Shown piece after piece: positions 1 through 56,855 of a stretch of DNA of 56,855 nucleotides (position 1 is its first letter; each line of letters opens with the position of its first letter). Source of the stretch: an uncultured Collinsella sp. (GTDB lineage: Bacteria > Actinomycetota > Coriobacteriia > Coriobacteriales > Coriobacteriaceae); contig CABUZI010000001.1 in NCBI GenBank assembly GCA_902496005.1, forward strand, positions 1 to 56,855. The letters run 5' to 3'. The notes beneath the pieces were generated by a model. It did not search any database. It had not been told where the DNA came from and saw nothing but the letters and a program-made list of their open reading frames with translations. Both the position numbers and the translations under genes were made by a program.

Positions 1-687
1 CAGCTCCTCGAGAGGCTGCTCAAGCTCAGCGCGCTTTGCTGCTGCCTCGGGCGTACCCGGCACGATGCCGTCGACGCCGATGACCTTGCGCACGAGCGAG
101 TAGCCGTTGGAGTGCACGCCAGTGGAAGGCAGGCCCAGGATCACGTCGCCGGGGCGGACGTTTGCGGGGTCGAGCATCTTGGGACGGTCGACGACGCCCA
201 CGGTAAATCCGGCAAGGTCGTAGTCGGCAGGAGCCATAACGCCCGGGTGCTCGGCCATCTCGCCGCCCACGAGCGCGCAGCCCGCGAGCTTGCAGCCGTC
301 GGCCACACCCTTGATGATCTTTGCCATGTGCTCGGCCTCAATGTGACCGATGGCAACGTAATCCAGGAAGAACAGCGGCTCGGCGCCCGAAGCCAAAATG
401 TCGTTGACGCACATGGCGACCAGGTCCTGGCCCACCGTCTCGTGACGGTCCATAATCTGGGCGAGCACGAGCTTGGTGCCCACGCCGTCGGTGCCGCTGA
501 TCAGGATCGGGTCTTCCATATCCTTAAGCGCGGCAGCCGAGAACAGGCCACCAAAGCCGCCGATGCCGCCGATAACCTCGGGGCGGTTGGTGTCCTTGAC
601 CATCTGCTTAATAGCGTCGACGGCGCGGCCGCCCTCGGCGGTATCGACGCCGGCGTCCTCGTACGTCACATGCTTGCTGTCGCTCAT
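1..687 (-). CDS. purM: phosphoribosylformylglycinamidine cyclo-ligase (AIR synthetase), 3' end truncated by window edge
   Basis: Manual minus-strand translation: [15 protein letters not shown]...GGFGGLF...GTDGVGTK...DLVAMCVND...GGEMAEHPG...[12 protein letters not shown]; lies downstream of purF. Confidence 0.95.
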
Positions 688-844
688 CTGAGCCTTCCTC
701 TCCCACTACCGTGGCGCCGCGCGGGCGCCAAACGGTGCTCATAGTTGCGTTCATTTCGGCGCGCGCCATAACAACGCGCGCCGTCATATCAACAAAACAG
801 CAGGTAAAACCTACCAAAATAAACCTGTCCCTTTTTGGCAGGTT

Positions 845-2515
845 TTAGGCCTCGCCGTGTTCCTCTTCCCAGCTGCGATCGTCGTATTTCTCGACCACGG
901 CGTCGTCATCAAAGTGCAGCGGCTTGTCCAGGTTGCGGGGCTTAAAGCCCTCCATGAACTTGTCGCGGCCAAAGCTCTCGGGAATCGCCACGGGGTAGCG
1001 GCCGGTAAAGCACGCATCGCAGTAACCGCCCTTGGGCATGACCTTAAGCAGGCCCTCGACCGAAAGGAAGGCCAGCGAATCGGCGCCGATATACTCGCAA
1101 ATCTCGTCGACCGTCTTGTTGGCGCTGATAAGCTGCGACTGCACGTCGGTATCGATACCGTAGAAGCACGGCCAGATGACCTCGGGCGAGTTGATGCGGA
1201 TATGAATCTCCTTGGCGCCGGCGTTGCGCAGCATCTTGACGAGCTGCACCATGGTGGTGCCGCGCACGATGGAGTCGTCGATGACGACCAGGCGCTTGCC
1301 CTCGATGTTGTCACGCAGCGGGTTGAGCTTCATACGCACGCCCATGGCACGCAGCTCCTGCGTAGGCTCGATAAACGTACGGCCCACATAGCGGTTCTTG
1401 ATGAGGCCCTCGCCAAAGGGAATGCCACTCTCGTGCGAATAGCCCTCCGCGGGCGGCAGGCCGGAGTCGGGCACGCCGATGACCAGGTCGGCCTCGACGG
1501 GCTCCTCATGTGCCAGCTGACGACCCATGTCATAACGGCAGGCGTAGACGCTCTTGCCGTTCATGATGGAATCGGGGCGAGCAAAGTAGACCTGCTCAAA
1601 AATGCAGTTAGCAGGCTCTTCGGCGGCAGGCACGCCCTGCTCGGACACAAGGCCCTCGGCGCTGATGCGCAAAATCTCACCGGGACGGACGTCGCGGACG
1701 TACTCGGCGCCCACGATATCGAGCGCGCAGGTCTCGGAGGCAACGACCCAGCCGCCGGCGCGCGTGACATGGGTGGTGGCGTCGACCGTCGCGGCGCCGT
1801 CCTGCGACGGCAGCTGCGAAACGGATGCGGCATCGGCCTGGTCCAGGCCCTCATCCACCAGCTTGCCCAGCACGAGCGGGCGAATGCCGTGCGGATCGCG
1901 GAATGCGTAGAGCGCCTGCTCGTTGATGAGCGTCATGGCGTAGCCGCCGCGCACGAGCTCCATGGTCTTGCGAATGCCCTCGCGCAGATGGCCAGTACGC
2001 TGAGTAAAGTAGCCGATGAGTTTGGTCGCGACCTCGGAATCCGAGTTGGAGAGGAACGGTACGCCCAGCTCGATCAGCTGGCGACGCAGCTCGTCGGTGT
2101 TGACGAGGGTGCCGTTGTGCGCGAGCGCGATAATGACGCTATTGATGGTAGAGAGGTGCGGCTGAGAGGCTTCCCAGCTCTTGGCGCCGGCGGTGCCGTA
2201 GCGCACATGACCCACGGCCAGCTGACCGGAGAGCGTCGACAAGTCGGCATTGGAGAACACGCGGTCGAGCAGGCCCAGATCCTTGCGGACCATAACCGTA
2301 CCGCCGTCACCAACGGCGATTCCCGCCGATTCTTGGCCGCGATGCTGCAGTGCACGCAGGCCAAAGTACGTCAGTCGAGCCACGTCGCGATCGGGCGCCC
2401 AGACACCAAAAACGCCGCATTCCTCATGCAGCTGGTCAGAGTCCGGATCATACGTCGACATGGCGTTCACCTGTCCCGCGGCACGCTCGGCCGCGCGGAT
2501 GGTTTCTTGAGACAT
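845..2515 (-). CDS. purF: amidophosphoribosyltransferase
   Basis: EECGVFG Ntn-hydrolase start after a propeptide, LQHRGQES, PRPP motif VVIDDSIVRGTT, Fe-S Cys motifs PCFYG/CDACF. Confidence 0.97.
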   Translation of the reverse strand: MSQETIRAAERAAGQVNAMSTYDPDSDQLHEECGVFGVWAPDRDVARLTYFGLRALQHRGQESAGIAVGDGGTVMVRKDLGLLDRVFSNADLSTLSGQLAVGHVRYGTAGAKSWEASQPHLSTINSVIIALAHNGTLVNTDELRRQLIELGVPFLSNSDSEVATKLIGYFTQRTGHLREGIRKTMELVRGGYAMTLINEQALYAFRDPHGIRPLVLGKLVDEGLDQADAASVSQLPSQDGAATVDATTHVTRAGGWVVASETCALDIVGAEYVRDVRPGEILRISAEGLVSEQGVPAAEEPANCIFEQVYFARPDSIMNGKSVYACRYDMGRQLAHEEPVEADLVIGVPDSGLPPAEGYSHESGIPFGEGLIKNRYVGRTFIEPTQELRAMGVRMKLNPLRDNIEGKRLVVIDDSIVRGTTMVQLVKMLRNAGAKEIHIRINSPEVIWPCFYGIDTDVQSQLISANKTVDEICEYIGADSLAFLSVEGLLKVMPKGGYCDACFTGRYPVAIPESFGRDKFMEGFKPRNLDKPLHFDDDAVVEKYDDRSWEEEHGEA

Positions 2516-2811
2516 GGCATCCCCTCAGAGCCTCGTATTTTGGCGTTACCCGCCTTATTATACGCACGGCAAGACAAGCACTCCCGCGCATGAACAGCGC
2601 TTTTTAAAAGCCCACCGAGCTTATTATCCGTTTTGCGACCAAACATTTTATTGGGTAGTCCACTCTCAGGGGCAACGGCCTCGAAGACTTCCCGTGCGCC
2701 GTGTCTCGCCCGCGCTAGGGGCTACATTGTTGCAATTGGGACGTTCGTCCTGTCTTTTAGCTGGTCGTCGGCGTATCCTTGTAGGCTACTACAAGACGAG
2801 AAAGGTAGCGT

Positions 2812-4041
2812 ATGGATCGAAATCAACTCGACCCCAGTGTCCCCAGCACCACGGAGGCCAAGAAGATCCCCCTTATCATCAAGGTCTACGCAGTCCTGTG
2901 CACCCTATCTGGCGTGGGCACGCTCCCGTCAGTCGCCGTCTTTATGTGGCAGGTCATCACCGCACTCATTAACGGCAACGTCGCCGCTAAGCTCGGTGAT
3001 AACACCCTGGTCGCGGTTGGCCTTATCGTCGCCGGCATTATGCTCTCGGCGGCAAGCGCGATCATCTTGATCGTCTTTGGCCTGGACCTCATCAAGGACC
3101 AGCGGCGCAATGCCGCCCGCCTGTCTTACGTCCTCATCGCATTTACCGTCGTGGAGCTTTTAGTTGACGTGATGCTCCAGGGCATCGGACCCTTCCTGCT
3201 GCGCCCCGCCGTCCAGCTTGTCATCCTCATTGCGCTGTCGGCCACCGTCGACCCCACGCTACGCCAGGAGCGCGAACTGCAGCGCCGTCTGCAAGAGATG
3301 CTCGACCGCGATGCCGCCGCCGAGGGGATGCTCGGCCGCGACGAAACCGGCGAGGGCTACATCAAGCTCAACTACTTCAACCTGTTCTGGGTATTCTTCG
3401 TCTGCAGCGTGTTAGGTCTCATTCTCGAGGAAGTCTGGCATATGGTCGTCGTCGATCCCGGCGTCTATCAGGACCGTGCCGGTATGCTATTTGGCCCCTT
3501 TAGCCCCATCTACGGATTTGGCGCGGTGCTCATGACCATGGCGCTCAACCGCTTCTATAAAAAGAATCCTCTGATCATTTTCCTGGTAAGTGCCCTGATC
3601 GGCGGCGCTTTCGAGGTGTTTGTAGGCTGGTTTATGCAGACCTCATTTGGCGTGGTGTCGTGGAGCTATTCACACATTAGGCTATTCGGCATGCCCGATC
3701 CCATCGCGGTATTGACCGGGGGACGCACATGCACGCCGTTTGCCTGCATGTGGGGCCTGGGTGGCCTCATCTGGATCAAGGTCTTGCTGCCGCGTCTGCT
3801 TAAGCTCATCAATATGATTCCATGGAAACGCCGCTACTCTGCTACCGTCATCCTGACCGCCGTCATGTTGATCGACGGCGTCATGACGTTGCAATCGCTC
3901 GACTATTGGTATCAGCGCGTCAACGGAACCGTTCGAAATATTCCCGTCGCACAGTTCTATGACAAGCATTTCGATAACGAATATATGGAGAACCGTTTTC
4001 AGAGTATGACCATGAGCCCCAAGGACGCCACACGCGTGTAG
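2812..4041 (+). CDS. multi-pass membrane protein, putative ABC transporter permease (CmpB/DUF1113-like C-terminal domain)
   Basis: Hydrophobic helices; FFVCSVLGLILE, GPFSPIYGFGA and WSYS motifs typical of the family; AAAGGT RBS. Confidence 0.7.
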   Translation: MDRNQLDPSVPSTTEAKKIPLIIKVYAVLCTLSGVGTLPSVAVFMWQVITALINGNVAAKLGDNTLVAVGLIVAGIMLSAASAIILIVFGLDLIKDQRRNAARLSYVLIAFTVVELLVDVMLQGIGPFLLRPAVQLVILIALSATVDPTLRQERELQRRLQEMLDRDAAAEGMLGRDETGEGYIKLNYFNLFWVFFVCSVLGLILEEVWHMVVVDPGVYQDRAGMLFGPFSPIYGFGAVLMTMALNRFYKKNPLIIFLVSALIGGAFEVFVGWFMQTSFGVVSWSYSHIRLFGMPDPIAVLTGGRTCTPFACMWGLGGLIWIKVLLPRLLKLINMIPWKRRYSATVILTAVMLIDGVMTLQSLDYWYQRVNGTVRNIPVAQFYDKHFDNEYMENRFQSMTMSPKDATRV

Positions 4042-4074
4042 CAAACGCCAGAGCAAAATAGCTCCAACACATCA

Positions 4075-4114
4075 AAGCCCGCTGGCAGATCTACATGAAC
4101 TGCCGGCGGGCTTT
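4075..4114. terminator. bidirectional hairpin terminator
   Basis: AAAGCCCGCTGGCAG...CTGCCGGCGGGCTTT between convergent genes. Confidence 0.6.
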
Positions 4115-4147
4115 CGCTATAGACAGACTCGGATTGCCGACGAGGCC

Positions 4148-4567
4148 TTACGCCTCGCGCTCGACCTCGCTCACGCACTCGTTCTTGATGGTGCCGACGA
4201 GCGACTGCAGCGCATCGACCACATGCGGGCGAATGTCTCCGCCAATGAGCACGAGCATGATGTCGTCGCCCACGGTAAGCTCGCCGCTCGCCAGCCACAC
4301 GCGCACATAGCCGATACCCGGCATCGTGCGCGTCGCCTCGATAGCGGCCTGCACCTTTTCGGCATCGAAGCCAAACACCATGCCGCCCACCTTGTGGCCT
4401 GGCGCCACGCCATCGGTCTCGACTCCGCGCACTTCGGCCTTGGGCGTCGCGCGCACCACGCCGTTGTGTGTCAGGTACATCCCACAATCAGCCGCCGAAA
4501 CATCGGCCTTGGCTTCGCGCAGCCAAGCATCAACCGAAGGCATCGATTTGCCGTTCTCAAGCATCAT
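4148..4567 (-). CDS. MoaE-family (molybdopterin synthase large subunit-like) protein
   Basis: GMYLTHNGVVR, GELTVGDDIMLVLIGGDIR and C-terminal K..E motifs resemble MoaE. Confidence 0.75.
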   Translation of the reverse strand: MMLENGKSMPSVDAWLREAKADVSAADCGMYLTHNGVVRATPKAEVRGVETDGVAPGHKVGGMVFGFDAEKVQAAIEATRTMPGIGYVRVWLASGELTVGDDIMLVLIGGDIRPHVVDALQSLVGTIKNECVSEVEREA

Positions 4568-4617
4568 TTCTCCTTTTGATTTCCAGGGTAGTCTTTTTGG
4601 GACGGGGCCCGGACACT

Positions 4618-5616
4618 TTATTCCTCGACCAGCGTGAGCACCATGACGGCGCGCGTATTGCTAAATGACAGCGAACGGCAGGTCACAAGCGTTACGACCT
4701 TGGTTGCCGAAGCGGCACGATCGGTGGCATCGCTCGCCACGGCAGAGGCACCGTCGAGCATCTCGGACAGATAATTCTTCAGTCCGTCATCGCCCTCAAA
4801 GTTGGGCGTGCGCGCCTTGGCATACGTGTCCTCGACCACCTTGGTCGCCAGCGGACGCAGCTTATACGTCGCGTCACGTGTGATGTAGTACACGTAGTCC
4901 ATGCTGTCGAACGTCGCTTGATCGGTCGTATCCGAAATCACGTTGAACATCGAACCGTCGTTCATGTGATGACCGTAAATCGTGGTCTGCTGATCCACCA
5001 TGCCCGGCGCGGTGTCGTCGCTATCCAGGAAGATGGCACCCGACGCATTGGCGGTGCCGTCGAACAGCGTGTTGAGGTATTTGGAGTTGTTGTTGGTCTG
5101 CACCACGGGATAGTTGATGTTGGTTCCCGGCGCGTAAATCCAACCCACAACCTCGGGATTTGTCTGGGCAAGTGCATCGAAGTCGATAATCGGCACGCCG
5201 CTGGCGTCCTTATCGCTTACATATTGCTTCTCGATTTTCTGGTACGAATCGCTTGCCTGTTTATAGCCAATCTGAGCATTGATAAAGATAGCGGCGGCGG
5301 CGACAATCAGGCCGATGCCGATGATGATGAGCAGAATGGGAATAATGGAGCGGCGCTTTTTGCGCGGCGGCTCGGTGTAATCCGACGGCGCGGCATGCGA
5401 TGAAGACCGGGGCGGCTTCTTAGCGTTGCTATAAGATGAAGGTCGATATGCGGCTGGCGCGTCCTGTCGACGATGCGTCGCCGGCGTCACGGGGCGCGGC
5501 GCGCGCGGCTGCTGAGGAGAGGATGTCCGACCCTGCTGTGCCGCATGGGCAGCACCCGGCTTCGACGGATCGGGAATCTGAGAAGCCTTGAATCGTTTTC
5601 CCTGATAGTCGGACAT
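4618..5616 (-). CDS. class B sortase
   Basis: Start MSDYQGK after GGAG RBS; one TM helix; NPEVVGWI, INYPVVQ, IYGHHM, catalytic TLVTC and a downstream Arg. Confidence 0.9.
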   Translation of the reverse strand: MSDYQGKRFKASQIPDPSKPGAAHAAQQGRTSSPQQPRAPRPVTPATHRRQDAPAAYRPSSYSNAKKPPRSSSHAAPSDYTEPPRKKRRSIIPILLIIIGIGLIVAAAAIFINAQIGYKQASDSYQKIEKQYVSDKDASGVPIIDFDALAQTNPEVVGWIYAPGTNINYPVVQTNNNSKYLNTLFDGTANASGAIFLDSDDTAPGMVDQQTTIYGHHMNDGSMFNVISDTTDQATFDSMDYVYYITRDATYKLRPLATKVVEDTYAKARTPNFEGDDGLKNYLSEMLDGASAVASDATDRAASATKVVTLVTCRSLSFSNTRAVMVLTLVEE

Positions 5617-5651
5617 GGCTCTCCTTATACTGCGGTGAAACGGCGGAACGC

Positions 5652-6116
5652 CTAGGCGTCGGCCATCTCCTGCTTCATCTTCTCGATAACCTTGCGGTAC
5701 TCGGGGTCGCAAGCGCCTAGAATCTGCGTGGCGTAGATGGCGGCGTTCTTGGCGCCGTTGATGGCAACGCAGGCCACAGGCACACCCGAAGGCATCTGCA
5801 CCATCGACAGCAGCGAATCCATACCGCCCAGGTCACTCGTCTTCATAGGCACGCCGATAACCGGCAGCGGCGTGAAGGCAGCCACGACACCACCCAGGTG
5901 AGCGGCCTTGCCGGCGGCGGCAATAATCACTTTGATACCGCGATCGGAAGCAGTCGAGGCCCACTCATGGACCTTCGCCGGCGTGCGGTGTGCGCTCGCA
6001 ATGACGAGCTCATAGGGCACGCCGAGCGCCTCGAGCTCGGCGGTGCAACCTTCCATAACGCCCAGATCGGACTTGGAGCCCATGATGATCCCGACAACCG
6101 GCTTCTGACCTGCCAT
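5652..6116 (-). CDS. purE: N5-CAIR mutase
   Basis: IIMGSKSD, ASAHRTP, AGKAAHLGGV, SLLSMVQMPSGVPVA. Confidence 0.97.
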   Translation of the reverse strand: MAGQKPVVGIIMGSKSDLGVMEGCTAELEALGVPYELVIASAHRTPAKVHEWASTASDRGIKVIIAAAGKAAHLGGVVAAFTPLPVIGVPMKTSDLGGMDSLLSMVQMPSGVPVACVAINGAKNAAIYATQILGACDPEYRKVIEKMKQEMADA

Positions 6117-6208
6117 AAACAAAGACCTCCTGTTGAGAGCGGCGACGCGGCGGATCCGCGACCCTTAACTACTGAGAGTAGTATAGCTGCTCCCGTCCCT
6201 GCGGTCTG

Positions 6209-6301
6209 CGGGTGCCCCGCGTCGGGCTGGGTTTTTATCTTCGCTCCCCTTGCTTCGCAAAGTCGCTCAGACAATAAACCCAGTCCGCCGCGGGGCACCC
6301 G
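6209..6301. repeat. long imperfect palindrome (REP/MITE-like)
   Basis: Arms CGGGTGCCCCGCGTCGGGCTGGGTTT / AAACCCAGTCCGCCGCGGGGCACCCG, 2 mismatches. Confidence 0.75.
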
Positions 6302-6348
6302 GGGACCTACCGGGGATTGCCATGACGTACGTTGGCTGAAATATTAAC

Positions 6349-6384
6349 GTGGAATCCGCCGTTCGAACGAACGGCGGATCCCAC
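6349..6384. repeat. hairpin, possible carB terminator
   Basis: GTGGAATCCGCCGTTCG AA CGAACGGCGGATCCCAC. Confidence 0.55.
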
Positions 6385-6457
6385 ACTCACTTTTTATTCA
6401 GCCCTAGTCATCGCGCAAAGCCCCTTCGGCAGCACACGGTGCAACCGAGTCACCGCA

Positions 6458-6542
6458 GGCCGGGGCGGGAGGCGGACCTTTCTCTCGGAAAACTTCGCGA
6501 AGCCCAGTTTCCGAGAGAAAGTGTCCGGCTGCCGCCCCGGCC
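6458..6542. repeat. long imperfect palindrome (REP/MITE-like)
   Basis: GGCCGGGGCGG...CTTTCTCTCGGAAA / TTTCCGAGAGAAAG...CCGCCCCGGCC. Confidence 0.75.
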
Positions 6543-6553
6543 GGCCAGGTCAA

Positions 6554-9868
<3,315 letters not shown>

Positions 9869-9869
9869 G

Positions 9870-11309
9870 TTAGTTCTCCTCGGTCTCAGCGGTCTCGGAC
9901 TCAGCAAAGTTCCAGCCGGCAAGGCGGTCCTTCGCGGTGTCGATGTCCAGGTAGTTCTCCTCGCCGTCCATGAGTCGCGTAAAGGCGGTAAAGAGATAGT
10001 GGGCATCGGTGGGGCCAGGCGAGGCCTCGGGGTGGTACTGGACCGAGAAGCACGGTGCGTCGAGCAGCTGGATGCCCTCGGCGGTGCCGTCGTTGAGGTT
10101 CACATGTGTCAGGCGAATGCGACCAAAGCGCTCGTTCATCACGACCGGCGCGATTCCGCGGCGCACCCAGACGCGCAGATCTCCATCGGCCGCATGCTCG
10201 GTCTCGCCGCCGGAAAGCTCGGAGACAAGCTTGCCCAAGCTGGGGAACAGCAGGCCAAAGCCATGGTTTTGCGCGGTGATCTCCACACGGCGGCTTACCA
10301 GGTTCATAACCGGCTGGTTGCCACCGCGGTGACCGAACTTAAGCTTTTCCATCTGGGCGCCGCAGGCCAGGCTGATCATCTGGTGACCAAGACAAATACC
10401 AAAGACCGGCACCTTGCCGATCAGCTGCTGCACCTGCTCGTAGGTCTCCACCACGGCGTCGGGGTCGCCGGGGCCATTGGACAAAAAGACGCCGTCGGGA
10501 TTCATGTCGAGCACCTGCTGGGCAGGCGTGTCCCACGGCACGACGGTAAGGTCGCAGCCGGCGCGGACCAGCCCCTCCAGAATGCCGCGCTTCACACCGC
10601 AGTCGTATGCGACCACTTTGTGACGGGCAGGAGCGGCAGCCGAAAGCGCAAAGTCATGCGTGGCAGGCAGATCGGCGGCCACAAACTCGTGAGGTACGGG
10701 GCAACTTACGGTCTTGACCAGGTTCTCGCCTACCAGCGTGGGCGCTGCGGCCAGACGCTCGGCAAGCTCGTCGACGTCGAAGATCTCGGTCGAGATAATG
10801 CCCATCTTGGAACCATTGTCGCGCAGATGGCGCACCAGAGCGCGGGTGTCGACGCCCTCGATAGCGACGATGCCGTGGGCGCGCAGATACTCCGGCACGC
10901 TGACGGCCGAGCGCCAGTTAGAAGGCGTGGTGCACATGTCGCGAACGATCATGCCGCGCATAGCCGGAGCGCTCGCAGGGCGCACGGCGTCGCCGGGGAA
11001 GGCCGACTGGACGTCGGTCTCGTCGATACCGTAGTTGCCGATCTGCGGATAGGTCATGGTTACGATTTGGCCGGCATAGCTCGGGTCGGTCATGACCTCA
11101 AAGTAGCCTTCGAGCGAGGTGTTGAAGCAGACTTCGCCGGTCGCGGTGCCCTCGGCGCCGCATGCACGTCCATAAAAAATGGTCCCATCCTCAAGATACA
11201 GGATGCAGGGACCGCAGGTGCCCTTGCTGGTTTTGGCCAGCATACGCTGGCAAAGCTCGCTGGGCGCGAAGGTGCGGGCGGCAGCGCCCGCGGTATGGTT
11301 GTTCGCCAT
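9870..11309 (-). CDS. carA: carbamoyl-phosphate synthase small subunit
   Basis: [41 protein letters not shown]. Confidence 0.97.
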
Positions 11310-11315
11310 AATTCT

Positions 11316-11346
11316 CCTTCCCGGTCTCACAGGACCGGCTTAAAGG
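11316..11346 (-). promoter_or_regulatory. PyrR-binding RNA hairpin overlapping the carA Shine-Dalgarno sequence
   Basis: Minus strand reads CCTTTAAGCCGGTCCTGTGAGACCGGGAAGG(AG), matching the PyrR binding-loop pattern CUUUAA...UCCnGnGAG...AAGG; TACAAT -10 box at 11368-11373. Confidence 0.75.
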
Positions 11347-11473
11347 TGTGTAGTTAGGCCTCGCGGTATTGTAACCGCAAGCATGCCTCATGGCGTTAAT
11401 TTCATCGAAATGTTTACGAAATGATAATTATGACTTTCTATGCATAATGATTTTTCTGGGACGGGGATTAAAA

Positions 11474-11509
11474 ATCATCCCGCGGGGCTTGTGGCTCACG
11501 CGGGATGAC
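11474..11509 (-). terminator. hairpin terminator
   Basis: CATCCCGCG...CGCGGGATG with a T-tract on the minus strand. Confidence 0.55.
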
Positions 11510-11515
11510 GGCGTC

Positions 11516-12481
11516 TTACTTTTTCTTGTCCTGTTCCAGCAGATCGGACGGCGTTCGGTCGGGCTTACCGCCGCGGAAAATCTCGCGGCCATGCAGACGA
11601 TGCTCCAGGTCACGTTCGGCCTTTTCCTCGTCAATCTTGGTCTGGCTCACCACCGGGTCCTCAATCAACGACGACACCGAGTTCACCTGCTTCTGAATGC
11701 GCTCGGCGATGGTGTCATCCATACTCACGATGCGCATCTTCCAGTCGATATTCGTGGCGTTGGATGAGCTCTTGGTCCACACGAACGTCAGGATGGCGCT
11801 CTGGTGGCCATGGGCGGGAAACATGCCAAAGAAGGAATCGTGCTGAATGTTGCTATCCTCGTCGATATAGGCGTGAACGTTATACACCACGCGGTCGATC
11901 TTATCGTTGAGCAGCGCGTTGGTCGCAAGCGCCGCGGCCTGAATCTGCCCGTTGGACAGCAGCTCGAGCTCGTTGGCAGACGATGTGTCCAACACCGTCA
12001 CCTCGACCGTGCCCGTACGCTCATCGGCTTCATCGACGGTAAAGTCGAGCGGGAACTGCGTAAAGCCGTTGCCCCACTCAAGGCCGCCCTTCAGCGCCGT
12101 CGAAACGGTATCGACCGAAACGCTCTCGGACAGGTTGGCGGTGTTCAGACGACGCATCACGCCGTAGCCAATCTGCATGCCCACGATCAGCACCAAAATA
12201 CCAATGACCACGGCCATCGCGGTCTTCGTAATGGTATGGCTCACCTGCGAGCCCGAAGGATCGTCCTCGGACAGCGGGTCGATATGTTTTGCCTGGCTCG
12301 CGCGGTCTTCGCTGCGCAACTGCGCTAGCGCCGCTTTGTCACCGCGCTTGGCCGCAGCCTCCTTCTCACGCATGCGCTCGGTTCGCTTTTTAGCAAGCGT
12401 GGGATCCAAGACACCGGATGCATCGATTTCGGAGAATAACTCCGTCACTTCTTCCGGAGTCAAAGGGTTCTTGTCAGCCAT
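11516..12481 (-). CDS. hypothetical single-pass membrane protein
   Basis: 321-aa ORF, one TM segment (AVVIGILVLIVGM), 19 bp downstream of the ABC gene. Confidence 0.75.
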   Translation of the reverse strand: MADKNPLTPEEVTELFSEIDASGVLDPTLAKKRTERMREKEAAAKRGDKAALAQLRSEDRASQAKHIDPLSEDDPSGSQVSHTITKTAMAVVIGILVLIVGMQIGYGVMRRLNTANLSESVSVDTVSTALKGGLEWGNGFTQFPLDFTVDEADERTGTVEVTVLDTSSANELELLSNGQIQAAALATNALLNDKIDRVVYNVHAYIDEDSNIQHDSFFGMFPAHGHQSAILTFVWTKSSSNATNIDWKMRIVSMDDTIAERIQKQVNSVSSLIEDPVVSQTKIDEEKAERDLEHRLHGREIFRGGKPDRTPSDLLEQDKKK

Positions 12482-12500
12482 AAACTTCCTGTCATATCAA

Positions 12501-14273
12501 TCAGTCGAGCTCGTGCGCACGCGCACCTTCGAACTGCATTCGATAGTAACGGGCATAGGTGCCGCCACGGGCGAGAAGCTCCTCGTGCGTGCCACGCTCC
12601 ACAACGCGACCATGCTCAACAGTCGCAATCTCGTCGGCATGCTTAATGGTCGAGAGACGGTGGGCGATGATGATCGTGGTACGGCCGCGTGCCAGCTCTT
12701 CGAGCGACTCCTGCACCGCCTCCTCGCTCTCGTTATCCAAAGCACTCGTCGCCTCGTCCAAGATCAAGATTTTGGGGTTCTTGAGAAACACACGCGCGAT
12801 GGCAACGCGCTGCTTCTGTCCGCCCGAAAGACGGCTGCCGCGCTCGCCCACGACCGTGTCATAGCCCTGTGGAAGCGACTCGATAAAGGCATCGATGTTG
12901 GCGCGACGGGCGGCCTCGGCGATCTCTTCTGCCGTAGCGCCCGGCTTGCCGTAGGCGATGTTCTCGCCAATCGTACCGTCAAATAGATAGACATCCTGCT
13001 GCACCAGGCCGATGGCGCGGCGCAGGCTCTGCTGCGTCACATCGCGCACGTCCTGACCGTCGATGCTAATGGATCCGGTAGCCACGTCATAAAAGCGCGG
13101 CAGCAGCGAACAGGTCGTGGACTTGCCGCCGCCCGAAGGGCCAACCAAAGCGATGGTCTGCCCGGGCTTGATGGACAGGTCCATATGGTCGATAACGGGA
13201 CGCTCGTCGGCATAGCCCTCGCCCAGCTCGACATCCTCGTAGTTAAAGCACACGTCGTGATACTCCACGGCGCCGGCAGTCACCTGCAGATCCGTAGCGC
13301 CCGGCTTGTCCTGGATATCCGGCGCGGTCGAGAGCACCTCGTCCATACGTTTAAAGCCGGCGATAGCCTTCTGATACGTTTCGGCCGAATTGACGAGCGT
13401 CTCAAGCGGCGTGCAGAACAGCGAAATATAGAGTGCAAAGGTCGCCATATCGACCGCCTGCAGCTGTCCCTGGGCGACCAGCCAGCCGCCCAGCAGTACC
13501 ACGATCACATAGAGCACACCCGAGAGCAGGCCATACGTCGCGGTATAGACGCCCATGGCGTGATACATATTCTCCTTGGACGAAAGATAGCGATTGTTTG
13601 AGGCGCGGAACTTGAAGCGTTCGGTCTCCTCATTGGCAAAGCTCTTGACCACGCGCATGCCCGCCAGCGAATCCTGCAGCTGCGCATTGATGCCGCTGAT
13701 CTTTTTGCGGTTGTCGCTAAAGACCTCGCGCATGCGCATGTTCTGCCAAAACATGATGACCGCAAACGCTGCCGTCACCACGGCCATGGCGAGTGCCAGC
13801 ACCGGGGCGATGGTAAAGAGGATCACAAACGAGCCGATGATCTCGATGCCGCAGATGATGATCCACTCGGGCACGTGGTGCGCCGCCTCGCAGATATCGA
13901 ACAGGTCGTTGACCACGCGGCTCATCATGTCGCCCGAGCTGTTGCGGTCGAAGTACGCAAAGCTAAAGCGCTCATACTGGTCGAACAGGTCCTCGCGCAT
14001 TTTGGACTCCATACGCGCGCCCATCACGTGACCCCAATAGCTCACAAAATAACGGCAGGCGCAGCGGACGGCATACATCAGCACCAAGCCCACCGCGATC
14101 ATGCCGAGCGCCTGCATAATGGCAGCCTGACCCTGAGTAAACAGCCCACCGGTCAAATTGCGCAGGATAATGGGGAACGCCAGGTCAATGGCGGCAAGCA
14201 CCAGAGCACAAACAGTATCAGCAACAAAAAGCCCCATCTGGGGCTTGTAATACGAAAGAAACCTCTTCAGCAT
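12501..14273 (-). CDS. ABC exporter, fused permease/ATP-binding protein
   Basis: N-terminal TM domain, GPSGGGKST, LSGGQKQR, ILDEATSALD, IAHRLST. Confidence 0.95.
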   Translation of the reverse strand: MLKRFLSYYKPQMGLFVADTVCALVLAAIDLAFPIILRNLTGGLFTQGQAAIMQALGMIAVGLVLMYAVRCACRYFVSYWGHVMGARMESKMREDLFDQYERFSFAYFDRNSSGDMMSRVVNDLFDICEAAHHVPEWIIICGIEIIGSFVILFTIAPVLALAMAVVTAAFAVIMFWQNMRMREVFSDNRKKISGINAQLQDSLAGMRVVKSFANEETERFKFRASNNRYLSSKENMYHAMGVYTATYGLLSGVLYVIVVLLGGWLVAQGQLQAVDMATFALYISLFCTPLETLVNSAETYQKAIAGFKRMDEVLSTAPDIQDKPGATDLQVTAGAVEYHDVCFNYEDVELGEGYADERPVIDHMDLSIKPGQTIALVGPSGGGKSTTCSLLPRFYDVATGSISIDGQDVRDVTQQSLRRAIGLVQQDVYLFDGTIGENIAYGKPGATAEEIAEAARRANIDAFIESLPQGYDTVVGERGSRLSGGQKQRVAIARVFLKNPKILILDEATSALDNESEEAVQESLEELARGRTTIIIAHRLSTIKHADEIATVEHGRVVERGTHEELLARGGTYARYYRMQFEGARAHELD

Positions 14274-14355
14274 GTGATCCTCAAAGAAATATCAGCAACG
14301 TAAGGCCCTGGAACAAAGCAATCAGTAGTACTTGTCCCAGGGCTATCCCCACTCG

Positions 14356-15060
14356 TTAAAGCTCCGTGCCCCCAAGGCGGTGTGCGATGCTGTCGCAGGC
14401 AAGCGCGCCTACGACGGTCTTGGCGTCTTCGATCTTGCCGTCGAGTACGGCGTCGATCAGCTCGTGCAGCGGCACCAGGTCCACGTTGACAAACTCATCA
14501 TCATCGGGGTTGGGCGCATCAAACTCGAGCTTGGTAGCCAAGTAGATGTGGATAATCTCATCGCAAAAACCGCAGGACGTGACAATCGACGTCAAAAAGC
14601 GAATACGACCAGCCCTAAAGCCCGTCTCCTCATGCAGTTCGCGCTTGGCGCAATCGAGCGGGTCCTCGCCTGGATCGAGCTTGCCGGCAGGAATCTCGAC
14701 CGTCACGCGGTCGATAGCGGTGCGGTACTGACGCACCAGTACGATCTTGCCGCTCTCGGTCAGTGCCACAACGGCCGCCGCACCCGGATGGCGAACGATA
14801 TCGCGGGCGCTGCGGTGACCGTTGGGCAGCTCAACCTCAAGACGGTGGACGTCGAGGATCTTGCCCTTCCAGGCACACTCCTCCGAAAGAATCTTCTCGT
14901 GCAGCTCGGCATCGTGCGGGTCGTCGTCGCCCAGCACCAGCGCCGGCTCGTCAGCGACCTCGCCACCAGGCTCGCCCTCGGCGTGCCCATACATGCGGCT
15001 GTCCTCTTCGACGATCTGCGCGTCCACGAGCTCTTCGTTCTTCTCGTCCATCCGTCTCAT
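14356..15060 (-). CDS. Nudix hydrolase (ADP-ribose pyrophosphatase-like); start may be 15051
   Basis: Nudix box GKLDPGEDPLDCAKRELHEETG; VRQYR; IEDAKT. Confidence 0.9.
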   Translation of the reverse strand: MRRMDEKNEELVDAQIVEEDSRMYGHAEGEPGGEVADEPALVLGDDDPHDAELHEKILSEECAWKGKILDVHRLEVELPNGHRSARDIVRHPGAAAVVALTESGKIVLVRQYRTAIDRVTVEIPAGKLDPGEDPLDCAKRELHEETGFRAGRIRFLTSIVTSCGFCDEIIHIYLATKLEFDAPNPDDDEFVNVDLVPLHELIDAVLDGKIEDAKTVVGALACDSIAHRLGGTEL

Positions 15061-15072
15061 TCCTCTCGGATT

Positions 15073-16377
<1,305 letters not shown>

Positions 16378-16495
16378 GGGTGCCTCCTCTATGGATGAAT
16401 GGCCCGCTCCGCGCGAGCCCTTTGCAAGCAAATATACCCCTCGGCCGCCCGTCCGGGCTGCAAAGGGGTATATCGCAATAACCAAATAGTCCCGA

Positions 16496-17791
<1,296 letters not shown>

Positions 17792-17873
17792 TCACATTCA
17801 TGGACTGTCCGCACACCGCAAGCGCGCAGAAGCACAAAACATTCCCAGTATACCCGTGCAACGGGCGCCTGTC

Positions 17874-19265
17874 CTACTCCTCGGTATGCGCCCCATCAAG
17901 CTCATAGAACTTGGTGGATGCCGGCAGGAACATCAGGTCGACGTCGCCGATCGGGCCCGAACGGTTCTTAGCCACGACGATACGCGTAACGCCCTCGTCG
18001 GGTCGGTCGTCGCGCGAGGCTTCGGCCTCGTCGGCGGATCGGTCCAAGAACATGACAATATCGGCGTCCTGCTCGATGGAGCCCGATTCACGCAGGTCGG
18101 ACAGCTGCGGGCGCTTGCCGGTACGGGATTCAACCTGACGCGACAGCTGCGACAGCGCGATCAGCGGAATCTTGAGCTCCTTGGCCATGATCTTTAAACC
18201 ACGCGACATCTCGGAGACCTCGACGGTGCGGCTCTCGGAACGACGCCCCGGCGGGGGGCTCACCAGCTGCAAGTAGTCCAGGATGATGATGGCCTTCTCC
18301 TTGTTATGGAGCATGCGGCGGCTCTTGGCGCGAATCTCGGTCACCGTGGTGCCGGGCGTATCGTCAATCAGAATATCGAGCTTGGACAGCGTCTGCGTGG
18401 CCTCATTGATGTTGGCCCACTGCTCGGGACTAATGCGGCCCGTACGGAAATCGCTGATCGAGATCATGGCATAGGCGCAAATCAGACGCTGGGCAATTTC
18501 CTTGCCCGACATCTCCAGCGAGAAGAAGCCGACGGTATAGCCCGCAGCGGCGGCATTGAGCGCCAAGTTCAGGGCGAACGACGTCTTACCCACGGCGGGG
18601 CGGGCGCCGATAATGATGAGCTGGCCCTCGCGGAAGCCCATGAGCATGCGGTCGAGCGACGGGAAGCCCGTGGGCACGCCTGCAGCCTGACCGCCGGCCT
18701 TGCACACTTCCTCGGCCTCGTTATAGGCCTCGACCATAAACTCGGTCAGCGTCTTGTAGCTCGACTTAACCTCACGCGCCGTGACCTTGAGCAGCTTGCT
18801 CTCGGCCAGCTCCACGACTTCCTTGGTGTCGGTGGGTGCGTTGTAGGCCAGCGCGTTGATCTCGTTGGTGGCGCCAATCAGCTCGCGCAGCATCGAGTCG
18901 CGACGAACGATGGCGGCATGGTGCTGCCAGTTAACGAGCGACAGGGTCTGACCCATCAGCTCCAAAATGTACGCCTCGCCGCCCACGGCATCGAGCTTGT
19001 TGATGCTTCTCAGGTAATCGATCAGCGAGATGGAGTCGATGGGGATGCGACTGTTGTACATATCGACCATCGCGGTATATATGGTCTTATGAATGGGCCG
19101 GTAGAAGTCATCGGGCTGCAGCTCGACCTGGGCCTCTTCGACCACCTCGGGCGATAGCAGCATAGCGGCCAGTACGTTGGCCTCTGCATCTTGGTTTTGG
19201 GGGAGACCCAACTTGGAGCCACGGTCCTCGACCGTCAGCCCCGTCTCCCTATCGTCATATGCCAT
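17874..19265 (-). CDS. dnaB: replicative DNA helicase
   Basis: GARPAVGKT, FFSLEM, DYLQL, LSQLSR, DLRESGSIEQDAD, KNRSGP. Confidence 0.97.
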   Translation of the reverse strand: MAYDDRETGLTVEDRGSKLGLPQNQDAEANVLAAMLLSPEVVEEAQVELQPDDFYRPIHKTIYTAMVDMYNSRIPIDSISLIDYLRSINKLDAVGGEAYILELMGQTLSLVNWQHHAAIVRRDSMLRELIGATNEINALAYNAPTDTKEVVELAESKLLKVTAREVKSSYKTLTEFMVEAYNEAEEVCKAGGQAAGVPTGFPSLDRMLMGFREGQLIIIGARPAVGKTSFALNLALNAAAAGYTVGFFSLEMSGKEIAQRLICAYAMISISDFRTGRISPEQWANINEATQTLSKLDILIDDTPGTTVTEIRAKSRRMLHNKEKAIIILDYLQLVSPPPGRRSESRTVEVSEMSRGLKIMAKELKIPLIALSQLSRQVESRTGKRPQLSDLRESGSIEQDADIVMFLDRSADEAEASRDDRPDEGVTRIVVAKNRSGPIGDVDLMFLPASTKFYELDGAHTEE

Positions 19266-19421
19266 GAGCATCCTCATTCATATCGCTTGCGAGCATCCAT
19301 AGTATCAGCCACGGCTATAAATCGAGCCGCGCCTTGGCAATCATCACCGAACCAAACGGATGAACGGTCCCATACACGGGGCCGCATCTCGATGACCGCC
19401 ACGACACTCGCCCAGCGCAAA

Positions 19422-19459
19422 AAAATAAAAGGGCGCCCCGGTCTCCCAGAGCGCCCTTC
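19422..19459 (-). terminator. intrinsic terminator of the rpsF-rplI operon
   Basis: AAGGGCGC...GCGCCCTT stem followed by a long T-tract on the minus strand. Confidence 0.7.
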
Positions 19460-19490
19460 TTAGAACAAGATTGTTGCGTTGCAGCAAATG

Positions 19491-20030
19491 CTACTCGGCA
19501 GCAGCCTCGGTCTCGACCTCGGCGGTCTCGGCCTCGGCGACCTCAGCGGTCTCCTCAACCTCAGCCTCGGCAGCGAGCTCCTCGGCGGTAACGCCAACGA
19601 GAACGACAACCTCGGCCTTGATCTCGCGGTACAGCGAGATAGCAACGGTGTGGGCACCGGCAACCTTGATGGGCTTACCGAGCTCGACGCGCTTACGGTC
19701 GATGTCCATACCGAGCTGATCCTTGATGGCGTCAGCAATCATAGCGGCAGTAACGGAGCCAAAGAGGATGCCCTCGTCGCCAACTTTGACGTCAACGGTG
19801 ACCTGTTTGCCCTCGAGGGCAGCCTTGGTCTCGTTGGCGGTAGCCAGACGGACGGCCTCGCGCTTGGCGATGTTGTTGCGACGCTCGTCAAGCTGCTTGA
19901 GGTTGCCCTTGGTGGCGGCAACAGCGAGCTTCTTGGGGAACAGGAAGTTCTCAGCGTAACCCTGAGCGACCTCTACGACGTCACCCTCGCCGCCCTTGCC
20001 CTTGATCTCATCGAGAAGAATAACCTTCAT
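19491..20030 (-). CDS. rplI: 50S ribosomal protein L9
   Basis: MKVILL...GDVVEVAQGYAENFL; LFGSVT; acidic tail. Confidence 0.97.
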   Translation of the reverse strand: MKVILLDEIKGKGGEGDVVEVAQGYAENFLFPKKLAVAATKGNLKQLDERRNNIAKREAVRLATANETKAALEGKQVTVDVKVGDEGILFGSVTAAMIADAIKDQLGMDIDRKRVELGKPIKVAGAHTVAISLYREIKAEVVVLVGVTAEELAAEAEVEETAEVAEAETAEVETEAAAE

Positions 20031-20045
20031 GATGCGTCTCCCTTC

Positions 20046-20312
20046 TTAGCCGCGGTCGCGGTTGCCACGAGAGGAAACCACGGGGACGGTGTACGGCAGG
20101 AGAGCCATCTCGCGGGCGCGCTTGATGGCGTTGGCGATGTCATGCTGATGCTGCGTGCAAGCGCCAGTGACGCGACGGGGCTTGATCTTGCCACGATCGG
20201 TCATGTACTTACGGAGAAGCTGAGTGTCCTTATAGTCGATGAACTCAGTGTTCTCCTTGCAGAACTGGCAGTACTTACGACGCGGCTGACGTGCAGAATA
20301 ATCATTAGCCAT
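20046..20312 (-). CDS. rpsR: 30S ribosomal protein S18 (Zn-binding Cys form)
   Basis: [29 protein letters not shown]. Confidence 0.97.
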
Positions 20313-20384
20313 GTCAAAATACCTTTCATTTGGCAACTTCGGCGAGCCGAAGCCGCCTCTCACTCAAAAATAGGCGAACAACCC

Positions 20385-20837
20385 TTAGAACGGGATGTCC
20401 TCATCGTAGACGTCGACCGCGGGCGGCGTAGCCACCGGTGCGGCAGGACGTGCTGCGGGCTCGGGAGCTGCGGGGGCGTAACCGCCCTGATCGTAGCCAC
20501 CCTGGCCACCACGGGAGCTCATAAACTCGATTTCATCAACGATGACCTCAAGCTTGCTCCTGCGCTGACCGTCGCGCTCCCAAGAGCTGTAGCGCAGCTT
20601 GCCCTCGATCGCGACCTTGTTTCCCTTTGCCAGGAAACGGCTCACGGCCTCGGCGCGGGTGCCGAACATAGTGCAGTCGACAAAGTTGGGATAGTCCTCC
20701 CACTCGCCAGTCTGCGCGTTGCGGCGACGATCGTTCACGGCGACGCCAAAGGACAGAACCTGGGTTCCGCCGGCGGTGGCGCGCAGCTCGGGATCACGGG
20801 TGAGGTTACCGGTGATGTTCACTCGATTGATGCTCAT
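20385..20837 (-). CDS. ssb: single-stranded DNA-binding protein
   Basis: NRVNITGNLTRDPE; C-terminal DEDIPF. Confidence 0.98.
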   Translation of the reverse strand: MSINRVNITGNLTRDPELRATAGGTQVLSFGVAVNDRRRNAQTGEWEDYPNFVDCTMFGTRAEAVSRFLAKGNKVAIEGKLRYSSWERDGQRRSKLEVIVDEIEFMSSRGGQGGYDQGGYAPAAPEPAARPAAPVATPPAVDVYDEDIPF

Positions 20838-20885
20838 AACTCACTACTTCCTCTTGGGGCACAAGCCCAGTCCAAAACGACAGTC

Positions 20886-21179
20886 TTACTCCTGGTCGTC
20901 GCGACGGACGATCATGTGGCGGACCACAGCGTCGGTGATGCGCAGGACGCGATCAAGCTCGGCGATCTGGGTAGGATCTGCGTGGAAGTTGATGAGGGTG
21001 TAGTCACCATCGGTGAGGTCGTTGATCTCGTAGGCGAGCTTGCGCTTGCCCCACTCGTCAACGGAGTCGACCTTGCCAGCGCCCTCAGCGATCGTGGTAT
21101 CGATACGCTTCATAACAGCGAGACGAGTCTCGGGGTCGAGCGACGGGTCAACAAAGAACAGCAGTTCATAAGCCTTCAT
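20886..21179 (-). CDS. rpsF: 30S ribosomal protein S6
   Basis: MKAYE..., WGKRKLAYEI, VVRHMIV. Confidence 0.97.
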   Translation of the reverse strand: MKAYELLFFVDPSLDPETRLAVMKRIDTTIAEGAGKVDSVDEWGKRKLAYEINDLTDGDYTLINFHADPTQIAELDRVLRITDAVVRHMIVRRDDQE

Positions 21180-21245
21180 ATTGTCACCTCCTCTGGGCAA
21201 ATGTGGCTTCAGGTCGTGAAGGTGCGCCTGAAGCAGGAAAAGACT
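21180..21245 (-). promoter_or_regulatory. putative S6:S18 autoregulatory leader
   Basis: Minus strand TCCTGCTTCAGG...CCTGAAGC hairpin, then GCCC just before the GGAGG SD; position matches the known S6:S18 leader. Confidence 0.5.
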
Positions 21246-21640
21246 TGGTAATAATATCTTTCAACCTCCCAGGCTGCAAGAATAAGCAGCTACAACCTCA
21301 TGACCTCCACATATGTCCATGCTTACATGGCTTTTCATGCGTATTCCAACCAAATGCTGACCAAGAGCTTGACGGATTCGATAGCAAGATACGCCGCGGC
21401 GAGGCAAACCAAATCAAACCGCAGGTCGCCGATTGCAGGGTTGTGGTCGCAAAATGCATACCACCGGTTCGATCGATTGCTTCAAAATTTTAAAATTCGC
21501 CGCCACGTCATTCATGAATACCTATTTTGAACAGGTCATCGAGCGCGATTTTGCTGGTCAGGATGCTTTTTTGGTACTTATCCGGCACATGCCGGATACG
21601 GCCGCGGAGCGAGCGGTTTAAAAAATGCCAAGTTTTCTGT

Positions 21641-21668
21641 TTGCACTTTTCGATTCCTCGTGTATACT
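21641..21668 (+). promoter_or_regulatory. sigma70-type promoter for the tRNA-Ser pair
   Basis: TTGCAC-16 nt-TATACT, 16 nt upstream of the tRNA. Confidence 0.55.
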
Positions 21669-21684
21669 GACTTTCGCATTTAAC

Positions 21685-21775
21685 GGAGAGTTGTCCGAGT
21701 GGCCGAAGGAGCACGATTGGAAATCGTGTAGGCGTCAAAAGCGTCTCCAGGGTTCAAATCCCTGACTCTCCGCCA
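21685..21775 (+). tRNA. tRNA-Ser(GGA)
   Basis: Cloverleaf with long variable arm; anticodon arm CACGA-TTGGAAA-TCGTG; GGTTCAAATCC; encoded CCA. Confidence 0.95.
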
Positions 21776-21823
21776 GTTAATTCCAAAGCAGGCCTTAGAG
21801 CCTGCTTTGTTTTTACCCCACGC

Positions 21824-21914
21824 GGAGGGGTGGCAGAGTGGTTGAATGCGGCGGTCTCGAAAACCGTTTGGCCTGTATAAGGTCACGAGGGTTCGAATCC
21901 CTCCTCCTCCGCCA
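21824..21914 (+). tRNA. tRNA-Ser(CGA)
   Basis: Anticodon arm GCGGT-CTCGAAA-ACCGT; long variable arm; GGTTCGAATCC; CCA. Confidence 0.95.
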
Positions 21915-21926
21915 TTTAGATTGAGA

Positions 21927-21952
21927 AAGCTCCCAGGAAAGGGAGCTTTTTT
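21927..21952 (+). terminator. intrinsic terminator after the tRNA-Ser genes
   Basis: AAAGCTCCC-AGGAAA-GGGAGCTTTTTT. Confidence 0.8.
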
Positions 21953-21979
21953 GTTATCGAGTCATGTTCAAGCAAATAC

Positions 21980-22128
21980 GGCGGAGGAGGAGGGATTCGA
22001 ACCCGCCAGGGCGCGGAGCGTAAAGAAAACGCGCCAGCGGCGCGTTTTTAGCGCAGCGCGATCGGCGTAAGCCGATCGAATAAATTTTGAGCTCCGCTCA
22101 AAATTTGGACATCCCTCCTATTCAGCCA
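21980..22128. repeat. tRNA-3'-end-derived hairpin element
   Basis: 21980-22004 is the exact reverse complement of tRNA nt 21889-21913; three internal hairpins; degenerate direct tRNA 3' end ATCCCTCCTATTCAGCCA at 22111-22128. Confidence 0.75.
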
Positions 22129-22161
22129 CGCCCCCATCGCGTTCGATCCCAGCCCATATCT

Positions 22162-22228
22162 CAAACATGTACACCACCCTCCAAAGATGTCAAAAAATGT
22201 CGTTTTTGGAGTGTGATGTACACATTTG
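22162..22228 (+). repeat. 67-bp self-palindromic repeat, left copy
   Basis: 58/67 identical to the reverse complement of 23363-23429 by manual alignment. Confidence 0.85.
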
Positions 22229-22332
22229 CATATGACGCGCACCGAGCATGAGTCGATTTGCCCTTATCCGGTATATTTCCCCACCTCAACGGACATAAGA
22301 GCTTGGTGTCAGCTCGAAGCGAGAGGTCCCCA

Positions 22333-23340
22333 ATGGATACTCCTGTTCTCATTTCGCATAAAACGGCGTGGCTCGTCCATCATGCACCGCGGAACCTGGT
22401 TCAAGCCGTCGCACAACGCGACTACCAGATAGGTGTGCGGGGCCTCTCTACCCAGCAACGCATCGCGCGCATTCGGCAGGCACTTACCGACTGCGGCATT
22501 CCGTCCACCATGCTCAAGACTATCGACATCTCCGTAGTATTTGCTTTCGAGCGAATTCGCACCAACGGTGTCACTTGCCACGTTCTCGGCCAAAACCTAC
22601 CCTACGAGCATATTGACGAGTTGACGCCCGGCATCTTTATCACCGACGAAGCCTTCACCTTCGTGCTCGCTGCCGAATGGATGGATAGGATCGAATACCT
22701 CGAGTATGGTTACGAAGTTTGCGGCGACTATCGCATGGGGCTCAATTCCTCTGACCCTTACACCGAGCAACCAGCCACCACCTCCAAGGACGAAATTGTC
22801 GAGCTGCTCGATCGGCACCCCGGCAAACCCGGCGCCACACGCGCCAGACTCGCGCTCAGACACATCTACGACCACTCAGCCTCGCCCATGGAAACCGCAT
22901 CGTCCATCGCCCTCTCGCTCCCTACAAGCGAAGGCGGCATTGGTATCCGAGGTATCGAACTCAACAAACCGCTCGAAATCCCTCAACGTCTCTGGCATTG
23001 CACAAAGGCCCGAACGCTCAAAATCGATGCCCTCATTACCTATAAGCGCAGAGAACTCAGCATCGAATATAAGGGCGGCTTTCACGATGAGGTCGAACGC
23101 AAGGGAGCGGACGCGGAACGAGAGGCCGTACTCGCCCAAATGGGATATCGAATCGTTACGCTCACCTCGGCACAGTTCGCAAGTCAACTTGCCTTTCACC
23201 GCGCCATGAACAGCATTCGCGAAGCACTCGGTATGCCCCGCTGCACGGACGCCGAGTACCAGCGAAAGCAGAACGAACTGCGCAAGGCACTTATCCGCAA
23301 CTGGAAGCGCGCGCAGGGCGAAGACACGCCTTCCGAGTAG
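22333..23340 (+). CDS. AbiEi/DUF559-like protein with C-terminal PD-(D/E)xK (Vsr-like) nuclease domain
   Basis: GAGAGG RBS; HPG.PG..RAR.AL, SASPMET, KIDAL...IEYKGGFH, GYRIVTLT motifs typical of actinobacterial DUF559-like proteins. Confidence 0.65.
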   Translation: MDTPVLISHKTAWLVHHAPRNLVQAVAQRDYQIGVRGLSTQQRIARIRQALTDCGIPSTMLKTIDISVVFAFERIRTNGVTCHVLGQNLPYEHIDELTPGIFITDEAFTFVLAAEWMDRIEYLEYGYEVCGDYRMGLNSSDPYTEQPATTSKDEIVELLDRHPGKPGATRARLALRHIYDHSASPMETASSIALSLPTSEGGIGIRGIELNKPLEIPQRLWHCTKARTLKIDALITYKRRELSIEYKGGFHDEVERKGADAEREAVLAQMGYRIVTLTSAQFASQLAFHRAMNSIREALGMPRCTDAEYQRKQNELRKALIRNWKRAQGEDTPSE

Positions 23341-23362
23341 CGTCATCCCAGCGCGCCACACC

Positions 23363-23429
23363 AAAACATGTGCATCACCCTCCAAAACCGACATTTTTTG
23401 ACATCTTTGGAGGCTGATGTACACGTTTG
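23363..23429 (-). repeat. 67-bp self-palindromic repeat, right copy (inverted)
   Basis: Inverted copy of 22162-22228, starting 22 bp after the stop codon. Confidence 0.85.
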
Positions 23430-23543
23430 GTGTCTACGCCCGCATCCAGTCCCGACCGTTTACCGAGCAATAGGGTCGCCACGCCCGCCAACCATGTACT
23501 ATGTACGGGCATTGTCTAAACCCACAATCAGAAGGACCCCATC

Positions 23544-24233
23544 TTGCCCGTCGTCGCCGCTATGACCGTTACCGCACACGCCTCGGATGCCATGGTCGCT
23601 ATCCCCTTTTGGCTCGAGATGTTCGCTGTTGTCGCGGCGTCGATCTCGGGCGTTCTGGTCGCGCGCGAGCACAAGCTCGACCTGGTGGGCGCCGTCGCGC
23701 TCGCCGTGGTTTGCGGCCTGGGCGGCGGTCTTTTGCGCGATATGACGCTGCAGGTGGGCAACGTCTACATCCTCAACCAGCCGATGGCGCTCCCGCTCTC
23801 CATTGCCACGGCAGCCATCATCTACATTTTCCCGGCAATCGTCGACAAACCCGAAAAACTCATCCCCCTGCTCGACATTATCTCGGTCGGCATCTATGCC
23901 GCCACCGGAGCAGACAAGGCGCTGGTCTACGGCTTTGCGCCGGCGGTGTGCATCATGATGGGCTTTTTTACCGCGGTGGGCGGTGGCATGTTGCGCGACA
24001 GCTTTATGGGCGTGGTGCCGGGCATTTTCCAGCGCACCAACTTCTATGCCATCGCAGCCATTGCCGGCTCGGCAAGCTATGTATGCCTTGTCATGAGCGG
24101 CGTCGTCAGCAACATCACTGCGTTGATCGTATGCGTTGCGATAACTATGGGGCTACGTTGGCTGTCACTGCGCTTTGACATCAAAAGCCCCACCGAGGAA
24201 GACATCGCCCGCTTTTTGCACCGTAAAAAGTAG
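23544..24233 (+). CDS. trimeric intracellular cation channel (UPF0126/YadS) family membrane protein
   Basis: Duplicated GLGGGLLRD / AVGGGMLRD motifs; about 7 TM helices. Confidence 0.88.
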   Translation: MPVVAAMTVTAHASDAMVAIPFWLEMFAVVAASISGVLVAREHKLDLVGAVALAVVCGLGGGLLRDMTLQVGNVYILNQPMALPLSIATAAIIYIFPAIVDKPEKLIPLLDIISVGIYAATGADKALVYGFAPAVCIMMGFFTAVGGGMLRDSFMGVVPGIFQRTNFYAIAAIAGSASYVCLVMSGVVSNITALIVCVAITMGLRWLSLRFDIKSPTEEDIARFLHRKK

Positions 24234-24339
24234 ATTGCGCGGCCTCATCCTTCGAAATGCAACCGAGAGGCTCTTTTAGAGCGCCCACGCGTTGGGTACC
24301 CTGTTAGGTGCATATCGAGCATCTGACGAAGGATTCACT

Positions 24340-25485
24340 ATGCCCTGTAATCAATTCCCGTCGACCCAGCGCCGTAAAGCGTGGGGCCGCATCACCATCC
24401 TGTTCGCACTCATCGCGCTGGCGCTCACCGCGCTCCCCACGGCGTCGTTCGCCGGTACGGACACCGCTGGAAACGTACTTGCGACCGACAATGACGTCAA
24501 TCCATCTGGCGCCGAGGGTGACCTGTACTGGGCCGGCCAAAGCCTTAACCTAGACGATGCGTCCATCAACCGCGATATCATCGCCGCGGGCGATACCCTC
24601 TCGATCCGCGACTGCACGGTGGGCGGCGCCGTCCGTCTGGCGGCACGCACCATCGATATCGCCAAGACCACGGTTAATGGCAGCGTAACGGTGGCTGGCC
24701 AGCATGTCGTGCTCAACACCGGTAGCACCGTCAACTGTTTTTACGCGATGGGCGAGACGGTTGCCCTGCGAGGCTCAACCAAGTCGGCAGCACTCGCGGG
24801 CGATACGGTAACCATCGACGGTACCGTCGAGGGCGATGTCGAGGTTTGGGCCGATAAGCTCGTCTTGGGCAAGAATGCCCACATTACCGGCACCGTAAAC
24901 GCGCACGTCTCCGAGGACCCCGAGCGCGCCGCAGGAGCCGAGGTAGGCGCGCTTAAGATCGACCGCACCGAGAACGAGGATACTTCCACCCTTAACGATG
25001 TCATCGGCGGCATCGTCGCCGCGGCGCTCTCGACCTGCTTTGTCGCCCTGCTGCTCGAGCTCGTCTTTCCGCGTGCGACCGCCAGTGCCGCCGGCATGCT
25101 CCACCAGCGCCCCACGCCCTTGTGGGTGAGCGGTCTTCTGGGTACGATTGCCGTCGTCCCCGCCGTCCTGCTGCTGATTATCTCTATCGCTGGTCTGTCG
25201 CTTGCCGGAGCCCTCTTGTGCGGCGTTATCGGCATCGCGTCGGTGTCGAGTGCCTTTGCAGGGTGCGCGATCGCCCGCATGGTCGGACACAGCCAGAACC
25301 GTTACGCCATGGCCGCCGTGGGCGGTATCGCCGCAGGCGCACTCACGGCACTCCCCCTTATGGGCAACTTCGTCAGCGGCGTGGCCTTCGTCTTTACGCT
25401 CGGCTACGTCATCCAGATCATCTGGCGCAACGCCCACCTCAAGCCGCAGCAGACCGCCAACACCCCGGGCCTTCCCTCCGCCTAA
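24340..25485 (+). CDS. membrane protein with polymer-forming (bactofilin-like) beta-helix repeats
   Basis: Signal-like N terminus; repeats such as GDLYWAG/RDIIAAG/GSVTVAG/GTVEGDV; C-terminal TM bundle. Confidence 0.65.
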   Translation: MPCNQFPSTQRRKAWGRITILFALIALALTALPTASFAGTDTAGNVLATDNDVNPSGAEGDLYWAGQSLNLDDASINRDIIAAGDTLSIRDCTVGGAVRLAARTIDIAKTTVNGSVTVAGQHVVLNTGSTVNCFYAMGETVALRGSTKSAALAGDTVTIDGTVEGDVEVWADKLVLGKNAHITGTVNAHVSEDPERAAGAEVGALKIDRTENEDTSTLNDVIGGIVAAALSTCFVALLLELVFPRATASAAGMLHQRPTPLWVSGLLGTIAVVPAVLLLIISIAGLSLAGALLCGVIGIASVSSAFAGCAIARMVGHSQNRYAMAAVGGIAAGALTALPLMGNFVSGVAFVFTLGYVIQIIWRNAHLKPQQTANTPGLPSA

Positions 25486-25555
25486 CCGTCAACCACCGCA
25501 AAGGGGACAGGCACCTTTGCGGGGGGGTGCAGACCAACTCAATCCTTGTACACCA

Positions 25556-25590
25556 AAAAGGGCACCGACCGCGATGGTCGGCGCCCTTTC
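25556..25590. terminator. bidirectional terminator downstream of typA
   Basis: AAAAAGGGCACCGACC...GGTCGGCGCCCTTT. Confidence 0.7.
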
Positions 25591-25624
25591 TTATTAATCG
25601 CTATATCGCTATAAAGCTCAGCGC

Positions 25625-27463
<1,839 letters not shown>

Positions 27464-27580
27464 GTAGTTCCCCTATCTTCTATCTATATACAACCGGCAC
27501 GCGTATGCGACCCACCCAGCAATGCAACGCTCGGCGGGAATATTGAGCCTTTTACCGAAAACTCGTTTATTTTAGCGATT

Positions 27581-28030
27581 TTAGATGAGAGGGGTTTCCT
27601 CACCTGCAGGTTCAGGGTCGCTCCACATAAAACCATCGCCGGCGCCCATGCCCTCATACAGCACATATGCCGAAAAACCACTCTCGAGCGTCGTCTCAAA
27701 GAAGCTCACGAGCAGGGCGTCATGGTAGCCGCCATCGATCTCGACACAACCGGTATAGCCGATGGCATAGCGGGCGATACGGCCCAGGCCCTCGTCTTTA
27801 AGACCCATCTTGTGCTCGGAGATAAAGTTGGTGGCCGCCTCGAGGCACGCCTCTTCGCCGTCCTCGTCGAGCGCCGCCAGATAGCGGTTGGAAGCAGCGT
27901 CCTCGATCGCCACGACCACGCCCGGATTCTCGCCGGCGGCAAGGTCGTCCAAGAACGCACCAATCAGGTCGCACACCATGGCGTCGAGCTCGGCGGAGAC
28001 GTTACCGGCGTCCTGCATATCCTGTGCCAT
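27581..28030 (-). CDS. hypothetical acidic protein
   Basis: 149-aa ORF with RBS, third gene of an apparent operon. Confidence 0.7.
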   Translation of the reverse strand: MAQDMQDAGNVSAELDAMVCDLIGAFLDDLAAGENPGVVVAIEDAASNRYLAALDEDGEEACLEAATNFISEHKMGLKDEGLGRIARYAIGYTGCVEIDGGYHDALLVSFFETTLESGFSAYVLYEGMGAGDGFMWSDPEPAGEETPLI

Positions 28031-28060
28031 CTTTAGACCTTCCCATCGAGTCTGGCGTCG

Positions 28061-28450
28061 TTACAGTTCTTGCGCCTCGGCGGCGATCTTAGCAGCGGCG
28101 TCGCGGGCGCGCATCATATCCATTGCGCGCTTGTCGAGCACCTTGATCTGACTGGTCAGCATGACCGCATCGACCACACCCCAGATCACGAGGCCCGTAG
28201 AGATCGAAAACCCAAGCGCACCAACTGTACCACGAAGGCGCGAACAGATTGCCGCGACAAGGGCGGAGATGACAACCATCTTGATAAACGAGCCGCGGCG
28301 TTCGCGAAGCGTGCGGGCCTGCGTCACATAGGCAATGCGCGCCGCCTCAGAAGCCTCAGAGCGCATCTGGGCCTCGCGCGCGATAGCCGCTGCCTCGGCC
28401 GACATGCCGCCGGCCATCAGCGAACGCTCCACAACCTGAACGCCCCGCAT
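28061..28450 (-). CDS. hypothetical two-TM membrane protein
   Basis: Starts directly after the upstream stop; two hydrophobic segments. Confidence 0.65.
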   Translation of the reverse strand: MRGVQVVERSLMAGGMSAEAAAIAREAQMRSEASEAARIAYVTQARTLRERRGSFIKMVVISALVAAICSRLRGTVGALGFSISTGLVIWGVVDAVMLTSQIKVLDKRAMDMMRARDAAAKIAAEAQEL

Positions 28451-28951
28451 TTAGAAATCATCGGGGGAGAGCGTATGGACGAACTCGTCGAACTTCTCGA
28501 ACTCCTGCTCGTCGTCGACTTCCTCGGCGCGGGTAGAAACAGTGCCCAGGCGATTCATGATGTCATCCTCCACAAACATGGGAGCATTGCTGCGCACGGC
28601 AAGGGCAATGGCATCGCTGGGGCGGGCGTCGATCTTGCGCTCCTCGCCATCGGCCAGTACGACGATTGTCGCGTAGAACACCGGCGGCTCGGCGCGAACG
28701 ATCTCGATGCGCTCGAGTTTGGCGCCCAGGGCGCCAACAGTATCGAGCAACAGGTCATGGGTAATCGGGCGCTCGGCGCGGCCGCTATCGATGCCACGGC
28801 TGATGGCAGCAGCTTCAAACGAACCAGTCTGAATGGAAAGGGAACGCAGCGGCGCGGGCGAGTCCGATTTGCTGCTGCGCTCACGAAGCACAATAAGCGA
28901 TGGCACGGGACCGGCGGCCATGACGATGGTCTCTATGTCGACACGAACCAT
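28451..28951 (-). CDS. bifunctional nuclease (DUF151) family protein
   Basis: GSFEAAAI, RPITHDLL, FYATI, IDARPSDAIALA. Confidence 0.9.
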   Translation of the reverse strand: MVRVDIETIVMAAGPVPSLIVLRERSSKSDSPAPLRSLSIQTGSFEAAAISRGIDSGRAERPITHDLLLDTVGALGAKLERIEIVRAEPPVFYATIVVLADGEERKIDARPSDAIALAVRSNAPMFVEDDIMNRLGTVSTRAEEVDDEQEFEKFDEFVHTLSPDDF

Positions 28952-29109
28952 GGAACACCTCCGGTACGTAGCGGTTAACACGCGGCAGCCCGCCGCATTG
29001 AATAGCTATACTACCCAATCTTTCGCACAGCACACAAAACCAAAATGAGATTTATCGCAGACAAGAAAAAAGCCCCGAGGCAACGCCCCAGGGCTCTTCA
29101 CAGTTTTGA

Positions 29110-29186
29110 TGGTGGACCTGACAAGATTCGAACTTGTGACCTCCCGGTTATCAGCCGGACGCTCTAACCAACTGAGCTACAGGTCC
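29110..29186 (-). tRNA. tRNA-Ile(GAT), copy 2
   Basis: Minus strand GGACCTGTAGCTCAGTTGG...CTGATAA...GTTCGAATC...CCA. Confidence 0.95.
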
Positions 29187-29190
29187 ATCA

Positions 29191-29266
29191 TGGTGGAGGT
29201 TAGGGGGATCGAACCCCTGACCTCAGGCTTGCAAAGCCCGCGCTCTCCCAGCTGAGCTAAACCCCC
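29191..29266 (-). tRNA. tRNA-Ala(TGC)
   Basis: Minus strand GGGGGTTTAGCTCAGCTGG...TTTGCAA...GGTTCGATCC...CCA; G3:U70 pair. Confidence 0.95.
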
Positions 29267-29277
29267 ACGGAGACAGT

Positions 29278-29322
29278 AATAAACACCCCAGCGGCGACTC
29301 GGCTATCGCTGGGGTGTTTATT
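29278..29322. repeat. strong hairpin inside the tRNA cluster
   Basis: AATAAACACCCCAGCG...CGCTGGGGTGTTTATT, perfect 16-bp stem. Confidence 0.7.
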
Positions 29323-29333
29323 GCGAAAGAAAG

Positions 29334-29410
29334 TGGTGGACCTGACAAGATTCGAACTTGTGACCTCCCGGTTATCAGCCGGACGCTCTAACCAACTGAG
29401 CTACAGGTCC
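29334..29410 (-). tRNA. tRNA-Ile(GAT), copy 1
   Basis: Identical 77-nt copy of 29110-29186. Confidence 0.95.
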
Positions 29411-29424
29411 ATCGCGCAAGGGAT

Positions 29425-29454
29425 ATATTAGACGAGTCGTTACGCGCGCGTCAA
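29425..29454 (-). promoter_or_regulatory. promoter for the Ile-Ala-Ile tRNA cluster
   Basis: TTGACG-18 nt-TAATAT on the minus strand. Confidence 0.6.
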
Positions 29455-29459
29455 CAACT

Positions 29460-29643
29460 TTTTTGAAAATCTTTGAGGGGTGTCGCCCCCGGCTGCCCGG
29501 CGGCATGCGAAGTCGCCTGCTCGGACAGTCTTGCTCGCACGGAGAGCACATTAAGTGCTCTCCTGCTCGTGCGGAACTCGCGATCGACTTCGCATGCCGC
29601 CGGGCAGCCGGGGGCGACGTGGGGTTCAAAGGTTTTCAAAAAA
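29460..29643. repeat. MITE/REPIN-like long inverted repeat
   Basis: Perfect 34-bp arms at 29482-29515 and 29585-29618; outer TTTTTGAAAA.CTTTGA / TCAAAG.TTTTCAAAAA arms; inner GAGAGCAC-ATTAA-GTGCTCTC hairpin. Confidence 0.85.
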
Positions 29644-29710
29644 GCGGTCGGCGCGCAGTGCGCCGACCGCCGATATATGGGGTCTGATGATTTTTACCAG
29701 CTAGAGCCTC

Positions 29711-32452
29711 TTACTCGTCTAGGAGATCTTCTGGCATGTCGTTGCCATCGCCTAGGTCGACTGGGGTCTCTTCGGTGTCGGCTGTGGCCTCGGCGCCCTC
29801 GCCTTCGGGTTTTTCCTTGGCTGCCGTCATACGGGCCACGGCGCATATGCGGTCGTTGTCGTCGACGGTCATCATCTTGACGCCCTGGGTGGCGCGGCCA
29901 GTCTGGCTGATCTCGTCGGTCTTGACACGAATGACCGTCGCGCCCTCCGTCACGATGAACAGCTCGTGCTGCGGGCCCACCGTCTTCATGGCCGCGAGGT
30001 TACCCTTACGCTCGGTCATTTGGATGGTGTAGACGCCCTGGCCGCCGCGATTCTGCTCCGGGTAGTCCGCAACCGGTGTGCGCTTGCCGTAGCCGCGCTC
30101 GGTGATGACGAACAGATCGCCGTTGCCGTTAGTGACTTCCATGCCCAGAACGCTCACGCCGTCCTTCATGCCGATACCGCGAACGCCGCTGGTGTCGCGG
30201 CCGGTAGCGCGCACCTGCTCCTCGGAGAACATGATCGCCTTGCCCGCGGTGGTGGCTAGGATAATCTTGTCGCCCTCGCGCACGCGGCGCACGTTCAGCA
30301 GCGCGTCGTCGTCACGCAGGTTGATAGCGATCAGGCCGTCGCGACGGCTGCGATCATATGCGCTCATCACGGTCTTCTTGACCATGCCGCTCTTGGTGGC
30401 AAACATCAGGTACTCGTCGGCCGGGAACTCGCGGCAGCTGATGACGCTCGCGATCTTCTCGCCCTCCTCGAAAGGCAGCAAGTTGACGATCGCGGTACCG
30501 CGTGCCTGGCGCGTACCTACCGGCAGCTCGTGCACCTTCAGGCGATAGACCTTGCCCTTGCTCGAGAAGAACAGCACGTACTCGTGCGTGGACGCGATGA
30601 ACATCTCATCGATGACATCGTCCTCTTTGAGGTTGACGCCCGACACGCCCTTGCCGCCGCGCTTTTGGGCGCGGTAGGCGGCAACCGGGATACGCTTGAC
30701 GTAGCCGGTGTGGGTGATGGTCACGACCATATCCTCGTCGGCGATGAGGTCCTCGACATCCAGGTCCTTCTCAACCTGGCTGATCTCGGTGCGGCGCTTG
30801 TCGCCAAACTTCTTGGAGATCTCGCGCATCTCTTCCTTGATGACGCCCAGGATTTTCTCCTCATGCGCCAGCAGGTCCTCGTAGTAGGCGATGGCGCGGC
30901 GCAGGCCGTCCAACTCTTCTTGGATCTTGTCGCGCTCCAGGCCGGTCAGGCGGCGCAGCTTCATCTCGAGGATGGCCGTGGTCTGCTCGGGCGTAAAGCC
31001 AAAGCGCTCGATCAAGCGGCTGCTGGCCTCGGAGTCGGTCTGCGAGGAGCGGATGATGCTAATGACCTCGTCGATATGGTCGAGGGCCATCAAGTAGCCC
31101 TCAAGGATATGCGCGCGGGCCTGGGCCTTTTTAAGGTCGAAGCGAGTGCGGCGAGTGACGACGTCGACCTGGTGGTCGATGTAGTGCTGCAGCATCTCGC
31201 GCAGGCTCAGGCATTTGGGAACGCCGTTGACGAGCGCCAGGTTGTTGGCGCCAAAGGTCGTCTGCAGCGAGGTGTACTTATACAGGTTGTTGAGCACGAC
31301 CTGCGGAATGACGCCCTTCTTGAGCTCGATGACCAGACGGATGCCCTTCTGGTTGGACTCATCGCGCATATCCGAGATGCCCTCGATGCGCTTGTCGTTG
31401 ACGAGTTGGGCGATCTTCTCCTGCAGGGTGCCCTTGTTGACCATGTAGGGAATCTCGGTAAAGACCAGGCGGCTGCGACCGGTCTTGGTGGACTCCACAT
31501 GTGCCTTGGCACGCACGGTAATGGAGCCGCGGCCGGTCTCGTAGCTCTGCTTAATGCCGGCGCTGCCCATGATTATGGCGCCGGTGGGGAAGTCCGGACC
31601 TGGCATGATCTGCATGAGCTCGTCGACGGTGGCGTCGGGGTTGTCGATCAGGTAGCAGGTGGCCTCAATCGCCTCGGTGAGGTTATGCGGGGCGATGTTG
31701 GTGGCCATGCCGACGGCGATGCCCTGGCTGCCGTTGACCAGCAGGTTGGGGAAGCGCGCAGGCAGCGCCACGGGCTCGGCAAGTGATTCGTCGTAGTTGG
31801 GCTGCCAGTCGACGGTATCCTTCTGCAAGTCACGCAGCAGTTCCATGGCGGGCTTTGCCAGGCGGCTCTCGGTGTAACGCATGGCCGCCGCGCCGTCGCC
31901 GTCGATGTTACCGAAGTTGCCGTGACCGTCGATGAGCGGCGTGCGCATGGAGAACCACTGCGCCAGGCGGACCATGGCCTCATAGACCGCGGAATCGCCG
32001 TGCGGGTGGTACTTACCGATAACTTCGCCGACCGTCCAGGCCGACTTCTTATGTGGGCGGTTGGGGTAGATGCCGCTCTCGTTCATCGCGTACAGGATGC
32101 GGCGGTGCACCGGCTTTAAGCCGTCGCGCACGTCCGGCAGGGCGCGCGCCGTGATGACCGACATCGAATACTCGATGAACGACTGCTTCATCTCGCGGCC
32201 AAACTCCGAAATCTGGAGCTGGCCGCCGTTGATATCCTCGCCGGCCGAGGCGCCGCGATCGACTTCGCCAAAGCTCTCCTCGAGCTCAGCGTCGTCGTCT
32301 TCTTCCTCATCATCATCGGCATCGGGGTTATAGGCGTCCGGATCGCCGTCCTCGCCCTGCTCAGCACGGGCAAGCAGGCGCTTCAGATCATCGGGCATAC
32401 CGGCATCGCCGGCCTCGTCCATACCCTCGTTATTGTTGATATCGTCTGCCAC
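29711..32452 (-). CDS. gyrA: DNA gyrase subunit A
   Basis: [26 protein letters not shown], GyrA-box QKRGGKG. Confidence 0.98.
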
Positions 32453-32463
32453 GTTGCCTCCTC

Positions 32464-34536
<2,073 letters not shown>

Positions 34537-34599
34537 TTATCGTAAAAAAATACCCTCGGGGACGAGGGTATTTGGCTCTACAAGGCCACCAGATGCGAT

Positions 34600-35163
34600 T
34601 TAAGGCTCTTTTTTGCTCTGCACGCCCTTGGCCCACTCGGCACTGGCTCTCATGGCGTTCTCGAGGGCCTCGCGCAGTTTTTGGTCCTCGATGGGTGCCA
34701 CTTGGTGCTCGATCTCGGCACGCTCGGCATCGCTGAGGTCGGCATGCGGAGCCGGCGGACGCTCGGCCACGGCCGGGCGCAGGCGCTCTTTTGCAGCGGG
34801 CGGTGTGTGGCCGGGGGCGGTCGTCTTGAACACCAGGCCGTCGACGTGCGCGCCGGCGCGCTCCATGCGCGCGCGGATAATCTCGCGCAAAAGTGTCATC
34901 TCCTGCGTCCATGAGGGCGAATCGAGGTACACCAGCAGTTCGTTGGACTCGGGCAGGTAGCGCAACCCCGTCACATGGCGTCCCTCGCGCGTGCCCGAGC
35001 ACACTGCATTCCAGGCGCGATAGACCGCACGAGACTCCTCCGCAGCCTCCATTTGCGCGCGGCGCTCAGGTGTCGCGGCCGCCAGGATGCGTTGGCGCTC
35101 TGCGTTCAAAAAGCCACTGAAGGCGACCGTTTCGCTCTCGCGCTCGTAATTAGCACGTCTCAC
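34600..35163 (-). CDS. DUF721/DciA-family protein (putative helicase-loading factor)
   Basis: Sits between recF and gyrB; W...LLVYLDSPSWTQEMTLLRE.I motif typical of DUF721. Confidence 0.7.
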   Translation of the reverse strand: MRRANYERESETVAFSGFLNAERQRILAAATPERRAQMEAAEESRAVYRAWNAVCSGTREGRHVTGLRYLPESNELLVYLDSPSWTQEMTLLREIIRARMERAGAHVDGLVFKTTAPGHTPPAAKERLRPAVAERPPAPHADLSDAERAEIEHQVAPIEDQKLREALENAMRASAEWAKGVQSKKEP

Positions 35164-36256
35164 CCATGCTCACCACCTTGGCTCGATCAAGCAGGTCATC
35201 GGTAAAATACCCCAGGTTGGTCGTGGTTATGACCGTCTGGATATCATCGCCGATCAGCCGCAGAAAAGCACCGCGGCGCTCGCCGTCGAGTTCGCTCATC
35301 ACGTCGTCCAAAAGCAGCAGTGGGGCGGTGCCCAGGACATCGCGAGCCACGGCCACCTCCGCCACCTTCCAGGCCAGAACCAACGTTCGCTGCTGACCTT
35401 GGCTGGCAAATGAACGGGCGGAGCGACCCGCCACGGTAAACTCAATCTCATCGCGATGCGGTCCCACCAACGTCACGCCGCGGCGAATTTCCTCGTCGGC
35501 GTGCTCATCAAGGGCAGCCAGCATGCGCTCGTACGCCCAGCCCTTCAGTTCTTCGCGATCCTCGACCTGGGGCAAATCCCCCAGCGTGGACGTATAGGTC
35601 ACGTTGGCAGCCTCACCGGATGCCACTTGCCCGTAGGCAGTGTGCACATGGCCCGCCAGCCGGTCGAGCAGGGCCAACCGGTGCACAAGCAGAGCCGAGC
35701 CCGCGCGGGCAATCGAATCGTTCCACGCGCCGAGCATCTCGCGGCAGCACCAGGTCTCCTTGAGCAAGGCGTTACGCTGGGTCACGCAGCGCCCATAGGT
35801 GCTCGCAAGATCGGCATAGCGTGCGCTCAGTTGCATGCCAAAGTCATCGAGGGCAGCGCGGCGCACACTGGCGCCTCGTTTAACCATGTCCAGATGGTCG
35901 GGGCAAAACAGCACGCTCGGCAGAACCCCGCGCACACCGGCGGCAGAACATCTCTTGCCGTTGCGGCTAAACGAGCGCTTACCGTCCTCCGCGTTCAATC
36001 CCATATCAAGCACGCGGCCGTCGCCCTCGAGCCTCAGCTCGACCTTGCACGATCCCACGCCGTCACGGACGAGCTCGGCTGCGGTCGGATGCCTAAACGA
36101 GGCGCCGCTCGTCAGCAGCTGCAGCGCCTCTATGAGATTGGTCTTTCCCGCCGCGTTGGGTCCCGCAAGTATCGTCACGCCCTCGTCCAGGGCAAGACGA
36201 TAGCTATCGAAGCTGCGGTAGTGCGCGACGGAAAGATCGCGGGCGAACATGGTCAT
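35150..36256 (-). CDS. recF: DNA replication and repair protein RecF
   Basis: GPNAAGKTN, GPHRDE, SQGQQR, LLLDDVMSELD. Confidence 0.96.
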   Translation of the reverse strand: MTMFARDLSVAHYRSFDSYRLALDEGVTILAGPNAAGKTNLIEALQLLTSGASFRHPTAAELVRDGVGSCKVELRLEGDGRVLDMGLNAEDGKRSFSRNGKRCSAAGVRGVLPSVLFCPDHLDMVKRGASVRRAALDDFGMQLSARYADLASTYGRCVTQRNALLKETWCCREMLGAWNDSIARAGSALLVHRLALLDRLAGHVHTAYGQVASGEAANVTYTSTLGDLPQVEDREELKGWAYERMLAALDEHADEEIRRGVTLVGPHRDEIEFTVAGRSARSFASQGQQRTLVLAWKVAEVAVARDVLGTAPLLLLDDVMSELDGERRGAFLRLIGDDIQTVITTTNLGYFTDDLLDRAKVVSMGETC

Positions 36257-36265
36257 GGCGCAGCG

Positions 36266-37369
36266 CTAGATGCGGACCGGCATGACCAGGTACAGGTAGT
36301 TGATCTTGTCGTAGGACTTGAAGATGCCCGCCTGCGAGTAGCTCTTGAGCTCCAGCGTGATCTCCTTCTCCTTGGACAGGGCATTGAGGCAGCCGAAGAT
36401 GTAGTGGTAGTTGAAGGCGATGGTGCCCGACTCGCCCTCGGCCTCGACATCGATCGTCTCCTGTGCAAGGTCCTGGTCATTGGAAATGGAGGACAGGCCC
36501 ATCTGCCCGTTCTCGACATCGATCTCGAACTTGACGGCGGGGTTGGCGCTCGCGATAACGGCCACGCGCTTGAGGGCGGCGTTAAAGGCGGCGACGTCGA
36601 TCTTGACGCTCGTCACGCACGAATCGGGGATGAGCTGCTTGTAGTTGGGGTACACGCCCTCGATGCGGCGCGACACGTAGGTGGTGTTGCCGGCCTCAAA
36701 GACGACCTGGGTGTCGGTAGCCCCGATCATGATGGTCGCCCGGCTGGCCATGATGTTCAGCGCGTCGTTAAAGGCGTCGGCCGGAACGTTGAGTTCAAAG
36801 GAACCCTCGAGGGTTGAGGTCTCGACCTGTGTATCGCACACGGCCAAGCGGAAGGAATCGGTCGCCACCAGGCGCACGGTGTTGTTCTCGACCTTCATGT
36901 GCACGCCGCCCAGGATGGGGCGGGCCTTGTCGGTCGAGGTGACGCGCCACACGCGGCCGACCATCTCGGACAAGATATCGGTCGGCAGCTCCACGGCACT
37001 CTCGATGGCATAGGCCGGAAACTCGGGGAAGTCATTGGCATCGAGCGTGTTCAGGCGGAAAGAGCTCTTCTCGCAACCAATCAGCACCTGGCGCTCGGAC
37101 AGCTCAAAGGTGACCGGGGCATCGGGGAGAGTCTTGGTGATATTGGAGAGCATCTTACAGGGGATAACCATCTCGCCCTCTTCTTCGACATGCGCCGCGA
37201 TGCGATGACGGATCGAGATGGTGTAGTTAGAGGTCTGGAATTCCAAGATGCCGTCTTGCGCCTTGACGAGCACGCCCGACAGGATGGGAAGGGTGGATGC
37301 CGAAGCGACACCCTTCATAACGACGCCGATGGCTTGTGTAAGCGAGCTCTGGCTGACGGTGAACTTCAT
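36266..37369 (-). CDS. dnaN: DNA polymerase III beta clamp
   Basis: LPILSG, ATDSFRLA, EGVYPNY, C-terminal LVMPVR. Confidence 0.97.
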   Translation of the reverse strand: MKFTVSQSSLTQAIGVVMKGVASASTLPILSGVLVKAQDGILEFQTSNYTISIRHRIAAHVEEEGEMVIPCKMLSNITKTLPDAPVTFELSERQVLIGCEKSSFRLNTLDANDFPEFPAYAIESAVELPTDILSEMVGRVWRVTSTDKARPILGGVHMKVENNTVRLVATDSFRLAVCDTQVETSTLEGSFELNVPADAFNDALNIMASRATIMIGATDTQVVFEAGNTTYVSRRIEGVYPNYKQLIPDSCVTSVKIDVAAFNAALKRVAVIASANPAVKFEIDVENGQMGLSSISNDQDLAQETIDVEAEGESGTIAFNYHYIFGCLNALSKEKEITLELKSYSQAGIFKSYDKINYLYLVMPVRI

Positions 37370-37607
37370 CTTTTAATACCTTTCTATAGATATAAATATC
37401 TTAATAATAGTAATAGCACTGACGAAACTGTTGATTACTCCCAAAGACGCAGGTCAGACCCAGAAAGAGAATCGACAGCAACCTGTGTGCAACAGGGGTG
37501 GTTTTCCACGTTCAAAACCTGCGCAAAACTTTTCATCACCGCGGATTGGGTTTTAGACACCTTATGCCCGTGGTTTCGACAAGTTTTCAACAGGTGTCTC
37601 TATTTCC
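37370..37607. other. oriC unwinding region (dnaA-dnaN intergenic)
   Basis: AT-rich DUE at 37370-37416; DnaA-trio-like CTATTACTATTATT on the minus strand (37403-37416) next to box TAATCAACA (37429-37437); further boxes at 37484, 37502, 37584; gene orientation flips nearby. Confidence 0.85.
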
Positions 37608-39332
37608 CTACGAGCGCAGTGTAATTTTATCGCGCAGCGACTTGAGGTCTTCGGTGACGGTGCGGTCTTCCTGGATCATCTTCTGGACCTTTTTGTAACT
37701 CGTGCTGACGGTCGAGTGGTTGCGGTTGCCAAATTCGGCGCCTACCGCCGTGGTCGTCATCTCGCACATTTCGATGGCAAGGTAGATAGCGATATGGCGT
37801 GCTTTGGCGATATTGGCGTTGCGACGCGGGCCGATGAGCTCCTCGTGCGTCACGCCGTACTGCTCTTCGATGACGGACTGAACCGTCTGGACGTTGATCT
37901 TTTTGGCCGATGTGTCGAAGTACTGGCTGGCGATGGCGTCGATATCGTCAAAGGTGAGTTCCCCTCCCTCGCGCTCGCGGTCGCCCGCCTCGCCGGCGCA
38001 GCGCTCGCAAAAGCTCTCGAGTTCGCGGATGTTGGTGCCTGAGACCTCGGCCATGTGTTTAAAGTGCTCGTCGGTCAGGTGCCCGCCGTCGCCCCCATAG
38101 GCCGCCAGCAGCGAGTCGTCGCCTGCCTCGGGAGCGGCGACGATGGTGTTCTCGTAATAGCGCTGCAAGATCTTGTATTTCATCTCGTAGCTGGGCTCTG
38201 CGACCAGGCAGAGCATGCCGGCGTTGAAGCGGCTGGTCAGACGCTCGTCCATGCTCAGGTCCTTGGGAGCGCGGTCTGCCGCGATAACGACCTTCTTGTT
38301 ATTGCGGATGAACTCGTCCATGAGCTGGAAAAAGTAGTCCACGCTCGCGCGCTTGCCGATGATGTTTTGGATGTCATCGATGATGAGCACGTCCACGCCG
38401 TGGTACGCCTGCATGATGGGGGCGTTGCTCTTCTTTTGGCGGTCGAACTCGGTCATCAGGTCGTCCAGATATGCCTGGGAGTTGGCATACTTGACCTTGA
38501 TCTCGGGCGACTTCTCGGCGAGCTCGTTTTTGATGGCAAGCAGCAGGTGCGTCTTGCCCAGGCCCGATTTGCCGTAGATGAACAGCGATGTGCACGTGCC
38601 GCGCTCGTCCGCGAGGGCGGCAAACTTGAGTGCCGAGCGATAGGCATGGCTGTTCTCGGGGCCGTAGACAAAGTTCTCAAAGGTAAATTTTGAGTTCGCG
38701 GCGAGCGGGGCTCCATCCGTATTCTGCTCGGCCGGCACGGTCGGTGCTGGCATGGGTGAAGCGGGGGTCGCAGCTTGCGTGGATTTAGTTGGCGCTCCGC
38801 CCTTCATCTGGTTCATCATGCGACGAAAATCATCGGCCGAGAGCGTGTTTTTGATTGCAATGCCCGAATCCGCGCCCGCCGCTGCGTCGTGAGCGATGGG
38901 CATGTGCGTGACGGGTGCGTTCGTTGACGTCGCCGCCGCGGTTGGCAACGGTGCCATGGTTTCACGGGAAACATCGCTGTGCTGGTGCTCGATTGTCGGC
39001 ACGTCGCCTGCGGAGGCCGGTGCCGCCGGGGAAGCGGCGGGAGCCGTGGCGGGCGCCGTCGCGGCAGCGGATTCCGTTGCGGCGCCTTGCGGTGCCACGA
39101 TGTCGAGCGCGATCGGTGCAAAGGCGATTTCTTCCAGATAGGCCTCAATAGTCGGCTGATGCTTTTTGAGCTGCGCGATGGCAAAGCGCGAGGGGGCCTC
39201 GATCGTGAGCGTATCTTCGGTCAGGCTTATGGCGCGCGATTGCCCCAGCATGTTGATGAGGCGTGCATCTTGGCCGTCGCGCTGGCAAAAGGCGATGGCG
39301 TCCCCCAGGATGATGCTTGCTTCCTCGTCCAC
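37608..39332 (-). CDS. dnaA: chromosomal replication initiator DnaA
   Basis: FTFENFV, YGKSGLGKTHL, LIIDDIQ, RLTSRF, NIRELE, domain IV; long Ala/Pro-rich domain II. Confidence 0.96.
   Translation of the reverse strand: MDEEASIILGDAIAFCQRDGQDARLINMLGQSRAISLTEDTLTIEAPSRFAIAQLKKHQPTIEAYLEEIAFAPIALDIVAPQGAATESAAATAPATAPAASPAAPASAGDVPTIEHQHSDVSRETMAPLPTAAATSTNAPVTHMPIAHDAAAGADSGIAIKNTLSADDFRRMMNQMKGGAPTKSTQAATPASPMPAPTVPAEQNTDGAPLAANSKFTFENFVYGPENSHAYRSALKFAALADERGTCTSLFIYGKSGLGKTHLLLAIKNELAEKSPEIKVKYANSQAYLDDLMTEFDRQKKSNAPIMQAYHGVDVLIIDDIQNIIGKRASVDYFFQLMDEFIRNNKKVVIAADRAPKDLSMDERLTSRFNAGMLCLVAEPSYEMKYKILQRYYENTIVAAPEAGDDSLLAAYGGDGGHLTDEHFKHMAEVSGTNIRELESFCERCAGEAGDREREGGELTFDDIDAIASQYFDTSAKKINVQTVQSVIEEQYGVTHEELIGPRRNANIAKARHIAIYLAIEMCEMTTTAVGAEFGNRNHSTVSTSYKKVQKMIQEDRTVTEDLKSLRDKITLRS
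38958..38973. promoter_or_regulatory. parS-like site inside dnaA
   Basis: GGTTTCACGGGAAACA, 14/16 match to TGTTTCACGTGAAACA. Confidence 0.65.
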
Positions 39333-39347
39333 TGTTTCTCCCGTTCT

Positions 39348-40700
39348 TTAGCTCTGAGCTCGCACGCGAGCGGCGCCGAGTTCGGTCAGATGGTATTTCT
39401 GGCCATGCTTGATGACCAAGCCAGCCTGCGCCAAGTCATTGAGCGTGCGTGACCAAGTGGGGGCCGAGTTTCCAAACGCCCTCGCCAGATCGGTTGCACC
39501 GCACGCTTGATTTTGCGCCAAATAGCCTAGTGCGGCGTTGCCGCGATCGCTTACGAACACGTCCGGTTGTGGCTGCGCATACTGATTTGCTGCATTAGGA
39601 TACATCATTTGAGCTGCTGGTTGTTGAGAACTCTGCATCGGCGGCACTTGCTGTTGAAAACTTTGAGGCCACTGTTGGTAAGGCTGCGGAGGCATCTGCT
39701 GGGCCCAGGGGTTGTACTGCTGCTGCGGCATCTGCTGGTACGGCTGCTGATATCCCTGCTGGTACTGCTGCGGGAACTGCTGGCCGTACCCCAGCGGCGG
39801 CATCTGTTGATATGGATATCCCTGTTGGTACGGCTGATAGCCCATTTGCTGGCCACCCGGTGCGCCCGTCGCCTGCTGCATTGCTGCCGCATCCTGATCC
39901 GCCAGCGGCACGGCCTCTGGCATGTTTGGCGGCATCGACATCGATGTCGCCTGGGGCTCTTGTGTGGGAAGCATTCCGGGCTGCTGCATCTGCCTCACGG
40001 GGGGCTGCATCTGCTGCGTTGCCATGGGCTGCTGCGCAAAAGCTCCCGGCAGGGGATATGTGGGCTGCTCCGTCTCGGGCCGCACGGCAGCACCGCGCCC
40101 GCCGGCACGCTCGATTTCCTGCACTCGTTTAGGGTTCAGGCTTACCGTAACCACGGTGCCGTTGCCCATGTTGTCCTCGATGGATACGGCACCGCCGGCG
40201 TTTTCCAAATACTCCTGCACCATGGGAAACCCCGCTCCGGTTCCACGGATATAGCGCTTCATCTTGCTGTTTGCGCTGGTAACGCCAAAGTCGAAAGCGC
40301 GTTCCTTGTCGTCGATGCCGGGTCCTTGATCAGCAAAGCGGATGGTGTCTCCGCCGTCCAGAATCGAGATGATGGGCTCGGCAAAGTGTGCGTGGATAAA
40401 GTTTTCGACAATCTCGCGGATGACCATGAGCGAGATATGGCCACCTTGTTCTTTCATGCACTGGTAGACGGTGTTGGTAGTCTCTTCCAAATACGTGCGG
40501 ACATCTTGCGGATCAATGACGATCACACGCGGTGTCGACAGCATGTCGTCATAGACGGCGATACGCGCGGCGTACATGGCTTTTGGCGCCTGCGTGGTCG
40601 TCTGCTCGCCTTCCGCACGCTCTTCGCGCACGCCGGTGATGTGCTCGTTGTCGGGTGCCGGGTCTCCAGAATCGACCATGGTGTAAAAGTCATCAGACAT
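39348..40700 (-). CDS. GHKL (HATPase_c) ATPase - Gln/Pro-rich linker - winged-HTH protein
   Basis: N-box EIVENFIHA, G1 DQGPGI, G2 RGTGAGF, GTVVTV; C-terminal GATDLARAFG.S..TWSRTLNDL..AGLV...YHLT. Confidence 0.8.
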   Translation of the reverse strand: MSDDFYTMVDSGDPAPDNEHITGVREERAEGEQTTTQAPKAMYAARIAVYDDMLSTPRVIVIDPQDVRTYLEETTNTVYQCMKEQGGHISLMVIREIVENFIHAHFAEPIISILDGGDTIRFADQGPGIDDKERAFDFGVTSANSKMKRYIRGTGAGFPMVQEYLENAGGAVSIEDNMGNGTVVTVSLNPKRVQEIERAGGRGAAVRPETEQPTYPLPGAFAQQPMATQQMQPPVRQMQQPGMLPTQEPQATSMSMPPNMPEAVPLADQDAAAMQQATGAPGGQQMGYQPYQQGYPYQQMPPLGYGQQFPQQYQQGYQQPYQQMPQQQYNPWAQQMPPQPYQQWPQSFQQQVPPMQSSQQPAAQMMYPNAANQYAQPQPDVFVSDRGNAALGYLAQNQACGATDLARAFGNSAPTWSRTLNDLAQAGLVIKHGQKYHLTELGAARVRAQS

Positions 40701-40719
40701 GCCGCTCGCAATCTTCCAA

Positions 40720-40870
40720 AAGGTTTCGAACAAATAGTAGCTCACCGCGCAATGTTTCTCATCTTTCGACAACTTTTCAAAACCTGTTGAAAACTTTGGA
40801 AAACGGGCGAAAAGTTCTCAACATTGCCAACATGACCTGTTGAAAACTCGATGAAATATCGTGAAAAGTT
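40720..40870. promoter_or_regulatory. upstream DnaA-box cluster
   Basis: TTTCGAACA 40724, TGTTGAAAA 40785 and 40838, TTCTCAACA 40815, TTGCCAACA 40824. Confidence 0.65.
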
Positions 40871-40943
40871 GTCATGCACCGCTAAATCGAGCTTGGCTTA
40901 TGGGGGAACCGTGTGAACTGCGCAACCTTTTACCTTTGATTTC

Positions 40944-40973
40944 TTGACATTTGAACATTGATTTCCCTACAAT
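40944..40973 (+). promoter_or_regulatory. rpmH promoter
   Basis: TTGACA-18 nt-TACAAT. Confidence 0.7.
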
Positions 40974-41045
40974 CTTCAAGCTCACGTGTCTATATCTGCG
41001 TCCGCGTCCCCGCGGACACTCGAAATGCAGCAGGAGGAACTTAAG

Positions 41046-41180
41046 ATGAAGCGTACGTATCAGCCTAATAAGCGTAAGCGTGCCAAGACCCATGGCTTCC
41101 GTGCCCGTATGGCCACTAAGGGTGGTCGTGCCGTGCTCGCCCGTCGTCGCGCCAAGGGCCGCAAGCGTCTCACTGTCTAG
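41046..41180 (+). CDS. rpmH: 50S ribosomal protein L34
   Basis: [22 protein letters not shown]. Confidence 0.98.
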
Positions 41181-41200
41181 CAGCGATACACACATCTCGC

Positions 41201-41539
41201 ATGAAGACTATTAAGTCTCGGCAAGATTTCGAGCATGTGTTCAGTCAGGGGCGTCGTTTCAATCACCCTCTGATTCGAATGACCATATGTGAATCGGTTG
41301 GCGAAGGCGACTCCGGAAGGGTCGCCTTCGTTGGTGCTAAGCGACTCGGTTGTGCCGTCGTGCGCAACCGATCTAAGCGTGTGATGCGCGAGGCCGCCCG
41401 CAGCTGCGGATTTCCCGTTGCGGGTTATGACATCATCTTGTTTGCAACTCCCAAGACTAGGGTTTCCTCGCCGCAGGAGATGGACAAGGCGTTGCGTTCG
41501 CTTATGAAGCGCGCCGGCGTTGCCGGGGAGGAGCGATGA
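41201..41539 (+). CDS. rnpA: ribonuclease P protein component
   Basis: [18 protein letters not shown] (RNR motif); synteny. Confidence 0.93.
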
Positions 41540-41760
41540 GCAATCACGTTTTGCGACGTGTTGCCATCGCTCCTATTCGCATATATCAACAGGTTATTTC
41601 GCCCTTATTGCCTGACGCCTGCATTTATTACCCAACGTGCTCGCAATACGCCATCCAGGCGATTGAGAAGCACGGTGTTTTGAGAGGCTGCTGGCTTGCC
41701 GTGAGGCGCATCGCTCGCTGCAATCCCCTGCACGTCGGCGGTTATGACCCTGTGCCCTAG
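41536..41760 (+). CDS. yidD: membrane protein insertion efficiency factor
   Basis: [29 protein letters not shown]. Confidence 0.95.
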
Positions 41761-41789
41761 CGGGCACTCGCTATCGGAGGAAAACTTAC

Positions 41790-42560
41790 ATGTGGGATTG
41801 GATCGTTAACATCCTTTTCGAGCTGCTCAAGCTCATCCAGACCTTTGCGGTCGACTGGGGCCTGTCCATCATCATTCTGGTGGTCATCATCCGTCTGCTG
41901 CTGACGCCGCTTATGCTCAAGTCGACCAAGTCGACGGCTCGCATGCAGGTGCTGCAGCCCAAGATGCTCGAGATCCAGGAGCGCTATGCCGACGATCCCC
42001 AGCGTCAGGCCGAGGAGATGCAGAAGTTCTACAGCGAGAACAAGTTCAACCCCATGGCTGGCTGTCTGCCGCTGCTGATTCAGATGCCTATCCTGTTCGC
42101 CCTGTTTACATTGCTGCGCAACCTGCCGCAGTACTTTAACGACGGCACGTTCTCGTTCTTCAACATCCTGCCCGACCTGACCACCACGCCGAGCGCTTCC
42201 TTTGCCGATGGCTTTATGGTTGCACTGCCTGCGCTGGTTTGCCTGATCCTGTTTGCCGTCCTGACCCTGATTCCGCAGCTCTATATGTCGCGCAACCAGA
42301 CCGGCCAGCAGGCTCAGAGCATGCGTATGATGGCCGTTGTCATGACGGTCATGATGCTTTGGATGGGCTGGAGCCTTCCCGTTGGTGTTCTGCTGTACTA
42401 CGACGTCTCGTCTGCTTGGCAGGTTATCCAGCAGATTTTTGTGACGCAGAAGGTCATCGACAAGGCGAAGGCCGATGAGGAGGAGCGTCTTAAGAACGCT
42501 CCGCTGCAGGTTGAGGTCACTCGTCGCGAGAAGAAGCCGCGCCCGCACAAGAAGAAGTAG
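41790..42560 (+). CDS. yidC: membrane protein insertase YidC/Oxa1
   Basis: WGLSII, LQPK, GCLPLLIQMPI; synteny. Confidence 0.93.
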   Translation: MWDWIVNILFELLKLIQTFAVDWGLSIIILVVIIRLLLTPLMLKSTKSTARMQVLQPKMLEIQERYADDPQRQAEEMQKFYSENKFNPMAGCLPLLIQMPILFALFTLLRNLPQYFNDGTFSFFNILPDLTTTPSASFADGFMVALPALVCLILFAVLTLIPQLYMSRNQTGQQAQSMRMMAVVMTVMMLWMGWSLPVGVLLYYDVSSAWQVIQQIFVTQKVIDKAKADEEERLKNAPLQVEVTRREKKPRPHKKK

Positions 42561-42604
42561 TGGGATATCAATCTTATTTAGGTACCTAACTTTTGGAGTA
42601 CGTT

Positions 42605-43174
42605 ATGTCTGAAGAGATCATCGAGGATATGCTTGAGGAGGTTGCCCCGCAGGTCGCGGGCGATTATCCCGAGATTGCACAGCGCTACAAGGCTGGTGAA
42701 GAGCTGACCGATGAGGAGCTCGACACCATTGCCGATGTTGCGATTTCCATCCTGCGTTCCATCCTTTCGCACTTCGATGCCGCCAACTCTCCTATCGATG
42801 AGTATGAGGGCGACGAGGGTGAGCTGATTTTGGATGTAACGGCTCCCGACCTTGCTGTTCTCATTGGCCGTCATGGTCGCACTCTTGATGCTCTTCAGGT
42901 TATGTTCTCTTTGCTGGTGAGCCGCAAGCTTGGCTTTAGGTATCCGGTTGTAGTGGACGTCGAGGGATACAAGAGTCGCCGTCAGGATAAGGTCGCCTCC
43001 ATGGCTCAGTCTGCTGCCGAGCGTGCCATCCGCACTCATAAGAGTGTTTCGCTTCCGCCCATGAATGCCTACGAGCGCCGACTGGTTCACATTGCACTTC
43101 GTGGCAACGATGCAGTCGATACTCATTCTGAGGGTTCTGACCCTGATCGCCATGTGGTGATTGTTGCTCGATAA
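42605..43174 (+). CDS. Jag/KhpB/EloR family RNA-binding protein (KH + R3H)
   Basis: LIGRHGRTLDALQ, PMNAYERRLVH, SEG..P.R.V. Confidence 0.9.
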   Translation: MSEEIIEDMLEEVAPQVAGDYPEIAQRYKAGEELTDEELDTIADVAISILRSILSHFDAANSPIDEYEGDEGELILDVTAPDLAVLIGRHGRTLDALQVMFSLLVSRKLGFRYPVVVDVEGYKSRRQDKVASMAQSAAERAIRTHKSVSLPPMNAYERRLVHIALRGNDAVDTHSEGSDPDRHVVIVAR

Positions 43175-43192
43175 TCTACTCGAGCTTATGCT

Positions 43193-43224
43193 AAGGGGAC
43201 GTGGTTTCCACGTCCCCTTTTTTT
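43193..43224 (+). terminator. intrinsic terminator
   Basis: AAGGGGACGTGG-TTT-CCACGTCCCCTTTTTTT. Confidence 0.85.
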
Positions 43225-43270
43225 GTCAAAAGTTCTCGATACACTGATTTTTGTCAGAAAGGAGCTTTCG

Positions 43271-44008
43271 TTGTTAGTACTTACTGATCAGCAGGCTGAC
43301 GAGATGTTGAGTCGTCTAACTTCCTATTGCAAAGAGTATTCCTTGAGCGTAACTGATGTTGAGCTAAGGAAATGTATTCAGCATTTGGATTTGGTTCTAG
43401 AAACTAATAAGACAACCAATCTCACCCGTATTCTTAACGTAGAAGATGCTGCAGTACTTCATATCCTCGACTCACTTGTTTTGCTCCCCTATATCAACAA
43501 GGCTCCTGAGGGAGCTTTGCTCGATATGGGAACAGGTGCGGGCTTCCCTGGTATTCCATTAACCATAACCACGCATCGTAAAGCTACTTATATTGACTCT
43601 GTTGGCAAGAAGGTTGATGCGGTTAATTCCTTTGTCCATGCTCTTGGATTGAAACATGCTCATGCGGTTCATGATCGTCTTGAAGAATATGCTCGAAGCC
43701 ATAAGAAGCAGTTCTCTGTTGTAACCGCCCGCGCACTGGCCCCTCTACCGATTCTTGTTGAGTATGCGGCTCCGTATCTGAAGGATGGAGGGCTATTTGT
43801 TATAACCAAGGGCAATCCTTCGGATGAGGAGCTTGCTTCCGGCATGTCAGCAGCTAAGATTTGCGGCTTCACTTTGCTTCTGAATGACGCAATTGATTTG
43901 CCTGAAGGCTTGGGTCACAGGGAGTTCATTGTTCTTAAGAAGAGTCATCCAGCATCTATCTCATTGCCTCGTGCAAATGGCGTGGCAAAGAAGAATCCGC
44001 TTGCCTAG
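43271..44008 (+). CDS. rsmG: 16S rRNA m7G527 methyltransferase
   Basis: NLTRI, HILDSL, DMGTGAGFPG, TARALA; TTG start after AGGAG. Confidence 0.93.
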   Translation: MLVLTDQQADEMLSRLTSYCKEYSLSVTDVELRKCIQHLDLVLETNKTTNLTRILNVEDAAVLHILDSLVLLPYINKAPEGALLDMGTGAGFPGIPLTITTHRKATYIDSVGKKVDAVNSFVHALGLKHAHAVHDRLEEYARSHKKQFSVVTARALAPLPILVEYAAPYLKDGGLFVITKGNPSDEELASGMSAAKICGFTLLLNDAIDLPEGLGHREFIVLKKSHPASISLPRANGVAKKNPLA

Positions 44009-44009
44009 A

Positions 44010-44103
44010 TGTTTCACGTGAAACATAATGGATACTAACAACTTGCAGTGTTTCACGTGAAACATGGCGGTTGATATCGATTCGGAATGTTTCACGTGAA
44101 ACA
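44010..44103. promoter_or_regulatory. three perfect parS sites (44010, 44049, 44088)
   Basis: TGTTTCACGTGAAACA three times, immediately upstream of parA. Confidence 0.95.
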
Positions 44104-44142
44104 TCCTCCGTTTGACAGCTTTAATACACACCAGGAGGGACC

Positions 44143-44943
44143 GTGGGATTTCGCGACGTTAAGCGTTCTAAGAGCGCAAAAGACACGCGTATCATTGCAA
44201 TCATCAATCAAAAAGGCGGCGTCGGTAAGTCAACGACGGCTGTAAACCTTGCAGCAGCACTGGGTGAGCAGGGTCGTAAGACACTGATTGTCGATTTTGA
44301 TCCGCAGGGAAACAGCACCAGTGGATTCGGAATTGAAAAAGAAGACCTTGATCACTGCATCTATGATGCATTGTTGAATGATGTGCCGGCAGAATCGCTT
44401 GTTCTTGATACAAATTGTAAAAAAGTATTCGTTATTCCGGCTACAATTCAACTTGCAGGCGCGGAAATTGAGCTCGTAAGCGCAATTGCTCGTGAAACCC
44501 GCCTCAAAGATTTGCTTGAGCCGATTCAGGACGAGTTTGACTTTATTTTCATTGACTGTCCTCCTTCGCTCGGCCTGCTTACTATCAACGCTTTGACCGC
44601 AGCAGACAGCGTTTTGATTCCGATCCAGTGCGAATATTACGCACTCGAGGGCGTTACGAAGCTGCTTGAGTCAATGAAGATGGTCAAATCACGGCTGAAC
44701 AAGGGCTTAAACACCTATGGTGTGCTTATGACCATGTATGACTCGCGTACTTCACTATCGAATCAGGTTGTTGAGGAGGTTCAATCGTACTTTGGTGATA
44801 AAGCGTTTAAGACGCTAATCCCCCGTACGGTTAAAATCTCCGAAGCTCCGTCTTTTGGAGAACCGGTAATTACCTATGCACCTCAAAATAAGGGTGCAAA
44901 AGCATATATGAACCTTGCAAAAGAGGTGATCAAGCGTGCCTAG
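44143..44943 (+). CDS. parA: chromosome partitioning ATPase ParA/Soj
   Basis: NQKGGVGKST, DFDPQGN, DCPPSLG, EAPSFG. Confidence 0.96.
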   Translation: MGFRDVKRSKSAKDTRIIAIINQKGGVGKSTTAVNLAAALGEQGRKTLIVDFDPQGNSTSGFGIEKEDLDHCIYDALLNDVPAESLVLDTNCKKVFVIPATIQLAGAEIELVSAIARETRLKDLLEPIQDEFDFIFIDCPPSLGLLTINALTAADSVLIPIQCEYYALEGVTKLLESMKMVKSRLNKGLNTYGVLMTMYDSRTSLSNQVVEEVQSYFGDKAFKTLIPRTVKISEAPSFGEPVITYAPQNKGAKAYMNLAKEVIKRA

Positions 44944-45841
44944 TGTAAAGAAACGTGGCGGATTGGGACGTGGACTCAATGCTTTGGTCTCAGAGGCCGA
45001 GTATGAGACCGGCGGTTCGGCTGCATCGGCTTCAAATGCCGCATCTGAATCAAAACTACCTATTGAGGATATCGTTCCCAACCCTAATCAGCCGCGAATT
45101 CACTTTAACGAAACTGAACTTCGCGAGTTGAGCGAGTCAATCCAAGAACATGGCGTTTTGCAGCCGCTTTTGGTTCGCAAGCATGGAAACGGCTATGAGA
45201 TCATCGCTGGTGAGCGTCGTTACCAGGCGTCAAAGCTTGCTGGCCTTGAAGAATTGCCAGTCATCATTAAAGAGGTAAATGATGAAGAGATGCTGGCTCT
45301 TGCTCTTATCGAAAACCTTCAGCGTTCTGATCTGAATCCCGTCGAAGAGGCTAAGGGCTATCGCCAACTCATTGATGCCAGCGGGATGACCCAGGAGGCA
45401 TTGTCGAAGGCAGTAAGCAAGTCACGCTCTGCAATTACAAACTCGCTGCGTCTTCTCGATCTCCCCGAAGTAGTTCAGCAGATGATTTTTGAGGGCAAAC
45501 TTACTGCTGGTCATGCACGTGCGATTCTTGCAGTTCCCTATGAGGACGCTCGAATTCGACTTGCAGAGAAGGTTGTTGCAGAGGGCCTTTCCGTAAGAGC
45601 GACAGAAAATCTCGCTCCGTTGTTTTCTGCCGGAGAGACACCTAAGACGCCGAGGCCTGCAACGCCTCAGTCTTTTAAAAAGGCTGCCCGCGTGCTTCGT
45701 CAGGTTTTTAATACCAACGTGCGTGTGAAGAGCTCGCGTGGAAAGAATAAGATTGAGATTGAGTTTAAAGACGAGGAAGAGCTCTCTCGTATTCTTGGCG
45801 AAATGATTCAGTTTGATCAAGGAGGCCAAGATGAGGAATAA
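44936..45841 (+). CDS. parB: chromosome partitioning CTPase ParB/Spo0J
   Basis: GLGRGLNAL, PNQPR, IAGERR, ENLQR, HTH SRSAITNSLRLL. Confidence 0.96.
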   Translation: MPSVKKRGGLGRGLNALVSEAEYETGGSAASASNAASESKLPIEDIVPNPNQPRIHFNETELRELSESIQEHGVLQPLLVRKHGNGYEIIAGERRYQASKLAGLEELPVIIKEVNDEEMLALALIENLQRSDLNPVEEAKGYRQLIDASGMTQEALSKAVSKSRSAITNSLRLLDLPEVVQQMIFEGKLTAGHARAILAVPYEDARIRLAEKVVAEGLSVRATENLAPLFSAGETPKTPRPATPQSFKKAARVLRQVFNTNVRVKSSRGKNKIEIEFKDEEELSRILGEMIQFDQGGQDEE

Positions 45842-46085
45842 GATTTTAACTGCGATTGCATTGGCGACGACTGTCGCAGCTGGTGCCTTTGCTGGATATA
45901 AGATCGCGACAGACGATGAACTTCGAGGTCGTCTGCTTCGAGGCGCGCAAGATATCGTCGATACTTCCAAGAAGAAAATGAATGTTATGACAGAAGATGT
46001 TGCCATGCGTACAGCTCAGGTAACAAAGAATCCTAAGATTAATCAAGGTTGGGTTAGCAACCAATGGGAAAATGTAGGCTATTAG
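45831..46085 (+). CDS. small hypothetical protein with N-terminal membrane anchor
   Basis: GGAGG RBS; overlaps the parB stop; MRNKILTAIALATTVAAGAFAGY. Confidence 0.7.
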   Translation: MRNKILTAIALATTVAAGAFAGYKIATDDELRGRLLRGAQDIVDTSKKKMNVMTEDVAMRTAQVTKNPKINQGWVSNQWENVGY

Positions 46086-46209
46086 GTACCTAACAATTTT
46101 TTACTATATTTTGATGGGTCCTTGTCTGATTCACGAGACAAGGACCCCGTATTTTGGCCGTAAAAATGGGACCAGTAGCAGCTGATTCAAAATTAAGGTC
46201 AAGAAATGA

Positions 46210-46247
46210 AACGGCCACGGTTGCATTTCCTGCAACCGTGGCCGTTC
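46210..46247. terminator. hairpin between convergent operons
   Basis: AACGGCCACGGTTGCA...TGCAACCGTGGCCGTT; a second hairpin lies at about 46116-46147. Confidence 0.65.
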
Positions 46248-46283
46248 GATGTTTAACATGAAACGTTTTGGGGTGCGACTCCC

Positions 46284-47336
46284 CTATGCGTTCTTCTGAA
46301 CTTTGAAGCGCTGCTTCAGCTGTCCGCAAGCGGCGTCAATATCGTTACCACGGGAGTTACGAATCGTGGTCTCGATGCCACGGGACTCAAGACGACGCTG
46401 AAGATCCTCAACCTTATGAATCGGCGACGGCTTGAGCGGGCTGCCCTCGATGTCGTTAAGCTGAATCAGGTTAACGTGGCACAACGTTCCCTCGCAGAAG
46501 TCGCAGAGCGCCTGCATCTCGGGATTCGTATCGTTGACGCCTTCGATCATGGCATACTCATAGGTCGGGCGGCGGCCAGTCTTCTCGGTGTAGAGTTGAA
46601 GCGCCTCGTGAAGGCGAAGCAGCGTGTACTTCTTAATACCGGGCATGAGCTTATTGCGCGTCGACTGGATGGCGGAATGCAAGGAAACGGCAAGCGTGAA
46701 CTGCTCAGGGATGTCGGCAAATTTGCGAATACCGGGAATAACGCCACTGGTAGAGACAGTGAGGTGACGAGCGCCGATACCGATGCCATCGGGGTCGTTG
46801 AGGATTCGCAGCGCCTTGAGAACCTCGTCGTAGTTGGCAAACGGCTCGCCCTGGCCCATGAAGACAACGCTCGTGGCGCGCTCGCCAAAGTCGTTGGATA
46901 CATGAAGTACCTGGTCGACGATCTCTTGAGCGGTCAGAGAGCGCTTGAGGCCGTTGAGACCGGTGGCGCAAAAGGCACAGCCCATGCCGCAGCCTGCCTG
47001 GGTGGAAACGCAGACGGAAAGCTTGTTACGACGGGGCATGCCGACGGTTTCGACGGAAACGCCGTCGTGGTACTCGAGCAGATACTTGCGTGAGCCATCT
47101 TTGGAAACTTGCTTGGTTAGTTCAGTCGGCGTGTCGAAGGCAAAAGCCTCTTTAAGCTGCTCGCGGAAAGCCTTGGGAAGGTTGGTCATATCGTCAAACG
47201 AACAAACGTTCTTCTCAAAGACCCATTCGATGAGCTGCTTCGCGCGGAACGCGGGCTGGCCAAGTTCGGCCACGAGCTCGCGAATATCGTTTTGGCTCAA
47301 GTCGCGAATGTCCTGAGATTTAGTCCTGGGATTCAT
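46284..47336 (-). CDS. rlmN: 23S rRNA/tRNA m2A methyltransferase (radical SAM)
   Basis: CVSTQAGCGMGCAFC, FMGQGEP, SLH, DIDAACGQL. Confidence 0.95.
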   Translation of the reverse strand: MNPRTKSQDIRDLSQNDIRELVAELGQPAFRAKQLIEWVFEKNVCSFDDMTNLPKAFREQLKEAFAFDTPTELTKQVSKDGSRKYLLEYHDGVSVETVGMPRRNKLSVCVSTQAGCGMGCAFCATGLNGLKRSLTAQEIVDQVLHVSNDFGERATSVVFMGQGEPFANYDEVLKALRILNDPDGIGIGARHLTVSTSGVIPGIRKFADIPEQFTLAVSLHSAIQSTRNKLMPGIKKYTLLRLHEALQLYTEKTGRRPTYEYAMIEGVNDTNPEMQALCDFCEGTLCHVNLIQLNDIEGSPLKPSPIHKVEDLQRRLESRGIETTIRNSRGNDIDAACGQLKQRFKVQKNA

Positions 47337-47421
47337 GGAAGCCTTTCGATTTTGGGGAAACGTAGAGGGTATCGCTACAATATGGTATCAGCTGCAGAAA
47401 TTATAGAGGAGGAGTCTGCCC

Positions 47422-48387
47422 ATGCCGGGTAAAAGCCTAGAGAACATGCACGTAGCGGTCTTGGCGGGTGGTCATTCCGCTGAGCGCGAGATCTCGCTCA
47501 ATTCGGGAAAGAACGTTGTGACGGCACTGAAGGAGGCCGGCTACACCTCGGTGGAGCTGCTCGACACGGCCGCTGATGACTTTATGGTAACCATGGCGAC
47601 TGGCGGTTTCGATGTGGCGTTTATCGCCATGCACGGCGCCGGCGGTGAGGATGGCGCCATGCAGGGTGCCATGGAGACCCTTGGTATCCCCTACACGGCC
47701 TCGGGCGTGCTTGCCAGCGCCTGCGGTGCCGACAAAGAGGTCTCTAAGCTCCTGTACGCCAAGGCGGGCATTCCCATTGCCCCCGGCCTCGCGCTCGAGG
47801 TGGGCGATGAAGTCGATATCGATCATATCGTCGAGGTTTGTGGCGAGCGCTGCTTTGTGAAGCCGGCCGTCAACGGTTCCAGCTATGGCATTTCCCTGGT
47901 CCATGAGCCCTCCGAGCTGCCCGCGGCAATCGCCAAGGCGTTTGAGTACGGCGACAAAGTGCTGGTCGAGAAGTGCATCGAGGGTACCGAGATCACCGTC
48001 GGCGTGTACGGCGAGGACGACGTGCGCGCTCTGCCGATTGTCGAGATTCGTAAGCCCAAGGACTGCGAGTTCTACGATCTGGACGTGAAGTATGTCGACC
48101 CTACGGACATCCATCGCATTCCGGCGCAGATTTCACCCGAGAATTACACTCGCGCTCAGGAGCTTGCCTGCGCTGCTCACAAGGCCCTCGGTTGCCTGGG
48201 TATCTCACGCAGCGACTTTATTGTGAGTGAGGACGGCCCCGTCATCCTCGAGACCAATACCATTCCCGGCATGACCGATACGTCGCTGTATCCGGATGAG
48301 ATCCGCCACACCGACGACATGACGTTCCCGCAGGTCTGTGACAGCCTGATCCGTATGGGCCTTCGTCGAGCGGGCATTGCATGCTAA
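47422..48387 (+). CDS. ddl: D-alanine--D-alanine ligase
   Basis: GGHSAEREIS, HG..GEDG, GSSYG, omega-loop KY, LETNTIPGMT. Confidence 0.93.
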   Translation: MPGKSLENMHVAVLAGGHSAEREISLNSGKNVVTALKEAGYTSVELLDTAADDFMVTMATGGFDVAFIAMHGAGGEDGAMQGAMETLGIPYTASGVLASACGADKEVSKLLYAKAGIPIAPGLALEVGDEVDIDHIVEVCGERCFVKPAVNGSSYGISLVHEPSELPAAIAKAFEYGDKVLVEKCIEGTEITVGVYGEDDVRALPIVEIRKPKDCEFYDLDVKYVDPTDIHRIPAQISPENYTRAQELACAAHKALGCLGISRSDFIVSEDGPVILETNTIPGMTDTSLYPDEIRHTDDMTFPQVCDSLIRMGLRRAGIAC

Positions 48388-51275
48388 TCGAGGACGCGGT
48401 TTCGTCAGGAACGCCGCAGTTTGTCATCGACTCCTATGCCACGCTTGCCGAGCGCGCCAAAACACAGTCCTTCGGCCTTATCGAGGAAGATGTGATCGTC
48501 CTCGATACCGAGACCACGGGTCTTTCGGTGCAGGACAATGAGCTGATCGAGATCTCGGCGGCCCGCCTTTCGGGCCGCGAGGTCGTCGACCGCTTCGATA
48601 CCTTCGTGCATCCCAAACAGCTGATTCCCGCTGAGATTACCGAGCTCACGAGCATTACAAATGCCGATGTGGCAGATGCCCCGTCGGCCGTTGAGGCCGT
48701 GGCCGCTCTCGCCGATTTTGTCGGTGGTTGCCCGGTGATCGCACATAACGCCACGTTCGATCGCTCATTTATCGAGTCGGTCAAAGGCGGCGTCAACGTG
48801 AGCGATATTTGGATCGATTCGCTGGCGCTGTCGCGCATCGCGCTTCCGCGCCTGGCCTCGCACAAGCTGTCTTTTATGGCCGATCTGTTTGGCTGTGACT
48901 CGGTATCACACCGTGCCAATGCCGACGTCGACGCCCTGTGTGGTGTATGGCGCGTGTTGCTCGTGGCGCTCACCGACTTGCCCCAGGGCCTCATGGCGCG
49001 CCTAGCCGACATGCATCTGGATGTGCCTTGGTCCTATCGTCCTATCTTCTCATTCTTGGCAGGGCAGAACCCTGGTTCTATCTTCTCTCTCAGCGCCGCT
49101 CGTACTGACGTTCTCAAGGCCGATCGCGCCGACGATCGGGTGGACGCCGACGAACTGCCGGTCCTCAAGATGCCGAGTCGTGAGGAGATTGAGGCAGACT
49201 ATGCGCCAGGTGGCCTGGTCAATCGCATGTATCCCACTTACGAGCCGCGTGATGAGCAGATCGCGATGGCGCTCGAGGTCCGCGATGCGCTGGTCACGGG
49301 CACTCATCGTGTAATTGAGGCGGGCACAGGCGTCGGCAAATCGATGGCCTATCTGGTGCCTTTTGCCGAGGCGGCACGCCGTAACAACATCACGGTTGGT
49401 ATTGCGACCAAATCGAACAATCTTGCAGACCAGCTCATGTACCATGAGCTGCCAAAACTTGCCGAGCAACTGGACGGTGGTCTGTCATTTTGCGCTCTCA
49501 AGGGGTATGACCACTATCCGTGCCTGCGCAAGCTTGAGCGCATGAGCCGAGGCCAGGTCGAGATTACCACCAAGCGCGATCCGGCGGACACGCTCACGGC
49601 GGTCGCGGTCATTATGGCGTACGTCTGCCAATCAGCCGATGGCGACCTCGACTCGCTTGGCATTCGGTGGCGCAGCGTCAACCGCCCCGACTTTACGACG
49701 GCCTCGCGCGAGTGTGCTCGCCGCCTCTGCCCGTTTTTCCCTGATAAATGTTTGGTCCACGGCGCTCGCCGTCGTGCGGCGCATGCCGATGTGGTGGTCA
49801 CCAACCATTCCCTGCTGTTCCGCAATGTTGCGGCCGAGGGCAGGATTTTGCCTCCGATTCGTCATTGGGTAATCGACGAGGCTCATTCTATCGAGCGCGA
49901 GGCGCGCCGTCAGTGGGCGCGCGTGGTGTCGGCGGACGAATCACGCGTTCTGTTTGAGCGCCTGGGTGGCTCGAGCACCGGTGCGCTAAGCCAGGTCTCC
50001 CGTGATTTGGCAACCTCCGAGGGCTCTACGCTCTATTTGGGCCTTACTGCCAAGGCGACGTCGACGGTTGCGCGCGCGAGCATGGCAATCGCCGACGTGT
50101 TCGATGGCGTTCGCGAGCTCGGCAGCCGTGCCCGTGGGGGTTATGACAATGCCAATCTATGGATTGGCCCCGAGCTGCGCGAATCTGACGACTGGCATGA
50201 TTTCTTACAGTCGGCCTACACTGCCATCGACGCATTGGAACAAGCTGACAAGAGCGTCGACGCGCTGGTGCAAGCCGTCGCCGCCGACAAGCCCGAGGTT
50301 GTTGTCGACCTGGGCGATATTTCGCGCCGCCTGCACGAGCTGGCCGAGAACCTCAAGCTCATCATTGATGGCACCGATGAACACTACGTGTATTCGCTGC
50401 AAGTCAATCGCAGGCTGCGTGCCGGCGGAGAGTCAATGACCGCAGAGCGCATCGACATTGGCGAGGCCTTGGCAACCGAGTGGCTGCCCGAGGTTCACAC
50501 GGCTATCTTTGCCTCGGCGACCATGACGGTGTCCAAAAGCTTTGAACACTTTAACCACGCGGTCGGTCTCGATCGCATCGGTGCTTCAACATCCTCATCG
50601 TTGCACTTGGACTCGAGCTACGACTTCGATTCGAACATGGCTGTAGTCGTTGCGGGCGATATCCCCGATCCGCGCGATCGCGAGAGCTATCTTACGGCGC
50701 TCGAGCGCGTGCTGGTCGACGCCCATCTTGCCATGGGCGGATCGGTGCTCACACTGTTCACCAATCGGCGCGACATGGAAGACCTGTACGCCCGCGTTGA
50801 GCCCAAGATGGCCCGTGCGGGTCTGGAGCTCAACTGCCAGCAGCGCAACTCATCTCCTCGTCGCCTGCGCGACCGGTTTATCAACGAGCCGACCTCGTCG
50901 CTTTTTGCGCTTAAGGCCTTCTGGGAGGGGTTTGACGCCAGCGGCGAGACGCTGCGTTGCGTCATCATTCCCAAGCTGCCGTTCTCGAGCCCCACGGACC
51001 CGCTCTCGTGCGAGCGCAACCTGCGCGAAGACCGCGCTTGGGCGCGCTATTCGCTGCCCGAGGCGGTGCTCGAGGTTAAGCAGGCGGCCGGCCGCCTTAT
51101 CCGCTCGTCGACCGATTGCGGCGTGCTGATTCTGGCCGACCCGCGCCTGGTGACGAAGGGCTACGGAAAGAAGTTCTTAACGTCGCTGCCCACGAGCTCC
51201 TACCAGCGCATCGAATCGGCGCAGATCGGTCACTATCTGCAACTGTGGCGCGCACGTCACGAGCGGCGGCGCTAA
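48381..51275 (+). CDS. DEDDh 3'-5' exonuclease fused to DinG-family helicase
   Basis: VLDTETTG, AHNATFD, HRANAD; EAGTGVGKS, Fe-S Cys cluster, DEAH, QAAGRLIR. Confidence 0.92.
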   Translation: MLIEDAVSSGTPQFVIDSYATLAERAKTQSFGLIEEDVIVLDTETTGLSVQDNELIEISAARLSGREVVDRFDTFVHPKQLIPAEITELTSITNADVADAPSAVEAVAALADFVGGCPVIAHNATFDRSFIESVKGGVNVSDIWIDSLALSRIALPRLASHKLSFMADLFGCDSVSHRANADVDALCGVWRVLLVALTDLPQGLMARLADMHLDVPWSYRPIFSFLAGQNPGSIFSLSAARTDVLKADRADDRVDADELPVLKMPSREEIEADYAPGGLVNRMYPTYEPRDEQIAMALEVRDALVTGTHRVIEAGTGVGKSMAYLVPFAEAARRNNITVGIATKSNNLADQLMYHELPKLAEQLDGGLSFCALKGYDHYPCLRKLERMSRGQVEITTKRDPADTLTAVAVIMAYVCQSADGDLDSLGIRWRSVNRPDFTTASRECARRLCPFFPDKCLVHGARRRAAHADVVVTNHSLLFRNVAAEGRILPPIRHWVIDEAHSIEREARRQWARVVSADESRVLFERLGGSSTGALSQVSRDLATSEGSTLYLGLTAKATSTVARASMAIADVFDGVRELGSRARGGYDNANLWIGPELRESDDWHDFLQSAYTAIDALEQADKSVDALVQAVAADKPEVVVDLGDISRRLHELAENLKLIIDGTDEHYVYSLQVNRRLRAGGESMTAERIDIGEALATEWLPEVHTAIFASATMTVSKSFEHFNHAVGLDRIGASTSSSLHLDSSYDFDSNMAVVVAGDIPDPRDRESYLTALERVLVDAHLAMGGSVLTLFTNRRDMEDLYARVEPKMARAGLELNCQQRNSSPRRLRDRFINEPTSSLFALKAFWEGFDASGETLRCVIIPKLPFSSPTDPLSCERNLREDRAWARYSLPEAVLEVKQAAGRLIRSSTDCGVLILADPRLVTKGYGKKFLTSLPTSSYQRIESAQIGHYLQLWRARHERRR

Positions 51276-52189
51276 AGCGGACAGACGAGGGTTTTTGCCA
51301 TATCGCACAGACGCTTTGACAGGGCGGGGTCATCCAAGATGCGGATGGCTCCGCCCGCTGCGATTACCTGGCTCAGTAGCCAACGCTCGGAGCCGTAATG
51401 CACGGTTACCGTTGCCATGTCTGCCCCGCTGCGCTCGATTAGGGTGATGCCGGCCCAGTCCAGATGCTCCGCCATATCGAATGGCATCAAGAGCTTTGCG
51501 CTACGCTGCGTCCGGGCAAGGGAATCGTGGAGGGATGCGACGCCCGGTGTGTGAGGCACGACGGAGTCTTCCGTCAAGGTGAGTCCCTCGATTTTATCCA
51601 TGCGATAGGTGCGCTGCTCATCGACCGCGATGTCCCAGGCAATCAGGTATGTTTGGTCGCCGTTTGCCGTAATGCGCAAGGGGTCGACCAGACGCTCGCG
51701 TGGCCGCGCATCGTCCATCGAGCGATACGAGATGCGGCAACGAACACCGTCCTGAATGGCGCAGCTCAGCTGCTGCCAGTGCGACCCGTGGTTGACGGTG
51801 TCAAAGACGCGCTGGTTATAGCCGAGCTCTTCGGGCAGAAGGGCATGTCGAATCCGAGCTGCCGTCTGCGGCTCGATCCCCAACGATTCAAGTTCATGGT
51901 TGAGCACGGCGCCCTCGGCGGCACTCAGGCGCAACGGTAGCACGCGCCCGGCGTCACCAGTGAGGGCCACGCGCTCGCCGCGGCATTCGCAGATGATGCG
52001 CGCGCCCGATTCTCGGTCCGCGAGCGTCGAGACGATCTCGAGAATCTCGTCGAGCGATGCTCCCGTGATGTCAAAGCGGCCGCAAATTTCGGTTCGTGTC
52101 ATGCCGCTCTCGCCGGCGGCGTAGAGGGCCTCCATGATGTCGATGGCGCGCGAGAGTCTCTGCTCGCTGGTGAGTTTACGCACGGGCAT
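51272..52189 (-). CDS. WYL-domain transcriptional regulator (PafC-like)
   Basis: N-terminal wHTH; ISYRS...ERLVDPL...TYLIAWD...RTYRMDKI; WCX-like C terminus. Confidence 0.85.
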   Translation of the reverse strand: MPVRKLTSEQRLSRAIDIMEALYAAGESGMTRTEICGRFDITGASLDEILEIVSTLADRESGARIICECRGERVALTGDAGRVLPLRLSAAEGAVLNHELESLGIEPQTAARIRHALLPEELGYNQRVFDTVNHGSHWQQLSCAIQDGVRCRISYRSMDDARPRERLVDPLRITANGDQTYLIAWDIAVDEQRTYRMDKIEGLTLTEDSVVPHTPGVASLHDSLARTQRSAKLLMPFDMAEHLDWAGITLIERSGADMATVTVHYGSERWLLSQVIAAGGAIRILDDPALSKRLCDMAKTLVCPL

Positions 52190-53198
52190 GCTCGTGCACC
52201 GTCCTTTCAATGAGGTGGTTCCACGCCTGCTTGAGCGATTTGGGGGCCATGGGCCTCATGCCGTCCATGGCGTGGGCCATGCAAAATGAGGCGGCGGCTT
52301 CAAGGTCGCGCACGTCAACGGTCCAGATCCATCCCGCATCGGTGTGTGCGAGCTCACCTCGCCCGCGCGTGAGGCCGTTGATCATATCGATCTGCGTCTG
52401 AGGGGCGAACGAGAACGTGGCTGCAACGGGCGGTCGGTCGGCGAAATCGAATTCAAAGAACAGATAGTCGTTGAGATTGAAGTCCGCAGGGATGGCGTAG
52501 GCCTTCGAAGGACGCCAAGCGCGAACGATACGGTCGCAGCGGAATGTCCTGATGTCGTCGGTGACATTGTCGAGGCCGCAGAAGTACGCCACGCCCTCGC
52601 GTTCGAACATGCCGTAGACACAGACGGTACGTTCTTTCTGCTCGCCGCGTCCGTTCTGATATAAAAATCGCAGCGCGCATCGCTCGGCAAAGGCGCTCCA
52701 TACCGCATCGACGGTGGGAGAGCGGCGGATCGGTACTTCGTCCACCGCCGACATGCCGGTGAGGTAGGCAATTTTGGAGCGAATATCGGCAAGCGGCGCG
52801 GCAAAGGTGGAAGAGCCGGCCGCTAGCGTCTGGTCGATGGCGTTGAGTAGGATGTCGGCGTCGTCTGCGGTGATGAGGCCGCCTGCAGCAAACGTGTGCT
52901 CGCGGTCGATTGTCCACGAGCTTTCCTTGGTCTCCTGCGCACCGGCGGGGCGAACCTCCTTGATTAAGATGCCACGCTCGAGCAGTTTGTCACGATCGCG
53001 CCGAAACTTGCGCTTATCCGAGTCGATGTTGTCCGAGCCATATCCTAGGTCAGAATCCAAGACAATCTGCTCGGTCGTCAGCGGTTCGGGGGAGCTGTTG
53101 AGCACAAAGAAAAGGTTGAGGATGCGCTGAGCCGTTTTATCGAAACTGGGCTCCGAACTTCCCTTTTTAATTGTCGCGGTCGCGTCGCTTGCCGTCAT
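52176..53198 (-). CDS. WYL-domain transcriptional regulator (PafB-like)
   Basis: RILNL...RKFRRDRDKL..RGI (PafB N-terminal pattern); YFCGLD...IRTFRCDRI. Confidence 0.85.
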   Translation of the reverse strand: MTASDATATIKKGSSEPSFDKTAQRILNLFFVLNSSPEPLTTEQIVLDSDLGYGSDNIDSDKRKFRRDRDKLLERGILIKEVRPAGAQETKESSWTIDREHTFAAGGLITADDADILLNAIDQTLAAGSSTFAAPLADIRSKIAYLTGMSAVDEVPIRRSPTVDAVWSAFAERCALRFLYQNGRGEQKERTVCVYGMFEREGVAYFCGLDNVTDDIRTFRCDRIVRAWRPSKAYAIPADFNLNDYLFFEFDFADRPPVAATFSFAPQTQIDMINGLTRGRGELAHTDAGWIWTVDVRDLEAAASFCMAHAMDGMRPMAPKSLKQAWNHLIERTVHEHARA

Positions 53199-53396
53199 AG
53201 AGTCCTCGCATAAGAAGGTAGTTTGCTGCCATGATTTTAGTCCGATATGGAGATTAGGCTATATCCTTGTCCGCTCGGGGCGTTAAGATGGCCCGAATTC
53301 GGTCGTTTGCGCTCGCTCGGGGTATACTTTCGACTATATACGGTTCTAATGTGCATGCATTGGGCCTATTTGTCGGATTATGGATGTGGAGCGCAC

Positions 53397-56300
53397 ATGG
53401 CGAACACCCAGAACTATATTAACCACCTGCTGCAGAACACCGGCATTACGCCGGCATGCAGCGAAGAAGAGCGCTTGGCTGCCGAGGATATCGCTCAGAT
53501 CTTCCGCAACCACGGCTTTGATCCCGAGGTTCAGGAGTTCAATGCCCCGGCGCCCAGTAGGTTGGCATTTGCCGTTACCGGTATTCTTGCGTTTGCCGGC
53601 GCCCTGTTGATGGGCATCGGCGGTGGTATCGGTTTGGTCGGCACCTTGCTGGCAATCGTCGGCGCCGTTCTTTACGTGCTCGAGCGCACGGGCCACCCCG
53701 TGGTTTCGCGCCTGGGCAAGACGGGCGTGAGCCAAAATGTCATCGCCTACCACAAGGCCTCGGGCCCGCTCGCGTCTCCGCGCAACCGCCCGGTGGTCGT
53801 TGTCGCACACTACGACTCTCCCCGTGCTGAGCTGCTCGCCCGCGAGCCCTATGCTTCGTATCGTGCGCTCATCGCCAAGCTGTTGCCCGTTGCCACGGTT
53901 GCCCCTGCTACCGTTGCCATCCTGCGTATCCTGCCGCTCCCCGGCGCGCTCAAGGTTCTGCTGTGGATTGTCGCGATCCTCGCTTCCCTCGTTGCACTTG
54001 CCAACGCGGCAAACATCATCTCTAACCGCCACATTCTTCCCTATACGTCCGGCGCGGTGTGCAACAAGTCTTCTGTCGCCGCTATGCTCGGCGTTATGGA
54101 CAACGTTGCTCCCTTCCAGGGCGAGAACGAGTTTCCCGACGATGTTCCGTTCGATACCTATTTTGGGGAGCAGAAACGTCGTGCCGAGGAAATGGCGCGC
54201 GCGGCGGCGGAGTATGCCGCGGCCCAGCAGCAAAACGACTACGGCAACACCATCGAGTACGAAGAGCCTACCTACGCCGAGGACGAGTTCGGTCAGCCGA
54301 TTGCTCCCGACGCTCAAACCGAGCCCGAACAGGGCGAGGCTTTTGACGAGCAGATCGAGGGCTTTGAGGGTGCGTCTGCCGACGAGACGCTGATTGGCGC
54401 CATCGTGCCCGAGGATCAGAATCAGGCTGTCCAGGCCGAAGAGTTCAATGACGAGGTTCCCGCTGCTGAGCCGGCGGAGGAGCCTGCCGCGGCCGAGCCC
54501 GAGCCCAAGCTCTATCGCAACGCCGCCGGCAACATCCGCTTTGGTTCGGATGCCATCCGTGCGCTCGGAATGCTTCCCGAGTCCTGCACGCTCGATTACG
54601 AGGAGGGCGAGGAGCCGACGTTTGAGCCCGAGCCTGCGCCCGTTGTCACTGCGGATGATGAGTCTGCCGCGGTTACCGTTGCCGAGCCCGAGGCGGTGTC
54701 TGCGATCGATCCCGCGGCAGGACTGGACATTTTGGCTCCCGCCGCGCCGGCGCAAGACGTTGCGGACGAGTCTGACGACGATTACGTTGAACAGCCGGGG
54801 CGCGTGTCTTACGAGAGCGATACTGATTTCTCGGCCGAGATTCCCGCGGCAACGCCCCATGCCGATATTGCATCCGCGTTCTCTTCGATTGGCGCCAGCG
54901 CTTCCAGCTTCTTTAAGGGTGCGCTTGCAAAGGGCAGGAAATTTGTCGACGATTTCGAGGAGAAGCGCGCTGCCGCACGCGAGGCTGCCGAGCAGGAGGC
55001 TATCGCTCAGCAGCAGGCAGCCGAGGCGGCACGTGAGCGCGCGGCGCAAGAGTTCGAGCAGAACGAGGCTATGCAGTCCGGGCCCGTCGACGCTGCCGAA
55101 GCTACGACGTCCTTTGAGTCCCAGCAACCGACGTCAGCGGATGTTGTTGAGGCAACAACGTCTTTCGAGGCTCAGCAGCACGTCGATAGCACCATGTCGT
55201 TTGATGCCGCGCAGTTCGATTCCACGATAACGTTTGAAAAGCAAGGCACCGCAATTGCCGAGCCCCTTCCTGTTTCCGATGAGCAGGGCGACGCGGCAGA
55301 CGATGACGAGCCCATTGATGCTGCCGAAATCCAAGATGCCGCCGAGGACGAGTCCGTCGAGGCCAACTCTGACGAAGAGCAATACGCGGCAGCCGATCAA
55401 GGTGATTCGACCGAGGTCGAGCAGGAGGAAGTGCCTGCGGTTTCCGAGACTCCCGAGACGGATGAGTCGAGGCCTTACTCCACGCAGATTTTCACCATGC
55501 CGACCCCGAGTGGTTCCGGTGCCACGGTTGCCAATGTCGCTCCCACCCAGGACGAAACGGTCGATTCCCTTATGGCCCAGATTTCCTCCCAGGCATCGCC
55601 GCGTCCGCAGATGAATGTTCCCGATCCGGCGTCGGCACCGTCGCCTGCACCTTCCTCGTCTCCGCTGGCTTCGGTCCCCGATCCGTCGCTGCCGTCTATG
55701 AAGCAGGCAAACTTTGCGTCTCGCACGTCGCTGTTCGACCTTCCCGATCCCTCTGCCCAGGTCAACGACCCCTTTGCTACTGCCCAGGGTCCCGAACCCA
55801 CATCGGCACCCGTTGCGCCTTCTATGCCCGTTGCGTCGGGCGCGCAGCCGATCGAGACCATTTCGGCTCCCGCCCCGGCGGCACCCAAGTCTCGCAAACG
55901 CGGCCTGGGTGGCCTGTTCGGTCGTAAAAGGAAAAACGAGCAGGACAGCATGAGTGATTGGCTGGGCGTCGAAGACGATTACGATGCCAAGAAGTCCGGT
56001 CGCGGTATCGGTTCGTGGGATAACTTCGAGGACGATAACGATGGCTGGAAGGGCGGCGCTACGTCTTCCGATGGCGCTTCTTCCGAAGATATGCTCTCGG
56101 CTGTCGCCTCTATGGGCGATGATGAGCTGCTCGGTCACGATATCTGGTTTGTGGCAACGGGCGCCTCGGATTGTGATGGCGCCGGCATGAAGGCCTTCTT
56201 GGCTTCGCATCGCGATAAGCTCCGCGGCGTATTCTTCATCAATCTTGAATCCGTCGGCGCCGGTAGGCTTTCGGTGGTGACGGTCGAGGGCGAACAGCAG

Positions 56301-56567
56301 CTGCTCAAGGGCGATCGCCGCATCATGAACCTGGTCAGCAAGGTGTGCAAGTCGTTCCATGTCGATTGTGGCGCGCTCGAGATGCCCTATGCCAAGACCG
56401 ATGCCTATGCCGCGCTCGAGGCGAGCCGCCGAGCCCTCACCATCGCCGGCGTGGACGGCACGCGTCTGGCTTGCGCTCGTACCGAGGACGACCTGCCCCA
56501 CAATGTCAACCCGACGAACATTGCCACGGTATCCGAGGTCGTGACCGAGGTTATCCGCCGTTCGTAG
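53397..56567 (+). CDS. M28 peptidase-like membrane protein with a large acidic low-complexity insertion
   Basis: SQNVIA, VVVAHYDS, 4 TM helices, GAVCNKSSVA; after the insert DIWFVATGA, FINLESVGAG. Confidence 0.7.
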   Translation: MANTQNYINHLLQNTGITPACSEEERLAAEDIAQIFRNHGFDPEVQEFNAPAPSRLAFAVTGILAFAGALLMGIGGGIGLVGTLLAIVGAVLYVLERTGHPVVSRLGKTGVSQNVIAYHKASGPLASPRNRPVVVVAHYDSPRAELLAREPYASYRALIAKLLPVATVAPATVAILRILPLPGALKVLLWIVAILASLVALANAANIISNRHILPYTSGAVCNKSSVAAMLGVMDNVAPFQGENEFPDDVPFDTYFGEQKRRAEEMARAAAEYAAAQQQNDYGNTIEYEEPTYAEDEFGQPIAPDAQTEPEQGEAFDEQIEGFEGASADETLIGAIVPEDQNQAVQAEEFNDEVPAAEPAEEPAAAEPEPKLYRNAAGNIRFGSDAIRALGMLPESCTLDYEEGEEPTFEPEPAPVVTADDESAAVTVAEPEAVSAIDPAAGLDILAPAAPAQDVADESDDDYVEQPGRVSYESDTDFSAEIPAATPHADIASAFSSIGASASSFFKGALAKGRKFVDDFEEKRAAAREAAEQEAIAQQQAAEAARERAAQEFEQNEAMQSGPVDAAEATTSFESQQPTSADVVEATTSFEAQQHVDSTMSFDAAQFDSTITFEKQGTAIAEPLPVSDEQGDAADDDEPIDAAEIQDAAEDESVEANSDEEQYAAADQGDSTEVEQEEVPAVSETPETDESRPYSTQIFTMPTPSGSGATVANVAPTQDETVDSLMAQISSQASPRPQMNVPDPASAPSPAPSSSPLASVPDPSLPSMKQANFASRTSLFDLPDPSAQVNDPFATAQGPEPTSAPVAPSMPVASGAQPIETISAPAPAAPKSRKRGLGGLFGRKRKNEQDSMSDWLGVEDDYDAKKSGRGIGSWDNFEDDNDGWKGGATSSDGASSEDMLSAVASMGDDELLGHDIWFVATGASDCDGAGMKAFLASHRDKLRGVFFINLESVGAGRLSVVTVEGEQQLLKGDRRIMNLVSKVCKSFHVDCGALEMPYAKTDAYAALEASRRALTIAGVDGTRLACARTEDDLPHNVNPTNIATVSEVVTEVIRRS

Positions 56568-56588
56568 ACGGAGCTCTAAGGAGTCAAC

Positions 56589-56807
56589 GTGTTTTCGTAT
56601 ATTAAGCGCCATTGGCCTGTCTACGTGATTTTGACCTTGATTGCCATTGCGTTAGGATTTGGGGCTGCCTACATCGTGGGTGCAAAGGGCTCGACCCCCG
56701 CCTCCGCAATCAGCGAAGAGGTGGAGCAAGAACAGAGTACGGGTGCCGATGGGATTCCTGAGTCCGAGCAGGCAATCGTTGATGGTGGATCTTCGTCTGC
56801 AGAGTAG
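56589..56807 (+). CDS. small hypothetical single-TM protein
   Basis: AAGGAG RBS, GTG start, hydrophobic N terminus and acidic tail. Confidence 0.7.
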   Translation: MFSYIKRHWPVYVILTLIAIALGFGAAYIVGAKGSTPASAISEEVEQEQSTGADGIPESEQAIVDGGSSSAE

Positions 56808-56855
56808 ATACGGCGATTTACATGATTGAAAGCGGGCGAGCCAGGGGACTGGCTC

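Follow-up and report, generated by a model that had tools for sequence, protein, structure and literature searches.

Why should a single gene be tightly enclosed by two inverted copies of the same hairpin-forming sequence? This question is raised by a locus of an uncultured Collinsella sp. (contig CABUZI010000001.1), found within the window analysed here, i.e. the whole stretch of 56,855 nt. A sequence-only reading of this DNA had proposed a REP-like system served by a nuclease in place of a transposase, with the repeat tied to the gene, and had pointed to the neighbouring tRNA gene as a typical insertion hotspot.

The two copies of the repeat (named alpha; Table 1), aligned as two rows, are identical at 58 of 67 positions and have the core CCTCCAAAGATGTCAAAAAATGTCG in common, and a repeat search extended the inverted arms to 79 nt (22162-22240 and 23351-23429) with 84% complementarity. 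Each copy is composed of arms of approximately 25 bp and an A-rich, asymmetric loop, which in the downstream copy is inverted relative to the upstream one, and either strand of each copy can fold into a long hairpin (-14.8 to -22.2 kcal/mol, z -3.0 to -5.7, at most 1 in 200 shuffles folding as well). A single long ORF lies between them. The inverted copies, their hairpin character and the enclosure of just one gene, all claimed by the sequence-only reading, are therefore borne out. In an Rfam search of positions 21500-23700 (E ≤ 1), just two tRNAs scored above threshold, the palindromes appearing as sub-threshold microRNA-like hairpin matches, and a scan with terminator and promoter consensus sequences gave no terminator-like or promoter-like site on them. 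The same alpha-gene-alpha arrangement was found in all of the 80 orthologous loci of named Collinsella records, so the pairing of the palindromes is not a matter of chance. We interpret the whole unit (alpha, 104 nt, gene, 22 nt, alpha), with somewhat more confidence than doubt, as an accessory gene cassette of Collinsella, i.e. a repeat-bracketed nuclease unit, whose role is probably selfish or defensive.

Table 1. Features of the tRNA-Ser locus (positions within the window).
Feature	Position	Strand	Remarks
tRNA-Ser(cga)	21824..21914	+	conserved left neighbour of the variable locus
Variable stretch, ~150 nt	21980..22128		missing from inverted-gene alleles and from locus L069
Start of variable stretch	21980..22004		exact inverted 25-nt copy of the tRNA-Ser 3' end
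End of variable stretch	22111..22128		degenerate direct copy of the tRNA-Ser 3' end
Upstream alpha palindrome	22162..22228		67 nt, ends CAAAC...GTTTG; inverted-repeat arm reaches 22240
Leader, upstream palindrome to ATG	22229..22332	+	104 nt
P0001 gene	22333..23340	+	335 aa; ATG at 22333, stop at 23340
Downstream alpha palindrome	23363..23429		67 nt; starts 22 nt past the stop codon; inverted-repeat arm from 23351
Gly_transporter (TRIC-type) membrane protein gene	23544..24233	+	conserved right neighbour of the locus

The protein encoded within the unit, P0001, combines two domains: residues 1-179 are AbiEi-like (of the C-terminal-domain type), and residues 183-302 form a Vsr/DUF559-like nuclease domain of the PD-(D/E)xK type. 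Both the Vsr-type nuclease fold and the AbiEi-like fold were recovered; the best match in a wide, alignment-based structural search was an EDxHD (Vsr-like) homing endonuclease, and a Foldseek search of P0001 against the PDB gave no match at E ≤ 1e-3. Since the P0001 model aligns to AbiEi residues 65-195 only, the protein is without the N-terminal winged-helix part of AbiEi. Residues D232, E245, H251 and D260 are invariant across 45 diverse family members and E187 is nearly so; P0001 is predicted to carry the EDxHD-type composite motif of acidic and histidine catalytic residues, which is described for Vsr-like homing endonucleases in the excerpted text of PMC3239194. At E 1, the Pfam matches were confined to three weak ones, all to nuclease-fold families (MTES_1575, DUF559 and DUF2726), in agreement with the earlier remark that the protein shows no HUH or DDE motif. 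As the scores for DUF559 (15.1 bits, gathering cut-off 20.6) and MTES_1575 (21.8, cut-off 38.2) are sub-threshold, P0001 is a relative of both families and not a member by the Pfam threshold; the AbiEi/DUF559 (Vsr-like) likeness claimed from sequence motifs stands as regards the folds, but not as regards these gathering scores. No family of Pfam, NCBIfam or PADLOC was matched above threshold, no match was found in the phage collection, and the plasmid collection gave two weak matches, both on very large replicons. A homodimer model of P0001 reached 0.55 (best control 0.00), a mark attained by 20 of 30 proteins whose solved structures are pairs and by 1 of 23 with single-chain structures; P0001 is predicted to be a homodimer. 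AbiEi/DUF559-type proteins constitute a very large family of unknown function (2637 cluster representatives in a representative search at E ≤ 1e-3), with 1-18 copies per genome within the order Coriobacteriales, and an alignment of related loci contained orthologs alone (88-99% identity), the distant members being retrieved by coordinates.

The arrangement recurs around other members of this family. A paralog on contig C135 (gene 2913-3950; 36% identity to P0001) has the same layout with a different palindrome pair, of 65-67 nt, at distances of 101 nt (upstream) and 37 nt (downstream) from the gene and with 98% likeness between the copies, and a remote homolog on contig C55 (hhalign of alignments A1 and A3, probability 95.8%, E 7e-9) carries a third pair. 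In a comparison of all 270 non-shadow ORFs of 280-420 aa in this genome, repeats of at least 24 nt common to both 700-nt flanks were found for 12, i.e. for 6 of 8 family genes and 6 of 262 other ORFs (Fisher p = 4.9e-8). Thus, the proposal that paralogs would carry their own flanking repeats gave a positive result. Three of ten family genes in this genome had no common flank repeat, nor had the closest other paralog (G133:C8, 42% identity). Among 60 distant members that belong to other genera of the order, common flank repeats were present in 11 and absent in 49; six of the repeats span 137-361 nt, and several have a foldback structure of their own. Alpha, beta and gamma palindromes were not found in those genera. 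Some family members are flanked by plain direct repeats (50-220 nt).

According to one alternative, which we regard as rather improbable, the gene is a passenger, and ordinary Collinsella palindromes of REP-like or MITE-like kind (alpha, beta and gamma) accumulate at recombination hot spots (tRNA flanks, accessory islets). Palindromes near accessory genes are indeed common in this genome, which contains 142 long palindromes in 59 families, and different families may be immediate neighbours (6 nt separate a third family from alpha on contig C20, and likewise from gamma on contig C205). Moreover, same-family pairs enclose quite other genes: gamma brackets a SoFic gene, alpha an RHH_1 cassette of variable content, and other pairs a peptidase gene (another family) and a gpmA-plus-transporter segment, so a nuclease in cis is not needed for bracketing. 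(A small ORF upstream of the RHH gene was considered as a BrnT-like toxin and dropped, having no Pfam match.) Alpha itself is a low-copy sequence, with 4-6 copies per genome (1-6 pattern matches in 32 of 36 Collinsella genomes, which may be an undercount in draft assemblies), and its 3-4 loci do not change from one examined genome to the next; copies outside the P0001 unit lie beside unrelated cassettes or on their own, and alpha is retained in genomes without the P0001 gene (e.g. G021 and G019), its sites thus being stable and independent of gene presence. However, a passenger would not be expected to show the enrichment described above, nor would three deep paralogs each lie within two copies of their own, differing family, with near-identical upstream spacing in two of them, and long cognate foldbacks recur around distant members in genera where alpha, beta and gamma were not found. 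The supposed tie between repeat and gene therefore holds for the cognate pairs around paralogs, but not for the alpha copies without the gene or the non-nuclease cargo.

The chromosomal site of the unit is polymorphic within the genus. Among 30 genomes, the gene is co-oriented with the TRIC gene in 5 and inverted in 11, a solo palindrome is present in 5 (L042, L055, L056, L063 and L065) and a remnant in 9. The suggestion of an insertion hotspot beside the tRNA gene agrees with this high variability between species. Empty-site alleles, sought between the tRNA-Ser and TRIC genes, were encountered as solo and remnant forms, but not as clean empty sites: the remnant alleles retain the first 8 nt of alpha alone, so such 'empty' alleles are deletions. 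On a tree of the neighbouring 1.9 kb the states are scattered (16 changes, 15.8 in shuffles), a pattern that needs no nuclease, since ordinary homologous recombination swapping old alleles accounts for it. A simple inversion between the two alphas was rejected as the origin of the inverted-gene allele, whose outer flanks are unlike those of the co-oriented allele. No consistent target-site duplication was found at the six alpha copies of this genome, the whole element being a foldback. Each of the 80 orthologous loci has both palindromes complete, and as all of these share one chromosomal locus, no transposition was seen. Among the sequencing runs listed for this DNA there was none of RNA, and the best of them contained at most 0.37 of the sampled words. 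For the beta unit, a solo-palindrome allele was sought in five genomes with few beta matches, and the gene was present in all five. An extra 3.9 kb adjoins the beta-unit gene in at least three of these genomes (G061, G019 and G028).

The homing cycle consists of gain, decay and loss, and P0001 could be pictured as a free-standing homing endonuclease that cuts the solo alpha at gene-less alleles, the gene then being copied by repair from an occupied allele. The best structural match, the predicted homodimer, the palindromic site, and the coexistence in the genus of occupied, solo and remnant alleles, uncoupled from flank phylogeny, speak for this view, but we consider it very unlikely. Both flanking palindromes are whole in occupied alleles, so that insertion leaves the presumed target undisrupted; the gene stands free in an intergenic position, with no intron or intein context, and strong purifying selection over 80 orthologs is unusual for the homing cycle. 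In comparison with I-Bth0305I and other EDxHD homing endonucleases, as presented in the excerpts of PMC3239194, P0001 differs in that its gene is outside such elements and its flanking sites are intact, in an N-terminal domain that is AbiEi-like rather than NUMOD, and in being chromosomal and conserved across species.

Both the gene and the palindromes of the cassette are conserved. An intact gene is present at 79 of 80 loci, and purifying selection acts on it (median dN/dS 0.10). Alpha is better conserved than near-neutral sites (mean pairwise identity 0.909, against 0.795 for the leader and 0.754 for third codon positions), and compensatory changes keep its palindromic symmetry: pair 16-60 occurs as AU in 79 copies and as GC in 51, pair 22-54 as CG in 122 and as AU in 24, and 142 cells are changed on both sides, compared with 89 ± 6 in shuffles (0 of 500 as high). 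All four combinations of loop orientation along the chromosome were found among the 80 orthologous loci.

These data bear on the explanation that the palindromes are regulatory elements, i.e. operators for AbiEi-like autoregulation (perhaps through looping) or insulating or stabilising transcript hairpins, the other alpha sites belonging to the same regulon. AbiEi antitoxins bind inverted repeats and thereby autoregulate, and an operator would be in keeping with a predicted dimer, with conservation of alpha exceeding that of near-neutral sites and with a distance from the upstream copy to the ATG that is fixed in two deep paralogs (104 and 101 nt). We nevertheless hold a regulatory function to be improbable as an explanation, because the second alpha lies downstream of the stop codon and more copies occur at unrelated cassettes or alone, because the loop, which is the sole asymmetric part and holds a TTGACA hexamer, is found either way round before intact genes, and because alpha is not terminator-like in the consensus scan. 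In addition, the winged-helix part of AbiEi is missing from P0001, plain direct repeats flank other family members, and the compensatory arm changes differ between sites within one genome, so hairpin formation or arm-to-arm copying fits better than a fixed protein half-site.

The cassette may be set beside several known systems. A class of restriction-modification (RM) units has been described in which long repeats, direct or inverted, lie on both sides of the genes and a related genome has one repeat copy at the corresponding empty locus; it includes 'insertion with long target duplication' as well as inverted repeats of transposon-like kind (Furuta et al. 2010, PMC2853133, in the excerpted text). 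So far as that text describes them, the Collinsella cassette resembles such units in having a restriction-endonuclease-fold gene within repeats of >30 bp and no transposase or integrase inside, in the single repeat copy at the gene-less locus of related genomes, and in the presence of both direct-repeat and inverted-repeat forms in the family. It differs from them in being without a methyltransferase, its single ORF encoding a solitary Vsr/DUF559-like nuclease fused to an AbiEi-like domain, and in having repeats that are foldback palindromes from dispersed families of small size; its occupied and solo alleles could reflect either insertion or deletion. With REP/RAYT systems it has in common an enzyme gene between inverted hairpin repeats, repeat copies elsewhere and paralogs with different cognate repeats. 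Unlike RAYT, P0001 is Vsr-like, with no HUH/Y1 fold and no Y1_Tnp match (the single Y1_Tnp gene of the genome lies on contig C160), and unlike REP sequences, alpha is present in few copies at fixed loci instead of hundreds, measures 67 nt instead of 20-40 nt, and has neither a GTAG nor a CGTC end tag (tags as given in excerpts of PMC3733652). The likeness to REP/RAYT systems thus extends to the bracketing by a hairpin repeat with copies elsewhere in the genome, but not to high copy number and dispersal or to an HUH-Y1 transposase. In contrast to AbiE, no AbiEii nucleotidyltransferase gene adjoins P0001, a nuclease domain is fused instead, and the winged-helix N-terminus is missing. The core sites of integron attC follow the consensus RYYYAAC...GTTRRRY, which the ends of alpha do not fit. 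No description of this nuclease-palindrome arrangement was found in the open-access articles searched.

The interpretation as a repeat-bracketed nuclease cassette is built on the observed architecture, its recurrence with different repeats around paralogs, the polymorphism of the locus, the conservation of gene and repeat, and the fold. The gene product would be a probably homodimeric enzyme of the restriction-endonuclease fold, with a Vsr/DUF559-like nuclease joined to an AbiEi-like domain; purifying selection would maintain the gene like a selfish or defence-type gene, and the two genus-specific foldback repeats would constitute the cassette borders. As each alpha copy contains both arm orientations, recombination between the two alphas could turn the cassette round, remove it so that a solo palindrome remains, reverse the loops or swap the cassette with another site bracketed by alpha, and these outcomes would yield the alleles seen across the genus. 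Several observations stand against this interpretation: alpha is low-copy at its fixed 3-4 loci and the unit was never seen moved to a new site, alpha outlasts the gene (G021 and G019) and brackets non-nuclease cargo as well, and P0001 has no PADLOC model or phage-record match. We tentatively infer, as something possible rather than probable, that the dimeric nuclease recognises its own palindrome of ~67 bp, either as a duplex or as an extruded hairpin, and that its cuts drive insertion, duplication or rearrangement. A broader proposal, which we consider unlikely, would make the AbiEi-Vsr nucleases of Coriobacteriia the dedicated enzymes of a new mobile system, each recognising its own foldback, making staggered cuts at the palindrome ends, and inserting, duplicating, inverting or swapping contents between copies, with its own gene and SoFic or RHH defence modules as cargo; such a system would parallel REP/RAYT without an HUH or DDE enzyme and would have an integron-like role in the shuffling of cassettes.

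The presence of cognate repeats around related nuclease genes suggests a gene cassette, movable or defensive, of a type about which little is known. The reproducible link between gene and foldback offers a first testable role for the family, namely DNA cutting or binding at defined palindromes, and the value of this link is strengthened by the polymorphic, invertible and deletable loci and by repeats that are common to known defence genes. It also hints at how a common genus of the human gut organises and exchanges its small cassettes of defence or selfish type and, if it is true that the nuclease drives the rearrangements, P0001 and its relatives would represent a new class of mobile-element enzyme.

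A repeat search bore out the positions of the two 67-nt elements (22162-22228 and 23363-23429) that the sequence-only reading had placed around a nuclease-domain gene, within inverted arms of 79 nt (22162-22240 and 23351-23429; 84% complementary). The two copies of this palindrome, here called alpha, match at 58 positions over 67 nt in the aligned rows, share the core CCTCCAAAGATGTCAAAAAATGTCG and are near-complete palindromes, whose four single strands fold at -14.8 to -22.2 kcal/mol (z = -3.0 to -5.7 against dinucleotide shuffles). The sole gene between them starts with an ATG at 22333, 104 nt after the end of the upstream copy, and its stop codon ends at 23340, 22 nt before the downstream copy; it encodes a protein of 335 aa (P0001). 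Outside the whole unit are the short direct repeats CACGCCCCCATC and TACGCCCGCATCC (22127-22140 and 23436-23449), and exactly these sequences form the junction of a bigger deletion in one genome (locus L044). In the stretch of ~150 nt that follows the tRNA-Ser(cga) gene (21980-22128), the 3' end of the tRNA recurs twice: at the start as an exact 25-nt copy in inverted orientation (21980-22004) and at the end as a degenerate copy in direct orientation (22111-22128), with three short hairpins between the two. Some alleles of the locus contain this stretch, and the inverted-gene alleles and locus L069 lack it; it gave only weak, sub-threshold matches in Rfam and looks like a remnant of an old tRNA-targeted integration.

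Coordinates of the features flanking the cassette, of further alpha copies in the window's own genome (contigs C) and of long repeats flanking distant members of the nuclease family (loci L)
Feature	Location	Remark
tRNA-Ser(cga)	window 21824-21914	
Gly_transporter (TRIC-type) membrane protein gene	window 23544-24233	next gene after the cassette
Alpha, direct pair	C20 12349-12412 and 13424-13484	1075 nt apart
Alpha, single copy	C150 1253-1320	
Alpha, single copy	C42 7819-7889	
Long flank repeat	L183	202 nt, direct
Long flank repeat	L186	361 nt, inverted
Long flank repeat	L196	163 nt, direct
Long flank repeat	L202	220 nt, direct
Long flank repeat	L203	187 nt, inverted
Long flank repeat	L173	137 nt, inverted

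All Pfam matches of P0001 were sub-threshold (MTES_1575 REase, E 2e-4; DUF559, 0.022; DUF2726, 0.17), and NCBIfam and PADLOC searches with it gave nothing useful. In an exhaustive phmmer search, 2637 cluster representatives passed a cut-off of E <= 1e-3, and 1266 passed the stricter one of E <= 1e-10. Among 45 diverse full-length members, residues S184, G201, D232, E245, H251 and D260 are invariant and P185, E187, Y246, R263, L267 and G271 nearly so; the SPMET and D...EYxG..H motifs singled out earlier correspond to conserved residues across these members. The earlier assignment to AbiEi/DUF559 (Vsr-like) proteins holds at the level of the fold, but P0001 is without the AbiEi N-terminal winged helix. 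Its invariant acidic and histidine residues appear to fit the composite Vsr-type motif that PMC3239194 describes for the EDxHD family. A two-copy model predicts a symmetric dimer via residues 219-305 (score 0.55, best control 0.00; among proteins of solved structure, 20 of 30 pairs and 1 of 23 single chains reach this mark), with at least 87% of contacts agreeing among three runs and a partner pLDDT of 88. P0001 is thus probably a homodimer.

Of 80 orthologs, 79 have an intact gene and the remaining one stops one codon early; the median dN/dS is 0.10 (285 usable of 300 sampled ortholog pairs; mean dS 0.50). Mean pairwise identity over the 80 loci is 0.909 for each alpha copy, 0.754 for third codon positions and 0.795 for the 104-nt leader. 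Upstream and downstream alpha copies are 0.904 identical within the same genome and 0.892 between different genomes; the paired copies resemble each other because both are conserved toward a common consensus, and local gene conversion is unnecessary as an explanation. When pairing was counted on 147 distinct aligned copies over a 27-pair stem, 87.4% of cells were paired, and symmetric changes could be read directly at pairs 16-60 (AU 79, GC 51), 22-54 (CG 122, AU 24, unpaired none), 17-59 (UA 88, CG 19) and 10-66 (AU 54, GC 19), while position 20-56 was unpaired in 86 of the 147. Double-sided changes occupied 142 cells against 89 +/- 6.4 in shuffles (0/500 as high; slid controls <= 49), counts that are inflated by the relatedness of the copies. 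The symmetry of alpha argues for a hairpin/cruciform constraint or arm-to-arm copying, and against a fixed duplex half-site. That the bracketing repeats are themselves selected foldback elements is firmly supported.

Alleles of the stretch from tRNA-Ser to the TRIC gene were classified in the 30 genomes with the best TRIC-gene match. These are: (A) palindrome, gene and palindrome, with the TRIC gene in the same direction (5 genomes, including the window), (B) the same order reversed relative to the TRIC gene (11), (C) a single palindrome without the gene (5) and (D) neither gene nor palindrome (9). D alleles (...CCCCAAACATGGTACCTACG...) retain the first 8 nt of alpha fused to the right flank, which marks them as remnants of a deletion and not as pristine empty sites. 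State B as a simple flip of A was rejected, as B is without the equivalent of ~21961-22161 and is ~25 nt longer towards the TRIC gene; its inverted repeat runs ~11 nt further inward than the palindrome. Both palindromes are retained beside the TRIC gene at all 80 further orthologous Collinsella loci, the cassette being seen at no other chromosomal site among them; 50 genes are co-oriented with the TRIC gene and 30 inverted. Loop orientations in the gene's frame vary (up+/down- 34, up-/down- 16, up-/down+ 30), and thus the central loop changes direction between arms that stay as they are. In a maximum-likelihood tree built from 29 rows of the adjacent 1.9 kb, states A-D need 16 changes, versus a mean of 15.8 with shuffled labels. 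D alleles have one common junction and are thus identical by descent; this, together with the scatter of states on the tree, indicates that lineages have exchanged old alleles, presumably through homologous recombination in the flanks. Every alpha copy has its arm in both orientations, so that two copies recombining with each other could invert the cassette, delete it to leave a solo copy or flip the loops, which would be enough to explain the observed allele series.

The window's own draft genome (233 contigs, 88.5% complete) contains six alpha copies, including the two in the window. A 22-nt core pattern (<= 2 mismatches) was found in 32 of 36 other Collinsella genomes, with 1-6 matches each, and in 0 of 24 genomes from the order's other genera; a control with the pattern reversed gave 0 matches everywhere. 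Twenty further sites in 13 genomes all lay at known places, namely tRNA-Ser/TRIC, the C150 locus and Dus/glutaredoxin (as on C20). Alpha is therefore specific to the genus, low in copy number and stable in position, and is not a proliferating REP family.

The idea that paralogs carry their own cognate repeats was borne out repeatedly. On contig C135 a paralog gene (2913-3950; 36% identical by tblastn) lies between palindromes of 65-67 nt that differ from alpha, termed beta (2747-2811 and 3988-4054); the two copies are 98% alike, have CAAAC...GTTTG ends as in alpha and stand 101 nt upstream and 37 nt downstream of the gene. Beta has three extra copies in this genome (C45, C11 and C226) and occurs in 73 of 80 other Collinsella genomes, typically as a pair plus two singles 3-20 kb off. 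Three genomes, G061 (L264/L268), G019 (L263/L269) and G028 (L262/L267), have an extra ~3.9 kb between the left flank and the beta-bracketed gene, which suggests another variable cassette beside it. A remote homolog of a second branch (C55 6305-7267; hhalign of the A1 and A3 alignments, probability 95.8%, E 7e-9, 230 columns), whose N-terminus matches PADLOC AbiEi models (E 3e-9), is bracketed by a third palindrome family, gamma (5936-6015 and 7345-7410), within 122-nt direct repeats.

A genome-wide scan took in all 270 non-shadow ORFs of 280-420 aa with > 800 nt between them and the end of their contig, and looked for a repeat of at least 24 nt common to both 700-nt flanks. Twelve ORFs passed, six of them family genes (C1, C91 and C17 of the first branch; C55, C13 and C169 of the second), i.e. 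6 of the 8 family genes in the set versus 6 of 262 other ORFs (Fisher p = 4.9e-8). Counting all ten family genes, seven have flank repeats and those on C37, C10 and C2 (the last scored on its profile-matched core, its ORF being absent from the scanned set) have none. Several of these repeats are plain direct ones (C91, 70 nt at 97%; C13, 50 nt at 100%). Across the order, 84 of 121 genomes have members of the family (E <= 1e-15), with 1-18 copies each. Among 60 distant members hand-picked from the top of the order-wide match list, 11 have repeats common to both sides and 49 have none within 700 nt; several of the six long repeats tabulated are themselves foldbacks. No flank repeat was found at a 42%-identical Collinsella paralog. 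Recurring yet missing in many members, the trait is therefore frequent and recurrent, not universal.

Palindromes also bracket other cargo. Counting those of 20 or more paired bases, the genome has 142 palindromes, which fall into 59 families (21, 18 and 15 copies in the largest). The largest families are foldbacks of 55-140 nt, e.g. TGTCTCGATCTGTAACAG...CTGTTACAGATCGAGACA and AGTTGCGGTGAAATAGGGACTGTTT..., and long palindromes lie, for example, at C5 4904-7541, C13 4195-4413 and C169 2247-2386. Some form tandem clusters resembling the mosaic REP arrays of enterobacteria, and differing families adjoin, a third family lying 6 nt from alpha (C20) and 6 nt from gamma (C205). The alpha pair on C20 encloses a low-GC cassette (12412-13424; L006 1564-2576; 37-50% GC versus ~58% in the flanks) between Dus and glutaredoxin genes, which varies from 0.9 to 2.3 kb across genomes; an RHH_1 (CopG-type) antitoxin-like gene is always present, and other Collinsella genomes have a 100-aa ORF without a Pfam match, a 428-aa ORF (weak PADLOC PDC-S02) or a 176-aa ORF. 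In G021 and G013 this site is a solo palindrome. Gamma brackets both the C55 AbiEi-nuclease gene and, on C205 (218-1726; L244), a Fic-domain gene (PADLOC SoFic defence model, E 7e-106), and other families enclose a peptidase gene and a gpmA-plus-transporter segment. A nuclease in cis is therefore unnecessary for bracketing, and the flank-repeat enrichment may stem in part from these nuclease genes being the commonest among small accessory cassettes. The sole Y1_Tnp (IS200/RAYT-like) gene (C160 595-1629; a 345-aa frame with a C-terminal helix-turn-helix-like tail) has none of the catalogued palindrome families beside it on its 3.5-kb contig. A repeated segment of ~180 nt (75-87% identity) occurs at C10 9772-9952, C51 4442-4624 and C55 3465-3641, and several genomes have it upstream of the C20 locus.

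The closest described kind is restriction-modification units with long direct or inverted flank repeats (PMC2853133); there, a related genome has a single copy of the repeat where the genes are missing, and the authors likewise did not decide whether the nuclease itself is the driver. P0001 may act on the repeats that bracket it, as the one-family-per-paralog pattern, the predicted dimer and the likeness to a Vsr-fold homing enzyme suggest, the latter being a dimer covering ~60 bp of pseudopalindromic DNA (PMC3239194). Nicks at both palindrome ends would leave 67-nt overhangs able to fold back, and fill-in after DNA capture would duplicate the entire palindrome. The sequence-only observation is confirmed and its interpretation supported in part: paralogs with cognate repeats exist, and the low copy number and fixed loci of alpha are unlike a REP family. 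No earlier description of this arrangement was found in the open-access literature searched. It is a repeat-bracketed restriction-fold gene unit with a REP/RAYT-like layout, and two features of it are firmly supported: the nuclease gene is conserved, under selection and part of a repeat-bracketed cassette at a polymorphic hot spot, and deep paralogs show the same design with different repeats.

Follow-up and report, generated by a model that had tools for sequence, protein, structure and literature searches.

How DnaA is controlled is known for a few model bacteria; in Actinomycetota, according to one account, homologs of the established DnaA regulators have yet to be identified (PMC5720831). 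The Bacillus subtilis origin is bipartite, running from rpmH through the incAB boxes, dnaA, and incC with the unwinding elements (BUS) to dnaN; BUS is used here as defined in PMC10721633. The locus described here, found in a 56,855-nucleotide stretch of an uncultured Collinsella sp. genome (hereafter, the window), shares with B. subtilis an upstream DnaA-box cluster and a dnaA–dnaN spacer holding boxes, TAG/TAA trios, and an AT-rich stretch, but differs in having a protein-coding gene, here called X, between the upstream cluster and dnaA, the two genes being transcribed together. The established modulators of DnaA or oriC (YabA, SirA, Soj, DiaA/HobA, Hda, MtrA, HP1021, CtrA, and Spo0A) resemble X only in its candidate role; Pfam and NCBIfam scans of X recovered none of these families, nor DnaD, and there is no relation to them in sequence or fold. 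None of these regulators is known to be a GHKL protein.

Catalytic (CA) domains of histidine kinases (KinB, 3d36; HK853; ThkA, 3a0t) have in common with X the Bergerat fold and the N, G1, F-like, G2, and G3 motifs, and among PDB entries they match its sequence best (KinB, E = 9.4e-6); X differs from these kinases in lacking the DHp/HisKA domain, phospho-acceptor His, sensor, and membrane part, and in carrying a winged helix-turn-helix (wHTH). The GHL ATPases (GyrB, MutL, Hsp90, MORC), portrayed as nucleotide-controlled molecular clamps (PMC1616964), share the same ATP-binding fold, and MutL N-terminal domains match the N-box/G1 region (E = 1e-3). X has neither their transducer nor their S5 domain; by analogy, ATP-driven dimerization of X may be hypothesized. 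The best structural match of the N-terminal domain is DIP2311 of Corynebacterium diphtheriae (3lmm; Z = 12.5, rmsd 2.9 Å, 152 residues), with positions 36–191 of the X model aligned to 224–410 of the 3lmm chain at 14% identity. DIP2311 is a structural-genomics protein of ~490 residues with further domains, for which no published function was found in the literature; we take it to contain HTH domains as well and to belong to the AlbA_2/HATPase_c_4 group, and its gene is not known to lie at the dnaA locus. Neither X nor any of 48 orthologs matches the HATPase_c_4 or AlbA_2 profiles. Csa3, a CARF-wHTH protein, has the same succession of N-terminal nucleotide-binding domain, linker, and C-terminal wHTH, although X carries a GHKL domain in place of the CARF sensor and has no CRISPR context; by analogy, X plausibly works like such sensor-domain-plus-wHTH regulators. 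A defense-system reading of X was rejected, as PADLOC matches (Csa3/CasR models) were restricted to the wHTH.

Table 1. Features of the X–dnaA locus, with positions in the window.
Feature	Position	Strand	Description and evidence
dnaA–dnaN spacer, probable unwinding region	37370..37607	.	boxes, trio-like repeats, AT-rich stretch
dnaA	37608..39332	-	574 aa; Pfam Bac_DnaA 1e-41, Bac_DnaA_C 8.4e-21
X–dnaA spacer	39333..39347	-	15 nt, with GGGAG, without terminator; sequence and terminator scan
Gene X (GHKL domain, linker, C-terminal wHTH)	39348..40700	-	450 aa + stop; first gene of X–dnaA–dnaN transcription unit; ORF, conserved N-terminus, sense RNA-seq
Winged helix-turn-helix of X, C-terminal	39351..39560	-	residues 381–450; pLDDT ~95, MarR-type matches
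Q/P/M/Y-rich disordered linker of X	39561..40100	-	residues 201–380; composition, pLDDT <55 (AF2)
GHKL/Bergerat ATP-binding core of X, HK catalytic-domain type	40134..40574	-	residues 43–189; Pfam, invariant residues, pLDDT >90, structural matches
N-terminal short motif of X, MSDDFYTMVDSG	40665..40700	-	conserved, variable spacer next; ortholog upstream segments, low pLDDT
Upstream DnaA-box cluster	40774..40846	.	TTTTCAACA at 40785 and 40838, TTTTCCAAA at 40795, TTTTCAAAA at 40774
rpmH, divergent neighbor	41046..41180	+	promoter-like site 40944–40973; RNA 5′ ends 40994/40995

The true start of X is the ATG at 40700, as fixed by its N-terminus, M-x-DDFYPFVDSG, which recurs in other genera and takes the form (M/V)(K/R)xF(Y/F) in other Coriobacteriia. 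A longer start, TTG at 40772, is ruled out because most same-genus loci have a stop 5 codons 5′ of the ATG, their full open frame being 455 aa. X closes with TAA at 39348–39350 on the minus strand, and dnaA opens with GTG at 39332. Orthologs are typically 250–320 aa long, and an AF2 model of a short one (pTM 0.61) contains two confident domains whose mutual arrangement is not fixed. In stranded RNA-seq, sense coverage is unbroken from ~40.71 kb across X into dnaA and dnaN; depth climbs from 40783 to 40650, 5′ ends pile up at 40709, and the depth reaches 205/208 in the bin at the X–dnaA junction, as compared with 70–120 in the body of X, with no dip. This continuity at the junction was present in 2/2 raw-read runs, and a terminator scan found no terminator-like site between the two genes. 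Within the conserved X–dnaA(–dnaN) operon, X is the gene nearest the promoter, and its translation is probably coupled to that of dnaA. An additional dnaA promoter inside X, near 39565, is possible: 37/112 5′ ends fall there in one run only, and inspection by eye revealed no convincing −10/−35 nearby. The earlier note on this DNA had placed the end of X 15 bp before dnaA on the same strand, which the sequence bears out, and its proposal that the two genes are co-transcribed fits the continuous sense depth and the lack of an intervening terminator. The architecture it described (GHKL N, G1, and G2 boxes without HisKA or sensor, then a linker and a wHTH) likewise agrees with the Pfam matches, invariant residues, and AF2 models described below.

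X is a member of the GHKL/Bergerat superfamily. Pfam HATPase_c matches it at E = 1.1e-10 (42.3 bits; cut-off 26.4) and matches 48/48 orthologs, across which N100, H103, A104, D124, G126, G128, G153, G155, G157, and G181 are invariant; the N-box Asn (N100), the G1 DxGxG (D124/G126/G128), and the G2 GxGxG (G153/G155/G157) are thus all intact, and their presence suggests that X binds ATP. A conserved strand, ARIAVYDD, precedes the core, and the ~45 residues ahead of the core are modeled by AF2 as two strands. The core itself is predicted as an alpha/beta sandwich with Z scores of 10.5–12.5 to GHKL domains, including, besides 3lmm, the ThkA CA domain (Z = 10.6) and SpoIIAB, while Foldseek also recovered HK853 (E = 1.5e-5). 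No HisKA or sensor family was found in X by Pfam scan at E ≤ 1, its orthologs have no conserved His beyond H103 of the N box, and there is no response regulator gene among the neighbors (rpmH, dnaA, dnaN, recF, dciA, gyrBA). Having no DHp domain, X is therefore not a classical histidine kinase, and a two-component sensor kinase was rejected as its identity on all three grounds. The family comprises 322 clusters at E ≤ 1e-30 among 1.84 billion representatives and stands well apart from ordinary kinases, since just 2605 of these representatives match X even at E ≤ 1e-3.

The C-terminal wHTH aligns to MarR-type structures with Z = 11–12.4 and rmsd of 1.2–2.0 over ~70 residues (Csa3, 6wxq, Z = 11.3), and Pfam HVO_A0261_N, MarR_2, and HTH_IclR match residues ~385–445, all below their cut-offs (MarR_2, 21.6 bits against 27; MarR, 16.1 against 24.6). 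Families of wHTH in Pfam match 27–38/48 orthologs, and STAYRDL, a motif of the recognition helix, stays conserved from class to class. X has a wHTH core of the MarR type, but falls short of the profile cut-off and lacks the flanking dimerization helices of MarR proteins; the match covers the central 70 residues of MarR chains of 130–150 residues, and X ends with the wHTH. Fold and conserved recognition helix suggest that X binds DNA.

X holds its position across several classes of Actinomycetota rather than being a local insertion. The order rpmH<>X>dnaA>dnaN is present in 26/26 genomes of the same order with an X match, in 20/20 loci from 15 other Coriobacteriia families, and in 18/20 loci from 10 families outside Coriobacteriia, with the other 2 reaching the contig end directly after X. 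The earlier note had listed a position not conserved in relatives among the findings that would refute its proposal, and these loci do not bear that refutation out. It had also described X as inserted and possibly lineage-specific; X is instead found at this same place in at least 10 more families of Actinomycetota that do not belong to Coriobacteriia. In orthologs, the X stop lies a few to ~30 nt from the dnaA start, with 4-nt overlaps in 3 loci. X was recovered in 139 of 151 genomes of Coriobacteriia and in 80 of 278 from the rest of the phylum. It was not found in four large Actinomycetota families (0/20, 0/21, 0/21, and 0/16 genomes), and in at least two Coriobacteriia genomes with an assembled locus the rpmH–dnaA interval does not contain it; X is therefore dispensable in some lineages. 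In genomes that have X it is the sole match at E ≤ 1e-8, barring two HK-like matches (E ~7e-9). It is always single-copy, and was found at another genomic place in 0 of 66 genomes checked. Beyond Actinomycetota, one Atlas row of 2 members names Methylomirabilota, which serves as a lead only.

DnaA-box-like sites, defined as TTWTNCACA with ≤1 mismatch, flank the X–dnaA pair on both sides, as in a bipartite origin. Of 41 such sites in the window, 15 fall within 37200–41100; upstream examples are located at 40785, 40795, and 40838, with another at 40680 inside the X coding sequence, and the upstream cluster sits just 5′ of the start of sense transcription. The 12-mer GTTTTCAACAGG has 7 matches at ≤2 mismatches, as compared with 2.7 expected, a count reached by 0/100 shuffles. 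The rpmH–X intervals of most orthologous loci contain 4–14 boxes, and six contain 1–3, against 0.7 per kb in the window overall; the flanks of these boxes are weakly conserved. A search of 47 rpmH–X intervals, with DnaA boxes masked, for a second conserved motif that could serve as an X operator returned only RBS-like and GC-rich k-mers, which did not rise above shuffled controls. On the far side of dnaA, the dnaA–dnaN spacer contains 5 DnaA-box-like sites at 37486–37592, a box TAATCAACA at 37429–37437, a trio-like TAATAATAGTAATAG at 37402–37416 (plus strand), and an AT-rich stretch at 37371–37400; TAGTAATAG-type k-mers recur in 9–15/37 orthologous spacers. By its sequence elements this spacer is the probable unwinding region. 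Since the box, TAG/TAA trios, and AT-rich stretch lie there, the unwinding site does not include X. The initial description of X as "inside the origin" accordingly holds for its placement between the upstream box cluster and dnaA, but not with respect to the unwinding elements.

Taken together with the domain content, this setting is best read, at even odds, as that of a regulator whose DNA binding depends on nucleotide, which is produced along with DnaA and targets dnaA or oriC. The wHTH would bind DNA, and the GHKL domain, on binding or hydrolyzing ATP, would alter the oligomeric or conformational state of X and thereby its DNA binding, by analogy with sensor-domain-plus-wHTH regulators; the pairing of ATP-binding and DNA-binding modules is the logic expected of a switch. 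Because X and DnaA come from one message and their translation is probably coupled, X may act in cis, its object being either the dnaA promoter and origin region, dense in DnaA boxes, or the assembly of DnaA at these sites. Two observations count against this reading: the wHTH lacks the helices by which MarR proteins dimerize, and the rpmH–X intervals yielded no second motif. Complex prediction for a short X ortholog (283 aa) and its own DnaA (460 aa), with alignments for each, scored 0.10 against a mark of 0.32, which counts neither for nor against their interaction. The target of X is putative, and any effect it may have on initiation is inferred from gene position. A more ambitious form of this proposal is that X is an ancestral actinobacterial initiation regulator, ATP-switched and stoichiometric with DnaA, which gates DnaA assembly or dnaA transcription by nucleotide state at the bipartite origin and dnaA promoter, fills the gap left by absent YabA, SirA, Hda, and DiaA-type regulators, and was later lost in large-genome families; we regard this as speculative and doubtful. 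If true, this would make X the first regulator of the GHKL type to act in the initiation of bacterial replication. X is a single-copy candidate kept in the dnaA operon, behind a DnaA-box cluster, across several classes, and is present in abundant human gut genera, including Collinsella. Even if unrelated to replication, it defines a compact uncharacterized GHKL-wHTH family of ~320 clusters at 50% identity, of which no description was found in searches of openly accessible literature.

Synteny by itself is weak evidence for a replication role, because the origin region has a frozen gene order that extends to genes without one: rnpA, yidD, yidC, jag, and rsmG keep their origin-proximal order without acting in replication, and rnpA, yidC, jag, and rsmG are present in the window. 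X could similarly be an ordinary transcription factor, or a sensor of nucleotides, whose targets lie elsewhere, its place before dnaA being simply inherited, and the lineages that lost X yet kept dnaA, as well as the lack of an X-specific motif in the 47 intervals, are consistent with this. However, tight or overlapping stop–start junctions with dnaA persist across classes, X is found nowhere else in the genomes checked, and it is always 3′ of the DnaA-box cluster, which links the expression of X with that of dnaA; we therefore consider inherited order somewhat unlikely as the explanation. An uncharacterized gene of the dnaA locus, Rv0004/DciA, did prove to be a replication factor, according to the same account of Actinomycetota (PMC5720831).

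A Glu four residues before the N-box Asn (N-4) is a feature of hydrolyzing and kinase-active GHKL proteins, and the corresponding E96 is kept in at least 90% of X orthologs. Together with the missing DHp domain and the fold match to SpoIIAB (1l0o, Z = 10.5, 126 residues aligned; a shared fold only), this would suit a SpoIIAB/RsbW-type kinase or partner-switching factor acting on DnaA or another protein, with the wHTH serving only to place X on DNA. Such an activity appears improbable, as the closest sequence relatives of X are histidine kinase catalytic domains, no gene for a STAS-type antagonist or sigma factor lies around X in the window, and HATPase_c_2 matches 1/48 orthologs (E = 0.0087). 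Membership of X in the anti-sigma serine kinase profile family (SpoIIAB/RsbW, HATPase_c_2) was rejected for these last two reasons.

The earlier note had raised condensate formation by the linker as a possibility. In an extended form, in which the Q/P/Y-rich linker drives condensates at the origin and is central to X function, the idea is in keeping with the predicted disorder and composition of that segment (Q 28%, P 18%, Q/P/M/Y/G/A 79%, charged 5.6%), but is highly improbable, as the long Q-rich linker occurs only in Collinsella and its close genera, spans 152–206 aa among 120 close homologs, is replaced by 30–50 residues of ordinary composition in most orthologs, and has its low-complexity counterpart at the N-terminus in one genus, so that it is not part of a conserved mechanism. 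As a sign of DNA-level constraint, a local dip in synonymous diversity was sought at the conserved end of the linker, where a DnaA box (39652) and a possible internal promoter lie; none was seen among 87 distinct Collinsella alleles, whose strains are too closely related for this to carry much weight. The linker coding DNA also contains a 12-nt repeat at 39714–39782. The pile of 5′ ends at 39565 adjoins a stretch of falling RNA depth, which probably reflects a strain difference of the reads in the linker.

The gene directly upstream of dnaA, whose 450-aa product is referred to here as X, has kept its place at the head of the dnaA operon across much of the Actinomycetota. The whole protein found matches at E ≤ 1e-10 in 26 of 31 relatives' genomes (G000 included); in all 26, dnaA lies next on the same strand, and every flank long enough to show it has rpmH upstream. 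Class and phylum searches used a 147-position profile (A2) of the core, the GHKL/Bergerat ATP-binding domain of X. Among 151 Coriobacteriia genomes, 144 gave a hit to this profile at E ≤ 1e-5; of these, 139 scored E ≤ 3.4e-34 and five were weak and kinase-like. The order X, dnaA, dnaN was observed in 20/20 loci from 15 other Coriobacteriia families, with rpmH upstream in 19; the remaining locus begins at a contig end.

Across a phylum-wide draw of 301 genomes, 105 matched at E ≤ 1e-8, and outside the Coriobacteriia 80 of 278 genomes in the same draw matched, at E ≤ 1.4e-12. Per-family counts were 21/22, 20/20, 9/10, 7/9, 4/4, 4/4, and 3/3 in X-positive families, and 0/20, 0/21, 0/21, 0/16, 0/12, and 0/10 in families without a match. 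All 20 loci from 10 X-positive families outside the class place X between the rpmH and dnaA slots; dnaA is visible downstream in 18, and in the other two the sequence runs out past X, where the contig of a circular chromosome ends. At one locus (L181, genome G296), the rpmH–X gap measures 3.9 kb and holds 24 box-like sites, a layout suggestive of inserted DNA separating rpmH from the box cluster. X is single-copy, being the sole match per genome at E ≤ 1e-8, with two exceptions of kinase-like character (E about 7e-9). X has also been lost in some lineages; two genomes with assembled dnaA loci (G129 and G038) retain no trace of it in a 0.7–0.9 kb rpmH–dnaA interval, and a third (G067) carries a different region upstream of dnaA. 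From two further genomes without an X match, dnaA is also missing in the assembly.

X starts at the ATG at 40700. The N-terminus M-x-DDFYPFVDSG is also conserved in other genera, and in most same-genus loci the open frame is limited to 455 aa by a stop that precedes this ATG by five codons. The TAA of X (39348–39350) is separated by 15 nt, including GGGAG, from the dnaA GTG; in orthologs this distance is a few to about 30 nt, with 4-nt overlaps in three loci.

Features of the dnaA region and sense RNA depth along it
Feature	Position	Strand	Sense depth (run 1 / run 2)	Remark
recF	35150–36256	−		
dnaN	36266–37369	−		
dnaA–dnaN spacer			157 / 121	
Probable unwinding module in dnaA–dnaN spacer	37371–37437			box TAATCAACA at 37429–37437; trio-like TAATAATAGTAATAG at 37402–37416; 30-nt AT-rich stretch to dnaN ATG
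dnaA	37608–39332	−	100–220	GTG start
Junction bin	39310–39443		205 / 208	
X ORF	ends 39348	−		directly upstream of dnaA
N-terminal half of X			70–120	
Upstream bin	40650–40783		34 / 25	
Upstream bin	40784–40917		15 / 6	
rpmH, rnpA, yidD, yidC, jag, rsmG	from 41046 on	+		opposite direction

Two stranded raw-read RNA-seq runs from a related strain (95–100% alike) were mapped to 37300–41300. Because rpmH reads fell in the "first mate on −" column, "first mate on +" was read as minus-strand RNA. The resulting depth profile indicates that transcription starts just upstream of X, where a small pile of 5′ ends occurs at 40709, and crosses the X–dnaA junction without a dip; a terminator scan of the minus strand identified no terminator-like site between the two genes. 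Contigs from older RNA runs likewise span the X–dnaA stretch, which does not prove one single transcript. Sense depth falls across 39578–39979, within the Q/P-rich linker of X, most simply because of a strain difference there. In only one of the two runs, 37 of 112 molecules have their 5′ end at 39565, 85–95 nt downstream of a GTTTTCAACAGC box in linker codons (39650–39661). This second pile may reflect a promoter for dnaA inside X, RNA processing, or clipping of reads where the sequences diverge; a second dnaA start within X is thus possible. Antisense reads over dnaA reach 20–70% of sense depth at 37700–38000, with molecule ends concentrated at 37964 (29 of 86 in one run), and possibly reflect an antisense RNA or imperfect strandedness.

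Pfam recovered HATPase_c in X above its cut-off (E 1.1e-10) and several winged helix-turn-helix (wHTH) families at the C-terminus, all under their cut-offs. HisKA, sensor, and receiver families were absent at E ≤ 1, and NCBIfam hits were limited to low-scoring tails of kinase models. The AF2 model, based on 48 orthologs, is confident for the N-domain (residues 40–200, pLDDT >90) and the wHTH (381–450, pLDDT about 95), and unstructured throughout between them. Structurally, the N-domain comes closest to the GHKL-like domain of uncharacterised DIP2311 (3lmm; Z 12.5, rmsd 2.9, 152 residues); the top Foldseek match is HK853 (E 1.5e-5), and the best solved relative by sequence is the KinB catalytic domain (9.4e-6). 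The wHTH resembles MarR-type domains (Z 11–12.4) and Csa3 (Z 11.3). Among the 48 orthologs, Mg/ATP-site residues N100, H103, D124, G126, G128, G153, G155, and G157 are invariant, and at least 90% retain E96, which lies four residues ahead of the N-box Asn. The ATP site is therefore intact, on a kinase-type GHKL domain without any phospho-acceptor domain. A conserved strand (ARIAVYDD..PRV) precedes this domain, itself preceded by a short motif, (M/V)(K/R)xF(Y/F) in most Coriobacteriia and DDFY in Collinsella.

Typical orthologs are 250–320 aa long and comprise the core, a linker of 30–50 residues, and a wHTH with the motif L-S-x-R-Q-x-x-V-L...G-P-S...S-T-A-Y-R-D-L...G-K-R-x-L-T, whose recognition helix is conserved across classes. 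A profile search of 1.84 billion representative proteins returned 322 clusters at E ≤ 1e-30, 463 at ≤ 1e-10, and only 2605 at ≤ 1e-3, indicating a small family well separated from ordinary kinases. The long Q/P-rich linker (residues 201–380; 28% Q, 18% P, 5.6% charged; its DNA contains a 12-nt repeat) is restricted to Collinsella plus a few close genera, at 152–206 residues in 120 close homologs. In the ortholog at L028 (genome G020), a low-complexity Q/P/A-rich N-terminus of ~230 aa accompanies a short linker; low-complexity expansions have arisen repeatedly and at different sites. In one complete genome (G026; locus L025, 1220–1470), X ends after 195 aa at an A-run, with the wHTH resuming in a different frame, which reflects a frameshift or a mistake in the assembly.

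X lies between dnaA and an upstream cluster of DnaA boxes that overlaps its promoter region. Of 41 box-like sites in the window (TTWTNCACA, at most one mismatch), 15 fall within 37200–41100: five in the dnaA–dnaN spacer, three or four immediately before X, and five within its coding sequence. Orthologous rpmH–X intervals hold 4–14 boxes in most cases and 1–3 in six (333 sites in 47 loci), dnaA–dnaN spacers 2–7 (18–19 in one family), and X coding regions usually 0–2. Plain DnaA boxes are the k-mers most often shared upstream of X (TGTGGAAAA in 34/47 loci, TGTGGATAA in 28/47), and TAGTAATAG-type words are shared by dnaA–dnaN spacers in 9–15 of 37 loci. Position 3 favors T in rpmH–X boxes (TTTTCCACA, 56%) and A in dnaA–dnaN boxes (TTATCCACA, 60%). 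In the window's dnaA–dnaN spacer, TAA/TAG repeats lie between a box and the AT-rich stretch, so that unwinding would be expected between dnaA and dnaN. This resembles the box followed by DnaA-trios that one report describes as the "basal unwinding system" of Bacillus subtilis and as widespread (PMC10721633). At 40391–40410, two facing box-like sites, TTATCCACG and TTTTCGACA, lie in and beside the sequence encoding the invariant N-box motif ENFIHA; these are probably a by-product of the amino-acid motif, since most orthologs carry 0–2 boxes within the gene.

The intact ATP site, conserved wHTH helix, single copy, and retained operon slot lead us to favor, at roughly even odds, a nucleotide-dependent DNA-binding regulator that would be produced together with DnaA and act at the dnaA promoter or origin, its nucleotide state governing its DNA binding. 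Such a protein would work like Csa3-type sensor-plus-wHTH regulators or, alternatively, like the ATP-dependent GHKL clamps treated in PMC1616964, though outside either family. Near origins, gene order is notorious for staying fixed, including that of genes with no part in replication, and X might instead be an unrelated transcription factor whose position is kept by inheritance, a reading we consider rather unlikely. This frozen order, the losses of X, and the lack of any candidate operator in 47 rpmH–X intervals with DnaA boxes masked keep our confidence in the regulator from rising further. After DIP2311, the structural matches of the N-domain continue with the CA domains of kinases (ThkA, Z 10.6) and with SpoIIAB (Z 10.5); that X is a SpoIIAB-like kinase or partner switch seems improbable. 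Condensate formation driven by the linker, as the earlier note proposed, depends on a non-conserved segment and is very doubtful.

Databases label X only "ATP-binding protein", from automatic cluster names. The literature searched, with subscription journals and supplements outside its scope, contained nothing on an rpmH–dnaA gene in these bacteria or on a dnaA-linked GHKL–wHTH protein. X appears to combine known kinds, GHKL domain fusions and origin-linked regulators, in a putative function. According to one report, an uncharacterised gene of the same locus, Rv0004/DciA, proved essential for replication, and no DnaA regulators are known in mycobacteria (PMC5720831).

Beyond recF in the window, the gene order continues with dciA, gyrB, and gyrA. 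The DciA-family gene (34600–35163, E 2.7e-6) has recF on one side and gyrB on the other, as is usual in actinobacteria. Just past rsmG, at 44010–44103, the parS consensus TGTTTCACGTGAAACA occurs three times without mismatch, at 39-bp spacing (0.02 expected by chance); these copies create a spurious ORF with repeated MFHVKH.
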